Below are positions 1-61,129 of a stretch of DNA of 61,129 nt, one piece after another. Each line of letters begins with the position of its first letter. Within the stretch, counting starts at the first letter, position 1. Made by a program: the position numbers and the translations under genes. The stretch lies in IMG/VR virus record IMGVR_UViG_3300022752_004478, positions 1-61,129 of that record; one strand, written 5' to 3'. Source of the DNA: a virus (lineage: Duplodnaviria > Caudoviricetes). Below the pieces are notes generated by a model, which was given only the letters and a program-made list of their open reading frames with translations, had not been told where the DNA came from and made no database searches.

Positions 1-420
1 AAGACCATATGTAATTGAATTTAAAATATTTGAATTATGAACAACAATGTTATTTGCATAATATTCACCAAATCCTTCGACTTGAATATCTACTAGGTCT
101 TCTCTTTTAGACTTATCAAGTGCTATATATTTAATTTGTTCAATACCATCTTTGGTACGAATATTTATTTTTGATATGTTATTAATTATATTTTCAATTT
201 TAATGAACTGACCCAAATCATTTTTAATCAAATGGTCTTTTGAGCCACAAAGTCTTTTTCCTGAATTTGTCTCAATTGTCCAATATTCTGAATCTTTAGA
301 TGTTATGTCATAAGTTAATATTTTTGAATATCCACAAGGAGTTTCAACCTCAATATTTAATTCAGGTAAAAAATCTTTTAAAAATCTAAGATTTTCAATC
401 TTTATTTGTTTTTCTGTCAT
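1..420 (-). CDS. sbcC: Split-intein C-fragment (129 aa) fused to the continuation of SbcC/Rad50 (gp46-like) ATPase; runs off the left edge of the window
   Basis: Manual translation from ATG at 420: MTEKQIKIENLRFLKDFLPELNIEVETPCGYSKI...GKRLCGSKDHLI...EDLVDIQVEGFGEYYANNIVVHN|SNILNSITYGL. Open to base 1. The extein SNILNSITYGL completes the Rad50 Walker A left unfinished in ORF 5497-6834. Confidence 0.9.
   Translation of the reverse strand, partial: MTEKQIKIENLRFLKDFLPELNIEVETPCGYSKILTYDITSKDSEYWTIETNSGKRLCGSKDHLIKNDLGQFIKIENIINNISKINIRTKDGIEQIKYIALDKSKREDLVDIQVEGFGEYYANNIVVHNSNILNSITYGL
34..420 (-). other. C-terminal fragment of a naturally split class 1 intein (IntC, 129 aa, no endonuclease)
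   Basis: Block B-like SKDH, block F LVDIQV...YYAN, block G VVHN followed by Ser+1; no block A (Cys1) at its N-terminus. Confidence 0.9.
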
Positions 421-970
421 TTTCAAGAATTGGAAATATATCTGTTATTGTATTAATTTTAATAGGGTGATTTTCAAAATTATTATCAGGGTCAAATAAA
501 ATAATTTTAGTATTGGTAAAATTTAAATCTTTTAATTTGTGATTAGCTGTTAATATGTAATCAAAATTTTCATTTATATATTCTTCAAATTTATTATAAA
601 ACCTTATTTGGTCAAAATAAAAACCTGCTGAAAAATTTGATAAATAAAATGCTGTTAAGTTTCTAAATTTATAACCCTCTCTTGAGATAATAATAATCTT
701 ATATCCTTGTTCAGATAATTCGGGATATATTTGATTTAATTGTGCAATTAACTCTTTTGATGGAAGAGTTGATTTAGCAAACAATTCATAAGAATATTGA
801 AATAGAAAATCTTCCAATTCATTCTTTTCAAAATAAAAAGAAAGTAATGGATTGTATGGGTCAATTGGTTTTTTTATTTCCCTATCAGAATATTCAATCT
901 GATAATATATTTCAAATTTTTTTATAAAATCTCTTAAAATACCATTTATTTCTATAGCCAAGGTCTTCAT
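395..970 (-). CDS. HAD-fold 5'(3')-nucleotidase-like protein with altered motif I
   Basis: Likely start MKTLAIEINGILRDF at 970 (track start 1036 overlaps the divergent gene); resembles HAD motif I hhhDxDGhL but reads EING. Confidence 0.55.
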   Translation of the reverse strand: MKTLAIEINGILRDFIKKFEIYYQIEYSDREIKKPIDPYNPLLSFYFEKNELEDFLFQYSYELFAKSTLPSKELIAQLNQIYPELSEQGYKIIIISREGYKFRNLTAFYLSNFSAGFYFDQIRFYNKFEEYINENFDYILTANHKLKDLNFTNTKIILFDPDNNFENHPIKINTITDIFPILENDRKTNKD

Positions 971-1021
971 GAAATAAATATAGGATTTTTTGTCGTATTT
1001 TAATGAAAACGTAAAAAAATA

Positions 1022-2095
1022 ATGGATAGGATACAAAAACTAAATGAAATTCTAAATAACATTAGTAGTAATAACTATAATGTTTATCTGTATGTTCCTT
1101 CTATTCCTGATACTGTTTATTCAATGGCAGTAGAAGAAATATACAAAATTTGTTTCTTTTTAAGAAAAAACAATTATAATGCTTTTTTAATTACGGGTGA
1201 AGATGAAAAAGAACCTGAATTTAAAATACCTAATTTTCTTAGCGAAGAATTAAAATCATTACCGCATCTTTCACCTAGAAAAGATAATATTAGCGTATCT
1301 GTTAATGATGTATTGATTGTTCCTGAATTTTTTGTAAATGTAATGCATCAAATTTCTGATGCAAAAATTCAATGTGAAAAAATCGTTCTTTGTCAATCAC
1401 AAACATACATGCTTGATTCTTTACCACCAAATCATACTTGGGCAGCATGGGGTTTTAGTACAATTCTAACAACGTCTGAACAATTAAAAGAATTTATTCA
1501 AAGAAATAGTAGAGTAAATTATAATATTGAAAATTATAAAATTGGTATACCTAGTTATTTTAAGTCAAGTAAAATTAAAAAACCAATTATTATGTATTTT
1601 TCAAGAAATGATTCTGATATCAAAAGATTGTCAAAGATTTTCTTTATGAAATATCCCGAACTTTCTTGGGTATTATTTGAAAGAGTACAGGGTTCTGAAC
1701 CATTCATTACAAGAAAAGAACTTGCAGAAAAAATGAGTGAAATACCTGTTCTACTTTGGCTTGATAGAGATGCAGGTTTTGGAACATTGCCACTTGAAGC
1801 AATGAAAAGTGGTGCTGTAGTTGTTGGTATGATTCCTGAAATTGAAAAAGATTATCTTAAAATAGATGATACCGCAATTTGGTCAAGTTCAATTGAAGTT
1901 CTTGCTGAACAACTTGGTGTTGTTATTAAAGAATGGTTGATTGATAATATACCTTCAGTTGTATATGAAAATATGGAAAAAGTTTCTTCTGAATATACAG
2001 AAGAAAATCATGAAAAAACACTAATTCAAGCTTTTTCAAATATCATTGAAAATAGAAGAAATTTAATTAAACAAGCAATAGAAAATGGAAATTAA
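1022..2095 (+). CDS. GT-B fold (GT4-like) glycosyltransferase
   Basis: C-terminal GFGTLPLEAMKSGAVVVG motif; IVPE motif shared with paralog 19262-20218. Confidence 0.75.
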   Translation: MDRIQKLNEILNNISSNNYNVYLYVPSIPDTVYSMAVEEIYKICFFLRKNNYNAFLITGEDEKEPEFKIPNFLSEELKSLPHLSPRKDNISVSVNDVLIVPEFFVNVMHQISDAKIQCEKIVLCQSQTYMLDSLPPNHTWAAWGFSTILTTSEQLKEFIQRNSRVNYNIENYKIGIPSYFKSSKIKKPIIMYFSRNDSDIKRLSKIFFMKYPELSWVLFERVQGSEPFITRKELAEKMSEIPVLLWLDRDAGFGTLPLEAMKSGAVVVGMIPEIEKDYLKIDDTAIWSSSIEVLAEQLGVVIKEWLIDNIPSVVYENMEKVSSEYTEENHEKTLIQAFSNIIENRRNLIKQAIENGN

Positions 2096-2888
2096 TAAAT
2101 TAGATTTAACAGTAATCATTCCAATTCATAATTTGGAAAATGATTTAGACAAAGAATTGTTTCAACAATCAATTGAATCTTTGTTTAACCAAAATAATAA
2201 CATTACACCTAGTGAAGTTATTATTATAACAAATAAAGAAACTCAAAAAGAAATTAAAACAGATAGACCAATAAGATTTGTCATTAATAATGAAACATCT
2301 GATAATATTCAATCACAAATAAATATCGCAGTTGAAGAATCTAAAACAGATTTCTTTATGGTATTAGATTTTGATGATGAATTAACATCAATCTATTTTT
2401 CAAATGTATTGAATTATATGCAAGAAATGAAAAATGTTGATATGTTTCTTCCAATAATTGCAGATGTTACAATGGATAAAAAAATTCATAGATATATCAA
2501 TGAAATTAATTGGGCAAAAGATGTAACAAATGATAAACACGGTTATTTGACAATGGAAACATTGATGAATTATAATCTTGTTTCAATTAATGGTGCGGTT
2601 ATAAGAAAAGAAAAATTCCAAGAAGCTGGTGGATTGAAACCATCAATTAAACTTAGTTTTATTTATGAATTTTTAATGCGTTTTACAAATATTGATGGAA
2701 TTACATATACAATTCCTAAAATCGGATATTTGAGAAAATTCGGTAGAGAAAATTCTTATCTAAGTGAACAATCTAAAATGGATGGTGATGAGGTTACTTT
2801 TTGGTGGAATCTTGCTAAAAAAGAATATGTTTGGCCTCATGATAGGAACAAAACATATGTAAAGAAGCAAGAAACACCAGTAATTTGA
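2085..2888 (+). CDS. GT2-family glycosyltransferase
   Basis: LTVIIPIHN N-terminal strand and LDFDDE DxD motif. Confidence 0.8.
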   Translation: MEINKLDLTVIIPIHNLENDLDKELFQQSIESLFNQNNNITPSEVIIITNKETQKEIKTDRPIRFVINNETSDNIQSQINIAVEESKTDFFMVLDFDDELTSIYFSNVLNYMQEMKNVDMFLPIIADVTMDKKIHRYINEINWAKDVTNDKHGYLTMETLMNYNLVSINGAVIRKEKFQEAGGLKPSIKLSFIYEFLMRFTNIDGITYTIPKIGYLRKFGRENSYLSEQSKMDGDEVTFWWNLAKKEYVWPHDRNKTYVKKQETPVI

Positions 2889-2890
2889 TA

Positions 2891-3688
2891 ATGTCTGAGG
2901 AAATAAAAAAAAATAAAAGAGGCAGGAAGGCAAAACCCGGCTCTGTAAAAGAATATTTTACCGATGAAACAGAAAAAGCTATTGTTAGATATAATAGCCC
3001 CGACTGTTCATTGGATGAAAAAAATCAAATATACGATAAAGATATTCATAAAGCACTTAAAAAACTTGCTTATTTTACAGCAAAATCTTATTTTCTTTAT
3101 TTCTCAAAGCGTTACACAATAGAAGATATGGAAAATGACCTTCTGATTTTTGCCTTTAATAACCTTCATATGTTCAATCCCGAAAATATAAATAAAAAAG
3201 GTGTTAAATCAAAGGCATTTTCCTATTTCTCTACAATATGTAGAAACGAAGCAAAACATATATCAGAAAGAAATTTTAATCAAGATAAAACAAGTGATGA
3301 TGTTGTAGAAAATATAAATCTATTTGAAAGAGATATTTCATTATCATATATTATTAATGAAAATCTTGATGAAGATAATGATAATAATTATATAAAATTA
3401 GTTTTTTTAGGTATATGTAATGAAATAAAAAATAAAATAGAAAACGATAAAACACTAAAAGAAATAGATGTTAATGTGGGTTATTCATTAATTTCAATTA
3501 TTGAAAATTTTAATTATATTAATGAACCAACTGAATCAAAAATGAGCCTTTTCTTTATAAATAATAGAGTTATTGATATGATTTGTGAAATCACAAATAA
3601 TAAATATAAAAAACAAGAAATTAAAAAATCACTTAAATCTTTTAAATCACTCTATAAAAAATTAAAAGAAGATTACTTATCTATCTGA
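2891..3688 (+). CDS. T4 gp55-like (late transcription) sigma factor
   Basis: EYFT..TEKAIVRY N-terminus and KAFSYFSTICRN, resembling the gp55 region-2 F.YF..I motif. Confidence 0.6.
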   Translation: MSEEIKKNKRGRKAKPGSVKEYFTDETEKAIVRYNSPDCSLDEKNQIYDKDIHKALKKLAYFTAKSYFLYFSKRYTIEDMENDLLIFAFNNLHMFNPENINKKGVKSKAFSYFSTICRNEAKHISERNFNQDKTSDDVVENINLFERDISLSYIINENLDEDNDNNYIKLVFLGICNEIKNKIENDKTLKEIDVNVGYSLISIIENFNYINEPTESKMSLFFINNRVIDMICEITNNKYKKQEIKKSLKSFKSLYKKLKEDYLSI

Positions 3689-3831
3689 GGTTTTTGATTT
3701 GTATCACAACCACAATCTTTTTTGTAAGATGTATTACTTAACAAAAAAACAACAAAAGAAACTATTGAACTAATCCAATAATTTTCAAAGAAAAATTGTA
3801 ATACGAAAAAGCACAATAAAGCATGTAGCAT
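3673..3831 (-). CDS. Small membrane protein (52 aa) with CGC motif; not in ORF track
   Basis: Manual translation MLHALLCFFVLQFFFENYWISSIVSFVVFLLSNTSYKKDCGCDTNQKPQIDK*; fills the intergenic gap and has a promoter-like motif 13 nt upstream. Confidence 0.55.
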   Translation of the reverse strand: MLHALLCFFVLQFFFENYWISSIVSFVVFLLSNTSYKKDCGCDTNQKPQIDK

Positions 3832-3834
3832 AAC

Positions 3835-3851
3835 CTATTTATATTAAATAG
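3835..3851. promoter_or_regulatory. Bidirectional putative late promoter, CTATTTA-N3-TAAATAG
   Basis: Perfect 7-bp inverted repeat between divergent ATGs at 3831 and 3857; same geometry at 43868-43884. Confidence 0.6.
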
Positions 3852-3856
3852 AAAAA

Positions 3857-4159
3857 ATGGACGAATTTAATATGTATGAAGGTTTTATAGATGATGATAC
3901 ATTCGCAACATTACCATTCTTTAATATACCCGAAACAGAAAATGACGCATATGTAGAATGGACCGTTGGTGATAGATTAGATAAATTAGCTTATAGATTC
4001 TATGATAATCCAGCACTATCAAAATTTATATTGTTGGCCAATCCACAATACTTAGCAGAAAGCGATATAGAAATTGGTGACATAATTAGAGTGCCACTAA
4101 CTAAAGATGATATGTTTAGTTTTATTAGACAAAAAGTAGAAGAATCAAAACTATTCTAA
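3857..4159 (+). CDS. LysM-like / tail protein X / gp53-like baseplate protein
   Basis: GDRLDKLAYRFY...ILLANP...IEIGDIIRVP pattern. Confidence 0.75.
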   Translation: MDEFNMYEGFIDDDTFATLPFFNIPETENDAYVEWTVGDRLDKLAYRFYDNPALSKFILLANPQYLAESDIEIGDIIRVPLTKDDMFSFIRQKVEESKLF

Positions 4160-4399
4160 GATTCTAATACCATTGTATCTGTTCTTTATAAACTCAATAA
4201 ATGCCTTTCCTGTTGATTCTGAATCTTGTAGTTTAACATAATCTTCAAAACTAACATTGTCATATCTATATGTTAAGTTGCCCTTAACAAAAGTTATATG
4301 CAAAGTGTTATTGTTGGTATCATAAATTGATGATACGATGTTTGATGAATCATAGGTAGCATTAATGAATCCATCTTCTTGTGTTACATTTGTTGTCAT
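4151..4399 (-). CDS. KTSC domain protein
   Basis: SSNI..SIYD...TLHITF..G.TYRY.NV...Y..L..SESTGKAF...IKNRY matches the KTSC pattern. Confidence 0.85.
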   Translation of the reverse strand: MTTNVTQEDGFINATYDSSNIVSSIYDTNNNTLHITFVKGNLTYRYDNVSFEDYVKLQDSESTGKAFIEFIKNRYNGIRILE

Positions 4400-5496
4400 A
4401 GATTTAATAATTCTTCATGTAGTTCTGAAATATTGTTAAAAGTTTTATCTGTTTGAAGATTAAATATTTTTTTTAAATCTTCAATTAAGTTTTCGCTTGG
4501 TTTTTGAACTTCTAATAAAACATCTGTTCTACCTTTTCTTTTAATAGCATCATCAATTTTATCAAGTTCATTTGTAGTTATTATAAATATAACATCATTT
4601 GGTGTATATATCCCATCTAAAATATTTAAAATGCAAGAAAGTGAAATTTTTACATCAGAATCTTTCTTTTCTTCTTTTCTATTGATATCATCTAATAAAC
4701 AATCAATATCTTCAAATAGTACAATTGATTTCTTTGGTCTATCCGAAATTAAAGCAATTAGATTAGCATCTGTCATATCTTTTGATAGGTTAACAGCCAT
4801 TATATCTCTTTTGGTATAATTAGATATACCTAATGACAATGATGATTTTCCTGTTCCGGGAGGACCATAAAATAAATATGTTCTTTTGTATCGTATACCA
4901 TACTGTTCGTATTTTTCTTTTGATGAATTAAATCTATCTAAATCATTTTTAAGAAATTCAGATACATGATTATCAAGATAAATATTATCAAAAGTTTTAT
5001 TTATGACTTTACCTGCACATCTAATTTCTCCATTAAAGTTATAAAAATACTTTATATATTTATTACCATAATTATTATCAACATAATCCATCAATTCTTT
5101 TAGAATTGTCTTGTTCCTACAAAATATCATAAACATATGTTTATTATTCTTATATGGTGTCATACTATTTTGGATATTTTCAGCATTTTTCAATACTAAA
5201 AATCTATTTCCTTTAAATTTAAAGTAAATAAATCCTGAGTTATAAAACATATTAACATCAAAATTATCTGAACTTATAAAATTATCATATAATGTTCTAT
5301 AGTAAAGATTTTTAATAGAACTATTTTTTTCAGATAAGACAAAGTTTTGAAAAGAATAAAAGAAAAAAGAACTTTCTTCAATTTTCATTGAACAAATAAC
5401 TCTATCTCTTAATGTAGTTAATACAAAAAGAAAAAATTGTTTGAAGTAAACTAATGTACCTCCAAGAATGAGTGTTAATAATACTGTTTTATCCAT
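4396..5496 (-). CDS. BCS1-like AAA+ ATPase with N-terminal transmembrane segment
   Basis: YKRTYLFYGPPGTGKSS Walker A, IVLFEDID Walker B, ISLSCILNILDG, TTN, RKGRTD; hydrophobic N-terminus. Confidence 0.85.
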   Translation of the reverse strand: MDKTVLLTLILGGTLVYFKQFFLFVLTTLRDRVICSMKIEESSFFFYSFQNFVLSEKNSSIKNLYYRTLYDNFISSDNFDVNMFYNSGFIYFKFKGNRFLVLKNAENIQNSMTPYKNNKHMFMIFCRNKTILKELMDYVDNNYGNKYIKYFYNFNGEIRCAGKVINKTFDNIYLDNHVSEFLKNDLDRFNSSKEKYEQYGIRYKRTYLFYGPPGTGKSSLSLGISNYTKRDIMAVNLSKDMTDANLIALISDRPKKSIVLFEDIDCLLDDINRKEEKKDSDVKISLSCILNILDGIYTPNDVIFIITTNELDKIDDAIKRKGRTDVLLEVQKPSENLIEDLKKIFNLQTDKTFNNISELHEELLNL

Positions 5497-6834
5497 TTAT
5501 CTTAAAAATTCAGGTAAATAACCTAGTTTACTTATTATTTCTTCTTTATTATATCTAATATTAATCTTTGTTTCAGGATGAACACATTTACCAACCTGAT
5601 TTTCTCCATAGATTTGAATAATTCCATTCTTATCAGTTAAATCAAGTTCATATCTTTCTCCATGTGATTTAAAGTTATCTAGTACAATCTTTTTAACTTT
5701 CCAATCATAAAATTGATTCTCTACATCCTTTTCAATTAATGAACTAATTTCACTATCAAGTGCCAAAACATCCTTTATAAAATCTTCATTATGATTCTTT
5801 GATTTTAGAAAATTAATAAACTCTTGCCTTACACTATCATCATTATTTAAATCAATTGTTTCATCAAATTCTTTAATCTTTAAAGATTTATTAAGAATTT
5901 TTGATTTATCAAATTTGATAGTGGTGAATTCGCCATATTTAGATTCTAAGTGTTTCTTTATTTTTTGCTTGTTTTCAACATTAAATGTTGAATATTGGTC
6001 CATCCAATGAATTTTAAGATGGTTATATTTACCAATATTTGTAAGTTCAATATTTAGATTTTCATAATCATAATCTTCATGGATATATACATTAAAATAT
6101 TTATAATCAGAGATTATTTCTTTCTTTTCAAAAGTCTTTGCTTCAATATCCCATAAAAGATAACCATGAAAAGCATTATCACCTTCACCATAATTGGTAC
6201 AATATAATGATGATGGGTAAGCAAAAAATTCCTTTCCATTTTTTTGATATGATTGTTGGAGATGTATATCTCCTGCCATCACAATATCGCCTTTAAAATC
6301 AGCAAGAGAAACAATATTACTATCGGTATGTAATTGCCCATTTTGGAGATAGCATCCATTAATTGGGTCATGGAAAAGGTCAATATAAAACTTATTATTA
6401 TCACGCTCTTCTTCATTGAATTCAATCCAAGGTGATTTTCTGTCAGGGTGATACCAAACAGCAAAAGTAATGTTATCAAGTTCAAAAAGGCTTGTTGTGT
6501 CATAATAGTGTATATTAGGATTATTAATAATCTCAATAAGCATCTTAATAGATGACATTCTATTGAGATTTGATTTCATTATATCATGGTTACCATCAAT
6601 AATAACAATAGGTGCAATACTTGCACAAGATGTTAAAAAATCACCTGCAATGACATTAATTTCATTAAATGGTTTTACATAATTATGAAATAAATCACCT
6701 GCAATTACAATTAAATCAGGTTTGTCATTTAAAAGTGATTTAATCGTTTGAGAGGAAATATGTTTTTGCTCAGAAATCCTTTCCAAGTTATTTTGGAAGT
6801 GAATGTCGGCAAGATGGGCAACTTTGCGAATCAT
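5497..6834 (-). CDS. sbcD: SbcD/Mre11 (gp47-like) nuclease fused to the N-terminus of SbcC/Rad50 and a 29-aa split-intein N-fragment
   Basis: Phosphoesterase motifs ADIH, AGDLFH, GNHD, GDIH; then Rad50 start KIVLDNFKSH...IYGENQVGK followed directly by CVHPETKINI...stop. Confidence 0.9.
   Translation of the reverse strand: MIRKVAHLADIHFQNNLERISEQKHISSQTIKSLLNDKPDLIVIAGDLFHNYVKPFNEINVIAGDFLTSCASIAPIVIIDGNHDIMKSNLNRMSSIKMLIEIINNPNIHYYDTTSLFELDNITFAVWYHPDRKSPWIEFNEEERDNNKFYIDLFHDPINGCYLQNGQLHTDSNIVSLADFKGDIVMAGDIHLQQSYQKNGKEFFAYPSSLYCTNYGEGDNAFHGYLLWDIEAKTFEKKEIISDYKYFNVYIHEDYDYENLNIELTNIGKYNHLKIHWMDQYSTFNVENKQKIKKHLESKYGEFTTIKFDKSKILNKSLKIKEFDETIDLNNDDSVRQEFINFLKSKNHNEDFIKDVLALDSEISSLIEKDVENQFYDWKVKKIVLDNFKSHGERYELDLTDKNGIIQIYGENQVGKCVHPETKINIRYNKEEIISKLGYLPEFLR
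5500..5586 (-). other. N-terminal fragment of a naturally split intein (IntN, 29 aa)
   Basis: CVHPETKINIRYNKEEIISKLGYLPEFLR*: intein block A pattern (C-h-x-x-E/D-T-x-h) immediately after Walker A GK. Confidence 0.88.
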
Positions 6835-6838
6835 GTAT

Positions 6839-6848
6839 CAAATATACG
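6839..6848 (-). promoter_or_regulatory. Bacteroidota-type -7 promoter box (CGTATATTTG)
   Basis: Matches TAnnTTTG; 4 nt upstream of the ATG at 6834; identical 10-mer at 30910-30919. Confidence 0.55.
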
Positions 6849-6852
6849 GTTA

Positions 6853-7737
6853 TTAAATTAATTTTAATAAATTTTCTATCCGATTTTTATATGTATGATT
6901 TTCTTTCACAAAAAGTATTGACTCTCTTATTAATTTTGTATTTTTTTCTTTTTCCGAATTAATTAAGTCGTGGTACAATTCGGATGGATTTTCATTGAAA
7001 ACAACAAAATCCCCAAAAAACTTTTTAACATTTTCAGAATTTGTTCCTGTTAATCTTCCATAGCTAATATTTTTAAAAACCCTACATGGAATATAACCAC
7101 ATTCTCTATGCCAATCACCTCTTAAATCAACACTAACCAAGCTTTTCCTAATTAATTCTTTATTATCTTCGTCTGAAATATGATTAACATTTGTAAAATT
7201 CTTATTATTTTTTTCACATTCAGATTTAAACTTGTAAATTTCATTTATATTATCGTGTTGAGTACCAACATATATTACATTTTTTTCTGATTCATTAAAA
7301 AAATCGTTTTCATTTTCATAAATTTGATTTGGTGTTAAATCAGTACCCCAGGGTTGATAAACTGTTTTTGTTTTTTCATCCCAAAATGACCAATCATTAA
7401 TTCTTTCTACGCTATTTTCTTTATGATAAGCAGAAATACCATCATCACAATATTTTAAATAATTTGCTAAATTTATGAATGATAAATTATTCTCAATATA
7501 TTTATCTAATTTAGTATGATGTAAAATATATTTACAAGTTTTATTTAATGGGATATTATGTTGTGTTTGGTCTTCGGTAAGAAAAATTGAATTATCAAAA
7601 TTAAAATTTGATGTATCATCTTTTTCGTCTAACCAATAAGCATCAAATCCCATGTATTTTGCTGCTTTATAATATGATGAATGGATATAACTATGTGTAT
7701 GTCCGTTATACTTATGACCCCAAATTATTAATTTCAT
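6853..7737 (-). CDS. Putative GT-B glycosyltransferase (CgeB-like C-terminus)
   Basis: CRVFKNISYG and HTYKNRIENLL C-terminal motifs; glycan island context. Confidence 0.55.
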   Translation of the reverse strand: MKLIIWGHKYNGHTHSYIHSSYYKAAKYMGFDAYWLDEKDDTSNFNFDNSIFLTEDQTQHNIPLNKTCKYILHHTKLDKYIENNLSFINLANYLKYCDDGISAYHKENSVERINDWSFWDEKTKTVYQPWGTDLTPNQIYENENDFFNESEKNVIYVGTQHDNINEIYKFKSECEKNNKNFTNVNHISDEDNKELIRKSLVSVDLRGDWHRECGYIPCRVFKNISYGRLTGTNSENVKKFFGDFVVFNENPSELYHDLINSEKEKNTKLIRESILFVKENHTYKNRIENLLKLI

Positions 7738-8821
7738 TTTCTACTGTTTTTAATGCTTGTCCTATAACTTGATGCATATCATAATATTGATATGAACCTA
7801 ATCTACCACCAAATATAAATTTTTTTTGTAAAGAATTACTTTTTTCTTTATAATATTTATATTTTTTATTGTTTTTATCATCATTTATTGGATAATAAGG
7901 GATATCATTTTTTTGATAATTTTTAGGATATTCTTTTGTTATCCATGTAACATTTGATTTTGAGTTTTCAAAATGTTTGTGTTCTGTTATTCTTGTATAT
8001 GGTATATCATATTCTGTATAGTTTATAATAGAACTACCTTGATAATCATCAATATCTATTAATGAATTTTCAAATTTTAAACTACGATACTCTAATTCAC
8101 CAAATTCATAATTAAAAAATTCATCTATTTTGCCTGTAAAAACTATTTTTTTACTAATTGATTCAAAATATTCTCTATTTTTAAAAAAATCTGTATTTGT
8201 TCTAATTTCTATACCATCTAATAATTTATCAAATATTTGTGTATATCCTCCAATTGGTATTCCTTGATACTTATCAAAAAAATAGTTATCATCAAAATTT
8301 GTTCTAATTGGTAATCTTTTAATAATTGAAGTTGGTAGTTCTTTTGGGTCTTTATTCCATTGTTTTTTTGTATATCCTTTTATAAAAATATTGTATATAT
8401 CTTCACCAACTTGTGATAATATCCATTCTTCTAAATTATTTGGATTGTCATTTTTTATTTTTACTGAATTAATTTTTTCTATAGCTTCTAAAGGTGTTCT
8501 AACACCCCAAATTTGTTGAAGTGTCATTAAATTAATTGGGAATGAATAAATATTATTTTTATAAAAAACTTTTGGTGAATGTTTATAATTGTGAAAATCA
8601 GTAAATTGATTTATCCAATTCCATATTTTTTTATCATTAGTATGAAAAATATGTGGACCATATTTATGTATATTTATATTATCTTTATTTTCAGTATAAC
8701 AATTTCCTCCAATATGATTTCTATTTTCAATAATTAAACATTTCTTACCTATTTTATTCATTTCATAGGCAAAAACTGAACCAAAAATACCGCTACCAAC
8801 TATAAGATAATCATAAATCAT
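7712..8821 (-). CDS. glf: UDP-galactopyranose mutase
   Basis: YDYLIVGSGIFG FAD motif, HIGGNCY, HKYGPHIFHT, YTKKQW, YFFDKYQGIP, GRLGSYQYYDMHQ. Confidence 0.97.
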   Translation of the reverse strand: MIYDYLIVGSGIFGSVFAYEMNKIGKKCLIIENRNHIGGNCYTENKDNINIHKYGPHIFHTNDKKIWNWINQFTDFHNYKHSPKVFYKNNIYSFPINLMTLQQIWGVRTPLEAIEKINSVKIKNDNPNNLEEWILSQVGEDIYNIFIKGYTKKQWNKDPKELPTSIIKRLPIRTNFDDNYFFDKYQGIPIGGYTQIFDKLLDGIEIRTNTDFFKNREYFESISKKIVFTGKIDEFFNYEFGELEYRSLKFENSLIDIDDYQGSSIINYTEYDIPYTRITEHKHFENSKSNVTWITKEYPKNYQKNDIPYYPINDDKNNKKYKYYKEKSNSLQKKFIFGGRLGSYQYYDMHQVIGQALKTVENEINNLGS

Positions 8822-10167
8822 AAAATAAAATTTTTAAGGTCTTCTGGTGTTCCCAAGCCATACATTTTTTCCGCATTAAAATTTTTTATTTTTTTACCAT
8901 CTTTAATTGCTTCATTAAAAACAGGACAAACATAAAATTCATTATTTACTCTAATATTTTTTTCAATCATTTGTTCTGCATATTTTACAAAATCAGAACC
9001 ATTTTTCCAATAATAAAAACCAACAGTAGCAATATTTGAAATAGGATTTTTTTCGGCAACTTCAATTACATTATTGTTTTCATTTAACCTTACAAATGAC
9101 CATTTTGGATGTGTTGATTCAAAAGTAACAATACCACCATCTGCATCTGATTCATTCATTTTATACATAAATTCTGTAGAATCCCATTCAACATATTGGT
9201 CTGAATTGGCAAAAAATAAAGGTGAGTCATTATTAATGTATTCTTTTGCTAATAATGCTGTACAGGCAGCACCTTGAGTAATACCATCTGTTTCAACAAT
9301 TTTACAATTTGGTGAAATTAAATTTAATAAAGAATCTAAATTATATTTTTGTCTATGTTCTTTTTGAACAACAAAAATAAAATTAGCATCAACATTTAAA
9401 TTTTCAACAACAACTTGAATCATTGGTTTATTGTTTATATCTATTAATGGTTTTGGAAAAGTATAACCAGCCTCTTTAAATCTACTTCCAGAACCTGCCA
9501 TAGGTATTAAAACATTTAATTTTTTATCAGTCCATTTTGGTTTCATATATTTACTTACAGATTCAATTTCTTTAATTTTTTCGTTAATGTTTTTATAAAA
9601 TACGTCATTGGGTGACTTAACTCTTAAAATGTGTGAATTGCTTCTGTTCGCTGCTAATAAACCATATGGGGAATCTTCAATTATTAATGTTTCTTCTGGC
9701 AAAACATTAATTTTAGAAATAGCGGTCCAATAAATTTCGGGATGTGGTTTACTATTATTTACATCTTCATTAGATAAAATTAAATCAAAGTATTCTATAA
9801 TACCTAATCTACTAAGAACAGTAAGAATTGTTTTCCTTATGCTATTTGAACATACTGCTAATTTATATCCTGATTTTGATAATAAATCCATACAAACTAT
9901 AAGTTGATATGATTTATCTAAATTTTTTAATGCTTCAAGAGTATATTTTTGTTTTTCTTCCCAAATATTTTTAAAATATTCCTTTGGAAGACCTTTTTTT
10001 TCATGTAATATTTCTAATTTTTGATTGGTTTTTAGACCATCATAAATTGATAAATGTTCATCCCAGTCAATAGCATATTCTTTTAATGCTTTATTAAATG
10101 CTTCAAAATGTATATTTTTAGCTTCTACTAAAACACCATCTAAATCAAAAATAATTAATTTAATCAT
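8818..10167 (-). CDS. HAD phosphatase fused to sugar-nucleotidyltransferase domain
   Basis: N-half FDLDGVL, KPHPEIY, IEDS; C-half LIPMAGSGSRF...PKPLI, EVAEK, EFYVCPVFN, GLGTPEDL. Confidence 0.9.
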   Translation of the reverse strand: MIKLIIFDLDGVLVEAKNIHFEAFNKALKEYAIDWDEHLSIYDGLKTNQKLEILHEKKGLPKEYFKNIWEEKQKYTLEALKNLDKSYQLIVCMDLLSKSGYKLAVCSNSIRKTILTVLSRLGIIEYFDLILSNEDVNNSKPHPEIYWTAISKINVLPEETLIIEDSPYGLLAANRSNSHILRVKSPNDVFYKNINEKIKEIESVSKYMKPKWTDKKLNVLIPMAGSGSRFKEAGYTFPKPLIDINNKPMIQVVVENLNVDANFIFVVQKEHRQKYNLDSLLNLISPNCKIVETDGITQGAACTALLAKEYINNDSPLFFANSDQYVEWDSTEFMYKMNESDADGGIVTFESTHPKWSFVRLNENNNVIEVAEKNPISNIATVGFYYWKNGSDFVKYAEQMIEKNIRVNNEFYVCPVFNEAIKDGKKIKNFNAEKMYGLGTPEDLKNFIL

Positions 10168-10185
10168 ACAAAATATAGTATAATA

Positions 10186-10977
10186 TTAAATTAATATTTT
10201 TTCATTGTTAAATATATTAGAATATGTTTTACTATCATCTAATATTGGATTTTCTCCAATTCTATACCCTTCTGAATACCATTTTTCTGTTTCTGGTCTA
10301 TTTGCTACTTTATATAAAGGGTTTCTGTCTTTATAAGTATCTGAATCATGATAAGTATCTAGAAAAAATGTAACATTTTCATACAAGTAATCAGACATTA
10401 TATCACATGCTTCATGTGGTGTTAATATTATTTCACCATTATATAATTCATTAAAAAATTTCTTAGGTATAAATAACATTAAGTCATTAATTCTGTGTCT
10501 ATTTTTTGCCCAAGTTTTATGGTGTGGTACTTCTAAAGGATTTAAAAATGATGTTATCCAACAAATAGATGGATATATTATCTTATCATAATTTGAATTA
10601 AATACTTCTAAAAATTTTTCTTTTAAAATTAAATCAATTCTTAAAAAGAAAATAAAATCAATATCATTTTCTTTTTGTGTTAAAAACAATGCCTGATTAA
10701 ATAAATTATCATATCCTATTGGATTATCAATAATAATTGACTCAACATCATATGATTTAAACCATTCTAATAAATTATCATTATACTGTGTATTATATGT
10801 TATTAATTTGATTTTAATATCAATATTATCTCTTATTTTAGAAAAAAAAGCTAATTGTGACTTTGTGGCTAATTCTTGTTCATGGAAAGATTCGGGTATA
10901 CCACGAACTCTACTTCCTTGTAAACCATATCTAAAAGATTCACCAATAATACAAAAAACACCTTTTTGTTTTTTCAT
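10186..10977 (-). CDS. Hypothetical protein in glycan island (possible GT-A fold)
   Basis: 263-aa ORF, FFLRIDL motif, co-oriented with glycosyltransferases. Confidence 0.5.
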   Translation of the reverse strand: MKKQKGVFCIIGESFRYGLQGSRVRGIPESFHEQELATKSQLAFFSKIRDNIDIKIKLITYNTQYNDNLLEWFKSYDVESIIIDNPIGYDNLFNQALFLTQKENDIDFIFFLRIDLILKEKFLEVFNSNYDKIIYPSICWITSFLNPLEVPHHKTWAKNRHRINDLMLFIPKKFFNELYNGEIILTPHEACDIMSDYLYENVTFFLDTYHDSDTYKDRNPLYKVANRPETEKWYSEGYRIGENPILDDSKTYSNIFNNEKILI

Positions 10978-10979
10978 GA

Positions 10980-11921
10980 TTAATTTAAATCTCTAAAAAT
11001 TATTTTTTTAATTTGTTCTAATTTATGATTTGCATATATTGGATTATAAAAATTTTGATATCCAGTACCTGATTTAAAATGAATAATTGGTGATTTAGTT
11101 ATATCAGTATCAATTGATTGTATAATATCAATATGTATTGGATTTAAAAAATCATAATTATCTATAAATAATTCTTTTAGTTTAAAGAAGTTATTAATAT
11201 AATATTCTTCATAATTTTCTATATCATTTTCATATGGAAATGATTTTTTGTCTGAAAATCTATCACCCCCTAAAAGATGTAATTTTTTATTATTCATATC
11301 AAAACTATATCTAATATTACCATTTAAATGGGTGTCAAAATTATTATTTATAATATCATATATATTCCAAAATTCAAAAAATCCAATATCGTTTTTATCT
11401 ATTTTTTTTAATAATTCAGATGTTTGACCACCCATATCGCTAATGCCTTCAACTGGATTCCAAATAAATAATTTTGTTAAATTATTTGAATTAAAAAATT
11501 CACTATCGAATAATAAAACTCCATCCCACATATAATAAAGAGAATTATTTAGTCTATATTGTGGATTTATTATAATTTTTTTATTATCCATTAGACTTTT
11601 ATAATCTAATTTGTTTATAAAAAACATATCTGAATGAATTAATAAAATATAATCAGATATATTCTTTTGCATTGTGTCTCTAAACCAATTTAACTGTTCT
11701 ACATAATATGTTATAAACCCATTATTTGGCCCAATATATTTAATACATTCAATATTGTTATTTTTGCAAATGTTATCAATTTCATCCGCATTATTAGTTG
11801 ATGCATTAACAACAATTAATTCTGTGTCAGCATCTTGCATGTAAAGTTTGTATGAATCAATTTGTAATTGAAGATACTCAGGGTTTCTATCAGGAAATGT
11901 AAATATTTTTAACTTTTTCAT
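10980..11921 (-). CDS. Putative GT-A fold glycosyltransferase
   Basis: LLIHSDMFF (DxD-like), DMGGQT, IIHFKSG. Confidence 0.5.
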   Translation of the reverse strand: MKKLKIFTFPDRNPEYLQLQIDSYKLYMQDADTELIVVNASTNNADEIDNICKNNNIECIKYIGPNNGFITYYVEQLNWFRDTMQKNISDYILLIHSDMFFINKLDYKSLMDNKKIIINPQYRLNNSLYYMWDGVLLFDSEFFNSNNLTKLFIWNPVEGISDMGGQTSELLKKIDKNDIGFFEFWNIYDIINNNFDTHLNGNIRYSFDMNNKKLHLLGGDRFSDKKSFPYENDIENYEEYYINNFFKLKELFIDNYDFLNPIHIDIIQSIDTDITKSPIIHFKSGTGYQNFYNPIYANHKLEQIKKIIFRDLN

Positions 11922-11922
11922 T

Positions 11923-12654
11923 TTAATTATTTTCTAATAGACTTTTTAATACTAATAACGCACTACCATCATATATAACTTCTTGACCATTCGGCCATAA
12001 AATTTTTTCTGTTTTTCCACCACATACTACAATATGATTAGGTAAATGTTTTTCAACAAAAGAACCCCATGTGTCATTTAAAAACTTCAATTCATCTGTA
12101 TAATCAATACCATATTCTTTATTTGTGTGAAATTCAATTTCAATATATGGGATATTTTTTAATAGTGTTGAGTTTTCAATAAAATTGTATTCAGCACCTT
12201 CAATATCTATTTTAATAAATTCTACTTCACCTTCAAAAAAGTTTTTATATTCATTAATTATATCTTCTAAAGTAATTGTTTTAATTAAAGTAACATTTTC
12301 TGTTGATTGATATGACCAACCACCTACATTTCCTCTTACTTTACCTAATTGAATAAAGTCTTTATTATAAAATAAGGCTTTATTAATTACTTGTCTTTTT
12401 TTATCATCTTTAATTCTTTCTGTGATGTAATTATAATTTTCTACCATAGCCTCAACAAGTACGGCTTTTTTTAATGAAGGAATATTTTCAAAAAATATAT
12501 CCGAAACACCTCCAGTACAAGAACCAATATCTATAAAGTTCTTTATTTCTGCTTTTTTTAAAAAGTCAATAACTTTTTTATAATACCCTGAATTATTCCA
12601 CTCATTTATTGTATAACTTAGGTGTTGATTTAAACTATCTGTAATGCCAAACAT
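11923..12654 (-). CDS. FkbM-family methyltransferase
   Basis: FIDIGSCTG and FIKIDIEGAE motifs. Confidence 0.85.
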   Translation of the reverse strand: MFGITDSLNQHLSYTINEWNNSGYYKKVIDFLKKAEIKNFIDIGSCTGGVSDIFFENIPSLKKAVLVEAMVENYNYITERIKDDKKRQVINKALFYNKDFIQLGKVRGNVGGWSYQSTENVTLIKTITLEDIINEYKNFFEGEVEFIKIDIEGAEYNFIENSTLLKNIPYIEIEFHTNKEYGIDYTDELKFLNDTWGSFVEKHLPNHIVVCGGKTEKILWPNGQEVIYDGSALLVLKSLLENN

Positions 12655-12657
12655 TTT

Positions 12658-13527
12658 TTATTTTTTTATTAAATATATGTACTTTTTTTCTATTAATTGT
12701 AAAAATTCTATAGAATAGTCATTTTCTAGTTTAATTTCTTGAAAATTACCACTTCTAAAGAATAAGTCACTTTTATTATTTATATGATTTGTTATATTAT
12801 TTTTAATATGTTCATTATTAAATTCTTGATGTGCATATGCGTCAATTTTTTCTTTTATTCTATTTTCACCACCCATAAAAGATAAATGCCATCCACCATT
12901 ATTTACAACTTTATTTGTTAATTTATTTTGTCTAATAAAATTTAAAGAATTATTTTTTAATGTATACCAATTTGTTAGTTTAGGACCACTCCAATTTTCT
13001 TCTTTTAATAAATTTATGTAATAATAAAACATTTTTTGTCTAAAATCTATTACACCATTATTAAAATTTTCAGTATTTATTTTTAATTCGTTTGGGTTTG
13101 GAAATTCATCAATATCTGAAATAACTATTAAATCATCATCAGAACAATCAATCAAACCCATTATAATTGATTCTCTTTGAAAAATTTCCCTACCCCATTG
13201 TTTTTCATTTCTAGACCATCCTGAAGATTCTTGCACATATTTTAATATATTATTTAAATAAAAATCTTTATTGTTGGTTGGATTATGAATAAATGGTAAA
13301 TTATAAAAATCATTTGGTGTATTATCTATAATTACATGTATAATCTTGTCTTCAAAATCTTTGAATAAAGATTTATTTTCTTCAAAAAAAAGTTTTTTAG
13401 GTTTCCCTGAAAAAGTTATTGTTGATTCAACTATAACAAATTTATCAACAATATTATTTAATAAATTTAAACGTAAATCTAATAAGTCTAATTCATTAAA
13501 AAATAAAAAACAATCGTAAACTTTCAT
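12658..13527 (-). CDS. GT17-family (beta-1,4-GlcNAc transferase-like) glycosyltransferase
   Basis: YDCFLFFNELDLLDLRL, FVIVES..TFSGKPK, SDIDE, GGWHLSF. Confidence 0.88.
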   Translation of the reverse strand: MKVYDCFLFFNELDLLDLRLNLLNNIVDKFVIVESTITFSGKPKKLFFEENKSLFKDFEDKIIHVIIDNTPNDFYNLPFIHNPTNNKDFYLNNILKYVQESSGWSRNEKQWGREIFQRESIIMGLIDCSDDDLIVISDIDEFPNPNELKINTENFNNGVIDFRQKMFYYYINLLKEENWSGPKLTNWYTLKNNSLNFIRQNKLTNKVVNNGGWHLSFMGGENRIKEKIDAYAHQEFNNEHIKNNITNHINNKSDLFFRSGNFQEIKLENDYSIEFLQLIEKKYIYLIKK

Positions 13528-13528
13528 A

Positions 13529-14170
13529 TTAATATTTTTTTATAAAAATAATACTTCTATATAAGTGAATATAATCAATATTAGATTCCCACCAATTTAA
13601 TTCACCTCTTATTTTGTTTTGATAGAAATTATCAGATTCTAAATTATCAATTTCAGCTAATCCACATTTTCCATTTGAATTAGTAAAATCTAAGAGTTGT
13701 TTAATTCTATCCATAAATTCAGTATCGTTTGGACTAAAATCATCCCAATAACAACAATGTAAATCTTCAACAACATAAATTCCACCGTTATTTAATAATG
13801 GGAATAAAAAATCAAAACTTTTTTTCATATCTCTACTTATGTGAGAACCATCATCTATAATTATATCAAAAGGACCATGTTCTTTATTTATTTTATCTAA
13901 AAGATTTAAATCTTTTTGGTCACAAATAAAAGTTTTAATCCTTTCACTATCAAATCTAGAACAGTCAACAATATCAATTCCATAAATTTTTGATTTATTA
14001 AAAAATTCTTCCCAAGTCTTTAAGGAAAAACCATTTTGTATTCCAATCTCTAATATTTTTAATTTCTTATGTCTTATTTTTTCAAAATAAGAATTGTATT
14101 TTTCGGAATAGTTATGTAAATTACTACCCTTATCAGTACCGTATTTTAAACAAATGTCATTTAATGTCAT
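13529..14170 (-). CDS. Class I SAM-dependent sugar O-methyltransferase (MycE/TylE-like)
   Basis: GTDK...HNY, ILEIGI, DIIIDDGSH, GGIYVVEDL. Confidence 0.85.
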   Translation of the reverse strand: MTLNDICLKYGTDKGSNLHNYSEKYNSYFEKIRHKKLKILEIGIQNGFSLKTWEEFFNKSKIYGIDIVDCSRFDSERIKTFICDQKDLNLLDKINKEHGPFDIIIDDGSHISRDMKKSFDFLFPLLNNGGIYVVEDLHCCYWDDFSPNDTEFMDRIKQLLDFTNSNGKCGLAEIDNLESDNFYQNKIRGELNWWESNIDYIHLYRSIIFIKKY

Positions 14171-14171
14171 A

Positions 14172-15104
14172 TTAGTATATATTTAAGTTATTTTCATATT
14201 TTAATTTTAATTGTAAACATTCATCAAATGTGTATAGTTTACCATTTCTGTTTAAATATTGCCAATTTGGTATCAAAGAGTCACCACATGACCAATATCC
14301 ATCACTATTTTTGTAATCAGCCCAATACATTGGTGCAATAACATTTACATTATCATTTAACCAAATAGGCCAAAATGAAAAACTAGATGCTGATATTATT
14401 GCATTTTTAGCATTTAATAGTATTGTCCAATCCATCCAAATAGGGCCACCAATATGATGATTTGCCTTAAACTTATCTTGTTGGCCTGTTTTTGAAGCAC
14501 CAATTATTTCAATTTCAGGGAAAAGTGATTTTGAAAAATTATAGTCATCTGTAACAATGTAAAAAATCATATTTGGATTGATTAAAGACATTTCTTTAAT
14601 GGCATTATCATAATAGTCTTTATATAAAATTGATGTACTTGCGTGAAAATCACCACCTCTAATATGTATAATGCATATATTCTGGTCCGAAAAATCTAAT
14701 ATATTTTTTTCGCTTTTAATTTTTATCCAATTTTTAATTATATTTTTATATTTAAATATATAATTAATTGATTGCATATTACCATCAATCTTAGTATTAT
14801 CTTTAATATTCAAAAGATTGTCATCTAATTTAGATATATCTAAACCATTACTATGTCTAATTATTAATTCTTTATAATAATTTTGAATTGTATTTGGTAA
14901 TGTATTTGGTGGTCCACCTTCAGGTCCATCACCACCAATTACTTCGTTTCCAAAGTCTATTTCCAAAAATTCTTGACCTTTAAATTTATAGTTTGATTGT
15001 ATGCCAAATTCATATTTATTTTCATATGCAATGCACCTAGTTACAAAGTAGCACCAAAGTTGATTACCTAAACCCTGACCATTATAAAATTCAGTAACTA
15101 TCAT
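14172..15104 (-). CDS. GT11-family (alpha-1,2-fucosyltransferase-like) glycosyltransferase
   Basis: GQGLGNQL, IHIRGGD, VTDD, SSFSFW motifs. Confidence 0.85.
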   Translation of the reverse strand: MIVTEFYNGQGLGNQLWCYFVTRCIAYENKYEFGIQSNYKFKGQEFLEIDFGNEVIGGDGPEGGPPNTLPNTIQNYYKELIIRHSNGLDISKLDDNLLNIKDNTKIDGNMQSINYIFKYKNIIKNWIKIKSEKNILDFSDQNICIIHIRGGDFHASTSILYKDYYDNAIKEMSLINPNMIFYIVTDDYNFSKSLFPEIEIIGASKTGQQDKFKANHHIGGPIWMDWTILLNAKNAIISASSFSFWPIWLNDNVNVIAPMYWADYKNSDGYWSCGDSLIPNWQYLNRNGKLYTFDECLQLKLKYENNLNIY

Positions 15105-15106
15105 AG

Positions 15107-15727
15107 TTATAGGTTTTTGTTTCTCAATAAAACGTCACTTCCAAAATCATGAACAACTTCCCAATCGTTTCCTAATAAAGATAAAATCTTATCTAAATTG
15201 GGTTGATTTTCATAAAATTCTCTATTTGCATACTCAGTATACAAAAACTTAACTTTATTTTTAAAAGTTTCCTTACCACCAATAATCATCAAATCTTCAG
15301 CACCTTGAACATCTGCCCAAATAAAATCTATAATATTAATATTATTTTTTTCACAAAAAGTATCTAATTTTATTGTTTTTACTTTGATTTGTTCATCAAA
15401 ATAAATCCAATTCCATTCATTTAAATGTTCTTTAGGTGGTTTTATACTACCTGAATATCTCAAATCATTAGGATTATCTGTTCTAGACCTATTAAAGGTA
15501 ATTTCACCATCTAAATCAGAAATAACCCCCTCAAAAAGATTAAAATTATTATAATTAATTTTTTCTTTAATTAATTTAATATTTGAAGGGTCTGGTTCAA
15601 ATGAAAATAAATTTAAATATTCAAATGTATTGATAAAATCTAATGTATCTTGACCATCTGCTGCACCAATTTCAAAAATTGTTGGATTTTCTTTATTGAT
15701 TAAATTTTTTATTTGATTTTTATTCAT
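15107..15727 (-). CDS. FkbM-family methyltransferase
   Basis: FEIGAADG, FEPDP, KLDTF, DFIWADVQGAE. Confidence 0.88.
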   Translation of the reverse strand: MNKNQIKNLINKENPTIFEIGAADGQDTLDFINTFEYLNLFSFEPDPSNIKLIKEKINYNNFNLFEGVISDLDGEITFNRSRTDNPNDLRYSGSIKPPKEHLNEWNWIYFDEQIKVKTIKLDTFCEKNNINIIDFIWADVQGAEDLMIIGGKETFKNKVKFLYTEYANREFYENQPNLDKILSLLGNDWEVVHDFGSDVLLRNKNL

Positions 15728-15730
15728 GAA

Positions 15731-16387
15731 TTATAATTTAGTATAAAATACGTTATTTTTACCATGAAATCCAAAAGGAATTATATTTTCTATTTCAGGA
15801 ATATATGCCTCATGAGAAAAATATTTTGCAACTTCTAGAGGTGCAAATTTACAATCGTTATCTTCGTAAAGATGTCTATACATTGCACAAATAAATCCAT
15901 CTTCATTGTAAAAACCATGAAATGGTCTCCATTTTAATCCGATTTTATTAGCAAGTTTTATTAATTTTCTACTCCTTAGTGAAAAACCACCATTTCCAAC
16001 TCTAAATATATTGCCAAAAGCATCTCTATATGAAAAATTATCTCTTGGTAATTGAAATGGTGCGCCAATATAATCATAATCTAAAAATTCATCTCTCCAA
16101 GATTCAGGATTTATTACATATCCATCTGTTTGTATAGTTAATGCAAACTCAGTATCAATATAATTTTCTAACTTATAAATCATAGAGTAACTATATTCGT
16201 CAATATTATTAATTTTATCAATATGACAATACTCTATTTTAGTTGGTAAATAACTAGGTTTTTCATGAGTTATCAATTTGATTGATGCAAATTCAATTTT
16301 TTCTGAACTTAATTCTAAAACCTTAATGCATTTATCAATATCAACAGATGACATTAATACTAATGTAACATTATCTAATTTTAACAT
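15731..16387 (-). CDS. DUF5672-like glycan-associated protein
   Basis: QTDGYVINP..W...FLDYDYIGAP, VGNGGFSLRS, PFGFHG. Confidence 0.8.
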   Translation of the reverse strand: MLKLDNVTLVLMSSVDIDKCIKVLELSSEKIEFASIKLITHEKPSYLPTKIEYCHIDKINNIDEYSYSMIYKLENYIDTEFALTIQTDGYVINPESWRDEFLDYDYIGAPFQLPRDNFSYRDAFGNIFRVGNGGFSLRSRKLIKLANKIGLKWRPFHGFYNEDGFICAMYRHLYEDNDCKFAPLEVAKYFSHEAYIPEIENIIPFGFHGKNNVFYTKL

Positions 16388-17700
16388 ATTCTTTCAATTA
16401 TAGTAAGTCCATTATTATTTGTAAAATGTTCTTTTATTTTCCAATTTTTATTTTCTTCTAAGAAATCAATTAATGCTACATATAAACCTCTTTTTTCAAT
16501 TTTATCAGTAATTATATTATCCGAAACTTTACCATTTGTATAAAAATCCTCATCTTTATATCCAAATGTAACTGTATCATGTAATGCAATCCACTTATTA
16601 ACTTTACTTTCATGTTTTCTTAATTCTTTAGAAAGTTGGTTATAAGTATGTAATGTATCAATAAAAAGAAAATCTGTTTGTTCTATATCCATTTTCAAAA
16701 CATCACCTTCAACAAATTTAAAATCTGTTTCACACAATTTAGCAAAATCTATTGTTTCTTTTTCAAATGGTTTAAAAAAATGGTAATTTAAATCAATTGC
16801 AACAAATTTTTTCGGTTTACCAATAATAAATGCTAAAGTTGATACTGCAAATCTAGTTCCCATTTCGGTAACATGACTACATTCAGATGCATATTTTCTC
16901 AATGTTGGTAAGTGTTCATTTATGTCAACAATTCCTCTAGCATATTTTGTGTTATGGTCAAAATCTAAATTAACAAATTTTTTAAATTTTTCTTCTGCTT
17001 CTAATAATGAAATTTCTTTAGAGTATCTATCTTTTACAATTTTTTCTTCTTTAATTTTTAAATCATTTGGTATTGTATCACTTAATCTATTTCCCCATAC
17101 TCTATTGACAACTGTAACCTCATAAAGAAATGATGGTTCTCCATATTTATCATACATTTTTTTATAAAAATCAACATCCATCATCCATATTAATGACTCA
17201 TCAAAAAATACAATATCTTCGTTTTTAAATGATACGACACTTGGTGAACTTAATGTGTTATTACCTAAGTAAATTTGACTATTCCATTTTGGATGAAATT
17301 CATTGTAAAGATTATAACCATCATTTGAATGTTGGCAAGATGTTACAACCCATTTTGGAGAATTTTCAACTATAAATTCATGGATTTTTTTTAAAGAATT
17401 TATATTGTATAGAAAATCGTCTTGAAAGATTATTTTAATCCATTCTCCTTTTGAATTTTTAATTGCATTATTTAAATTAGCAGATGAACTTCCAATAAGT
17501 TCATTATTTTTTAAATATGTTACATTATAATTTTTGCATAGTTCTTCAATTTCATTATTTAAACTATGGTCTGAAATAATAACTTCAAAATCTTTAAAAG
17601 ATTGTATAAAAATTTTTTCTAAATTATACTCTAAAAACTCAACACCATGACCATGCATTTCGTATGTTGGTATTACTATGGAAAAAAATGGTTTATTCAT
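16381..17700 (-). CDS. GT2 glycosyltransferase fused to class I SAM-methyltransferase-like domain
   Basis: N-half FSIVIPTY, FQDD; C-half DINEHLPTL, EMGTR, LFIDTLH, IALHDT, NNNGLT. Confidence 0.8.
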   Translation of the reverse strand: MNKPFFSIVIPTYEMHGHGVEFLEYNLEKIFIQSFKDFEVIISDHSLNNEIEELCKNYNVTYLKNNELIGSSSANLNNAIKNSKGEWIKIIFQDDFLYNINSLKKIHEFIVENSPKWVVTSCQHSNDGYNLYNEFHPKWNSQIYLGNNTLSSPSVVSFKNEDIVFFDESLIWMMDVDFYKKMYDKYGEPSFLYEVTVVNRVWGNRLSDTIPNDLKIKEEKIVKDRYSKEISLLEAEEKFKKFVNLDFDHNTKYARGIVDINEHLPTLRKYASECSHVTEMGTRFAVSTLAFIIGKPKKFVAIDLNYHFFKPFEKETIDFAKLCETDFKFVEGDVLKMDIEQTDFLFIDTLHTYNQLSKELRKHESKVNKWIALHDTVTFGYKDEDFYTNGKVSDNIITDKIEKRGLYVALIDFLEENKNWKIKEHFTNNNGLTIIERIC

Positions 17701-18431
17701 TAATATATTTGTTTAAATTTTGGTTTATTATTTATTTCAATATGTACTTCTGTTTGTAATGTTTGATTTAGTACATGGTCTGATATTGGGTTGTGGATGT
17801 TATAAAGATATAAGAATTTATCTATAAATTTTACTTTCTCATACCCTGCAATTTCCATAATTGGGTACATCATTGCTACATCATATGTAATTCTATAGAA
17901 TTTACCATCCTTATCCTTCATACAAGAAAAATCAGGGTCTTGTTTTTCTATGTCTTTATAAACTGATGACCTAAAAGTTCTTAAATGGGAAACCATCCAA
18001 GGTGAATTTCTTAAATTATTAAATTGTTCCCTTGTATATTGTCTTGCAAAGCCATTTCTACCATCTGTCCATACTGCTTGACCGTATGTAATTAAACAGT
18101 TGTTTTCATTGTAATAGTCATTTAGGTATGAAAGAACTTTATTTCCATAAAATGCATCATCTCCATCTAAAATAACAATAATCTCATCATCTTCTGAATG
18201 ATTCATAATACAGTTATGAAGATTTTCAAGAGCAGTTAAATTAACCTCATTTCTAATCTTTATAAATTTATCATTATCATCAATTAAATCAAGAGTTGCA
18301 TCTGTTGATGCATCATCAACAAATATTACTCTATAATTTTTATAATCTTGTGATATAATTGAACCAACACATCTTTCAATAAAAGGTGCTGCATTATAAA
18401 AACAAACTAATATTAAAAATTTATTTTGCAT
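17700..18431 (-). CDS. GT2-family glycosyltransferase
   Basis: YNAAPFIERC, VDDASTD, ILDGDD. Confidence 0.88.
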   Translation of the reverse strand: MQNKFLILVCFYNAAPFIERCVGSIISQDYKNYRVIFVDDASTDATLDLIDDNDKFIKIRNEVNLTALENLHNCIMNHSEDDEIIVILDGDDAFYGNKVLSYLNDYYNENNCLITYGQAVWTDGRNGFARQYTREQFNNLRNSPWMVSHLRTFRSSVYKDIEKQDPDFSCMKDKDGKFYRITYDVAMMYPIMEIAGYEKVKFIDKFLYLYNIHNPISDHVLNQTLQTEVHIEINNKPKFKQIY

Positions 18432-19260
18432 TTATTTTAAAAATAGGTTGTATTTCTTGATGTGGTGAAGTAATTTCATTAAAATTCATTTTATTTAAAT
18501 CAATAATAACACCATCTAAATACATTTCATTTAAATCTTCAGATGAATAATTATATTTTCTACCTGACAAATTTTTAAATGTTTCTTGAACTCTATTGAT
18601 TGGTGAATTAACAAGTTTACTATTCTTATATGATGAAATAATCATTTCAGGTTTAGTAAAATTAGATAAAAAAGCCTCAAATAAATTTGGATTAGCGTAT
18701 TCCAAAATTTCACAAAGATTCTTAATGTATTCAGTTTTAAATATATGCCCATCTAATGACATTGGATATGCATAATCATTCGTTCCATCTTTAACTTTCC
18801 AAGAAATTACAGGTTCAATTAAGTCTACATCATAAAAAAAATTATGTGTATTATAATTATTTAATTTATTCAATTTTTGCATTGTGTAACAATTAACAGT
18901 ATTTAATCCCAAACGCAATGAAAAACAATTTGCCTCCGTTAGCATAAAAATATTATGTAACTCATCATTATTTAACTTAAAAGGTTGATATATAATATCA
19001 TCATCAGTAAAAAATATGGTATATTTTGAATCATTAAAAAGCGATAAAACATCATTTTTAAAAGATTCTTCTTTTTTATATTTAAATTGTGGATATAAAT
19101 CCCTAATTGTATTATATCCTCTATTATATTCATCATTTGATGCTTTATAAAGAATATTTAATGTATAATCCTCAACATTAAAATTTAATAAAATAGACTC
19201 AAGCAATAAATGAAGTTGCATTGCTCTATCTTTTGAAAAAATAATTACGTTTAAAAGCAT
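18421..19260 (-). CDS. Putative GT-A fold glycosyltransferase
   Basis: IIFSKDRAMQL N-terminus, FFTDDDII, FSLRLG, YPMSLDGHIF. Confidence 0.6.
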   Translation of the reverse strand: MLLNVIIFSKDRAMQLHLLLESILLNFNVEDYTLNILYKASNDEYNRGYNTIRDLYPQFKYKKEESFKNDVLSLFNDSKYTIFFTDDDIIYQPFKLNNDELHNIFMLTEANCFSLRLGLNTVNCYTMQKLNKLNNYNTHNFFYDVDLIEPVISWKVKDGTNDYAYPMSLDGHIFKTEYIKNLCEILEYANPNLFEAFLSNFTKPEMIISSYKNSKLVNSPINRVQETFKNLSGRKYNYSSEDLNEMYLDGVIIDLNKMNFNEITSPHQEIQPIFKINAK

Positions 19261-19261
19261 A

Positions 19262-20218
19262 TTACTTATAAGTTTCAAATATCTCTAAAATACGATTTTT
19301 TTCCTGTTCTTCAGTATATAAACTTAATGTTTTCTCATAATTTGAGAAAAGTTTACTTTCATCAAGTTCATCATTAAAATATTTTTCAACAACTTCTTTT
19401 AATTTCTTTGCAAGTCCAAGGCAATCACCATTAGTGACCATAAACATATTCTCATTATCAACAGCGTAGTCTTTTACACCCATATCCCAACCAATAACAT
19501 GGGTATTCGCTGCCATTGATTCCAATGGTAATGTGGCCACACAAGCAATTTCATCGGTATAAAGTGTAAATGCTGATTCTGAAAGAAGTTTAGAAAATGT
19601 TGGTTTATCATATCCTCTTAAACGAAGAAATGGTATATGTTTAAATTTTGGACTAAGTGATTTAAACATATTTATTATAGTTAAAACTTTCATTTCATTT
19701 TCCTGTCCTCTACTTGAAAAACATATTCTTGGTTCTTTTTGTAATTTTTTATTAAAATATGTTGTATCTATTGAATAATTATATGTTTGAATAGTTAATC
19801 CTGGCATTATCTCATCAATATAATTTTTTAAATTTAATGAGGGTGTAATTACATTTGTAATACCCGATTCTTTCCAAGACTTTACTTTTGGCATTGAATT
19901 TAAAATATAAATCCAACTCTGTGCAAGAACGGTTCTCTTACACTTCATATTCTTCGTAGAATCAATCAAATTACCAAAACCTTCAGGTATTACCAATAAA
20001 TCATTTGAGTCGATTTTAAAGCTGTCTAGGTGGTTAATTCTAACCTTTGGAATATGTTCAATACTAAATTCCATCCAAGTTGGATTGAATGTCTCTTGAC
20101 CTTCATAAAGAAGAGTAACATCATAACCATTATCAGCAAGAATCTTTGCTTGCTTAAATAAAACACCCATTCCACCTGAAGGATGATTCAGGTTTGGGCA
20201 ATAATAATAAACTTTCAT
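19262..20218 (-). CDS. GT-B fold (GT4-like) glycosyltransferase
   Basis: PSGG, LVIPEGF, TLPLESMA; paralog of 1022-2095. Confidence 0.7.
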   Translation of the reverse strand: MKVYYYCPNLNHPSGGMGVLFKQAKILADNGYDVTLLYEGQETFNPTWMEFSIEHIPKVRINHLDSFKIDSNDLLVIPEGFGNLIDSTKNMKCKRTVLAQSWIYILNSMPKVKSWKESGITNVITPSLNLKNYIDEIMPGLTIQTYNYSIDTTYFNKKLQKEPRICFSSRGQENEMKVLTIINMFKSLSPKFKHIPFLRLRGYDKPTFSKLLSESAFTLYTDEIACVATLPLESMAANTHVIGWDMGVKDYAVDNENMFMVTNGDCLGLAKKLKEVVEKYFNDELDESKLFSNYEKTLSLYTEEQEKNRILEIFETYK

Positions 20219-20219
20219 T

Positions 20220-20417
20220 TTAAAAGGGGATTTCTAAACCAAATGTTTCAATAATTTTGTAGTCAGAGTTAAAATTATCAATTAAATATGTTTTTTTAGG
20301 TTTATGTTTTAAATCCAAAAATTCAATATAATAAGTTTCTTTTGTTTTTTCCAAAAGTTTTATTTTTCTAGGTTGACCAGAAGATTCTTTCACGATATAT
20401 ACATTTCCTATTTCCAT
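20220..20417 (-). CDS. Hypothetical protein
   Basis: 65-aa ORF abutting the next gene, co-oriented. Confidence 0.6.
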   Translation of the reverse strand: MEIGNVYIVKESSGQPRKIKLLEKTKETYYIEFLDLKHKPKKTYLIDNFNSDYKIIETFGLEIPF

Positions 20418-20437
20418 AATATAAATATATTATATTT

Positions 20438-21115
20438 TTAATTAAACTTTGGATTCTGAACTTCTTTATCAGATGCTTCTACACCCCATGCGCTAACGAT
20501 TAAATAACCGTTTTTAACAGGTTGAAGAACAATTGGGTCATCTTTTACGATATCAACCAATTTATGACCTTGAACCCTTGCATTTTTCATGTTTAATTGG
20601 TCTTTTGTAGCAATAATTAAAAGTCCTGTACCTGTTGTATATTGAGATTCTTTGGTATATGAATTTGCAATGTCAATTTTATCAACTTTAAAATTAATAA
20701 TTTCTTTTTGATTTCTTTCGGGAATGCTTCCAATAAATCTATCAACATTTGTTAATAGTAAACCATATTTTTCACATATTCTAACTACCGAATCTTCATT
20801 TATAAACTTATTAAATGGGTATTTAAATGAATAATAGTCAATGGTTTGTTTAGTTTTCTTTGATTGTTCAATTTTTTGAATCTCTTCCTTATGTTCTTTA
20901 ATATTTTTTTCACTATTGAAACCCAAACTCATTAACTTTTCATAATCCTTCGCCTTTGATTCATCAATAGGTGTTTGTAGTATTAATTCAGCTTCTTTTA
21001 GAAGTAAATCATGTGCAGAATATACTTCATTGTGAATATCTTCAATTAATTCTACATTTGATTTTTCATCAAACATTGGGTCTAATTTAACATTTTTAGG
21101 AAGAATAGTTCTCAT
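20438..21115 (-). CDS. Hypothetical phage protein
   Basis: 225-aa ORF ending DPIVLQPVKNGYLIVSAWG; CTATTTA motif 13 nt upstream. Confidence 0.65.
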   Translation of the reverse strand: MRTILPKNVKLDPMFDEKSNVELIEDIHNEVYSAHDLLLKEAELILQTPIDESKAKDYEKLMSLGFNSEKNIKEHKEEIQKIEQSKKTKQTIDYYSFKYPFNKFINEDSVVRICEKYGLLLTNVDRFIGSIPERNQKEIINFKVDKIDIANSYTKESQYTTGTGLLIIATKDQLNMKNARVQGHKLVDIVKDDPIVLQPVKNGYLIVSAWGVEASDKEVQNPKFN

Positions 21116-21128
21116 ATGTATTTTAGTA

Positions 21129-21135
21129 TAAATAG
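21129..21135 (-). promoter_or_regulatory. Putative phage promoter motif CTATTTA
   Basis: Coding-strand CTATTTA in a short intergenic gap, 13 nt upstream of ATG 21115. Confidence 0.5.
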
Positions 21136-21143
21136 TTTACAAC

Positions 21144-21515
21144 TTAAAAAGTTTCAATAAAAATATTTAAATAAAGAATGATTTTTTCTTCATCATAAGA
21201 GTATAAAACATGTTTATGGTCTGATATAAACCTATCAAAAGATTTAACTAAATAAATTTCATTTAGATAGTTATTTCTAGCATATAGTTCAAAGAATAAA
21301 TCATAGATAAAGTTTATAATTCTTTTTGAATTTCTAAGTTCTTTTCTATTATAGAAATTATTATAAATATAATTATGCATTGATTCAAGTTTCAATGCAA
21401 CATGTTGATTTGGCAAATCAAGCATTAAATCTTGTTTCCATCTTTGTAAAGCAAGAACACCCTCTTTTGTAGAGGGTGTTTTTGTTCTATAAAAATATAG
21501 ACTATTATCTATCAT
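21144..21515 (-). CDS. Hypothetical protein
   Basis: 123-aa ORF overlapping the helicase stop (ATGA). Confidence 0.6.
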   Translation of the reverse strand: MIDNSLYFYRTKTPSTKEGVLALQRWKQDLMLDLPNQHVALKLESMHNYIYNNFYNRKELRNSKRIINFIYDLFFELYARNNYLNEIYLVKSFDRFISDHKHVLYSYDEEKIILYLNIFIETF

Positions 21516-22969
21516 AGTGATTTTAATAAATCTAATTCTGATTTTTTAGCCATATTTTCAACAAGAAGTTGTCTTGTATCTTGAACTTCTTCATATTCGC
21601 TATCAATGATTTCATCATCATCAAATTCTTCAATAACAGAGCCTGTTGGTAATGATAATTCAAATCTCATGTGTGCTGTATCAAAGAATGAGTCTTCAAA
21701 CAAATGACCTGATGGTGATATATTTGATTTAGCAAGGTGAAATGTTGCACGATTATTATTTCTATCATCGCTATCACGGCCAATAGTTAATACTACTTGT
21801 GCTTTTTTAACTTTTGCGACAGAACCGCCTGAATCATTCAAATCTAGAATTTTCTTATTATTTGATTCTTTTTTTGCTTGAGTTGCTGTCCATCCGCATA
21901 TATCAAATTCAACAAGCATATCAAGTATAGCAGCAACAACTTCTTTTTCTCCTTGGTATGGATTATTTTGATTTGATAGGTGAGATATCATTTCATCGAC
22001 ATAATCAATGTTAATCATATCGAATTTATAACCGACCTTTTGTTGATATTTAATAATCCAATTTTTTAGTTTTGGAACTGTCATTTCATTGGATGGGAAT
22101 CGCATAATTTTTATTAGGCCAAGGTTTTTGCCTTTAATTTTTGCTATTTCTTCTTTTGCTCTTAGAGTTGCTTTTTCGGGGTCTTTTTGTGCATCTCTAA
22201 AACTAAGACCTGTAAGTGCTGTTGATACAAGTAGTTTCACATCTCTAATTTCATTTTCACCAAAAATTACATGAAGTACTTTTTTTCCTTGTTTAAATGA
22301 ATTTACTGTAAAATTGGTTAATATTGTAGATTTTCCTACTCCTTGACCTGCTAGAATCATTCCCAATTTACCTTTAGGTAGACCTGTAATGATATTATCA
22401 AGTTGTTCAAGACCTGTTGATATAAAGTCTCTATAACGCTGTGTAAATAGTGTTTCATCGAAATCTTCAACATCATCGGGGTCATCATCTTCGGTTCCTA
22501 TATTGATAATTTTTCTTATTTTTTCCAAAACATTATCAAGAAGAAGCAGGTCATTGCTTTCTACAATATTTTTAATATCTCCTTCTGAAAGATTTTTTAG
22601 TTCTTGAACTTGAATAAATGCATTTGTTGTTTTTTTAATGAATTCAAAGTCATTCCTTTCTTTACCATCTAAAAGATTTTTATAATCTTTATGGATATTT
22701 GATAATTCATTTATCCAAGCATCTTTTTGTTCTTTTGTATGATTTTTATTTGCTTTTATGATTTCGCCAATATTACGCAATGTTGGCAAATTATTATATT
22801 CTTCTACATATTGTTTAACTAGTGAGAATATAATTTTATGTTTTTCTTCTGTGAAGTGGTTTGATTCAAGTTTTGTTACTACATCTTTTGGGAAATCGCT
22901 ATAAAAAATGTGAAATAAGATTCTTCTCTGATGTCTATCAGAGCCAAGAGAAAGCATGTTGTTACGCAT
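21512..22969 (-). CDS. dnaB: DnaB/gp41-like replicative helicase
   Basis: ISTGLEQLD, AGQGVGKST Walker A, IDYVD Walker B, WTATQ. Confidence 0.88.
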   Translation of the reverse strand: MRNNMLSLGSDRHQRRILFHIFYSDFPKDVVTKLESNHFTEEKHKIIFSLVKQYVEEYNNLPTLRNIGEIIKANKNHTKEQKDAWINELSNIHKDYKNLLDGKERNDFEFIKKTTNAFIQVQELKNLSEGDIKNIVESNDLLLLDNVLEKIRKIINIGTEDDDPDDVEDFDETLFTQRYRDFISTGLEQLDNIITGLPKGKLGMILAGQGVGKSTILTNFTVNSFKQGKKVLHVIFGENEIRDVKLLVSTALTGLSFRDAQKDPEKATLRAKEEIAKIKGKNLGLIKIMRFPSNEMTVPKLKNWIIKYQQKVGYKFDMINIDYVDEMISHLSNQNNPYQGEKEVVAAILDMLVEFDICGWTATQAKKESNNKKILDLNDSGGSVAKVKKAQVVLTIGRDSDDRNNNRATFHLAKSNISPSGHLFEDSFFDTAHMRFELSLPTGSVIEEFDDDEIIDSEYEEVQDTRQLLVENMAKKSELDLLKSL

Positions 22970-22985
22970 TATTGTTATTTAGAAA

Positions 22986-23783
22986 TTAGTTGTAAGAATA
23001 ATCGATTTTAAGAAGTTTTTTCTTTTCTTCTTGTGATAAAACTTTTAATTCATTGTATGAAATTTCATGTTTTTCCATAATTTGATAATCATTATATTGT
23101 GCATCGATATCTGCCTTTTTTATATGTGTTTTTATTACATTGCATATTTCATTATTTATTTTAATGAATTCTTCTGATAAGATAGAATCTGGATTAAAAT
23201 TAAAAACTGTAAATTTTCTTTGAATTATATAATTTTCATTAAGGTATAATGCAAAATCAAATTGTAGTTCTTCAATAAATTCAATTTGTTTAATTTTTGT
23301 AAATGGTATTGTTGATTTTGCTTGAATATCAAACAAAGAATCATTATTTACTTGAAGATTTTTCTTATAAAACAGTTCATTTGTATTATCTTTTAAAGAT
23401 ACAACAATCATATATTTATCATTAATTCTATTAAGATTTGTATCAATGGTATTTTTATTTATATTTTTATCAATAAGTGATGATGTATATGTTTTATGTT
23501 TATCTTTAAGGTATTGCCATCTATAATTTAATTTCTTATCCCTTAAATCATCAATTTTAATAGTTATTGGTTTATTATTACTATCAATACCAACATAATA
23601 TTTATTTGAAAGTTTTTGTGTTGGTATTGATAAAACTTTTTGTAAAACTTTTCTTATTTCAGGTACAAGTTCTTTAATATTTACTGTTTGTCTAACTATT
23701 GTGTTATAACAATCAGCATCAAATATTCTTTCTGATAGAATGTTTCCTTTGTAAGAAATTGAGAACTTAAAATAATTATTCAT
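22986..23783 (-). CDS. Hypothetical protein
   Basis: Long ORF between exonuclease and helicase; likely start MNNYFKF. Confidence 0.65.
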   Translation of the reverse strand: MNNYFKFSISYKGNILSERIFDADCYNTIVRQTVNIKELVPEIRKVLQKVLSIPTQKLSNKYYVGIDSNNKPITIKIDDLRDKKLNYRWQYLKDKHKTYTSSLIDKNINKNTIDTNLNRINDKYMIVVSLKDNTNELFYKKNLQVNNDSLFDIQAKSTIPFTKIKQIEFIEELQFDFALYLNENYIIQRKFTVFNFNPDSILSEEFIKINNEICNVIKTHIKKADIDAQYNDYQIMEKHEISYNELKVLSQEEKKKLLKIDYSYN

Positions 23784-23797
23784 TGCTTTGTATTTAA

Positions 23798-24877
23798 TCA
23801 AATATGCGTGTTTTTTTTATAAAAATCCTTTTCTCTGATAATAACAGGATAAAAAGGTTCATGGAATCTTATGAAATCTGCATTAAAATTTTGAAGAAAT
23901 GAATCTTCTGACATCATTTTTAATAAATTTTCTTCACCCCTGCCATTTGGGTCCAATGGTTCTTCTGCAACTAAACAAAGTTCTGCCATTGCCTCCTTTG
24001 TTAAGAAAGGCTCAAGTAAATTAATTATCTTATAATTGAGTTTATATTGTTCTAAACCTACCTTACCAAATGTTTTGAAAATACCTTCATAAATATTTTC
24101 AAGAACTTTAAGAGGTTTCTTTTTATTATTAATCCTTTGTTCATTTATATCTCTTGCCTCTTTAATTATTGTGGCTGCTTTAACTTTTTGGGTTTGAATT
24201 TTTGGAAAATATTTAATAAGTGTATTTTCACCCAAACCATCAATACCACTAATATTATCAGAATCATCGCCACACATAGTTTTAATAATTGTAAGATTAG
24301 TGTAATGATGTTTAAAAAGAAGATAGTAATTTTTTTTAGTAACATTCTGTTTTAAATTAGCTAAATAAACAGAAACATTATCATATTCTAATAATTGACA
24401 AATATCTCTATCATTTGTATAAATAGTTATATTCTCTTTATAATGATACTTTTGACAGTAATATGAAATCATATCATCAGATTCAATTTTATCAACTTGA
24501 ACCTGCCTTATGAATAATTCCTCAAGATAATTTTTTACTCTAACCATTTGCCAAAGATATGATTCTTTCTCCTGCTGTTGTTTTCTAATCTCAGCAGGTG
24601 TTAAGTCAATCTTTTTATACCATTCTTTTCCTTCACGATTGGCTTTATATTCATTGTAAATATCATATCTTAATTTACCTGAATTCTCTCCATCCCAAAA
24701 CACAACAACTTTGTTAATATTTTGGGAACGGATGAGACTTCGGGTTTGTATTATAAATTGATAAAGACCACCTATGTGCCGTTCTCCATTAAATGTGTGT
24801 TTTGCACCATTAAATGAACGCTTCATTAAGTAATTACCATCAATTAATAATGTATTTACAGAGAATTTATATACCAT
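23798..24877 (-). CDS. 5'-3' exonuclease / flap endonuclease (PolI N-terminal or T4 RNase H-like)
   Basis: LLIDGN, VFWDG, YKANR, ESDD, DRDICQL, GDDSDNISGIDGLG. Confidence 0.92.
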   Translation of the reverse strand: MVYKFSVNTLLIDGNYLMKRSFNGAKHTFNGERHIGGLYQFIIQTRSLIRSQNINKVVVFWDGENSGKLRYDIYNEYKANREGKEWYKKIDLTPAEIRKQQQEKESYLWQMVRVKNYLEELFIRQVQVDKIESDDMISYYCQKYHYKENITIYTNDRDICQLLEYDNVSVYLANLKQNVTKKNYYLLFKHHYTNLTIIKTMCGDDSDNISGIDGLGENTLIKYFPKIQTQKVKAATIIKEARDINEQRINNKKKPLKVLENIYEGIFKTFGKVGLEQYKLNYKIINLLEPFLTKEAMAELCLVAEEPLDPNGRGEENLLKMMSEDSFLQNFNADFIRFHEPFYPVIIREKDFYKKNTHI

Positions 24878-25923
24878 TATTCATCATTAGCTTCTTCAAC
24901 AGTTTCAATTTCTTCCATTGAAGCTGCTTCCAAATATTCAAGAAACTGATTTGAATGTTCTTCTAAATATTTTTTTTCATCTTCTTCAAGAATAAATCCT
25001 TCTGCGGTAATAATTAATTTACCTCTTGTTGATAGATTTGTTACATGATTTTTCTTTACTTCAACTTTTGTTCTAGTACCCCAAACAATTTCTTTGCCTT
25101 TCTTTTTAAGTTTCATTAAAGATGTACCTGAATTAGTGTCATTACCAAAATTAATAACAATAGCTGAATCTTGTGGTAATGATTTTCCACCTTTTGGTGT
25201 CAATTTTGGTAGTTGACCATATGTTTGTGGTAATTCGGTCCAAGGTTGTACAATAGAAAATAAAGTATTAGTATGTGTATTTTTTTCAGCAATACTCATA
25301 TTAATTCTTGGAATTACGGATGCACCGAATTCATGTGCTAATGCAGTTGCAACCCATTGAGGATTAAACTGATTATCATTTTTAACACCTTTATCACAAT
25401 TTAATTTACCAATAGAATCAATTAAAAATAGAATATCATATGGTAATTTACCTGATTCTTGGTCATCCATAAATTTATGCATTAATTTTGCAAGTTCTTC
25501 TACTGTGTTAAAATTGTTTCTGTCACAATAGATGAAAAATCCATCATAAGATACTGCACCTGTTTCTTCATCAATGATTTCTTCTACTTCAAAACCCATT
25601 TTTATGGCATGTTCCCACCTATGTTTTTGTTCGGTAATTAAGAAAATTGGTAGAATTCCCATTTTTTGTGCTGAAATAGCTGCTTCAAGCATCAATGTGC
25701 TTTTGCCTGTTGATTCATATCCTGTAACAACATGGCTATGTGACATACACAAACCTTTAAGTCCTGTAATTTGCATAAATGCAGGAGAAACAGGAATCCA
25801 CTTTTCGGGTTTATTTTTATGTGATACGCTAATTTTTTTGTCTTTTTTGTAATCAGACAAAGAAAATTCTTTCTTTTTTATTGGTTTTTTTTCTTCAGGG
25901 TTATCTGATAATGTTCTAGCCAT
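24877..25923 (-). CDS. recA: RecA/UvsX-like recombinase
   Basis: GYESTGKST Walker A, LIDSIG Walker B, PKGGK, KVEVKKNH. Confidence 0.82.
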   Translation of the reverse strand: MARTLSDNPEEKKPIKKKEFSLSDYKKDKKISVSHKNKPEKWIPVSPAFMQITGLKGLCMSHSHVVTGYESTGKSTLMLEAAISAQKMGILPIFLITEQKHRWEHAIKMGFEVEEIIDEETGAVSYDGFFIYCDRNNFNTVEELAKLMHKFMDDQESGKLPYDILFLIDSIGKLNCDKGVKNDNQFNPQWVATALAHEFGASVIPRINMSIAEKNTHTNTLFSIVQPWTELPQTYGQLPKLTPKGGKSLPQDSAIVINFGNDTNSGTSLMKLKKKGKEIVWGTRTKVEVKKNHVTNLSTRGKLIITAEGFILEEDEKKYLEEHSNQFLEYLEAASMEEIETVEEANDE

Positions 25924-25949
25924 AATAAATTATTTTAATTTTCAATTAT

Positions 25950-26011
25950 AAAAAAAGGGTACGACAAAAACAAACAACTAGTGGAGAATTTGAATGTTAT
26001 GCCGTACCCTT
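25950..26011 (-). terminator. Putative intrinsic terminator with unusually large loop
   Basis: Minus strand AAGGGTACGGC-N35-GTCGTACCCTT followed by a T-run, just downstream of 26024-26911. Confidence 0.6.
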
Positions 26012-26023
26012 ATTACCCTTCAA

Positions 26024-26911
26024 TTAGAAAGGTAATTCGTCATCGTCCTCGTCACCAACTGTAGAAACTATTGGTGTTTTTGTGCTTACATTACTGACTG
26101 TTGCTTTTTGAGTATCAACAGGAGAAACAGATGACATTTCAAAATCCGCTTCAGTATCATCCTCATCAACAAAGATTTGAGACTGATTCAATGAATTATT
26201 CATAGATGCGGATTTATTTTCGCCAATATCATATGTAGCGTTTTTAATTGCTTCATTGATAAGTTCAATTTCTTTTAAGAAGAAATCTTGTTGTTTTTTT
26301 CTATTGTCAATGGTAACCATTTCTCCATCAACTTTTTTGGTTACTTCAAAAGAAGGAATATCCTTTGCATTATATTTCCAATCAACCTTTGTTGAATCTT
26401 CCATATATACACCAAAGTTTTTACTTCCTGATATCCAATTTTTTGAACATCTTAAAGCAAGATTAAATCTTTTGGTTTCTGTTTTATCGACAGACTGAGA
26501 GATGTATAGTTTAACATATCCAAGTCTATCATTAGCAGCCAACCAAGCAAGAGAATTTACAAATCCAAAGATGTATGTACTTACTCTTTTATCTTGTGAA
26601 ATGAATGGTAAATCAAGTACAAATATTTCACCACAATCATCGGTGAATTCAAAATTCACCTTTGGATTAGGTACTTTTGTTCCATCTGTTCTTGTAATTA
26701 CATTATCAATAAGTGGTGTGATTTTGGTCAAATACCCATAAAAAGGTTTAGGATAGTTGTTTTGGTCAACCATCGGAACCTTTTCATAATGACCATCATT
26801 GTTTCTCTTGTTTACAACGAAAAATTTCGATGTGATTTTGTTGTCATTTGACTTTGTTGAACCCAATGACATGTAGGTTCTGTTTTTTCTTTCGGATGAT
26901 TCAAATCCCAT
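26024..26911 (-). CDS. Putative single-stranded DNA-binding protein
   Basis: Upstream of recombinase; low-complexity linker and acidic C-tail DEDDDELPF typical of SSBs; no fold recognised directly. Confidence 0.55.
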   Translation of the reverse strand: MGFESSERKNRTYMSLGSTKSNDNKITSKFFVVNKRNNDGHYEKVPMVDQNNYPKPFYGYLTKITPLIDNVITRTDGTKVPNPKVNFEFTDDCGEIFVLDLPFISQDKRVSTYIFGFVNSLAWLAANDRLGYVKLYISQSVDKTETKRFNLALRCSKNWISGSKNFGVYMEDSTKVDWKYNAKDIPSFEVTKKVDGEMVTIDNRKKQQDFFLKEIELINEAIKNATYDIGENKSASMNNSLNQSQIFVDEDDTEADFEMSSVSPVDTQKATVSNVSTKTPIVSTVGDEDDDELPF

Positions 26912-26955
26912 AATGTTAAAAATTTAAAATTGTTAAAAATTAGTTATTGTTTAAA

Positions 26956-26982
26956 CAAATATATATGTTTTTTTGTAAATAG
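26956..26982 (-). promoter_or_regulatory. Tandem promoter motifs: CTATTTA (26976-26982) and TATATTTG (26956-26963)
   Basis: Both motifs on the coding strand in the intergenic gap upstream of 26911. Confidence 0.5.
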
Positions 26983-27003
26983 TCCGTTTTTAGTGAAAAA
27001 AAA

Positions 27004-27378
27004 TTAAAGATTTGGGTTTTCCCTCCTTTTTTCGTTCACAATATGTATGTAATCATGGTGTATTTTTTCTTTAGTTGTAAATCCATATCTTACCATATTT
27101 GCTGCATCTTGTTCTTCTAATGTTTTAAATAAATTAAAATTTTTAATAACAAAATCATATTGTGTTTTTGTCGGTATATAATTCCCACCTGCTGAACTAT
27201 AATCAAATTTACTTTTTGAGCGTCTTTTTTCTTCTTTTTCTTTTTTTCTTTTTTCGTATGCATCCTTTTCTATTGGGTCTTGCATTTTAGTAGCAAATGC
27301 TTTCCTCTGTGCTGCGGATGGTTTCCACTTATACGCTTCTTTTAGTATTATATGTTTTATATATTCTTTAATATTCAT
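27004..27378 (-). CDS. Hypothetical basic protein
   Basis: 124-aa ORF coupled to upstream gene. Confidence 0.65.
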   Translation of the reverse strand: MNIKEYIKHIILKEAYKWKPSAAQRKAFATKMQDPIEKDAYEKRKKEKEEKRRSKSKFDYSSAGGNYIPTKTQYDFVIKNFNLFKTLEEQDAANMVRYGFTTKEKIHHDYIHIVNEKRRENPNL

Positions 27379-27379
27379 T

Positions 27380-29359
27380 TTAGTTAGTAATTCTGAATTT
27401 CACATAGTTAGAGTTCGGATACTGAATTCCATTTTTATCCAATGCTCTAATTTCAATTGTATAATCATGTGATATGAACCAAGAAAAATCAATCTCTGTA
27501 AAATATTCATCATTGACTTTTGATGCTTTTGTAAAGGGGATTACATCAATCTGATTCTTTCCTTGATTTACATAAATTCTAAATTCAATATCTCCAATAA
27601 TATTTTTTAATATTCTTGTTTCAATTAGTCTTTTTGCTCTAAAAATTAATCTTTTTAAACCTACCTTTTTTGTAATTATTTCATTTTGTTTAATACCTAA
27701 AACATTTATAAAAACATCACTACCGTATGTTAAACTTATTCCATCATTTAAATCAATTTTTGATATATTAAATTGTTTTTCAAGAACTTTGTTTTTACCA
27801 TTTTGTGTGTAATACCATCTACTATAAAATATTTCTATATCTTGATAATCTTCAGAATCAATTGTATGGCTAATTTTATAATTAAAATTATTTAATTGAG
27901 TAAATGCTGATGAGTTATAAATAATATCACCATTTGAATCAATTATTTCAAATTTATTTAATGAACTTATTGAAGATTGTGAAACAAAGAAAAAATCATT
28001 TGGAACATCAAAATTCATACAACATAAATCATCATTAACTCTATCATTATATGTTGTTTCTAAAAATGGTTCAAAAAATGTTTGAGTATATTTTGAAAAA
28101 AATGTAGTTACATTTTTAACATCGGATGTTAATGATTCTGTATTTGCTGAATATGCAATACATATACCGTTATTTGGCTGACCCGAAAATAAAATACCAT
28201 TTACATAATTGGTAATATCAACTTCAATATCTTCATTGCCAATTTCAAATCTTTGACTTGTTATTATTGATAAATTTGTTGCTGCTGTTGTAAATGTAAA
28301 TGATGTTTGTACAATATTTGAAAAATCAAAATTATCAAAAAAGAAATTATAATTATCACTTATACCACTTGTTCCATCTATCTTTAAAGATAATGTATAT
28401 GATGTATTTCCTGTAAAAGAACTAGGAACTGTAAAAACTTTTGATAAAGTATTCCATGTTAATGAACTTGATAATGAATTATATTCAACATTTGAATTTA
28501 ATGTTATACCACTATCTAAACTAGGTGTTAATTCAAGATATACTCTCTTGTAATCGCATGTATAACTGCTTAAATCTAAAAATTTACAAGATAATGAATA
28601 TATTGTACTTGCTGATGTATTAGATGTTATAGTTAAAGGTGTTGTAAATGTAAAAAGTGTATTAGTTGGTGAATTAAAAGAATAATTTAATGGGTCAGAG
28701 TTTTTTAACAACAATGAACTATTACCACTATACTTATATAATGTAGATGATGTTAAAACACTATTCAATGTGTCACTAGTAACACCTGATATGTTTAATT
28801 CAAATGTTCCAAAATCACCATCAATAAATTGATTTTGTGTGTTTGCTGTAGTAATTCCTGTTGCTGTAATTATATCATCTATATAATCACTATTATTTAA
28901 AAATACTCCAGGTTGTGTCCATGTAATTTGAGGATTTTTTCTGTTAAACCAATTTGCTGATGATTTATTTAATTCAACCTCTCTATACTGTCTATCATTA
29001 TAGATATAATCATATCCTGTTCCTTCATCAAATGAATCAGAAAGTTTTATAAAAACCAAATCAAAACCACTTGCCCTTTTTGAACTTATAAAATCAACAC
29101 CAATATATCCATCATTTAATGCAATACAATTTTTTATTTTTAAAAAATGAGATTGTATTGTATTTTGATTTATTGTATTGCTACTAATCTTTGATTTTAA
29201 AGAATCAACGTCAATATTAAAAACATAACGACTAACATATGTTGTTGCTGAATTATTTGTTCCACCATATGATAATTCAATTATTGGATTTCTTGAACTA
29301 TTAGTGTAAGAATTCCTTATTAATGTCGCTTGTTTTTTAAAATATGACCTAAAAATCAT
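27380..29359 (-). CDS. Probable virion structural protein with an internal CBM-like beta-sandwich
   Basis: 659 aa, Ser/Thr/Asn-rich; FDEGTGYDY, SANWF, F..GNEDIEVDIT; internal DGDFGTFE...YSGNSSL...FFDNF segment. Confidence 0.55.
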   Translation of the reverse strand: MIFRSYFKKQATLIRNSYTNSSRNPIIELSYGGTNNSATTYVSRYVFNIDVDSLKSKISSNTINQNTIQSHFLKIKNCIALNDGYIGVDFISSKRASGFDLVFIKLSDSFDEGTGYDYIYNDRQYREVELNKSSANWFNRKNPQITWTQPGVFLNNSDYIDDIITATGITTANTQNQFIDGDFGTFELNISGVTSDTLNSVLTSSTLYKYSGNSSLLLKNSDPLNYSFNSPTNTLFTFTTPLTITSNTSASTIYSLSCKFLDLSSYTCDYKRVYLELTPSLDSGITLNSNVEYNSLSSSLTWNTLSKVFTVPSSFTGNTSYTLSLKIDGTSGISDNYNFFFDNFDFSNIVQTSFTFTTAATNLSIITSQRFEIGNEDIEVDITNYVNGILFSGQPNNGICIAYSANTESLTSDVKNVTTFFSKYTQTFFEPFLETTYNDRVNDDLCCMNFDVPNDFFFVSQSSISSLNKFEIIDSNGDIIYNSSAFTQLNNFNYKISHTIDSEDYQDIEIFYSRWYYTQNGKNKVLEKQFNISKIDLNDGISLTYGSDVFINVLGIKQNEIITKKVGLKRLIFRAKRLIETRILKNIIGDIEFRIYVNQGKNQIDVIPFTKASKVNDEYFTEIDFSWFISHDYTIEIRALDKNGIQYPNSNYVKFRITN

Positions 29360-30036
29360 TATGTATTTTTGATTATATCTTTTATGTCTGTATCACTTAA
29401 TTCAGTTTTTTTATAAACTCCTGAACTCATGCCCTTTTCATTTTTATTATATTGGTCATTGCCATAATATAAAGAACCATTTACCAAATCTGTTCTTCCA
29501 TGTTTAGCAAAATATTCATTCCAATAATCTTCAATAGATTGCGCCCCTGTTGTTGTTTTAACCATCTGATTTAAAGACTCAAGAGGTGTTGGTGGTGTTA
29601 AATTATCAACCCTTTGATTTATTTGATTAATTTTTGAAGACATTTCATCAACATTATTTGTAATATCAGAAGTTTTTTGATTTAATACTGTTAAAATTTT
29701 AACAGAATCATTTATATATTTTGTTAAATTATCTATTTTTGATGAATGTATTTTTAATAAATCAGTTGCAGTATCCTCAAATGTTTCATTGTCGTTTACA
29801 TCGACATCTATATCTGTTTTATTCTCTATTGGCTGTATTTCTTTTTCTTGATTAGTTTTCTCAACATTATTTTCACCTTCAATAGCACCTGATATTTCAT
29901 CAAATACATCAACAGATTGATTTTCATCACCTATAATGTCTTCTTCTTGTTCAAGAACAGGCTCTTTTTTTACTTGATATTCAAGCAAAAACCTAAAACG
30001 GTCATATGATTGTGTTTTTTTGTTTCTGATTTTCAT
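29359..30036 (-). CDS. Hypothetical acidic coiled-coil protein
   Basis: Likely start MKIRNKK; acidic N-half, heptad-like middle, PPTPLESL. Confidence 0.65.
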   Translation of the reverse strand: MKIRNKKTQSYDRFRFLLEYQVKKEPVLEQEEDIIGDENQSVDVFDEISGAIEGENNVEKTNQEKEIQPIENKTDIDVDVNDNETFEDTATDLLKIHSSKIDNLTKYINDSVKILTVLNQKTSDITNNVDEMSSKINQINQRVDNLTPPTPLESLNQMVKTTTGAQSIEDYWNEYFAKHGRTDLVNGSLYYGNDQYNKNEKGMSSGVYKKTELSDTDIKDIIKNT

Positions 30037-30037
30037 A

Positions 30038-30244
30038 TTACTGCTCAAATTTAACTTCTTTAAGTAATTGCCTACCATCAGTAGTTACATACTTTTTATT
30101 GATTATTTCACTATGTTCAAATAAACCATCTTTAACTTTAATGATTACTTGATTTTCTTGTTTTTCTTGAATATTATCATCATCTTGATATTCATCAGCA
30201 GAGATTATTTCTGAAAGTTTTTTGTTTAAATCTTTTTTATCCAT
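30038..30244 (-). CDS. Hypothetical protein
   Basis: 68-aa ORF; CTAATTA variant motif 14 nt upstream. Confidence 0.6.
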   Translation of the reverse strand: MDKKDLNKKLSEIISADEYQDDDNIQEKQENQVIIKVKDGLFEHSEIINKKYVTTDGRQLLKEVKFEQ

Positions 30245-30261
30245 AATCGTTTTTCTTATAA

Positions 30262-30900
30262 TTAGTGTTTATTTTTATAAATGAAATATGGTATTGTCTT
30301 TTCAATAAAAAAACTATCCTGACCTTGAAATAAATTGATAAAATAATTGTAAATCTTTAAATCAATATCATTATAATAATTATTCATATCGCTTAAAAAA
30401 TTATTTAAAATTTTTAAATCTAATAATTCAAACCAAAAAAATTCATTTAAATTAATAATATAAATTTTATTGCATTGATTTGAATAACAATAAATCATCT
30501 TTTGGTTTTGATAAAAAATGTCTATGTTATTTTTATTGAAAAATTCTATCAATCCATTCCTTTCATTTATATTGCTAAAAAATAAATCAATAATCTCAAA
30601 TTTTAAAAATTTTAAATAATAATTGTGAATATTTATTATAAATTGTTCATACTTCTTTAAAAACTCAGATAAATATTCTTCAGGTGAATAGCACCAATAT
30701 ACATTATCCTTAATATGATTGTTATCCAATTCAATCTGATTCGGATATAACTCCCTTGCTTTTTTTATGCCTATTATTAGCAATGGTTTGTCATATAAAA
30801 TCTCATTAACAAATGAAAATTTCTTTGTCAATGGATAATGTGAATAGGTGGATAAATACGGATTTGTTGGTTCAATGCCGTACAAATATGCTAATTCCAT
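30262..30900 (-). CDS. Hypothetical protein
   Basis: Likely start MELAY; KPLLIIG; -7 box 9 nt upstream. Confidence 0.6.
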   Translation of the reverse strand: MELAYLYGIEPTNPYLSTYSHYPLTKKFSFVNEILYDKPLLIIGIKKARELYPNQIELDNNHIKDNVYWCYSPEEYLSEFLKKYEQFIINIHNYYLKFLKFEIIDLFFSNINERNGLIEFFNKNNIDIFYQNQKMIYCYSNQCNKIYIINLNEFFWFELLDLKILNNFLSDMNNYYNDIDLKIYNYFINLFQGQDSFFIEKTIPYFIYKNKH

Positions 30901-30909
30901 ATAATTGCA

Positions 30910-30919
30910 CAAATATACG
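30910..30919 (-). promoter_or_regulatory. Bacteroidota-type -7 promoter box (CGTATATTTG)
   Basis: TAnnTTTG match upstream of ATG 30900. Confidence 0.55.
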
Positions 30920-30944
30920 GAGAATTTTTAGATTTGCCGTAATT

Positions 30945-33900
30945 TTATGCAAATAATACCAAGTATTTTAAATAAAGATTATAATCGAGTCTGTAAAGAT
31001 TATCTGAATCTCTTACCTCAAAATGAAGGTGTGGTTTTAGTGGGTTGCCATCTTGACCCGGACCAAGTGTTCTTGCACGACCTGTATTTCCTGTTTTTCC
31101 TAATAATTGATTAACATCAATAACATCATTAAATTTTAAATTATTTATATAAGGACTAAATTCTTGCAAGTGAGCAAAATAAAAATATTTATTTTCTTTA
31201 TTATTTTTTAATAAAATATAATTACCATATCCATTTGGGTTGACATCTTTTGTAATAAATATAGTATTAGGTAGTGAAAACTTTAAATTTATTCCAGGAC
31301 GTGTTCCTATATCAATAGCACCATGTACTATACCATTTGTTCTTAAATATTTACTTGTAACTTCAAATCCTTGAAAAAAACTTGGTGTTCTTTTCTGAAT
31401 ATCATCAATTTGTTGTGGTGTTAGATTGGTTATTCTTGATGGTATACCTATTTTTTCCAAAGTTTGCGTATAAAAATTATTTCTAACAAAATCAACAATT
31501 TCTTGTTCTACAATTGGATTAACATCTTTTTTAAGTCTATATCCTTTAAATGTTGTTTCAAGTCTTTGTGTATCTGAATTTATATTATGTGTTACATTAT
31601 AAACAATATAAAGACCCTCAAATATTGGCATAAACTCCAAATAATAATATTGAGTTGGTTGTATTCCCATATTACCATAAGGAATTTTTATTGTTGATGT
31701 ATAACTTTGTTTTTGATATACATTCAATAATGATTGACCTTTTGGAATTGCAAGTGAATTACTTGCATTTGAAATAACCTCTGATTGTATTCTTAATCCT
31801 TCATCAGTATTTTTTAATGATTCTGTTGAATGTTCAAAATTAGAAAAAACAATCTGATTTTGTATTCCAGTATATTTTACTAAAAATGCACTTAATGTTT
31901 TACCTGATTTGGTAAAATCTGCGGGTATTGAATTTTTCTTTATACCATCATCTGATATTGTTGAGTTTGGTGGTCCATTTGGATTACTTGATAATCCACC
32001 AACATACATCGCTATAAATAATGGTTTTGTTGTTATTTTCTGATTTATATCAATTTTAAATAAATCATTATAACCTTTTGTATCCGTTAAAAAACCTTGA
32101 AAAGGATAAAACCAAAAATTATTATTTGATAATAATCTACTTATTGCACTAAAAAGACTTACATTAGTATCTTGACTATCCGAAAGTAATGTTTTTATGT
32201 CTAATACTGCTTTAGTACTAATATCATTATATGCCCTATCAACAAATTTAAAATTTTCTTTTATATTAAATTGATAATTTTCTTTTTTGTAACCAAATAA
32301 ATAATTTTCATATATTACCTGAAAAGATTTATAAACAGCCAATTTTACTTCATTATCACGCATTTGACTCCTATATCCTTTTAGCTTTTCTTCTAATGTT
32401 TCTTTATCCTTTTTTACTAATTCAGATAAAACAGGTAATAAATTTTTTAAATATTGTGCATATAAAGAATCATTAGGTAAATAAAAATCAACAATAATAT
32501 CACTTGTAAATTCTAATGAATTAACAGATAAATAAACAGGTTCAAATAAAAATTTTTCTAGTTTTGTTATTTCTTCTGCATTAGTTGTTATTATATCTGA
32601 CCCATCATTATTTTTAATATTAATGCGATATGTATCTAAATCAATATTGTTATCTTCATCTCTATTAACATTATTAGTTACTTGATATCCATATTGATTA
32701 TTGATTTGATTAATTTCGTTTGATAATTTTATTAAATAATTATAAAAATTTGTTTTTTTTATTATTCTAAATTTAAAATTAGCACCTGAATTTAAAGTAA
32801 AGGGAATATAGAAGTAAATATTATCTTCTGAAGATGGTGTATTATTTGAAATAAAACTTAATCTTTTTGCTAAAATAATTAACAAAATTTTAGGAATTTC
32901 AATAAGACTTGGAAATTGACTTCTATCAAATAATTCTTTAAAGTTAAAAATTGATTTGTATAATCTTTGTGTTTCAACATATGGTTGTGTATAATATATA
33001 TATTTTGGTGGTTCTTTTTTTATAACATCTTTATATGGATTTTCATAAATAAAATCACTTTTACCATCAACCTCTTTATTATCAGGTATATATAAAACAT
33101 TATCTAATGTAATTTTAAAATTATCGCTTAACCCATTTACACTTTTCATGTAAGTGGTTATAATATCGGAAGATTCAGAAACATTATTTGAATTTATTAA
33201 ACTTGGCTCTCCTGTATTTGATACTGTAACATAATCAATACCACCTTTTAATGCGACTGCAATACCCATGTTTTTTGAAACACCATCTGGTACAACAATA
33301 GAATCATTTTTAGTTATTGATAATGGTTCTTTTGGGTTATTTGTAAAATAATTTTCATCAGTAAATTGATTTTTTAAATTTATAAAATAATTTTTTATTT
33401 TATCATCGGCAAGCATTAATGCAAATGCAATATTTCTTGCTTCTGTTTGAATAAATGATAAAAATAATTGTTCTTGATTATCAGTATTATTAACACCACT
33501 TTCAAATAAATCTTTAAAAAAATCTTTAAAAGATGCAACGCTATTATTATTATTTGTCCAACCTGTATATGTGGATTCAATAGCGGTAATTTTTAAATTA
33601 ACATTTGTAAAAATTAAAAATCTTTCATATATTAATTGACATATTTCTTCTGGGTTTTGTGATTGATATATATTGGGTGCTTCTCTTTTATCTGGGTTTA
33701 AATCTGTTCCAAATTTATATATTTCTCTTGGGTTTACAGGTATATATTTATTTGAACCATCTTCATTTTTAGAATTTGCTAAATCAGTTAGCAAATTAGT
33801 AATTTGTGACTGTATAAAAGCTTCTAAAAATTCTTCAATAAAAATAACTTCATCCCAATTTTGAAAATTTGGATTTTTTCCCGGATATATAAGAGTATTT

Positions 33901-35351
33901 ACACCATTAATATTTTCAACAACTGTTGGAAAACCTATTTTATCATATGTTTGATTTGTATTTCCATATCTAGCATTATCTAAAAATCCTTTTTCACCAG
34001 CTTGAAATATTTTATCCATTAAAATATTATAATCATCAAACATTAGTTTAAAAATATTACCAATTTTTAGTCCTGTAGTTCCTAAAGATTCTGTAACTAA
34101 ATTTTGTAATCTATCTGTTAGTGAAGAGGCATATTCATTACCCAAATCTTCAATTTGTTGTCTTAACAAATCTATTGTTTTTGATAATCCAGAGTAATCA
34201 ATAAAATTTGGTTTATTAAAAATACCTAAAGCTAAATTATTTGGGTCAGTTAGTGATGTTGTAATATCAAATTTTATTAAATCCCTATAGTTTTGTTTAC
34301 TTATTACATCATTTTTATTTTTAATATCATCATTTATAGCATTACTAATTATATTATATTCAGAAGGTTGTATTGGTAATGAAGGTGTTAATACTGTTTT
34401 AAATGTTATTTTGGATTGATTATTATCAAATGTTGATGATTCTAAATAAGTTGTAATTCTTGTTTGTGATGTTTTATCTGTTATTTTTTTGTATCCTTGT
34501 GATTCCGTAACCACAAGTGTTAGATAATCTTTTTCTTTATCTAAAGAAACTTTTATATCATTTAATGATGTAATTTTTTCTTCAATTTTTCTTATTTCAT
34601 CTTGATTTCCTTTTTCTTGGTCTGATTCAACTTCTTGATTTATTTTTTCAAATAATCTTTTTGAATTAATAATTAATTCATGAAAACTTTTAATAATATT
34701 ATCATCAACATTTGGTTTTTGTCTACCAAAATAAGGAACAGCTTGTAAATAATTTAATGGAAGGTCTGATAGAGGTGCGAATCTATCTCCAATAAATTTG
34801 CTATTGATTGTAAAGTTTCCTGAATCATCAATTGATATATCATCTCTTATTTTTTGTAATCTATATTCAATTGTTGGACCAAAACCACCTTTAATTCTTA
34901 GATTAAAGATTGGGTATGGTAGTTGAAACATTTTTGCAAATTTACTATTAAAATTATTTAAAACATTTCCTCTAACATCATGAAATGTTATTGCAACTTG
35001 TGGTATTTTATTTGCATCAAAAGTTATGTCAATATTTTTAATACCAAAACCCTCATATTCTTTTCTATTATCTTCTGTATAATTTGTTGAATAATAATTT
35101 ATATCTTTTTGTTTTTTATCTTTTCTATTAAAATATCCAGTTATTATTATTTCTTCACCTGAAGAAACATTTGAATTATTAACAACACTACCATTTGCTA
35201 TTTGAATATAGTTGCTATTTCTAGGTTTCATTGTTAACTCAGCAAAAGACCTAATATCTTCTATTGCAGGTATACCATTATCTAATTTTTGTAATAATGG
35301 ATTATTTCCTAATATTACTTTATTTGGGTCTACTAAATTAAAATTATTCAT
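30945..35351 (-). CDS. Large virion (baseplate hub-like) protein with C-terminal M23 peptidase
   Basis: 1468 aa; C-terminal HGAIDIG (HxxxD), GYGNY, FAHL, GNTG, PHLHFEVR (HxH); downstream of tape measure. Confidence 0.8.
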   Translation of the reverse strand: MNNFNLVDPNKVILGNNPLLQKLDNGIPAIEDIRSFAELTMKPRNSNYIQIANGSVVNNSNVSSGEEIIITGYFNRKDKKQKDINYYSTNYTEDNRKEYEGFGIKNIDITFDANKIPQVAITFHDVRGNVLNNFNSKFAKMFQLPYPIFNLRIKGGFGPTIEYRLQKIRDDISIDDSGNFTINSKFIGDRFAPLSDLPLNYLQAVPYFGRQKPNVDDNIIKSFHELIINSKRLFEKINQEVESDQEKGNQDEIRKIEEKITSLNDIKVSLDKEKDYLTLVVTESQGYKKITDKTSQTRITTYLESSTFDNNQSKITFKTVLTPSLPIQPSEYNIISNAINDDIKNKNDVISKQNYRDLIKFDITTSLTDPNNLALGIFNKPNFIDYSGLSKTIDLLRQQIEDLGNEYASSLTDRLQNLVTESLGTTGLKIGNIFKLMFDDYNILMDKIFQAGEKGFLDNARYGNTNQTYDKIGFPTVVENINGVNTLIYPGKNPNFQNWDEVIFIEEFLEAFIQSQITNLLTDLANSKNEDGSNKYIPVNPREIYKFGTDLNPDKREAPNIYQSQNPEEICQLIYERFLIFTNVNLKITAIESTYTGWTNNNNSVASFKDFFKDLFESGVNNTDNQEQLFLSFIQTEARNIAFALMLADDKIKNYFINLKNQFTDENYFTNNPKEPLSITKNDSIVVPDGVSKNMGIAVALKGGIDYVTVSNTGEPSLINSNNVSESSDIITTYMKSVNGLSDNFKITLDNVLYIPDNKEVDGKSDFIYENPYKDVIKKEPPKYIYYTQPYVETQRLYKSIFNFKELFDRSQFPSLIEIPKILLIILAKRLSFISNNTPSSEDNIYFYIPFTLNSGANFKFRIIKKTNFYNYLIKLSNEINQINNQYGYQVTNNVNRDEDNNIDLDTYRINIKNNDGSDIITTNAEEITKLEKFLFEPVYLSVNSLEFTSDIIVDFYLPNDSLYAQYLKNLLPVLSELVKKDKETLEEKLKGYRSQMRDNEVKLAVYKSFQVIYENYLFGYKKENYQFNIKENFKFVDRAYNDISTKAVLDIKTLLSDSQDTNVSLFSAISRLLSNNNFWFYPFQGFLTDTKGYNDLFKIDINQKITTKPLFIAMYVGGLSSNPNGPPNSTISDDGIKKNSIPADFTKSGKTLSAFLVKYTGIQNQIVFSNFEHSTESLKNTDEGLRIQSEVISNASNSLAIPKGQSLLNVYQKQSYTSTIKIPYGNMGIQPTQYYYLEFMPIFEGLYIVYNVTHNINSDTQRLETTFKGYRLKKDVNPIVEQEIVDFVRNNFYTQTLEKIGIPSRITNLTPQQIDDIQKRTPSFFQGFEVTSKYLRTNGIVHGAIDIGTRPGINLKFSLPNTIFITKDVNPNGYGNYILLKNNKENKYFYFAHLQEFSPYINNLKFNDVIDVNQLLGKTGNTGRARTLGPGQDGNPLKPHLHFEVRDSDNLYRLDYNLYLKYLVLFA

Positions 35352-35386
35352 AAATATATTTAAAATATTATAGTATTCTATTTTTA

Positions 35387-35393
35387 TAAATAG
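35387..35393 (-). promoter_or_regulatory. Putative phage promoter motif CTATTTA
   Basis: Coding-strand CTATTTATA in the intergenic gap upstream of 35351. Confidence 0.5.
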
Positions 35394-35447
35394 AGTTTTA
35401 TTTTTTTTAATTAAATCCTTTATGTATGGTTTCCATTTTTTCCAATA

Positions 35448-36374
35448 TTATTTTGTTCTTCTTGTTGATAATTTCACATTGGATATTATCTCATCATATC
35501 CTCTCTCAAAAACAACTAAATTATCATTAACTTTTTTAATGAATAATTTATGATATGATGTTGGATAGTTAATTGATAAATATTTTCTTACATTAAATTT
35601 AATTGGAAAACTACCAATTAATTTTGCTTTCTTATTATATTCTAATAAATTTAAAGAAGAAGATTTCTTTTTTATTTTAGAACCCCAAGATTTGGTTCTA
35701 TTAAAATCATTAGATATAAAAGAATTTGAAACACCTAAATAATCATTATCATCATTATAAAGATTTAAACCAAAGTGGTTTGGATTATCCTTTTTTATTG
35801 AATCTCCTTTGGTTTTACTCTTTTCTAGATTATAACCTCTTTTAAACTGTCTCCTAACATTATCACTTCCTACTTCATAGCGTTCCATTAAATCTTGGCT
35901 AACAAGATATTTTTCAAATTCCAATCTATTTTTATATTTAAATTGTTTTTTTAAAAAATATTGCTCTTTAGCACTAAATGTTAAAAACTTAAGCGTTCCA
36001 ATATCCGATATGTTCAAACTAAAACTCGTCTTACTTATTATACGTTCATCATAATCACTTTCAATGTAAACTAATCTTTTAATCTTATTTAATCCATTTA
36101 TAAATAAAGTATTTGTCTTTGGATTATATCCAAAATACTTTTTTGAAATTAATGAATTAATATGTTTATTTAATGTTCTTTGACTTATCCCAAGATGATT
36201 GCAAACATCATTCTTAATGCCATTATTTAACTTGCAATTTCCTGATGTCCTGAAAGCAAAACTTAAATATGTTTTAAATTCATTAAAGTTATATGTTGAA
36301 GAAGACATAATACGACTTACCATCGCCAATGGGATGTGCAAGTGTGTCCTTTCAAAATTTTTAACTTTTTTCAA
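35448..36374 (-). CDS. Basic protein with N-terminal (winged) helix-turn-helix
   Basis: VCNHLGISQRTLNKHINSLISKKYF HTH-like segment; Lys-rich; TTG start; TATATTTG box at 36392-36399. Confidence 0.55.
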   Translation of the reverse strand: MKKVKNFERTHLHIPLAMVSRIMSSSTYNFNEFKTYLSFAFRTSGNCKLNNGIKNDVCNHLGISQRTLNKHINSLISKKYFGYNPKTNTLFINGLNKIKRLVYIESDYDERIISKTSFSLNISDIGTLKFLTFSAKEQYFLKKQFKYKNRLEFEKYLVSQDLMERYEVGSDNVRRQFKRGYNLEKSKTKGDSIKKDNPNHFGLNLYNDDNDYLGVSNSFISNDFNRTKSWGSKIKKKSSSLNLLEYNKKAKLIGSFPIKFNVRKYLSINYPTSYHKLFIKKVNDNLVVFERGYDEIISNVKLSTRRTK

Positions 36375-36414
36375 AAAAGATAAGTTGAAATCAAATATAT
36401 GTTCTTTTTTAAAA

Positions 36415-38949
36415 TTACTTGGGCTGATTCTGCTTTCTTGTCATTATTTTTATCCTTTCATCAACCATTTTTATAAATTTGTCTCCCGCCACATCAACAT
36501 TGATTGTACTCTTTAGAACAGCATCCCCATCAAGCTGTACCTTAAAAGAAGCATTTGCAAAAAGTTTTTCAAGAGCATTTAATTTTGAAATATCAATAGC
36601 ACCGATTTGAGCAACCAATGCAGCCATCTCTCTCATATTCTTTATGTCTTTGTCAACAAATTTTAAATTCTGTAATGGTACAACATTGCTAAAATCTAAT
36701 GCAGTTATTCCTGCTAATGCAAGACCAATAGATGCTAAACCTAATACACTTAAAGGATTAGATAACATATAAGCAGCACCTGCAATACCCATCATTCCTA
36801 AACCAATGTTAGTTAAATCAATATTACCAAGACTTGCAAACCCTTTAGCCATTTCACCAATTCCTTCCGCAGCCAATTTAATACCAAAACCAACACCCAC
36901 AGCAGCAGCACCAAAAGCAAGCAATCCAAGCGCAGTTGCTTTTGTAGCAGCACCCAATGCTAAAACACCCACTACAAGTGGTCCTGCTAATGTAGCACCA
37001 AGAGTAATCAATGAAGTTGTTAATGCAGTTAATTGCGTATCTGTTAATTTACTTATTGATTCAGAAAGTGATGCAGCACCTTCAGCAGCCATTTTAAAAC
37101 CATAACCAATACCAACTGCCGCAACACCAATCGCAGCCAATTGAGCAGCATTACCTAAACCCGCACCTAACATTTGTTTACCTGATAATAGTTGTGAACC
37201 GCTTTGTGGTGTTGTAGTTGATGTTCCACTTCCAAATAATTTACCCAAACCAGGAACTTTTGATAAAACACCACTTAAAAGAGATGGTATTTTAAGTACC
37301 ATTTTTGTTAAAATCCCTGCAATACCTGTTGATAATAATAAAATTGCAGCAGGTATAGCAAGAGCAATTTCATTCATTTTTCCTGTAGTTTCATCTCTGA
37401 AAAAATCTATAATTTTATTAAAACCTTTTAAAACATAATTTATAGCATCTAATATTGGTAACAATGTAGACTTTAATTGCATAATTGTATTTTCAAATGT
37501 TTCATTAAAAGTTTGAGAATCTTCTGCTCTTTGTTTTAATGTTTTTTCTGTTTGTCTTAATATTTCCAATTGGTCTTCTGTTAATTGGTCTATTCTTACA
37601 TTCTTACCACCTATTTCAATTGTACCTATTGTTGAACCTTTACCAAATGAAGCCAACTTTGCTATCATTTCCTTTTCTTCATCAGTACCAATAAAAATTT
37701 GACTTTTTGCAAGGTCAATTTTAGCCATTTCTTTTGTTGACTCTACCAACTTACCAACTTCTTGACCTGTTAATTCTGCAACAGACCTAAATTTGTCCAT
37801 ATCAATATCAGAGACATCAAAAATACCTTTCTCTTTATTGAAACTAGCCATACCTTTTGTAAGTTTAGCCATTTCAACAGCAAACTCTTCGGGTTTATTT
37901 CTTGCAAGGAATGAAAGTTTAAATTCATCCATTTTAGCAAATTCACCACCCAATACTCTTAAACCAGCACCTGCTTCAAGCAATCCTTCAAGTGTCCTGA
38001 ATTTTTCACCAGCAGCAAAAGCACCTTCCATTGAAAATTTAAATTTCTCAGATGCTTGAACCATATTCTTCAAACCTTCAACTCCATTTTGAAATCTATA
38101 TTTATTAAGTTTATCAATATTTGCTGTTATTCCTTTTAAAACATTTGAAGAATTTAATCCAAGTTTGGCAGTTTCATTTACAGTACCTTCAATTAATTTA
38201 GTTGCATCTTCAACAGATGAACCAAGTGATAACATATTACCAACAAACTGTCCTGCTTCTGCATTTGCCAAACCCGTTCCCTTGGCAATTAAAACCATAT
38301 TTGCAACTTGTTTTTCATTAAAAACAGTTGCCCTTCCAGTTAATTCATTAACTTTACTTTGTATTTCAACAATGTCTTGAGCAGAAGCACCAAACCTTTG
38401 TGCAGCATTTGTTGCTTGATACATTTGCTCTCTTAATGATTCAGCCCTATTTCCAGATAATCCTAAATTTAATGTTAAGGTTCGTATTTGTTTATCAACT
38501 GTCATTAAATATGATGATATACTTCTAATCCCAAATTCTTGTTTTGCCCAACTTTTTGCTTGTTCATATAAATCAGTACCATATGCTTTTAAAATATTAG
38601 AATTTTCTTCAAGTATTTTTCTTTCTTGGTTGAGTACATATTTTCTTTGTTCATATAATTCTAATTCTTGTTGCAATAATTTTATTCTTTCATCATCTAA
38701 AGCAATTCCAGCCGCTAAAAATTCGTTTATTCTTTTCTTACCTTTTTCTAGTTGTTCTGTAAGAAAAATTTCTTCTTTTTTCTTTTCATTAATTATTTTT
38801 TGAGCATTTTCATAACTACTTATTGACCTGTTTTGGTCATCTAAAATACCACTAAGACGATTATATACATCAGTTAATTGTTCAGCAGTATTAAGATTTT
38901 GTCTTGCTAAATTTAACGCATCTTCAGCGTCTTGTCGGTTCATTGCCAT
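36415..38949 (-). CDS. Tape measure protein
   Basis: 844 aa; helical N-part and Ala/Gly/Leu-rich hydrophobic C-part with repeated A..A..VG.G.GFK.AAEG motif; tail context. Confidence 0.85.
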   Translation of the reverse strand: MAMNRQDAEDALNLARQNLNTAEQLTDVYNRLSGILDDQNRSISSYENAQKIINEKKKEEIFLTEQLEKGKKRINEFLAAGIALDDERIKLLQQELELYEQRKYVLNQERKILEENSNILKAYGTDLYEQAKSWAKQEFGIRSISSYLMTVDKQIRTLTLNLGLSGNRAESLREQMYQATNAAQRFGASAQDIVEIQSKVNELTGRATVFNEKQVANMVLIAKGTGLANAEAGQFVGNMLSLGSSVEDATKLIEGTVNETAKLGLNSSNVLKGITANIDKLNKYRFQNGVEGLKNMVQASEKFKFSMEGAFAAGEKFRTLEGLLEAGAGLRVLGGEFAKMDEFKLSFLARNKPEEFAVEMAKLTKGMASFNKEKGIFDVSDIDMDKFRSVAELTGQEVGKLVESTKEMAKIDLAKSQIFIGTDEEKEMIAKLASFGKGSTIGTIEIGGKNVRIDQLTEDQLEILRQTEKTLKQRAEDSQTFNETFENTIMQLKSTLLPILDAINYVLKGFNKIIDFFRDETTGKMNEIALAIPAAILLLSTGIAGILTKMVLKIPSLLSGVLSKVPGLGKLFGSGTSTTTPQSGSQLLSGKQMLGAGLGNAAQLAAIGVAAVGIGYGFKMAAEGAASLSESISKLTDTQLTALTTSLITLGATLAGPLVVGVLALGAATKATALGLLAFGAAAVGVGFGIKLAAEGIGEMAKGFASLGNIDLTNIGLGMMGIAGAAYMLSNPLSVLGLASIGLALAGITALDFSNVVPLQNLKFVDKDIKNMREMAALVAQIGAIDISKLNALEKLFANASFKVQLDGDAVLKSTINVDVAGDKFIKMVDERIKIMTRKQNQPK

Positions 38950-38952
38950 ATT

Positions 38953-39831
38953 TTAAATTTTATTAAAAGTTTTTAGCGTGTATTTTGTTTTTTGAACATT
39001 TCCAGTTCCTTTTATATGAACATAACAATCTTTTTGTGTATTTTGATTCTTCTCAAAGTCATCATTTGTATATATATAATAAATATCATTACCATCTTTT
39101 ATATATGTTATTTTTCTAAAACTAGGAGGAGGTAAATTTCTTGATAAAATTCCCTTAACATTATTAAGTATAACATTACAATATCCATCAATTTTATTTA
39201 TTATATTTGTTACTGCTGATAATTTAGGGTTAAACTCAATATCTAAACTATATTGATTATTATTACTTAATTTATTACTACTAATTGATAAATCTTTTAT
39301 ATTTGTTGATATAATACCCATAAAAAAATTAGGATTTATATTAGTAGTTTGATAATTTGATAATTGATTAAGATTGGCAAAAATGTAACGCTTATTAACA
39401 TAATTAAAAACATTTGTATCATTTACTTGGAAACTAAAAGCAAAGGATTGTCCTTTTGGATTATTAAAAAATGTTTTAACATCATAATCAGTTTTTGAAC
39501 TTACATCATAAAGCTTTAATGTACCCCATTTTTTTCCATTTTCTTCCGTTAAAGCTTTAACTTCTTCATCATAATATGGATATAAATTTATTTCATTAGT
39601 AGATTCATTTATATTTATTGCAAATAATACATTTTTATAATCTAATACTCTTGTTGAATTTGTACTATAGGGATATTTATATATACTTAAATTTAAGGTT
39701 ACTATTTTTTCAAAATATGGATTAGAAAAAGTATTAAAACCTCCTTTTTGTGTAATTAATTTAGAACGTAACAAATTAGAAGTTGAAAAAACATCAGCTT
39801 CACTTAATATTTTATAAGATAATATCTTCAT
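38953..39831 (-). CDS. Hypothetical protein
   Basis: Likely start MKILSY, 14 nt after CTATTTA motif (39846-39852). Confidence 0.6.
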   Translation of the reverse strand: MKILSYKILSEADVFSTSNLLRSKLITQKGGFNTFSNPYFEKIVTLNLSIYKYPYSTNSTRVLDYKNVLFAININESTNEINLYPYYDEEVKALTEENGKKWGTLKLYDVSSKTDYDVKTFFNNPKGQSFAFSFQVNDTNVFNYVNKRYIFANLNQLSNYQTTNINPNFFMGIISTNIKDLSISSNKLSNNNQYSLDIEFNPKLSAVTNIINKIDGYCNVILNNVKGILSRNLPPPSFRKITYIKDGNDIYYIYTNDDFEKNQNTQKDCYVHIKGTGNVQKTKYTLKTFNKI

Positions 39832-39854
39832 ATTACATTTTAATATAAATAGAA

Positions 39855-40053
39855 TCAAATATCTTGATAACCTGCTGCTCTTTCTTTTTCTTTCAATAAC
39901 TTTTGATTTTTTTCCAAAAGTATTGTAATTATATTTTTCCTCATGTATACTGGCATCATATACATAACATCATTATATGAATAATTATTTTCAACAAGAA
40001 AGTTAACTTCGTGTGCTATAACTTCCTCATACTTTTGCTCTTGGATAAAAAAA
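39855..40053 (-). CDS. Probable frameshift extension of tail assembly chaperone
   Basis: Open +1 frame overlapping the 3' end of 40027-40821 (IQEQKYEEVIAHEVNFLVENNYSYNDVMYMMPVYMRK...); no suitable ATG near the upstream stop; T7 run at the junction. Confidence 0.55.
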
Positions 40054-40821
40054 GTCGAAACCAAGGGTAATTTTCTGACGAAAAAAGTCACCTGTGAATT
40101 TGCCTTCAAATTCATAATTGTAATCAAGTCCTGGTTCAACATCTAAAATATATGTTCTCAAATCTAGTGAATCTATTGGTGGCATAAGTTTAACAAACTT
40201 TTCAATAAATCCTCTATCTGATTCACCTGCAATTGTTTGTATTTGTGCAATAATTCTTTCTTGTATTTCAAAAATTGGTGAATCATTTTTATATTTTGAA
40301 ATTTTTTCAAGTCTTTGGTCTAATTTTTTCTTTTCACCATAAGTTAGTAGTTTAAATGTTAGGTCTACTTTACATAATGGTAATTTAAAATTAAATGTCA
40401 AATCAGTATTATCAGGTTTAACAACTTCTTTATATTTAATTTCTGATAGTTTTACTACAGTATCGAACATTTTTCCATCTGTATCACGAACTTGAACAGG
40501 ATATTCATCACCATAAGCAAATCTTCTTAAAAACAATAATACTGCATCTAAATCACCTGTTAATAAATCTTCAACACGCATATTTGCATTGAATTCAGGG
40601 TCTTTAATTTTATTTTTTGCTAATAATTCAATACCTGTACCATTTTTAATATAGTTTTCAGAAAGAAGGTATTGTTCATCAGAAGCTGTCATATATTCAA
40701 CCATGAGTTTATCAACTCCTGTTTCATAAAAAACACCTTGTGAAGGTAATTCAACGTAGTCAGATACTACTTTTGGCAATAAGCTATCTAGCTTAGATTT
40801 AACATTTGGTATATTTTCCAT
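40027..40821 (-). CDS. T4 gp26-like baseplate hub subunit / tail assembly chaperone
   Basis: VELPSQGVFY, YMTASDE..LL, LLTGD.DAVL.FLR...YG..Y, FKLLT, ends GFDFFYP. Confidence 0.7.
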   Translation of the reverse strand: MENIPNVKSKLDSLLPKVVSDYVELPSQGVFYETGVDKLMVEYMTASDEQYLLSENYIKNGTGIELLAKNKIKDPEFNANMRVEDLLTGDLDAVLLFLRRFAYGDEYPVQVRDTDGKMFDTVVKLSEIKYKEVVKPDNTDLTFNFKLPLCKVDLTFKLLTYGEKKKLDQRLEKISKYKNDSPIFEIQERIIAQIQTIAGESDRGFIEKFVKLMPPIDSLDLRTYILDVEPGLDYNYEFEGKFTGDFFRQKITLGFDFFYPRAKV

Positions 40822-40849
40822 AGATAAAATAATTTAATATAATTAGTAA

Positions 40850-40856
40850 CTATTTA
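40850..40856 (+). promoter_or_regulatory. Putative phage promoter motif CTATTTA
   Basis: 21 nt upstream of ATG 40878; a CTAATTA variant on the minus strand at 40840-40846 precedes ATG 40821. Confidence 0.45.
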
Positions 40857-40877
40857 TTATAAAATAAAATTAATTAA

Positions 40878-41753
40878 ATGCATACTGTTTCTGAAATTTG
40901 GTTACCACAAGTAAAAGATGAAAACATTAATGAAATACTTCATGAATTAGAAGATATTGGAATAATTGTTAAATCTGTTTTGATTGGACCTAGTTATTTA
41001 AAGCCTCTACAAAAAAAGGTATCAAAACCAATAATTGATGAATTAAATAATATTGTTGACAATGATGGTTATTTACCAAAAGTTTGGGTTGATGCCAATA
41101 ATAATATTTTAGATGGTCATCACAGGTCTTACGTTTATCAATCTAGACCTGATATTGATAAGATTGAATGTTATAAAATTTTTTTAAATTCTAAAGATGC
41201 TTGTAGGATTTTAAATAAAATACAAGACAGAATAGAATTTAAAAAAGAATATGGAATTAAAAGTCCAAGCACATTTAATATGATGGACACTATTCAAAAA
41301 GAAATTAACAGTGTTCAATATCCAAAACAAAATGCTAAATATCTTGGACCCGACAAAGAACAGGAACAGCAAAAAGAAAAATTAACATTTGATGATGTTA
41401 CAAATAAAACATGTACACTATATTCTGTAAGACCTTTTGATAAAGGTAATACTTCAGGTTTTATTATGTCTTTTACAAAGGACAAGGGATATGATAAAGA
41501 ATATGAAATTCTTTTTGATAAGCTTTTAAATGTACCAAAAGAAGAAATGGATTTATATGAACCATTTTATTTAGCTGGTATGTATATGCTTGACCCAAAT
41601 TTTGAAAAAGACCCTATTAAAATTAAAAAAATGGCATCTGATGTTAATAAAGTTTATGCTGAATTTATAAAAGATAGATTGAATGGTTTTGCAAAAAGGG
41701 GTGGATATGATGGTATAAATTTTGGTGATAAATTAATGCTTATAATTACTTAA
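40878..41753 (+). CDS. ParB/Sulfiredoxin-like N-terminal domain protein
   Basis: LKPLQ...VWVD.NNNILDGHHR motif. Confidence 0.7.
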   Translation: MHTVSEIWLPQVKDENINEILHELEDIGIIVKSVLIGPSYLKPLQKKVSKPIIDELNNIVDNDGYLPKVWVDANNNILDGHHRSYVYQSRPDIDKIECYKIFLNSKDACRILNKIQDRIEFKKEYGIKSPSTFNMMDTIQKEINSVQYPKQNAKYLGPDKEQEQQKEKLTFDDVTNKTCTLYSVRPFDKGNTSGFIMSFTKDKGYDKEYEILFDKLLNVPKEEMDLYEPFYLAGMYMLDPNFEKDPIKIKKMASDVNKVYAEFIKDRLNGFAKRGGYDGINFGDKLMLIIT

Positions 41754-42142
41754 TGGCAAATAATAGAACAATATCAATAAATTTTCCATTTAATGATGAT
41801 GATGAAAGTGGAAAATTTTTAAAAATGAATACAACATCAGTTGATGATGTTCGTTCATCACTGTATTTTTTTATCTCAACAAGAAAGGGAGAAAGATGGT
41901 ATGACCCTGAATTTGGAACAAGTCTTTATGAATACATTTTTGAAAAAAATGATGACATAACAGCCAGAGAAATAAGAGATTCAATTAAAACTGATGTTGA
42001 AAAATATTTTAATAATGTTACAATCCAAGAAATAGCGATAGACCAATCAGAAAATACAAATAAACTCACAATTAACATATCTTTTATATATACAAATCTG
42101 TATAATACAGAAACAGATGACTTAACTTTTGTTTTTGGTTAA
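41753..42142 (+). CDS. gp25/GPW-like baseplate wedge protein
   Basis: INFPF, TRKGERWYDPEFGTSLYEYIFE. Confidence 0.9.
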   Translation: MANNRTISINFPFNDDDESGKFLKMNTTSVDDVRSSLYFFISTRKGERWYDPEFGTSLYEYIFEKNDDITAREIRDSIKTDVEKYFNNVTIQEIAIDQSENTNKLTINISFIYTNLYNTETDDLTFVFG

Positions 42143-42174
42143 AATTTGACGTATTATACTTCAAATTTTATTTT

Positions 42175-43584
42175 ATGAGTAAACCAAAAATATTGATTAC
42201 AAACATGGATGTTCATGGTGTGAATTTTTATCGCTCTGAACAACCTGCAATATCCCTATCAAAACTTTATGATGATGAATTTGAAATAGATTATATTAAA
42301 AATATTGATTGGAATAACAATGATTTCTTAAAACAATATGATATAATTCATGGACATAGAACACTTTGTGATTTTTCTCAAATGCCAATGCTTGTTGAAA
42401 AATTACATTCATTTGGAATTTCTGTTGTACTTGATATTGATGATTATTGGGAGGTTTCCAAAGAACATCCTCTTTATTTTGCAGTTAAAAAAGATGGACT
42501 TAAAGAAAAAATTATTGGGAATCTTAAAATTGTTGATGCAGTATCAACAACAACACCTGTTTATGAAAATTATATTAAACCATACAATAAAAATATTTTA
42601 ATTATTCCAAATGGTATAAATAGAAACCTAAAAGAATGGACTCCGGCAGATGATAAATGTACATATGATAAATTAAGAATACTTTATCTAGCAGGTTCAT
42701 CTCATTTGCAAGATGTTTCTCTTCTAAAAGATAGTTTTGAAAAACTTGTTGATGATGTATCAATTTCAAATAAATTTCAAGTACATCTTTCAGGTTTTGA
42801 CCTTAGAGGTACAACAACAAACTATATTGTAAATGAGGAATTTATAAAAGAAATACAATCTATTGGTATTTTTAATGAAAAATTATATAAAAAATTAATG
42901 GCAAATAATTTTGATATAGTTAATACAGAAGAAATACCAAGATACATTGTTGAAAAATATAATAATAGCGCAATTACAGAACAAACTAGACCAATTAAAC
43001 CACAGGAAACAGTTTGGACAAGATATGAAGAAATTTTCACATCAAATTATAAACTTATTAAAGATAAAGATTATTATAATTTCTTGATGAAATTTGATTT
43101 GGATGCTGTTTATGAAAAACAGTCAGAACAAAACTATTTTAGACACAAAACACAAGGTCTTTATAAATTTGCAGCAAATTATAAATTTGGTGATGTAGCA
43201 CTTGCACCAATTAAAGTATATGGTAAAGGTGTAAATGATGATAATTCAGATAATCGTTATCAATTCGCTAAATCAAATCTTAAAGTTATTGAAGCAGCAT
43301 TCCATAAAGTTCCAGTAATTGCCTCAAATGTTCCAATTTATAATCATGATAAAGATTGGGTTGATGGAAAAAACATTTTATATGTAAATCCCGATAGACA
43401 ATACAAAGATTGGTATAAAAAAATTAAATATTGTATCAATAATCCAAATCATGTTAAAGATATGGGAGAAGCTGCATACGAACTTGCATGTAAAAGATAT
43501 GACATTGATGTTTTAAGTCATATCAGAGCAGACTTTTATAGAAAATTAATCAAAGAAAAAAAAGAAAATTATCAACTAGTTTGA
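42175..43584 (+). CDS. GT-B fold glycosyltransferase
   Basis: GVNFYR, LDIDDYW, GSSHLQD, ALAP, KSNLKVIEAA..KVPVIAS. Confidence 0.8.
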   Translation: MSKPKILITNMDVHGVNFYRSEQPAISLSKLYDDEFEIDYIKNIDWNNNDFLKQYDIIHGHRTLCDFSQMPMLVEKLHSFGISVVLDIDDYWEVSKEHPLYFAVKKDGLKEKIIGNLKIVDAVSTTTPVYENYIKPYNKNILIIPNGINRNLKEWTPADDKCTYDKLRILYLAGSSHLQDVSLLKDSFEKLVDDVSISNKFQVHLSGFDLRGTTTNYIVNEEFIKEIQSIGIFNEKLYKKLMANNFDIVNTEEIPRYIVEKYNNSAITEQTRPIKPQETVWTRYEEIFTSNYKLIKDKDYYNFLMKFDLDAVYEKQSEQNYFRHKTQGLYKFAANYKFGDVALAPIKVYGKGVNDDNSDNRYQFAKSNLKVIEAAFHKVPVIASNVPIYNHDKDWVDGKNILYVNPDRQYKDWYKKIKYCINNPNHVKDMGEAAYELACKRYDIDVLSHIRADFYRKLIKEKKENYQLV

Positions 43585-43859
43585 TTTGAATCTTGTTCAA
43601 CTTCTTCTTTAACATTTCTATTAATATAATTTTTTTGCATTATTAATGCACTAATGAATGCAAAATCTTCTAATAATAAAGCATGGTCAATTTCATTTTT
43701 TTTAACCATTATTGAAATTGCTTCAAAATGAAACCATAATACAGGAATGAAAAGTATAATAGCAAGAATTCTTGTCAATGACGTTTTTTTAGAATTACTG
43801 TCTCTTAAAATGTCATTTATAAATTTTACAAAAGTAGGATTTCTAAAAAAATTGAACAT
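43572..43859 (-). CDS. Small membrane protein (holin candidate)
   Basis: 95 aa, SLTRILAIILFIPVLWF hydrophobic segment plus a weaker second one. Confidence 0.45.
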   Translation of the reverse strand: MFNFFRNPTFVKFINDILRDSNSKKTSLTRILAIILFIPVLWFHFEAISIMVKKNEIDHALLLEDFAFISALIMQKNYINRNVKEEVEQDSNQTS

Positions 43860-43867
43860 AATTTTAT

Positions 43868-43884
43868 CTATTTAATATAAATAG
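43868..43884. promoter_or_regulatory. Bidirectional putative late promoter, CTATTTA-N3-TAAATAG
   Basis: Perfect 7-bp inverted repeat between divergent ATGs at 43859 and 43892. Confidence 0.6.
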
Positions 43885-43891
43885 TTTTATA

Positions 43892-45943
43892 ATGAGTTTC
43901 ATACAAAAAAGTGATGCAATCGTAATTAATACCAAATTAACTAATGCAGGTAGATTATTGCTTGCAAGTGGCTCTTTAACATTTAAAAAAATTGAATTTG
44001 GTGATTCAGAAGTTGATTATGATTTCTTGAGAAATAATGAATCAATTATCGATGGTAGTGATTTAATAATTATGCGACCAAAAGATGCAAATCCAAGCAT
44101 TAAATATCCGCTACCAATAATAGAAGGTCAAGCAGAAACAAAATCAACAATTACAGCAGTTAATCCACAAGCAGTATCAGTAGTAAATACAGCATCACAA
44201 AGAGGATTCTTTACAGGTTCAACAACAAACGGTTTTACAGCATTTACAAATACATCATATATATTAGATAAAAGAGTTATACCATCTAGCGGAATGACAG
44301 GTGGTACAATTCTTACAGTTGATTCAACAAGCAATTTTACAACAGGTGCTTGCCTTTTAATTGATATAAGAAATCCAAAAATAACAGCATTCACAAATAC
44401 AACAGGTGCAATCGGTGAAGACTATCCAAGACCTTTTATTTGGTATAAAGCACTATCAATAAATGGTAATAACGTAACAGTAGATAAACCATTGCCAAAT
44501 TTTTCAGGGCAAGGTGGTACAGTTAATAGTGTTGTTTATGTATTTCCAGCAAATAATGCTGTAGATAATTACTATAGTACAGGAACTTCCGTTTCTTATT
44601 GGAATGATAATACACTAGCATTTAATTCAAATTGTAATATAGCAAGTGATGATGTAAAAGTATGGAACTTTAATATTATTTATAAATATGCACCCGCAGG
44701 TGTTACAAATGGATTAATACCACCATACTACGATAGTGCAATATTTTCAGGTTTTAAAGAATATATACAAGGATTTACTTCAAAATCAGGTGATACTATG
44801 TTAGGTATTGTTCACTTTACAAATAAATCAATATCAAACTATTATGGAGAAGGTTTTAATGGTAATACATTCAAAATTGATTTACCAACAGTAATGTATC
44901 ATAAGAAAAGTGCAACAACATTGGGAATAACACTCAAATCCTCAGGCTCAACATTAACAGGTGCTAAAAAAATACAACCAACAACACTAACTGGTTTTAC
45001 AACAGAATATTATGACCTTATTGAAACAACATCATTAAGCGTTGTTGGAAAAGTATTCAATGATTTAAAAATAGCAATAATCGAAGACCAAGAAATACTA
45101 AATGCCATTTCTCTAAAATCTAATAGGTCTTGGACATTACCTGATGCTAATTTTACGTTGAGAACATCAAGTAGTGGTGAATTACCTATTTTAGGCGCAT
45201 CGACAAGTGAAAATAGTTATTTGGCTATAACATACTTACTTGGTTCAAATAATAATTATAGTGCCACAACAAATTACGGCTACTCAACAGGTATTCATTG
45301 CGGATATATCACAAAACTTTATCCACAAAATTTACCACAAGTTGCTCAATTTATTATCCCATCCAATGATTTGCAATTCATGCAATCTTCAGCAGGGTTA
45401 ACAGCAGGAACAGGATTTAATGCTAATAAATTTTTTATTATTGCACAAAAAGTTCCTCTAAATTCTGAACCCGACCCAACTTCTTGGCAATTAATTGATT
45501 TTACACCAAAATTAATTAATTATAGTTCTTGGAGTGCAACAACTATTCCTGTTGCAAATTTAGCAAATCAATTATATAGTTTTACAAATGCAGAATATAC
45601 AGCAGGTACAACATATAATATTGAAACATATATAGGAGCATTACCAACTACATCATCACCAAATGATGGTTTATCTTTTGGAGAAGAAAGTATACTTCTT
45701 GGAAACATTAACTGCGATATAAAAGCAATTGTATATAGAACCAAAATAGGTCAAAGATTAAATTTTAATCAATATAATACATCAAATAATCCAACATTCG
45801 ACAACACAGAAGATGATGTATATGTAACTGAAGCAGGTATATATGATGACAACAATAACTTAGTGGCAATAGGAAAGTTGAATACACCAATTAAAAAGAA
45901 TGGCAACAAACTATTTACATTAGAATTAGACATGGATTTTTAA
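43892..45943 (+). CDS. Virion structural protein (baseplate/tail-fibre attachment-like)
   Basis: N-terminal LTNAGRLLLASG...GDSEVDY; C-terminal VTEAGIYD...LVAIGKL..PIKK; Thr/Ser/Gly-rich. Confidence 0.65.
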   Translation: MSFIQKSDAIVINTKLTNAGRLLLASGSLTFKKIEFGDSEVDYDFLRNNESIIDGSDLIIMRPKDANPSIKYPLPIIEGQAETKSTITAVNPQAVSVVNTASQRGFFTGSTTNGFTAFTNTSYILDKRVIPSSGMTGGTILTVDSTSNFTTGACLLIDIRNPKITAFTNTTGAIGEDYPRPFIWYKALSINGNNVTVDKPLPNFSGQGGTVNSVVYVFPANNAVDNYYSTGTSVSYWNDNTLAFNSNCNIASDDVKVWNFNIIYKYAPAGVTNGLIPPYYDSAIFSGFKEYIQGFTSKSGDTMLGIVHFTNKSISNYYGEGFNGNTFKIDLPTVMYHKKSATTLGITLKSSGSTLTGAKKIQPTTLTGFTTEYYDLIETTSLSVVGKVFNDLKIAIIEDQEILNAISLKSNRSWTLPDANFTLRTSSSGELPILGASTSENSYLAITYLLGSNNNYSATTNYGYSTGIHCGYITKLYPQNLPQVAQFIIPSNDLQFMQSSAGLTAGTGFNANKFFIIAQKVPLNSEPDPTSWQLIDFTPKLINYSSWSATTIPVANLANQLYSFTNAEYTAGTTYNIETYIGALPTTSSPNDGLSFGEESILLGNINCDIKAIVYRTKIGQRLNFNQYNTSNNPTFDNTEDDVYVTEAGIYDDNNNLVAIGKLNTPIKKNGNKLFTLELDMDF

Positions 45944-45944
45944 T

Positions 45945-46754
45945 ATGGGATTTATACCACAAATTAACACAAAAACACTATACGCATACCTTACACCAAA
46001 AGGTAGAGAATACATATTATATGGTAACAAAGAAGATTTCCAAATAGCATATTTTACTCTTCATGATGATGATGTAAATTATTTTGTTTCAGCAAATATA
46101 TCAGCAGGTACAACATCAAAATATTTAACTCTGCCAAGCGGATTTGTTCCTGACATCACAGGTGATGCTGATACTTGTATTAAAAGCATCGCACAAGGAA
46201 CAAACATAGATACTATGTCTTCTCTTTCAGGTTCTTCTATAACTGACCCAATATCAAAAAGATTAACAGTTGGTAGAATCGGTACTGATGGAAATATTAA
46301 TACAAGAGTTTTGGATATGGGTTTTGTTGGAAATACTAATACTATACAAGGTGTTTCACTAAATCCTGCATCAACCACATATACAGTTTCACCCCCTCCA
46401 CAAGTTTCACTTTTTCCACCTAGTGGTGGTGATAATACTCCTGTCGGTCCAAATGAATGGTTAAATACACAATTTAATGTTGAAATCGTAGAAAGTAATG
46501 GTGGTGCAACTGATTTTACAATAAATGGGGTTTCAGAAAGTAAAGTTTTAATTAAACCTACGGCAGTAACAACATTTATTAATATTACATTTAAAAAGGG
46601 AAGCAGAGATTCTTTAAACGGGTCTATATCAATTAATTTCAAAATCAAAATAACACCTATCCGTTCATTTGTAAATTTAACTAATAGTTTAATTACTTAT
46701 AATGCTTCTATTCCAAGTGGAGGTGGTGGTGGAGGAAATCAGTCATTACAATAA
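45945..46754 (+). CDS. Virion structural protein carrying the N-terminal module seen in 43892-45943
   Basis: YLTPKGREYIL...F.L.DDDVNY parallels LTNAGR...GDSEVDY. Confidence 0.6.
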   Translation: MGFIPQINTKTLYAYLTPKGREYILYGNKEDFQIAYFTLHDDDVNYFVSANISAGTTSKYLTLPSGFVPDITGDADTCIKSIAQGTNIDTMSSLSGSSITDPISKRLTVGRIGTDGNINTRVLDMGFVGNTNTIQGVSLNPASTTYTVSPPPQVSLFPPSGGDNTPVGPNEWLNTQFNVEIVESNGGATDFTINGVSESKVLIKPTAVTTFINITFKKGSRDSLNGSISINFKIKITPIRSFVNLTNSLITYNASIPSGGGGGGNQSLQ

Positions 46755-46771
46755 AATAAAAATATAAAAAT

Positions 46772-48232
46772 ATGTTTTACAAAAAAGTAGAGAAAACAAG
46801 TGATAGTCCAGATGCAAGTTTAGGTTTTCAAAGTTCAGTAACAACAACAGAAAACCAACTTGATAGTCAAGTATTATTCACTTATGCAAATTTAAATACG
46901 GTAACAACACCATATGGCAATTTATTTAAATCTTTAAGACTTCCAATTACAACCGATGAAATAACTGCATTTACAAGCACACATCAAAATAGTGCAATTG
47001 GATTTTTAAATAGAGAAGAAATTATTGTTGCTGAAATACCAAAAGGTCAATATGGTGAACTTATTGATGGTAAAACATTTAGTTTAAAAATACCTGTTGT
47101 TTTAAGTGGTGTTGCAACATCAACAACTATTTACGGTTCTTATTTTGGTTTTGATGGAACAGGCACAACAAAAACATTTGTTAAAAATTTAAATAACGAA
47201 AGATGTGAAGGTAGAAGTTTTGTTGGAAGTTTGGGAGCAGCAAGTTCACCAAATTCAAATATTACTCTTTTGTATTCTAACGATATACAAAGACCAAAAG
47301 GCTCAAGACAGGTAGATACACTAGTTAATGACCAATCAATAACTTTAAGTGAAAATGCAGTTAGCGAAGCAACAGCTTATGTTTTTAGCGGAGTTTCAGC
47401 AAGCACAAATGATATTATTTATTTTAAAATACAAGCACAAGTAATAAAAGGCAGTAATCCTGATATTAGCACTATAAAAGTAGCTGTTGGGGGCGGTATT
47501 CAAACTATTAATAAAAATGATGTGACTGTTATAACAAAATCAAATATAACAAATAGTCCATTGAAAATGTATTTTAGCGATGATACATTCACAACTAACA
47601 ATACTGATACACCATTAATTATTTCAATATATAAGGTTACAATTAGTAGTTTATCTTGGGATAGATGGACAGTAAGCAATAAATTTCCAACAGATGAAAA
47701 TAATTTTACAACGGGTAAAAGATATGCAATTTATGATGGTTTTTATATAAATATTCCTGGTAACAGTAACGCAAATTTTGTTAAAAGCTATGATAAACCT
47801 GTTGGTATATTATATAATGACAAGGGATTAGCTGTAATTACAGATTCAACTTTGGTATCGGGTTTTAGATATTCAGCAGGTACTTCTTCGGGATATAATA
47901 ATATTGCATCAGGCAATACATATACAGGTGATGAAAATTTTGCAAAGATTTATTTTACATCATCAACTTTATGTCAATCACAATATAAGTCAGTAACAAC
48001 TGAATATGTACAAAACATTATGTGTATTGCAATGCCAAATGAATTTTTTTATACAAATAATTCTACATATCCTGAAGCATATGATGAGAATGTAACAAAT
48101 AGACCTACATTCATAACATCTGTTGGTTTATATAATAAGTTTGGTGAGTTAATTGGTATTGGCAAGATGAGTGAGCCTGTAAAGAAAGAAAAGGAAAGTA
48201 TCATACCATTTAATGTTAAGCTAAAGCTATAG
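46772..48232 (+). CDS. Virion structural protein carrying the C-terminal module seen in 43892-45943
   Basis: TNNST...FITSVGLYN..GELIGIGKMSEPVKK parallels TSNNPT...VTEAGIYD...LVAIGKLNTPIKK. Confidence 0.6.
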   Translation: MFYKKVEKTSDSPDASLGFQSSVTTTENQLDSQVLFTYANLNTVTTPYGNLFKSLRLPITTDEITAFTSTHQNSAIGFLNREEIIVAEIPKGQYGELIDGKTFSLKIPVVLSGVATSTTIYGSYFGFDGTGTTKTFVKNLNNERCEGRSFVGSLGAASSPNSNITLLYSNDIQRPKGSRQVDTLVNDQSITLSENAVSEATAYVFSGVSASTNDIIYFKIQAQVIKGSNPDISTIKVAVGGGIQTINKNDVTVITKSNITNSPLKMYFSDDTFTTNNTDTPLIISIYKVTISSLSWDRWTVSNKFPTDENNFTTGKRYAIYDGFYINIPGNSNANFVKSYDKPVGILYNDKGLAVITDSTLVSGFRYSAGTSSGYNNIASGNTYTGDENFAKIYFTSSTLCQSQYKSVTTEYVQNIMCIAMPNEFFYTNNSTYPEAYDENVTNRPTFITSVGLYNKFGELIGIGKMSEPVKKEKESIIPFNVKLKL

Positions 48233-48245
48233 CGTATTTTAATTT

Positions 48246-48866
48246 ATGGAAATTATTAATTTTAAAGATTTGGGTATAATTATACCCAAGGATAGGGTTT
48301 TTATATCATTTGATATATCTACTAGTTGTATTGGTTTTTCTATGTACAATGAAAATTTTGATTTAATATCTGTAAAGGCTTTAAAGATGTCAACAAATAA
48401 AGATTGCCAAGATGACCCTGAAATTACTAAAGGCGATGGATTTAAAAAATTTGTAGAGCAGTTACAGATTTACGAAATAATTGATATATTTGTTGAGGAG
48501 CCTTTGGTGAAGTCAAACAATGTTTACACGGTAAATAAGCTTTTAAAATTCAATGGAATATGTTCATATATTTTAAGAGACAGTTTAGGCATAATCCCAA
48601 AATTTTTGAGTGTAGACGAGGTTAGGAGAATATTTTGCCCTGAGATGACCGAATATGACGAGAAAAAAAATAAATTCATATTGAAGTTCAAATCAAGAAA
48701 AATTGACCCAAAAAGTTATATATTTAATAAAATATCAAAGGAGTATGAAAATATTTCTTGGTTAATAAATAAAAACGGCAAGTTCAAAACTGAGAATTAC
48801 GACATTAGCGACTCAATTGCACTTGCAAAAGCATCTTTTAAGAAATTTTATGAAAAAGAATATTAA
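48246..48866 (+). CDS. RuvC-like Holliday junction resolvase
   Basis: SFDISTSCIG, IFVEEP, YDISDSIALA acidic motifs. Confidence 0.75.
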   Translation: MEIINFKDLGIIIPKDRVFISFDISTSCIGFSMYNENFDLISVKALKMSTNKDCQDDPEITKGDGFKKFVEQLQIYEIIDIFVEEPLVKSNNVYTVNKLLKFNGICSYILRDSLGIIPKFLSVDEVRRIFCPEMTEYDEKKNKFILKFKSRKIDPKSYIFNKISKEYENISWLINKNGKFKTENYDISDSIALAKASFKKFYEKEY

Positions 48867-49362
48867 AAAAGAAGACAATAGAATTTATGTAGACTTGCTC
48901 ACAACGATAAACAGGTTTAGTTATTTTTCATGCGAAATGATTCTCCCTGAAGACATTGACAGTTTTTTTGAAGAATATGGAAAGGAGTATGAAAATCCCG
49001 AAATGTTTTTTGAGACACTTGACCCTATTTTAGAGCAATCTGATAGGGTTATGTATTTAACTGGAACATTGGTTGATGTTGAGTATATAAATTTTATAAA
49101 TACATGGGAGCAAATATCAATTGAAGATAAAAAAAGACATATAAAAGAAGATTTTATTGATTTATTAATTCCTGTTACAATTCACTATTCCAACAATGAA
49201 AGTTTCACTACTCTTTATGTTATTGACCTTTTTAAAATAAAAACAAAAAGAAGAAAGAAAACAGAAATCGAACTACAATCAGAATTGGACGATGCTGTAA
49301 AATCAGAAAATTATGAATTAGCTGTAAAGATTAGAGAAAAAATTAAAAAAATTAAAAAATAA
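48850..49362 (+). CDS. Protein with C-terminal UvrB/UvrC (UVR) motif
   Basis: LQSELDDAVKSENYELAVKIREKIKK. Confidence 0.7.
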   Translation: MKKNIKKEDNRIYVDLLTTINRFSYFSCEMILPEDIDSFFEEYGKEYENPEMFFETLDPILEQSDRVMYLTGTLVDVEYINFINTWEQISIEDKKRHIKEDFIDLLIPVTIHYSNNESFTTLYVIDLFKIKTKRRKKTEIELQSELDDAVKSENYELAVKIREKIKKIKK

Positions 49363-49364
49363 TT

Positions 49365-50942
49365 ATGATTAAGAAATCAACAATTACACCGGATAGTAGA
49401 GTTAATACTGCTATTGATATTTTAAATAATTGCATCAAAAACAATAAAACAATAAATCAAACAGAACAATACGAAGGTTTTGTAAGAAAAGTTATAATTA
49501 GCAAATCTAGTAAAGATGCTATTGGTTATAGTAAACTAATAGACATATATAATGAATATCTAATTTCAAAGAAAAAATTTGATAAAAGTTCTAACAAAGT
49601 TAGTTTAGATGTAGTTGAAAAATATGATAATAGGAGTAGTTGGTTAGCAAATCGTGATGAGAATAATAAAATCATTGATTATTCATTTACAATTTATATT
49701 CAAGATGAAAAACCATTTATTGGTAAATTAACAAGACAACAACTTGAAACAATTCATCAATATTATCCACATGTAACAATGATGAATGTTTCTTCTTACT
49801 TTCCTTACTTAACATTTCAACAATTTAAAAGGATATTAAGATGCTTTAATATAACTAAAGATTCTTTATTTCCTTTACATATTTTAGAAGAACATAGCGA
49901 AGAAGAAATTGCTGAATTTGCATTAAAAAACAAAGCATCAGCTAGTCTAAATAAAATTGTTGAAAAAAGGGCATCCTTTATTGAAAAGAAATATTTTGAA
50001 AGTCAAGAAAAAATTTATGACCTTGAAAATATTCATAAGTTTATTGAGGAAACTATTGAAAAATATTATAATAGGAATAAACAAGAAAAAGAAGAATTAA
50101 AAAACGCTGAAATATTAGGAAAATATAGTGATATTTGTTACTTAATGTATTCTGATATACATTATGGCAAAAAATATGATAACCCTGTATTTGGTAGAGG
50201 TTATAATAAAGATATTGCACATGAAAGAATGATGCAAATTGCAAAAAAGACAGTAGATTATATTAAATTTAAAAATCTTAATAGTCTTTATATTCTTTTT
50301 GGTGGTGATATGTTTGAATCAGTAATGACAGGGGGAATGAGAAGCGAACATTTAAGAAGTATGGACCTAGTTGGTATTGACCAAATCCTATATGGTGTTG
50401 ATTCTCAAATTGAGTTTTTAAATTATTTAAGAATAAATTTAGGAAGTCAATTTCCAATTGTAATTACATGTATTGGGGGAAATCATGACCGCATAGGTAT
50501 TGACAGAAATGATGACCAAGAAAGAACAGGCTCTCTAATTGCCTATCATATGATTAAAAGGCATTTTAGCAATGACAATTTTATTTGTATAACTATACCA
50601 AGAAAACCTGTTCATGTTGAAAAGATACAAAATCATGAATTAAATGATTTGTGCATTATTGCACATCATGGTGATGCTGAAATTATTAAAAAGAAAGGTC
50701 ACGAACTTGTTAATCTTTATGGTATTGGTACATCTGGTTATCACTTGGTTGTAAATGGACATTGGCATTCAACGGATATTTCATTTAATGCGGGTACAAA
50801 TTATATGGAAATTTCATTACCATCAGTTTGTTCAGTTGATGAATTTATTTTAGATAGATTAGGGAATAATCAATTACCTGGTTTTTTACTTGGTGTATGT
50901 GAAAATTCAGGTTTTAGTTTTTCAAATGAAGTTTTATATTAA
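49365..50942 (+). CDS. Calcineurin-like metallophosphoesterase with long N-terminal extension
   Basis: SDIHYG, GGDMFE, GGNHDR, HHGD, GHWH. Confidence 0.85.
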   Translation: MIKKSTITPDSRVNTAIDILNNCIKNNKTINQTEQYEGFVRKVIISKSSKDAIGYSKLIDIYNEYLISKKKFDKSSNKVSLDVVEKYDNRSSWLANRDENNKIIDYSFTIYIQDEKPFIGKLTRQQLETIHQYYPHVTMMNVSSYFPYLTFQQFKRILRCFNITKDSLFPLHILEEHSEEEIAEFALKNKASASLNKIVEKRASFIEKKYFESQEKIYDLENIHKFIEETIEKYYNRNKQEKEELKNAEILGKYSDICYLMYSDIHYGKKYDNPVFGRGYNKDIAHERMMQIAKKTVDYIKFKNLNSLYILFGGDMFESVMTGGMRSEHLRSMDLVGIDQILYGVDSQIEFLNYLRINLGSQFPIVITCIGGNHDRIGIDRNDDQERTGSLIAYHMIKRHFSNDNFICITIPRKPVHVEKIQNHELNDLCIIAHHGDAEIIKKKGHELVNLYGIGTSGYHLVVNGHWHSTDISFNAGTNYMEISLPSVCSVDEFILDRLGNNQLPGFLLGVCENSGFSFSNEVLY

Positions 50943-50948
50943 TAATTT

Positions 50949-51668
50949 ATGATTACAAATTTTGAAATTGATAATGGTATCATTATTGACATTGAAACAG
51001 TATCCGAATATTCATCATTTTATGAATTTAACAAGAATAAACCATCTTTAGCATCTAGTTTTTTAAAAAGAGCAAAATGGTACGCTGATAATGAATATAG
51101 ATGTGATTTAGATGATGAACTTTTAAATGAGATTTATCTTAAAAAAGCACCTCTTTATTCAGAATATGGTAAAATCATTGTAATTTGTTGTGGTGGATTT
51201 AAGGGTGATGAATTTGGTAAAATTTCATTTTCATCTGAAGATGATGAAGCACAAATTATTAACAACTTTTTTACATTTATTAACAAAAAGATTTCAAAAA
51301 CTCCAACAAGTTGTATTGTTGGTTATAATATTAATTCTTTTGATGTTCCTTTTATTATAAAAAGAGCATTTGTTAACAATATTTTACAAATTCCAACAAT
51401 TTTTAAGATTTTTGATAAAAAACCTTGGGAATTATCAGCAAAGTTTAAAGACATATTTCTTCTTTGGCAAATGAACACAAAAAACTTTGTTTCTTTAGAT
51501 GCTGTTGCTAGTTGTTTAGGTCTTGAAACACATAAAGATACTATGGATGGGTCAATGGTTGGTTCAACATTTCATATTGAAAAAAATCTACAAAAGATTA
51601 TCGATTATTGCGAGATGGATGTTGAGTTAACAGGGAAAGTGATGAAAAGACTAATGCTTAATGGTTAA
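50949..51668 (+). CDS. DEDD 3'-5' exonuclease (PolB exonuclease-like)
   Basis: IDIET, GYNINSFDVPFI, YCEMDV. Confidence 0.88.
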   Translation: MITNFEIDNGIIIDIETVSEYSSFYEFNKNKPSLASSFLKRAKWYADNEYRCDLDDELLNEIYLKKAPLYSEYGKIIVICCGGFKGDEFGKISFSSEDDEAQIINNFFTFINKKISKTPTSCIVGYNINSFDVPFIIKRAFVNNILQIPTIFKIFDKKPWELSAKFKDIFLLWQMNTKNFVSLDAVASCLGLETHKDTMDGSMVGSTFHIEKNLQKIIDYCEMDVELTGKVMKRLMLNG

Positions 51669-52230
51669 AGAGATATTAATAAATCCTATTGATAATTTTG
51701 TCAAAGAGGAGACAAGCAAAAAATATATTATTATATGTGATACATTAAGAGATAATTTTGATAAATACATCCTTTCATTGAAAAAAAAGGATTATTGTCC
51801 ATCTTATGTTATTAAAAAAGATGGTACTATACATAAATTTTTTGATGAAAAGTATTATTCAAATTTTTCAAATATTGAAAAGATAAATAAATCGTCAATT
51901 TTTATTGCTCTTGAGAATTCGGGTAGATTAACAAAAAATGATGACAATTTTATCAATTGGTGTGATGAAATTATAGATAATAAATATGCCAAGGAAATAT
52001 CAATTAATAATAAATTTGAATATTATGATATTTATACAAAAATTCAGACAGAAAACCTTGGTTATTTAATATTACATTTAACAAATAAACATAATTTAAA
52101 TTTAAAAAGAATAAATTTGAATAAACAGGATGAAAATACTATTATTTTTTTAAATCAAATTGACATATTTTCATACTCACCAAATCCAAGTCTAAATTTA
52201 GAAAAAGTAAATTCAACCATATTTGGTTAA
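51661..52230 (+). CDS. Amidase_2-like protein, apparently degenerate
   Basis: YVIKKDGTIHK, N..SIFIALEN, YT..Q...L..L pattern; IIICDT where a Zn-binding His is expected. Confidence 0.5.
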   Translation: MVKEILINPIDNFVKEETSKKYIIICDTLRDNFDKYILSLKKKDYCPSYVIKKDGTIHKFFDEKYYSNFSNIEKINKSSIFIALENSGRLTKNDDNFINWCDEIIDNKYAKEISINNKFEYYDIYTKIQTENLGYLILHLTNKHNLNLKRINLNKQDENTIIFLNQIDIFSYSPNPSLNLEKVNSTIFG

Positions 52231-52649
52231 AATTTCACTTGTTTCATGTCCATTAATTCCTGAATCATTTTCTGCACCTCATCTTGGTCTTCTTTAGATA
52301 AAGAAGCATCGTCTTTTTGATTAGTTTTAGATTTATTATTTTTAAAATCTAAGTCTCCAAATATTTTAACACCATTAAGGTGTTTAGTAATTAGGTCGGT
52401 TTTCATCTTTAAATACTCTTTAAAAGCGTTCAAAGAGTTATTCCTTGATTGCTCTAGTTGAGCCATTAATTGAAGCCTTACAGGGTCTTCTACGCTGTCT
52501 GAGCCTAATTCTTCAATGATTCTTAAGACAAAGTTATAATGTCTTATACCCATTTGTTTATAATGTTCCAATACACTATAAACTTCATTCATGTGTTTTT
52601 CAATACTTTCCTGTGTTAGAGATAATTTAGAGCGTTTAGGTCTAGGCAT
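52227..52649 (-). CDS. Hypothetical helical protein
   Basis: 140-aa ORF; CTACTTA variant motif 11 nt upstream. Confidence 0.65.
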   Translation of the reverse strand: MPRPKRSKLSLTQESIEKHMNEVYSVLEHYKQMGIRHYNFVLRIIEELGSDSVEDPVRLQLMAQLEQSRNNSLNAFKEYLKMKTDLITKHLNGVKIFGDLDFKNNKSKTNQKDDASLSKEDQDEVQKMIQELMDMKQVKF

Positions 52650-52660
52650 ATTGTTTATTA

Positions 52661-52694
52661 TAAGTAGTTAAAAAATACTATTTAAGTAAAATAG
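52661..52694. promoter_or_regulatory. Divergent promoter region: CTATTTA (+, 52678-52684) and CTACTTA (-, 52661-52667)
   Basis: Between divergent ATGs 52649 and 52703; CTATTTA-AGT-AAAATAG is a one-mismatch copy of the 17-bp palindrome. Confidence 0.5.
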
Positions 52695-52702
52695 ATATTT
52701 AA

Positions 52703-54517
52703 ATGGCAACAGTTTTAAACTATAATAAAAGGAACTTTTTTGAGATAAAAGAGGAAATAAAAAGTTTTATAAGGAGTAATTATCCCGAAGCATTTTTAAA
52801 TTTAGAGGATAATTCTGTTGGTTCTGTTTTTATTGATATTTTAGCGGGTACAAGTGAGATGAATTATTTCAATCTTGACCGTGTATTTCAAGAAACACAA
52901 CTTGAAAATGCTCAATTAAAAAAATCATTATTTAACATTGCAAAGAATCTTGGTGTTAAAATACCAAATAGGAAACCATCTGTTACATTAATTAATATTA
53001 GTGTAACTGTACCTGCACAAAATGATTCATACAATGAAAGTTATTTACCTATAGTAAAAGCAGGTACTCAGTTTACAAATGGAACCATAATATTTGAATT
53101 ACTTGATGATGTTGATTTTTCATTGGATATATCAAATCAAGGAATAGCAAATAGGACAATTATACCAAATTTAAATAACTTCAATGAGGTAGTTACATAT
53201 ACAATAACAAAACAGGAAATTGTTTATAATGGAGAAACAAGAATTGCAAGAAGGTTTGTAACAAATGAAGAATCGAAACCATTTTATCAAATAGTTTTAC
53301 CTGAAGATGATGTTATTGATATAACATCAATTATTGTTAAAAGTGGAAATATAACAACAGTTCCAACTGATGATGAATTTAATGACCAAGACTTACAATA
53401 TTTTCAATTAGATTATTTAGCTGAAAATGAAATATTTATTGAATCTTCACCTACCATTTCTGTAAATGGTGTAAGAAAAGGTGTTTGGAAAAAAGTAAAG
53501 AAAAAATTTATTAAAGAATTTAGTGATTTAGGTTTTTGTAGAATTACATTTGGTGGTGGTAGTGGTTCATTGAATATATTTAATAATACATTAGAAAATC
53601 TTGATAATTTTTCAAAAATTGAATCTTATCTTTATAATACATCTTTAGGTGAAAAAATACCAGGGAACTCAACAATATACATTAAATATAGAGTTGGTGG
53701 TGGATTTAATACTAATCTTGGTCCAAATAGTATAATTAATATTACCAATAGTAATGTAATAGTAAATGGACCAAATGCAAGTATTAATCAATCTGTTTTA
53801 AATACACTAAGTTGTACAAATCCAATTCCAGCATTGGGTGGAAGAGATACTTTAAACATAGATGAATTAAGAAATATGATATCTTATAATTATTCTGCAC
53901 AAAATAGAGCAGTTACATTAGAAGATTATTATGCAATTCTTTTTAGAATGCCCGGAAAATTTGGTGTTCCATTTAAATTTACAACATCTTTAAGAAATAA
54001 TAAAATTATTTATAATATTATTGGATTAGATTCAGAAAATAGATTAAATAACACATCAACAGACCTTTTAAAAGAAAATATTACAGAATTTTTAACTTCA
54101 TATAGAATGGTTAATGATTATATAGAAGTTGAAGATGGTCAAATTTATAATATTGCATATAATATAAATGTTTTAGTTGAAAAAACAACTACCAATGATT
54201 TTGATATTATTGCAAGAGTAATTAAAGAAGTATTAGATTTTCATTCTGTTTTTAAATCTAAAATTGGTGAAAATATTTACATTGGTAGGTTAATAGAAGC
54301 AATTAATAACGTACCTAATATAATAAATATAAATTCAATAAGAGCATTTAATAAAGTTGCTGGCTTATATTCTTCAAATATAATGAATACATTGTTTTTA
54401 GATAATACTACAAGAGAAATTGATTTGACCGATGGTACACTTTATAATTCTTACGATGGTATTTTTGAAATAAAATATAATAATGATATTAAAATAACGG
54501 TATCTAAATTAGGATAA
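52703..54517 (+). CDS. T4 gp6-like baseplate wedge subunit
   Basis: NFFEIKEEI, ETQLENAQ, ITFGGG, YRVGGG...N, AQNRAVTLEDY. Confidence 0.9.
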   Translation: MATVLNYNKRNFFEIKEEIKSFIRSNYPEAFLNLEDNSVGSVFIDILAGTSEMNYFNLDRVFQETQLENAQLKKSLFNIAKNLGVKIPNRKPSVTLINISVTVPAQNDSYNESYLPIVKAGTQFTNGTIIFELLDDVDFSLDISNQGIANRTIIPNLNNFNEVVTYTITKQEIVYNGETRIARRFVTNEESKPFYQIVLPEDDVIDITSIIVKSGNITTVPTDDEFNDQDLQYFQLDYLAENEIFIESSPTISVNGVRKGVWKKVKKKFIKEFSDLGFCRITFGGGSGSLNIFNNTLENLDNFSKIESYLYNTSLGEKIPGNSTIYIKYRVGGGFNTNLGPNSIINITNSNVIVNGPNASINQSVLNTLSCTNPIPALGGRDTLNIDELRNMISYNYSAQNRAVTLEDYYAILFRMPGKFGVPFKFTTSLRNNKIIYNIIGLDSENRLNNTSTDLLKENITEFLTSYRMVNDYIEVEDGQIYNIAYNINVLVEKTTTNDFDIIARVIKEVLDFHSVFKSKIGENIYIGRLIEAINNVPNIININSIRAFNKVAGLYSSNIMNTLFLDNTTREIDLTDGTLYNSYDGIFEIKYNNDIKITVSKLG

Positions 54518-54518
54518 T

Positions 54519-55778
54519 ATGAGTATTGGTTCAAGTAAATCAAAAATTTTTGATAAAATAAAATTATATTCAAGTATTGCAAATTCAGACATTGATAATA
54601 AAAGTTTTTCATCTTTGTTATCAACAAGCAATAATCCTTATGAATTTTTATTTGACATAATAAAAACAACATCAGGTGAAGGTGGGTTAGAAACTCTAAC
54701 ACAAGTTGTTTTATCAAAAGTGATAACACAATCATTTTTAAATAAATTAAGTGATAAAATATATAATATTATTGGCAAAGCAGCACCGGAAAATTTAACT
54801 ATTAATAACACAACATTTGATGTATCTGTTAAATCAATTGACCCAACAAATTCTTTTAAAAATCTAAATACAGTACAAAATTCAATTCCATTTAATCAAA
54901 CAATCTTTAATCAAGTTTTATCAAATCCAAATAATTCAGTTTCTTTTAATTTAATTCAAAATGAAGCATATACAAAACAACTTAAAATGACTTATGATGA
55001 AGTCACTAAAAATATTAAAACAGAAATACCACAAATCACATCAAATGACTTAATTATTGGTTTAAAATCATTAATTGGTCCTATGTTTAGTGCAAATGTG
55101 ATTATTAATGAAATTATTAATATTCTTTTTCATACCGATTTTAAAAAAGAAGATGCACAAATTTTGACAATGATTCGTTCATATACAAATTATGAATCAA
55201 AAAATGGATTTAAAATGGATTTAAAAAAATTATTAGATTTAGAATTAAATACTAGTGTAGAAGGATACAATATTGATGTAAACTGCTTTAGAGAAAACAT
55301 AACAGTCACAAAAGAACAAATTGACAAATTAATACAAGAACCTACTGTACAGAATTTTCGTGTTTTAATTCCTGAATTTCTTGATGAAACATCACAAAAT
55401 GTAAAAAATGATTATTATAAAAACATTATAAAGGCTATAATTGAAGCAATACTTTCAATAATAATAAAACAACCTGTTATAGTATTTTTTATTTCACTAT
55501 GGTATAAAATAGTTGATTTTTTTGCTGATTTAAATGAATTTGAATTTGACATTCCTGGTTTATTTGAAAAATTTAAAGATTGGCTTGAACAAATATTTGA
55601 TGATATTTACAGAGAAATTTTTTGCGTTATTTTTAATTGGATTAAAAAACAATTAATAAAATTAGTTGTATCTGTAACAATTATTTTATTAAAAGAACAA
55701 TTAGAAAAAAGAAAAGGTATATTAGAGTCTTTAACAGGTTCTAGATTTACTCAAAGAAGTAGAGAATTTAATATATGA
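54519..55778 (+). CDS. Hypothetical protein (probably virion-associated)
   Basis: 419-aa ORF coupled to gp6-like gene. Confidence 0.6.
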   Translation: MSIGSSKSKIFDKIKLYSSIANSDIDNKSFSSLLSTSNNPYEFLFDIIKTTSGEGGLETLTQVVLSKVITQSFLNKLSDKIYNIIGKAAPENLTINNTTFDVSVKSIDPTNSFKNLNTVQNSIPFNQTIFNQVLSNPNNSVSFNLIQNEAYTKQLKMTYDEVTKNIKTEIPQITSNDLIIGLKSLIGPMFSANVIINEIINILFHTDFKKEDAQILTMIRSYTNYESKNGFKMDLKKLLDLELNTSVEGYNIDVNCFRENITVTKEQIDKLIQEPTVQNFRVLIPEFLDETSQNVKNDYYKNIIKAIIEAILSIIIKQPVIVFFISLWYKIVDFFADLNEFEFDIPGLFEKFKDWLEQIFDDIYREIFCVIFNWIKKQLIKLVVSVTIILLKEQLEKRKGILESLTGSRFTQRSREFNI

Positions 55779-56173
55779 TAGATAAAGTTTTTAAAGAAGC
55801 AATAGAAAGTTTAAATAACATTCTTGCAATAAAAGAATTACCAAATGTTGGTGTTGTACCACCACAACTTGCTGCACTATCAAAATCTAGAGGTGGTATG
55901 TCAGCAATAAGAGCAGCTAATAAAGTATTAGAAAAAAAGAAAGAATTAGGATTACCAACAGGAAACCTAGAAGATGGTAGCGCAAATGATGATGATATAC
56001 TTTGGTATATAGCAATTCAAAGTATGTTGGATGAAATAACTAAAGAAGCAAAAATAACTTCTACATCTATTCCAGGAACACAAATTGTAGCATCAGGTGG
56101 TAATGCAGGTGGACCTATTGTAGTTTATGGCGCAACAACAAGTTTTTCAGATGGTGGTACAATTATTGAATAA
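55775..56173 (+). CDS. Hypothetical protein (probably virion-associated)
   Basis: RGGMSAIR, GGNAGGPIVV; overlaps upstream stop (ATGA). Confidence 0.65.
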   Translation: MIDKVFKEAIESLNNILAIKELPNVGVVPPQLAALSKSRGGMSAIRAANKVLEKKKELGLPTGNLEDGSANDDDILWYIAIQSMLDEITKEAKITSTSIPGTQIVASGGNAGGPIVVYGATTSFSDGGTIIE

Positions 56174-56195
56174 TAACACATATATTTAAACAAAT

Positions 56196-56492
56196 ATGCA
56201 TTTACAAGAAATTTTAGAAAGAAATTTATCATCTTTTACAAAAGAAAAAAATGATGTACTAATCAAATCAATAAACTATTTGGTTGATGAATTTACAGAA
56301 AATCAAAAACAATTAAATCTTCTTTTAGATGAAATTGAAAACAAACCAATTGAAGATGATTTTTTCTTTAAAAATCTTAAAAAAGAAGACTATAAGAAAA
56401 AAGCAGAATTGTTAGAAAATAATATTTTAACAATAGAAAAAAGATGGTCCGAATTGGTTCTCATTCTAAATGAGCGTTTTAACAAAAAATAA
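56196..56492 (+). CDS. Hypothetical coiled-coil protein
   Basis: 98-aa ORF. Confidence 0.6.
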   Translation: MHLQEILERNLSSFTKEKNDVLIKSINYLVDEFTENQKQLNLLLDEIENKPIEDDFFFKNLKKEDYKKKAELLENNILTIEKRWSELVLILNERFNKK

Positions 56493-56546
56493 ATTTTTTT
56501 TTGTTAAGTTAATTTTTTTTTGAATTTTTGTGTTTTATAATTGACC

Positions 56547-57389
56547 ATGAAAAAAATTGATTCAAAAACGATAATAATATCGAAAGACTCCGCAGACATT
56601 TTAAAATTTTATTACCAAGAATTGAGAAAAATAAAGTTAATTCCTAAAGATGAGGAAATAAAACTTTTTTTTGAGTATAGGGAAACAAAATGTGAAAAAA
56701 TCAAAAATTTATTAATAAATAATAACTTGCGTTTTGTTTTGAATGTGTCAAAACATTATCATAGTGGTTATTTTTATGAGTTGAGTGATATAATTTCATC
56801 AGGAAATATAGGTTTGATTAAAGCAATTGAACAATTTGACCCATATAAAGGTTTTAAATTTAGTACATATGCCATATGGTGGATAAAACAATCTATATTG
56901 GATGGTATTAGCAAAGAATCAAAAATGCTAAAGCAACCAATAAAGCAACATAGTGTCAATAAAAAATATTTAGAATTAAAAAATAATTTTTATAATAAAT
57001 ATGGTTTTGACCCAAATATAGAAGATATATCAGAAGAATTAGGGGAAATAACAGCAAGTGAAATAATTGCTAAATCTATTAGCGCAATAAATGATAATAA
57101 TATTTTTTCATTAAGCACCGAAATAAATTCAGCAGAGAATTTGACATTTGATGATATTTTATCATCATCATTGATGGATGATAATAAAATTATATCTGAT
57201 ATAGACTTAAACAGTATTAATTTTAATAAACTTACTAAAATGCAAAAGTTGGTTTTATCTTATCTTTATGGTTTTGAAAATAAACCTGAATTAAGTTTAA
57301 AACAAATTGCAGATATTTTAAATATGTCAGAAAAGAACGTAAAAAATATACTTGAAAAAGCATTTAAAACAATTAAAAATGATTTATAA
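56547..57389 (+). CDS. RpoD-like sigma-70 factor lacking region 1.1
   Basis: NNLRFVLNVSKHY, GNIGLIKAIEQFDPYKGFKFSTYAIWWIKQSI, region 4 LSLKQIADILNMSEKNVK. Confidence 0.92.
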   Translation: MKKIDSKTIIISKDSADILKFYYQELRKIKLIPKDEEIKLFFEYRETKCEKIKNLLINNNLRFVLNVSKHYHSGYFYELSDIISSGNIGLIKAIEQFDPYKGFKFSTYAIWWIKQSILDGISKESKMLKQPIKQHSVNKKYLELKNNFYNKYGFDPNIEDISEELGEITASEIIAKSISAINDNNIFSLSTEINSAENLTFDDILSSSLMDDNKIISDIDLNSINFNKLTKMQKLVLSYLYGFENKPELSLKQIADILNMSEKNVKNILEKAFKTIKNDL

Positions 57390-58332
57390 CTTGCTTGAAT
57401 CTGTATTTGGATATCCAAAGAACAATGCATCAACACAAATACAATTTAATTGTCCTGAATGCGCTAGATTAAATTATGGGATACCTGATAACAAATACAA
57501 TCTTGAAGTAAACATATCCTTAAACAATAAAGGTAAATACAATAAGGTTTGTAAATGTTGGAAATGTGGTATTTCAGGACCACTTTTTTTTGTGTTTAAA
57601 AAATATGCTACAAAGTCACAAATAGCAGAATTTTTAAAATATGAAAACGAGCCAATTATTTTTTCTCAAATAAAGAAATTTAAAATATTTAGATTACCAA
57701 AAGAATTTATATCTTTTAAAGATATGGATAAAAATAATCCATTACATTTAGAAGCTTATCAATATTTAAAAAATAGGAAAGTTGCAGATGCAATAATAAA
57801 AAAAGATAATCTTGGATTTTGCCTTGATGGTTATTATAAAGATAGAATTATAATTCCATCATACGATTTAGATAATAAATTAAACTTTTTTGTAACAAGA
57901 ACATTTAAAGATGATTATTATAAATATAAATTACCAAAAGCAGATAAAAATGAAATTATTTTTAATGAAAAAAATATAAATTGGAATTCAACTGTTTATA
58001 TTGTTGAGGCATATTTTGAATATACAACAATCCCAATAAATACAATCATATTGTTGGGTAAATCTTTACAAGATAATATATTATCAAAATTAATTAAATA
58101 CAAACCAAATGTTGTTATTATGTTAAATCCCGATGCGATTGAAAAAAGACATGATTTCAACCATTCAAAAAAACCCAATTCTTCTTTAGAAATTCAGGAA
58201 CGATTATTGAGTTTAGGTTTAACAAATGTTAAAATACAAACATATGAAAATGACGATGATTTAAATGAAAATATGAAAAAATATGATAAAAATTATATAT
58301 TTGAATTGATGAAAAAAAAATTAGAACAATAA
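57379..58332 (+). CDS. DNA primase (Zn finger + Toprim)
   Basis: CPEC...CWKC, YLKNR, RIIIPSYD, YIVEAYFE, LLGK, LNPDA, DDLNE. Confidence 0.8.
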   Translation: MIYNLLESVFGYPKNNASTQIQFNCPECARLNYGIPDNKYNLEVNISLNNKGKYNKVCKCWKCGISGPLFFVFKKYATKSQIAEFLKYENEPIIFSQIKKFKIFRLPKEFISFKDMDKNNPLHLEAYQYLKNRKVADAIIKKDNLGFCLDGYYKDRIIIPSYDLDNKLNFFVTRTFKDDYYKYKLPKADKNEIIFNEKNINWNSTVYIVEAYFEYTTIPINTIILLGKSLQDNILSKLIKYKPNVVIMLNPDAIEKRHDFNHSKKPNSSLEIQERLLSLGLTNVKIQTYENDDDLNENMKKYDKNYIFELMKKKLEQ

Positions 58333-58358
58333 AAAAAAAAAATAAATGGAAAAATTAA

Positions 58359-58880
58359 ATGTTAAATATAGAAAAAGAAAAATTAGATAAAGAAATATAT
58401 AAAAAATATGAAAAATTAGTATTAAACTATTTCTACTCTAAAACCTCAGATGCACAATTATCAAAAGAGTTGAGTGCAGAAACAATGAGTAAAATAATTA
58501 TAAATTATCACAAAAAATTAAACAAAAAAACTTTAGATAATTGGGTTTTTACTGTTACACAAAATCATTTTTATGATTATGTTAGAAAAATTAATAGAAA
58601 AAAATATAAAAAATATACTTCATTAGAAGAAAATTCACAAAAAATTGATTCTGTTTATATTACATCGGATTATGAAAAACAATTCGATTCTGTTAATGAA
58701 ATAATGAAAATTTGTAAAGATGAAACCTTAAAAAATTTTTATGAATATAAATATTTGAAACATTATGACAATAAGACGATTATAAAAAAAATGAACTTTT
58801 CATATCAAAAAATAAAATATTTTGATGAAAAATTGATATTATTTTTAAAGACAAATCTAACTGATGACCTATTTACATAA
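58359..58880 (+). CDS. ECF-type sigma factor
   Basis: IYKKYEKLV, ELSAETMSKI, NWVFTVTQNHFYDYVRK region-2 pattern. Confidence 0.7.
   Translation: MLNIEKEKLDKEIYKKYEKLVLNYFYSKTSDAQLSKELSAETMSKIIINYHKKLNKKTLDNWVFTVTQNHFYDYVRKINRKKYKKYTSLEENSQKIDSVYITSDYEKQFDSVNEIMKICKDETLKNFYEYKYLKHYDNKTIIKKMNFSYQKIKYFDEKLILFLKTNLTDDLFT
58869..58875 (+). promoter_or_regulatory. Putative phage promoter motif CTATTTA
   Basis: 11 nt upstream of the phoH ATG. Confidence 0.45.
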
Positions 58881-58886
58881 AAATAA

Positions 58887-60707
58887 ATGAGTGTGAATAG
58901 AAAAATAAAAAAATACAATACGGAAGAAAGTGAGGTTGATAAAATAAAAGAAATTAAAAATCAAATCAGAAAAAAGATTGGAAAGCCATACTTAAAAATC
59001 AATCCAAAAAATGAAAACCAAGAAAAATTCATAAAAGAAATATTGGAAAATGATTCAATGTATGTTATTGCAACAGGGGTGGCAGGATGTGGTAAAGCCC
59101 AACCGCTAACATCTAAAGTCTTAACAATTAATGGATGGAAATTATTTAAGGATATAACACTATCTGATATTGTTATTACACCCGATAATAAAACTTCTGA
59201 AATTATTGGTATATATCCACAAGGTATTAAAGATATATATGAAATAACATTTGAGGATGGTAGAAAAGTTGAATGTTGTAAAGAACATCTTTGGAAAGTT
59301 TTTGAATATAATAAAAATGTAAAACATAAAGAAAATTATGATGGTTATAAAATTCTTTCTTTAGAAGAAATTCTTAAAAAAGAAAATAGACTTAAAGCAG
59401 GAAGATTGTATATACCTTTAGTTGAACCAATTAGTTTATTAACTAATGAAATAGAATTACCAATAGACCCATATTTATTAGGTATTTTGATAGGGGATGG
59501 TTGTTTAGGCAATAATCAAGTATCTTTTAGTAGTGCTGATGATTTTATTATTGAAAAAATAAAAAATATAGTTAACGATAAATTACATGTAATCACAAAA
59601 ATTAATAAATACGATTATAAAATTATAAAAAATAAAGAATTATTAAAACATAATGATTCTAATTATTTTATGGATAAAATAAGAGAATTAAAATTAGATG
59701 TTAATTCAGACAAAAAATTTATACCTGAAATATATAAAAATTTATCATTAAACGATAAAAAAGAATTATTAAAAGGTTTATTTGATAGTGATGGAACAAT
59801 TGGTAAAAATGGTAATATTAGCTACTCAACAGTATCAAAACAATTAGCAATTGATATACAAGATATTTTATGGTCAATGGGTTGTATTTGTAAAATAGTA
59901 GAAACTCAAAAATATTATAAAGATAAAAATGGTGATAAAAAAGCAGGTAAGTTATGTTATAGGCTTAATGTTAGAACAAATAAACATAGTGATTTATTTC
60001 ATTTACCTAGAAAATTAGAAAGAATACCATTAAATTATCAATATAATAATTTAAAATTAAGAATAAAAGAAATTAATTTAAAATCTTCCGAAGAAGCTGT
60101 TTGTATTTCAATAAAAAATGAAAATAAATTGTATATAACTGATAATTATATTGTCACACATAATACATTTATCGCTTTAATTCAAGCAATAAACTTATTA
60201 CTTTCAGATGATAATAACTACACAAAAATTAGAATATTTAAACCTTTAAAACAACTACAACATGAAGATGTTGGAACACTCCCCGGAGGTGTTGAAGAAA
60301 AATTAGAATATGTATTAATGTCTTATTCAATGCAATTAAATAAACTAATTTCTCCAATTGCTTTAGAAATATTATTTAAAGAAAAAATCATTGAAATTAT
60401 ACCAATGGGTAATTTAAGAGGTTTATCTCTTGATAACATTAATATTTTTGATGAATTCCAAAATGTATCAATTGATAACAGTGAAACTGTATTAACACGT
60501 TTAGAAGAAGGTGGTAAAATGATTATTATTGGAGATATTCGTCAAAGAGATTTTAAAGATAAAAACGATAATGGATTAATGTTTTTAACTGAACATTTTA
60601 AAGATTTTGATGAACACATAAAAGTTGTCGAATTTGTTGATTCAGACTGCGTAAGAAGCCCTTTAATCCAAAAAATAACCAAACTATTTGATGATAAAAA
60701 AAGATAA
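58887..60707 (+). CDS. phoH: PhoH-family ATPase interrupted by an intein
   Basis: NENQ, GVAGCGK|T Walker A split by the intein, GTLPGGVEEK, LRGLSL, DEFQN, LTRL, GDIRQRD, DCVRS. Confidence 0.93.
   Translation: MSVNRKIKKYNTEESEVDKIKEIKNQIRKKIGKPYLKINPKNENQEKFIKEILENDSMYVIATGVAGCGKAQPLTSKVLTINGWKLFKDITLSDIVITPDNKTSEIIGIYPQGIKDIYEITFEDGRKVECCKEHLWKVFEYNKNVKHKENYDGYKILSLEEILKKENRLKAGRLYIPLVEPISLLTNEIELPIDPYLLGILIGDGCLGNNQVSFSSADDFIIEKIKNIVNDKLHVITKINKYDYKIIKNKELLKHNDSNYFMDKIRELKLDVNSDKKFIPEIYKNLSLNDKKELLKGLFDSDGTIGKNGNISYSTVSKQLAIDIQDILWSMGCICKIVETQKYYKDKNGDKKAGKLCYRLNVRTNKHSDLFHLPRKLERIPLNYQYNNLKLRIKEINLKSSEEAVCISIKNENKLYITDNYIVTHNTFIALIQAINLLLSDDNNYTKIRIFKPLKQLQHEDVGTLPGGVEEKLEYVLMSYSMQLNKLISPIALEILFKEKIIEIIPMGNLRGLSLDNINIFDEFQNVSIDNSETVLTRLEEGGKMIIIGDIRQRDFKDKNDNGLMFLTEHFKDFDEHIKVVEFVDSDCVRSPLIQKITKLFDDKKR
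59097..60164 (+). mobile_element. Class 3 intein (356 aa) with LAGLIDADG homing endonuclease
   Basis: Starts AQPLTSKVLT (Ala1); block B EHLW, block F AVCISI, block G VTHN|T (WCT triplet); LLGILIGDG and LLKGLFDSDG motifs. Confidence 0.92.
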
Positions 60708-60961
60708 TGAAAAAGTTTTTAGATAACATAGCACACAGTAAATTAGGTAAAATTTTAGACCATCTTTTTCTAGATTTTACTCTTTTTTTACCCAAATTTG
60801 CACTATATTTAATTATACCAACTTTTGTATTTTCATTTATGAATCTGTTTGGTATTAAATGGATAACAGATATGTTTTTAATAAATATGACATTATTTAT
60901 TTTGCCATTTTTTATTTTGGGATGTATATGGTTCATATATAGAACAACAAGTTTAGACTAA
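60707..60961 (+). CDS. Small membrane protein
   Basis: 84 aa with two hydrophobic segments. Confidence 0.65.
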   Translation: MKKFLDNIAHSKLGKILDHLFLDFTLFLPKFALYLIIPTFVFSFMNLFGIKWITDMFLINMTLFILPFFILGCIWFIYRTTSLD

Positions 60962-60975
60962 CAATTACAAAACAT

Positions 60976-61011
60976 ATCCTGTTTGTGGTAAAATATAAGC
61001 AGGATTTTTTT
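60976..61011 (+). terminator. Putative intrinsic terminator
   Basis: ATCCTGTTT-N12-AAGCAGGAT stem (one G-U) followed by a T-run. Confidence 0.65.
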
Positions 61012-61031
61012 ATACTTTAAATTAAAAAAAA

Positions 61032-61129
61032 ATGATTACAGAAAAAAGAAATTATTACAGACCTTTTGAATATGAAGAAGCATATAACTTCTACATTAAA
61101 CAACAATTAGTTCATTGGACTAAAGATGA
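61032..61129 (+). CDS. nrdB: Ribonucleotide reductase class I beta subunit, 5' fragment
   Basis: Manual translation MITEKRNYYRPFEYEEAYNFYIKQQLVHWTKD, matching the NrdB N-terminal Y.PF.Y..A......Q...HW pattern; truncated by window end. Confidence 0.75.
   Translation, partial: MITEKRNYYRPFEYEEAYNFYIKQQLVHWTKD

Follow-up and report, generated by a model that had tools for sequence, protein, structure and literature searches.

A naturally split intein with a 29-residue N-piece at the Walker A loop of a predicted Mre11-Rad50 gene in a large lake-water phage

Split inteins with short N-terminal pieces (IntN) are a rare type that is prized by protein chemists. The available part of one source names few natural examples with synthesisable N-pieces (AceL TerL, GOS TerL, VidaL and PolB16), and, as artificial shortening of an intein tends to impair its splicing, more examples from nature are sought (PMC13014065). 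According to the accessible portions of two accounts, the natural AceL-TerL, GOS-TerL and Cat-TerL inteins have short N-pieces (25 and 37 aa), come from phage-like metagenomic DNA and, like the intein described here, are inserted in a P-loop ATPase (PMC11766414, PMC13014065); the host protein of AceL-TerL and GOS-TerL is the terminase large subunit, whereas here it is Rad50. A different arrangement is found in fractured genes such as AceL NrdHF, in which, as here, a phage gene lies in two parts that carry one intein half each, but whose halves flank a homing endonuclease gene (PMC7891396, available part). On the side of the host protein, a preprint reports, in the part available, Mre11-Rad50 fusion proteins in viruses as well as viral Rad50-like ATPases with Hint domains and endonucleases (bioRxiv 10.64898/2026.07.21.739742); its Rad50-Hint fusions are contiguous and have homing endonucleases, whereas the intein here is split, and the terms "split" and "trans-splic" have 0 occurrences in that part of its text. 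The sequence-only reading of the locus knew of no characterised split intein in SbcC/gp46, and our literature search likewise gave no published account of a Rad50 intein that is split. If the host gene of VidaL is of the Rad50 type, the family would already have a characterised member.

The DNA analysed here (the window) is the entire IMG/VR record IMGVR_UViG_3300022752_004478, a linear sequence of 61,129 b that CheckV rates 19% complete, and the host of the split gene is a large, AT-rich tailed phage of lake-water origin. The two reading frames from which the earlier interpretation started, one at 5497-6834 and one of 129 aa that begins at 420, were reproduced to the base (Table 1). From the residues and alignments presented below we consider it very probable that a naturally split class 1 intein breaks a fused Mre11-Rad50 gene and that the two products are joined by trans-splicing.

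Table 1. Features of the split gene, in window positions.
Feature	Position	Strand	Description
N gene	5497-6834	minus	445-aa ORF: Mre11 nuclease, first Rad50 strands and IntN
N-extein	5587..6834	minus	416 aa; Mre11/SbcD metallophosphoesterase, first Rad50 strands and first Walker A half GENQVGK
Rad50 N-terminal strands to P-loop Lys	5587..5709	minus	41 aa, YDWKVKK...GENQVGK; pairs with WNIDKF...GENQQGK of the intein-free homologue
IntN	5500..5586	minus	29 aa; Cys1 (5584-5586), block A hairpin CVHPETKINIRYN, 16-residue tail KEEIISKLGYLPEFLR
IntN stop	5497..5499	minus	TAA
Spacer	421..5496	.	5076 nt, 7 unrelated genes
IntC	34..420	minus	129 aa from ATG at 420; ends ...ANNIVVHN
C-extein start	1..33	minus	SNILNSITYGL, 11 aa; gene runs off the contig end

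The translation of the N gene ends ...IIQIYGENQVGK and then, across the predicted splice junction, CVHPETKINIRYNKEEIISKLGYLPEFLR before the stop codon, and the intein interrupts the Rad50 Walker A loop between its Lys and its Ser, so that Ser+1 (31-33) would serve both as the splicing nucleophile and as the Walker A Ser/Thr. An intein-free homologue, the 1202-aa fused ORF of LR756501.1 (a 735-kb phage), has the uninterrupted P-loop GENQQGK/TT (the slash marks the corresponding site). Its residues 1-415 align to residues 1-418 of the N-part and pair with the N-extein of the window, and its residues 414-1201 align to residues 130-854 of the C-part; the two exteins abut at homologue residues 413/414, the predicted junction. 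Since this single ORF aligns to both exteins, the exteins would reconstitute a protein that is found elsewhere as one chain, and the proposal that joining them restores an intact Rad50 Walker A motif is borne out by a homologue that shows the exact insertion point.

Residues 4-191 of the N gene product match Pfam Metallophos (PF00149; E 1e-11, 46 bits vs a cut-off of 21.5), and the gene also matches phrog_35725 at profile positions 6-481 of 1376. Walker A is the one Rad50 motif visible in the window itself, and knowledge of the Rad50 body comes solely from relatives whose IntC is 69-72% identical to that of the window. The C gene of these relatives is 856 aa long and includes a 727-aa Rad50 body after IntC; the C-part matches the fused homologue, which bears AAA_23, at E 2e-70, and the sole Pfam match of the body is SbcC_Walker_B (E 9e-5, 23.1 bits, below the cut-off of 27). 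In the C gene of relative L015 there are motifs that we take to be the CPSC hook, the SGSGMER signature, the ILLLDE Walker B and the IEH motif. The frame at the left end of the window was expected to continue as Rad50 and in the relatives it does, with the CPSC hook, signature and Walker B; together with the above-cut-off Metallophos match this upholds the Mre11-Rad50 identification, and by sequence the host gene is a predicted fused Mre11-Rad50 (SbcD-SbcC-like) gene.

Compared as a single sequence with the PDB, the 140-aa C-piece alone matches gp41-1 (PDB 6qaz) at E 8.5e-5. With a profile of the C-terminal intein piece (IntC) family the homology to solved inteins is strong: 33 PDB sequences reach E<=0.01, and inteins head the list (gp41-1 1.2e-16, VidaL 7.9e-14, NrdJ-1 7e-13 and CatC 1.1e-9). 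These matches, and exteins that abut in the homologue, go beyond chance. The Pfam Intein_splicing model recognises the window IntC weakly, with 16 bits (E 0.0095) against a cut-off of 35.8. Of the solved structures gp41-1 ranks first, and it too is of phage origin; blocks B, F and G align, and the IntC covers its residues 29-128 of 128, which is most of the fold. Its division is nevertheless the reverse of that seen here, since gp41-1 belongs to the canonically split inteins, in which the break falls at the endonuclease position and IntN is the long piece, IntC the short one (PMC11923092, available part).

The first helix of the fold is part of the window IntC, as are blocks B (SKDH; His codon 232-234), F and G, the last of which closes with His-Asn (34-39). 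Cys1 stands directly after GENQVGK and is invariant in 8/8 N genes, H63, D111, V114, N123, H128 and N129 are invariant in 16 IntC sequences, and 21 of the 29 IntN positions are invariant across 7 sequences. In the block-B TxxH motif of the window the His is present, but the Thr is replaced by Ser. Of 68 N-terminal IntC representatives, 61 have S at +1 and 7 have T. No relative deviates at Cys1, at the block-B His, at the terminal His-Asn or at Ser+1, so the class 1 residues that had been picked out from the window (Cys1, His-Asn and Ser+1) are present and invariant and, with the block-B His, the predicted class 1 set is complete.

The position of the break does not agree with the original assignment to the AceL-TerL/GOS-TerL split type. 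Those inteins are split after the first helix (S2), whereas the one here appears to be split before it, and the profile alignments place the break as in VidaL (PDB 6vgv/6vgw), likewise a natural split intein with a short N-piece, whose break lies right after strand beta2 (PMC13014065, available part). The VidaL match runs from profile position 2 to chain residue 23 of 145; the C-piece of VidaL and this IntC thus start at nearly the same place in the fold, and each includes its first helix. The CatC alignment does not begin until profile position 17, so CatC lacks the helix that is present in this IntC. On these alignments the break is S1-like, as in VidaL and PolB16, and divides the intein into 29 and 129 aa. 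The N-piece differs from the 16-aa IntN of VidaL by 13-16 extra residues, which form a conserved tail here. Three contiguous relatives (P0009, P0023 and P0027) have the 16-residue tail as well, in the form of an insertion, and minimal contiguous relatives (P0005, P0043 and P0069) have the IntC-head element only. P0009 and P0027 are contiguous versions of the intein at the same site in fused Mre11-Rad50 proteins, with IntN-like and IntC-like sequence joined via a short linker. We take the tail to be a putative extra docking element.

The same split layout is found in six related contigs from other samples, with the halves on the same strand and 3999-5754 nt (4.0-5.8 kb) apart and with a spacer that is syntenic in five relatives. 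IntN is 29 aa long in the 8 N genes, save for 32 aa in L004, and IntC is 129 aa in 6/6 C genes, each of which has its own Met and an upstream in-frame stop. The window sequence is a single metagenomic contig, and some large phages recode stop codons; the halves might thus have been separated by an assembly error, or the IntN stop might be read through under another genetic code. Contigs from independent runs span base 420 (X2 1-1651, X3 183-758 and X4 123-472), and one X2 contig, which links 4400 to 5496, goes on past the IntN stop from 5496 to 6171. That stop is TAA in 8/8 N genes, with the next gene beginning directly after it, and stop usage in window ORFs of >=150 aa is standard (TAA 40, TGA 10 and TAG 1). 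Both of these explanations also have to contend with the four opposite-strand genes between the halves. The related contigs, which have both halves in the same order, the independent-run contigs and the invariant TAA refute assembly error and readthrough, to which we give a negligible chance, and the suspicion of a misassembly between 420 and 5497 is not borne out. The intein is naturally split, its halves lying reproducibly in separate genes.

Of the seven spacer genes, three are on the minus strand beside the N or the C gene, and the other four make up a plus-strand block (1022-4159) in between. Matches of the spacer genes in Pfam and PHROG are to an AAA ATPase, KTSC, a baseplate-wedge-like protein and GT2; searches of the seven spacer ORFs and the extra ORF of relative L006 against the same two collections found no homing endonuclease. 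A fractured gene with an intervening endonuclease, as in AceL NrdHF, was rejected on this ground.

With 5 kb of other genes in its middle, the locus could also be regarded as the decaying remnant of an intein-containing Mre11-Rad50 gene that yields no functional enzyme. Every contig is a fragment (16-65% complete), and an intact second copy of Rad50 could therefore lie elsewhere in the genome. Four related contigs (52-170 kb) have exactly one Rad50-like locus apiece. Against decay, the 8 N genes and 6 C genes have 0 frameshifts or internal stops, the layout and the lengths hold from sample to sample, 86 distinct Rad50 intein cores share the architecture, and dN/dS is 0.02-0.20 on all four segments. 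The medians are 0.139 for IntN (28 pairs), 0.204 for IntC (15 pairs), 0.083 and 0.146 for the two exteins, and 0.024 for the last 40 N-extein codons (the Rad50 strands). Purifying selection thus acts on both halves of the intein. The exteins evolve more slowly than IntC (median amino acid identity 86-92% vs 67%), which also has the higher dS (1.16 vs ~0.55). We consider decay highly improbable.

In the mechanism that we favour, the product of gene 1 would consist of Mre11, the Rad50 N-strands and the 29-aa IntN, and that of gene 2, 5.1 kb away, of the 129-aa IntC and the remainder of Rad50. Gene 2 most likely belongs to a separate transcription unit from gene 1, because four opposite-strand genes lie between them. 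The short IntN would dock into IntC, whose Hint fold is predicted to be almost complete by itself. Cys1 would form the thioester, Ser+1 would attack it and the terminal Asn would cyclise, and ligation of the exteins would give a product of ~1143 aa whose P-loop is intact. The intein pieces could instead merely tether the two polypeptides, or cleave without ligating, and leave the enzyme a non-covalent two-chain complex; a precedent of sorts is a phage NrdA split by a mobile element, which is reported to assemble via element-derived interaction domains (PMC3045599, available part). However, the residues needed for the chemistry, beyond those for binding, are invariant even though IntC is otherwise 57-72% identical, a Hint domain of ~158 residues left between the GK and the S of Walker A would be expected to occupy the nucleotide-binding loop, and the contiguous relatives at the same site must splice to function. 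We find a tether without ligation quite unlikely, and trans-splicing the better account.

The same insertion site was found in many other viral sequences. Among 104 distinct Rad50 intein cores collected from viral metagenomes, 86 are split in this way, and the same search also recovered 18 TerL-type split loci. Within the Rad50-site family IntN is 26-58 aa long, the first intein residue is Cys or Ser and the +1 residue Ser or Thr, and contiguous counterparts are at hand for comparison. Atypically split inteins are common at the Rad50 site in viral metagenomes and the window is one of many, which corrects the sequence-only reading. Short-IntN split inteins thereby gain a whole family in a host site that is new for them, and its numerous natural variants are candidates to screen for fast, orthogonal or cold-active ligation tools. 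A DNA-end-processing nuclease-ATPase that is conserved across large phages can be encoded as two distant pieces, presumably rebuilt post-translationally, and the P-loop, between GK and S/T, emerges as a common intein landing site in Rad50, terminase and DnaB-like helicases.

Three further suggestions can be made. The Rad50 P-loop may host a radiation of split inteins, of which we found none described, that arose by several independent splitting events. In the window clade, the conserved 16-residue tail may be a dedicated handle that gives the short peptide high affinity for IntC, and the placement of the halves in opposed transcription units may act as a post-translational AND gate for Mre11-Rad50 assembly, which, if true, would time nuclease-ATPase activity during infection. 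Taken jointly, as a large radiation with a docking handle and a two-unit AND gate, they make a speculative reading that is doubtful as a whole.

The window contig also carries a further intein, at the P-loop of PhoH.

Two minus-strand genes of the window, an N gene encoding Mre11, the first Rad50 strands and a short intein N-piece (IntN), and a C gene encoding the intein C-piece (IntC) and the start of the remaining Rad50, very probably carry a genuine, conserved and selected split intein, which to judge by its sequence most likely trans-splices a phage Mre11-Rad50 fusion protein. The window is a whole IMG/VR record, linear, 61129 bases long, an estimated 19% complete (CheckV) and 25.5% G+C with standard stop-codon usage, and was assigned to a tailed phage by PHROG matches, among them baseplate wedge subunits, a DnaB-like helicase and an exonuclease. 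By Pfam, residues 4–191 of the N-gene protein are a calcineurin-like phosphoesterase, the family to which Mre11/SbcD belongs (PF00149, 46 bits, cut-off 21.5), and the full protein matches positions 6–481 of a 1376-position PHROG of long "metallo-phosphoesterases"; its extein ends …IIQIYGENQVGK and is followed by the 29 IntN residues CVHPETKINIRYNKEEIISKLGYLPEFLR and a TAA stop. Since the anatomy of both ORFs was re-derived from the window by translation, the N-gene end and 129-residue C-piece described in the sequence-only reading are confirmed exactly. A scan of window positions 1–7000 found 58 promoter-like sites where 60.4 are expected and is therefore uninformative on transcription units; the same region holds five terminator-like sites (0.7 expected), none of them at an interpretable gene end. 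The window holds a second, opposite-strand version of a 35-nt stretch that closely precedes the IntC start.

Features of the window and of related IMG/VR loci (L-numbers), with the stretches covered by contigs of independent sequencing runs (X2–X4)
Feature	Record	Position	Strand	Description
N gene	window	5497-6834	minus	445 aa
C gene	window	ATG at 420	minus	129 residues to ANNIVVHN, then SNILNSITYGL, off contig end
IntC	window	34-420	minus	
35-nt stretch	window	447-481		
35-nt stretch, recurrence	window	41598-41632		89% identity, E 4e-7 within contig
BCS1-like AAA ATPase gene	window	4396-5496	minus	starts right after IntN stop
DnaB-like gene	window	21512-22969		
PhoH-like ATPase gene	window	58887-60707	plus	
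PhoH intein	window	about 59097-60164	plus	contiguous, 356 aa
X2 contig over IntC start	window	1-1651		extends past window left end
X3 contig over IntC start	window	183-758		
X4 contig over IntC start	window	123-472		
Rad50 split intein	L028	4982-5063		stop, then IntC ORF at once, gap about 0 nt
Rad50 split intein	L032	6331-6507		Ser1, IntN within 56-58 aa
Rad50 split intein	L042	6301-6471		Ser1, IntN within 56-58 aa

The 140-aa C piece by itself matches the solved gp41-1 intein (E 8.5e-5), and a profile of 16 family members retrieved 33 PDB sequences at E ≤ 0.01 with inteins at the top (gp41-1 1.2e-16, VidaL 7.9e-14, NrdJ-1 7e-13 and CatC 1.1e-9); the Pfam Intein_splicing model matches the window IntC weakly (E 0.0095). 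Cys1, the block-B His, the His-Asn pair and Ser+1 are invariant among the relatives. Median Nei-Gojobori dN/dS values are 0.139 for IntN (28 pairs) and 0.204 for IntC (15 pairs), and the N- and C-exteins have medians of 0.083 and 0.146, respectively. Among the window, L006 and L008–L011, IntC is more diverged than the exteins, with amino-acid identity of 67% versus 86–92% and a roughly twofold median dS of 1.16 versus 0.54–0.58. Lineages that swap intein alleles could be one cause of this.

The insertion site is defined by the closest deposited phage genome, the 735 kb uncultured phage LR756501.1, where Metallophos and AAA_23 domains stand together in one unbroken ORF of 1202 aa. Residues 1–418 of the window N protein align to residues 1–415 of this homologue, and the C protein of a relative aligns from its residue 130, the Ser after His-Asn, to the homologue from residue 414; the point where the two exteins meet is therefore exactly the predicted intein exit. 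The homologue's P-loop is GENQQGK/TT (the slash marks the insertion point), and Ser+1 thus serves as splicing nucleophile and as the Ser/Thr of Walker A; the P-loop would be whole only once the exteins had been ligated. Tenacibaculum phage PTm1 has a similar fused protein, of 1318 aa.

An IMG/VR search found the N protein in nine loci (88–92% identity) and the C piece in four (69–72%). The parts of Rad50 that the sequence-only reading expected left of the contig end are present in one of these relatives, L015, where the 445-aa N gene is followed by seven other genes and then by an 856-aa gene made up of the intein C-piece and a 727-aa body; this body carries CPSC, SGSGMER, ILLLDE and IEH, which we take to be the hook, signature, Walker B and IEH motifs, respectively, and the Pfam SbcC_Walker_B match to the Rad50 body of a relative (E 9e-5) falls short of the family's cut-off. 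Exactly one Rad50-like locus was found in each of four related contigs, all four being fragments.

Both halves are present in the window and five relatives, in all of which IntN measures 29 aa and IntC 129 aa and the halves lie on the same strand, 3999–5754 nt apart. TAA directly ends IntN in all eight N genes, and an in-frame stop lies upstream of the IntC start in all six C genes. The spacer genes are syntenic across the window and its relatives, apart from the AAA ATPase gene missing in L010 and an additional FkbM-type methyltransferase ORF in L006, and none of the spacer ORFs of the window, nor the additional L006 ORF, resembles a homing endonuclease by Pfam or PHROG family matches. A misassembly between 420 and 5497, raised earlier as an alternative that would create an artificial split, is not borne out: near-identical DNA is present in runs from several studies, contigs of X2, X3 and X4 bridge the IntC start, and in an X2 contig only three other letters separate 4400 from 5496, so in that strain the AAA ATPase gene is gone and the IntN end is retained. 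Missing in L010 and replaced by these three letters in X2, the BCS1-like gene is a presence/absence polymorphism.

Where is the intein fold broken? Natural short-IntN split inteins named in three papers are AceL TerL (25 aa), GOS TerL (37), VidaL (16) and PolB16 (15) (PMC11766414, PMC13014065, PMC10189870), and one of these papers places the break right after strand beta2 in VidaL and PolB16 and after the first helix in AceL and GOS TerL (PMC13014065). The window intein had been likened to the AceL/GOS TerL type, and here the alignments contradict that assignment: the counterpart of the IntC head (…KQIKIENLRFLKDF…) in VidaL is the segment EKKVTVQELRELY, from chain residue 23 of 145, whereas the alignment of CatC, the C-piece of the TerL-type consensus intein, starts only at profile position 17, so that CatC lacks the IntC-head element. 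The minimal contiguous relatives P0005, P0043 and P0069 have a single element of this kind, which resembles the IntC head, and in P0009, P0023 and P0027 a homologue of the IntN tail (…K[LF]GFLPxELK) is inserted between the hairpin and the IntC-head-like element. From these alignments we conclude that IntN comprises a 13-residue block-A hairpin and a conserved 16-residue tail, and that the break is S1-like (before the first helix) and falls in a variable loop beyond the IntN tail. Eleven of the 16 tail positions are invariant in seven sequences, which suggests a function, and we propose that the tail may act in docking. We also considered the tail (…YLPEFL) as a duplicate of the IntC head (…FLPEL) and rejected this, as the likeness is limited to the window clade and is absent in L008 and the wider family.

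In a full HMMER scan of 1.84 billion representatives, the 129-aa IntC retrieved 94 proteins with E ≤ 1e-3, of which 18 had E ≤ 1e-10. Pattern classification placed IntC at residues 1 to about 130 in 68 of them, mostly 630–860 aa long, and called 14 contiguous inteins, six without a junction and six internal with the N junction not recognised; P0033 among the 68 is a false pattern match, and P0089 was missed. The contiguous set includes fused Mre11-Rad50 proteins (P0009, P0027) and standalone Rad50 with the P-loop near residue 40. When IMG/VR was scanned for the pattern of the family alignment, 75 loci were retrieved, whose C-exteins were classified by blastp as Rad50 (28 split, 4 contiguous, 0 unclear), DnaB-like helicase (18, 1 and 0) or terminase large subunit (18, 3 and 1), counts that leave out eight further junction rows without an assignable host protein. 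The pooled protein and IMG/VR sets hold 104 distinct Rad50 intein cores, of which 86 are split and 18 are contiguous; as a representative of so large a family, the window intein is less surprising and of greater practical value.

Of the 28 split Rad50 loci, 25 have the gene for a matching IntN upstream of the IntC gene and on its strand (L019, counted among them, is the window-clade contig of L011). Outside the window clade the gap is about 0 nt at its smallest (L028) and about 1.5 kb at its largest, and the 4.0–5.8 kb of the window clade is the widest separation seen among these loci. Three sizes of N-extein occur: about 408 aa (Mre11-fused), about 165 aa (unknown domain) and 40–50 aa (standalone Rad50). 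In P0005, P0023, L030, L036 and L038 a domain of ~165–174 aa without an assigned family precedes the Rad50 N-terminus instead of Mre11. IntN is 26–39 aa, and longer in two Ser1 loci; in L040, L045, L048, L051 and L054 it is 35–39 aa and includes the first helix (…TTIGELY…), so those split inteins are S2-like (break after that helix).

In the DnaB-like helicases of other viral contigs, IntC is 136–150 aa at the N-terminus and is followed by SW… (split in L043, L047, L050, L052, L053, L057, L058, L060–L064, L066, L067, L070, L077, L080 and L081); the DnaB-like gene of the window is without an intein. This helicase is a third host protein with predicted atypically split inteins. Single-sequence PDB searches gave no match with a DnaB-type IntC and three intein matches, VidaL not among them, with a standalone-Rad50 IntC, and so tied VidaL to neither host gene.

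A tree of 154 intein cores (106 columns; 15 of 151 inner branches starred) clusters by host gene, with six changes over three host labels and, for nine host-by-state groups, 36 changes versus 65.2 on average after shuffling. The 18 rows of contiguous forms do not group together but are dispersed through the split Rad50 forms, with 17 changes and a shuffled mean of 17.3; the well-supported branches force only three changes, so "many independent splits" is not established, and with the tree poorly resolved, splitting events are not countable.

In tblastn searches of deposited phage genomes, a relative's IntC and Rad50 C-part matched four records, none in the intein part, P0012 matched four, all terminase genes, and P0046 matched 153, the best 30 being 26 terminase-annotated and four hypothetical or unannotated; no cultured phage with a Rad50 split intein was identified among the matches listed (for P0046 the best 30 of 153). 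Viral Mre11-Rad50 fusion proteins and Rad50-Hint-endonuclease fusions are described in a 2026 preprint (10.64898/2026.07.21.739742), in which the word "split" does not occur. A literature search combining intein or split intein with Rad50, SbcC, Mre11 and phage, with most subscription papers, InBase and supplements outside it, gave no description of a split Rad50 intein among the papers listed, of which this preprint alone is relevant. The window intein belongs to the atypically split inteins, an established class, but occupies a host site that we found nowhere described; its tail is unusual, as is the wide separation of its two genes.

The PhoH-like ATPase gene of the window has an intein of its own, which contains a LAGLIDADG domain (PF14528, E 2e-12) and interrupts the P-loop (GVAGCGK/AQPL… …VTHN/TFIAL) between GK and S/T, as does the Rad50 intein. 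[quoted passage not shown]
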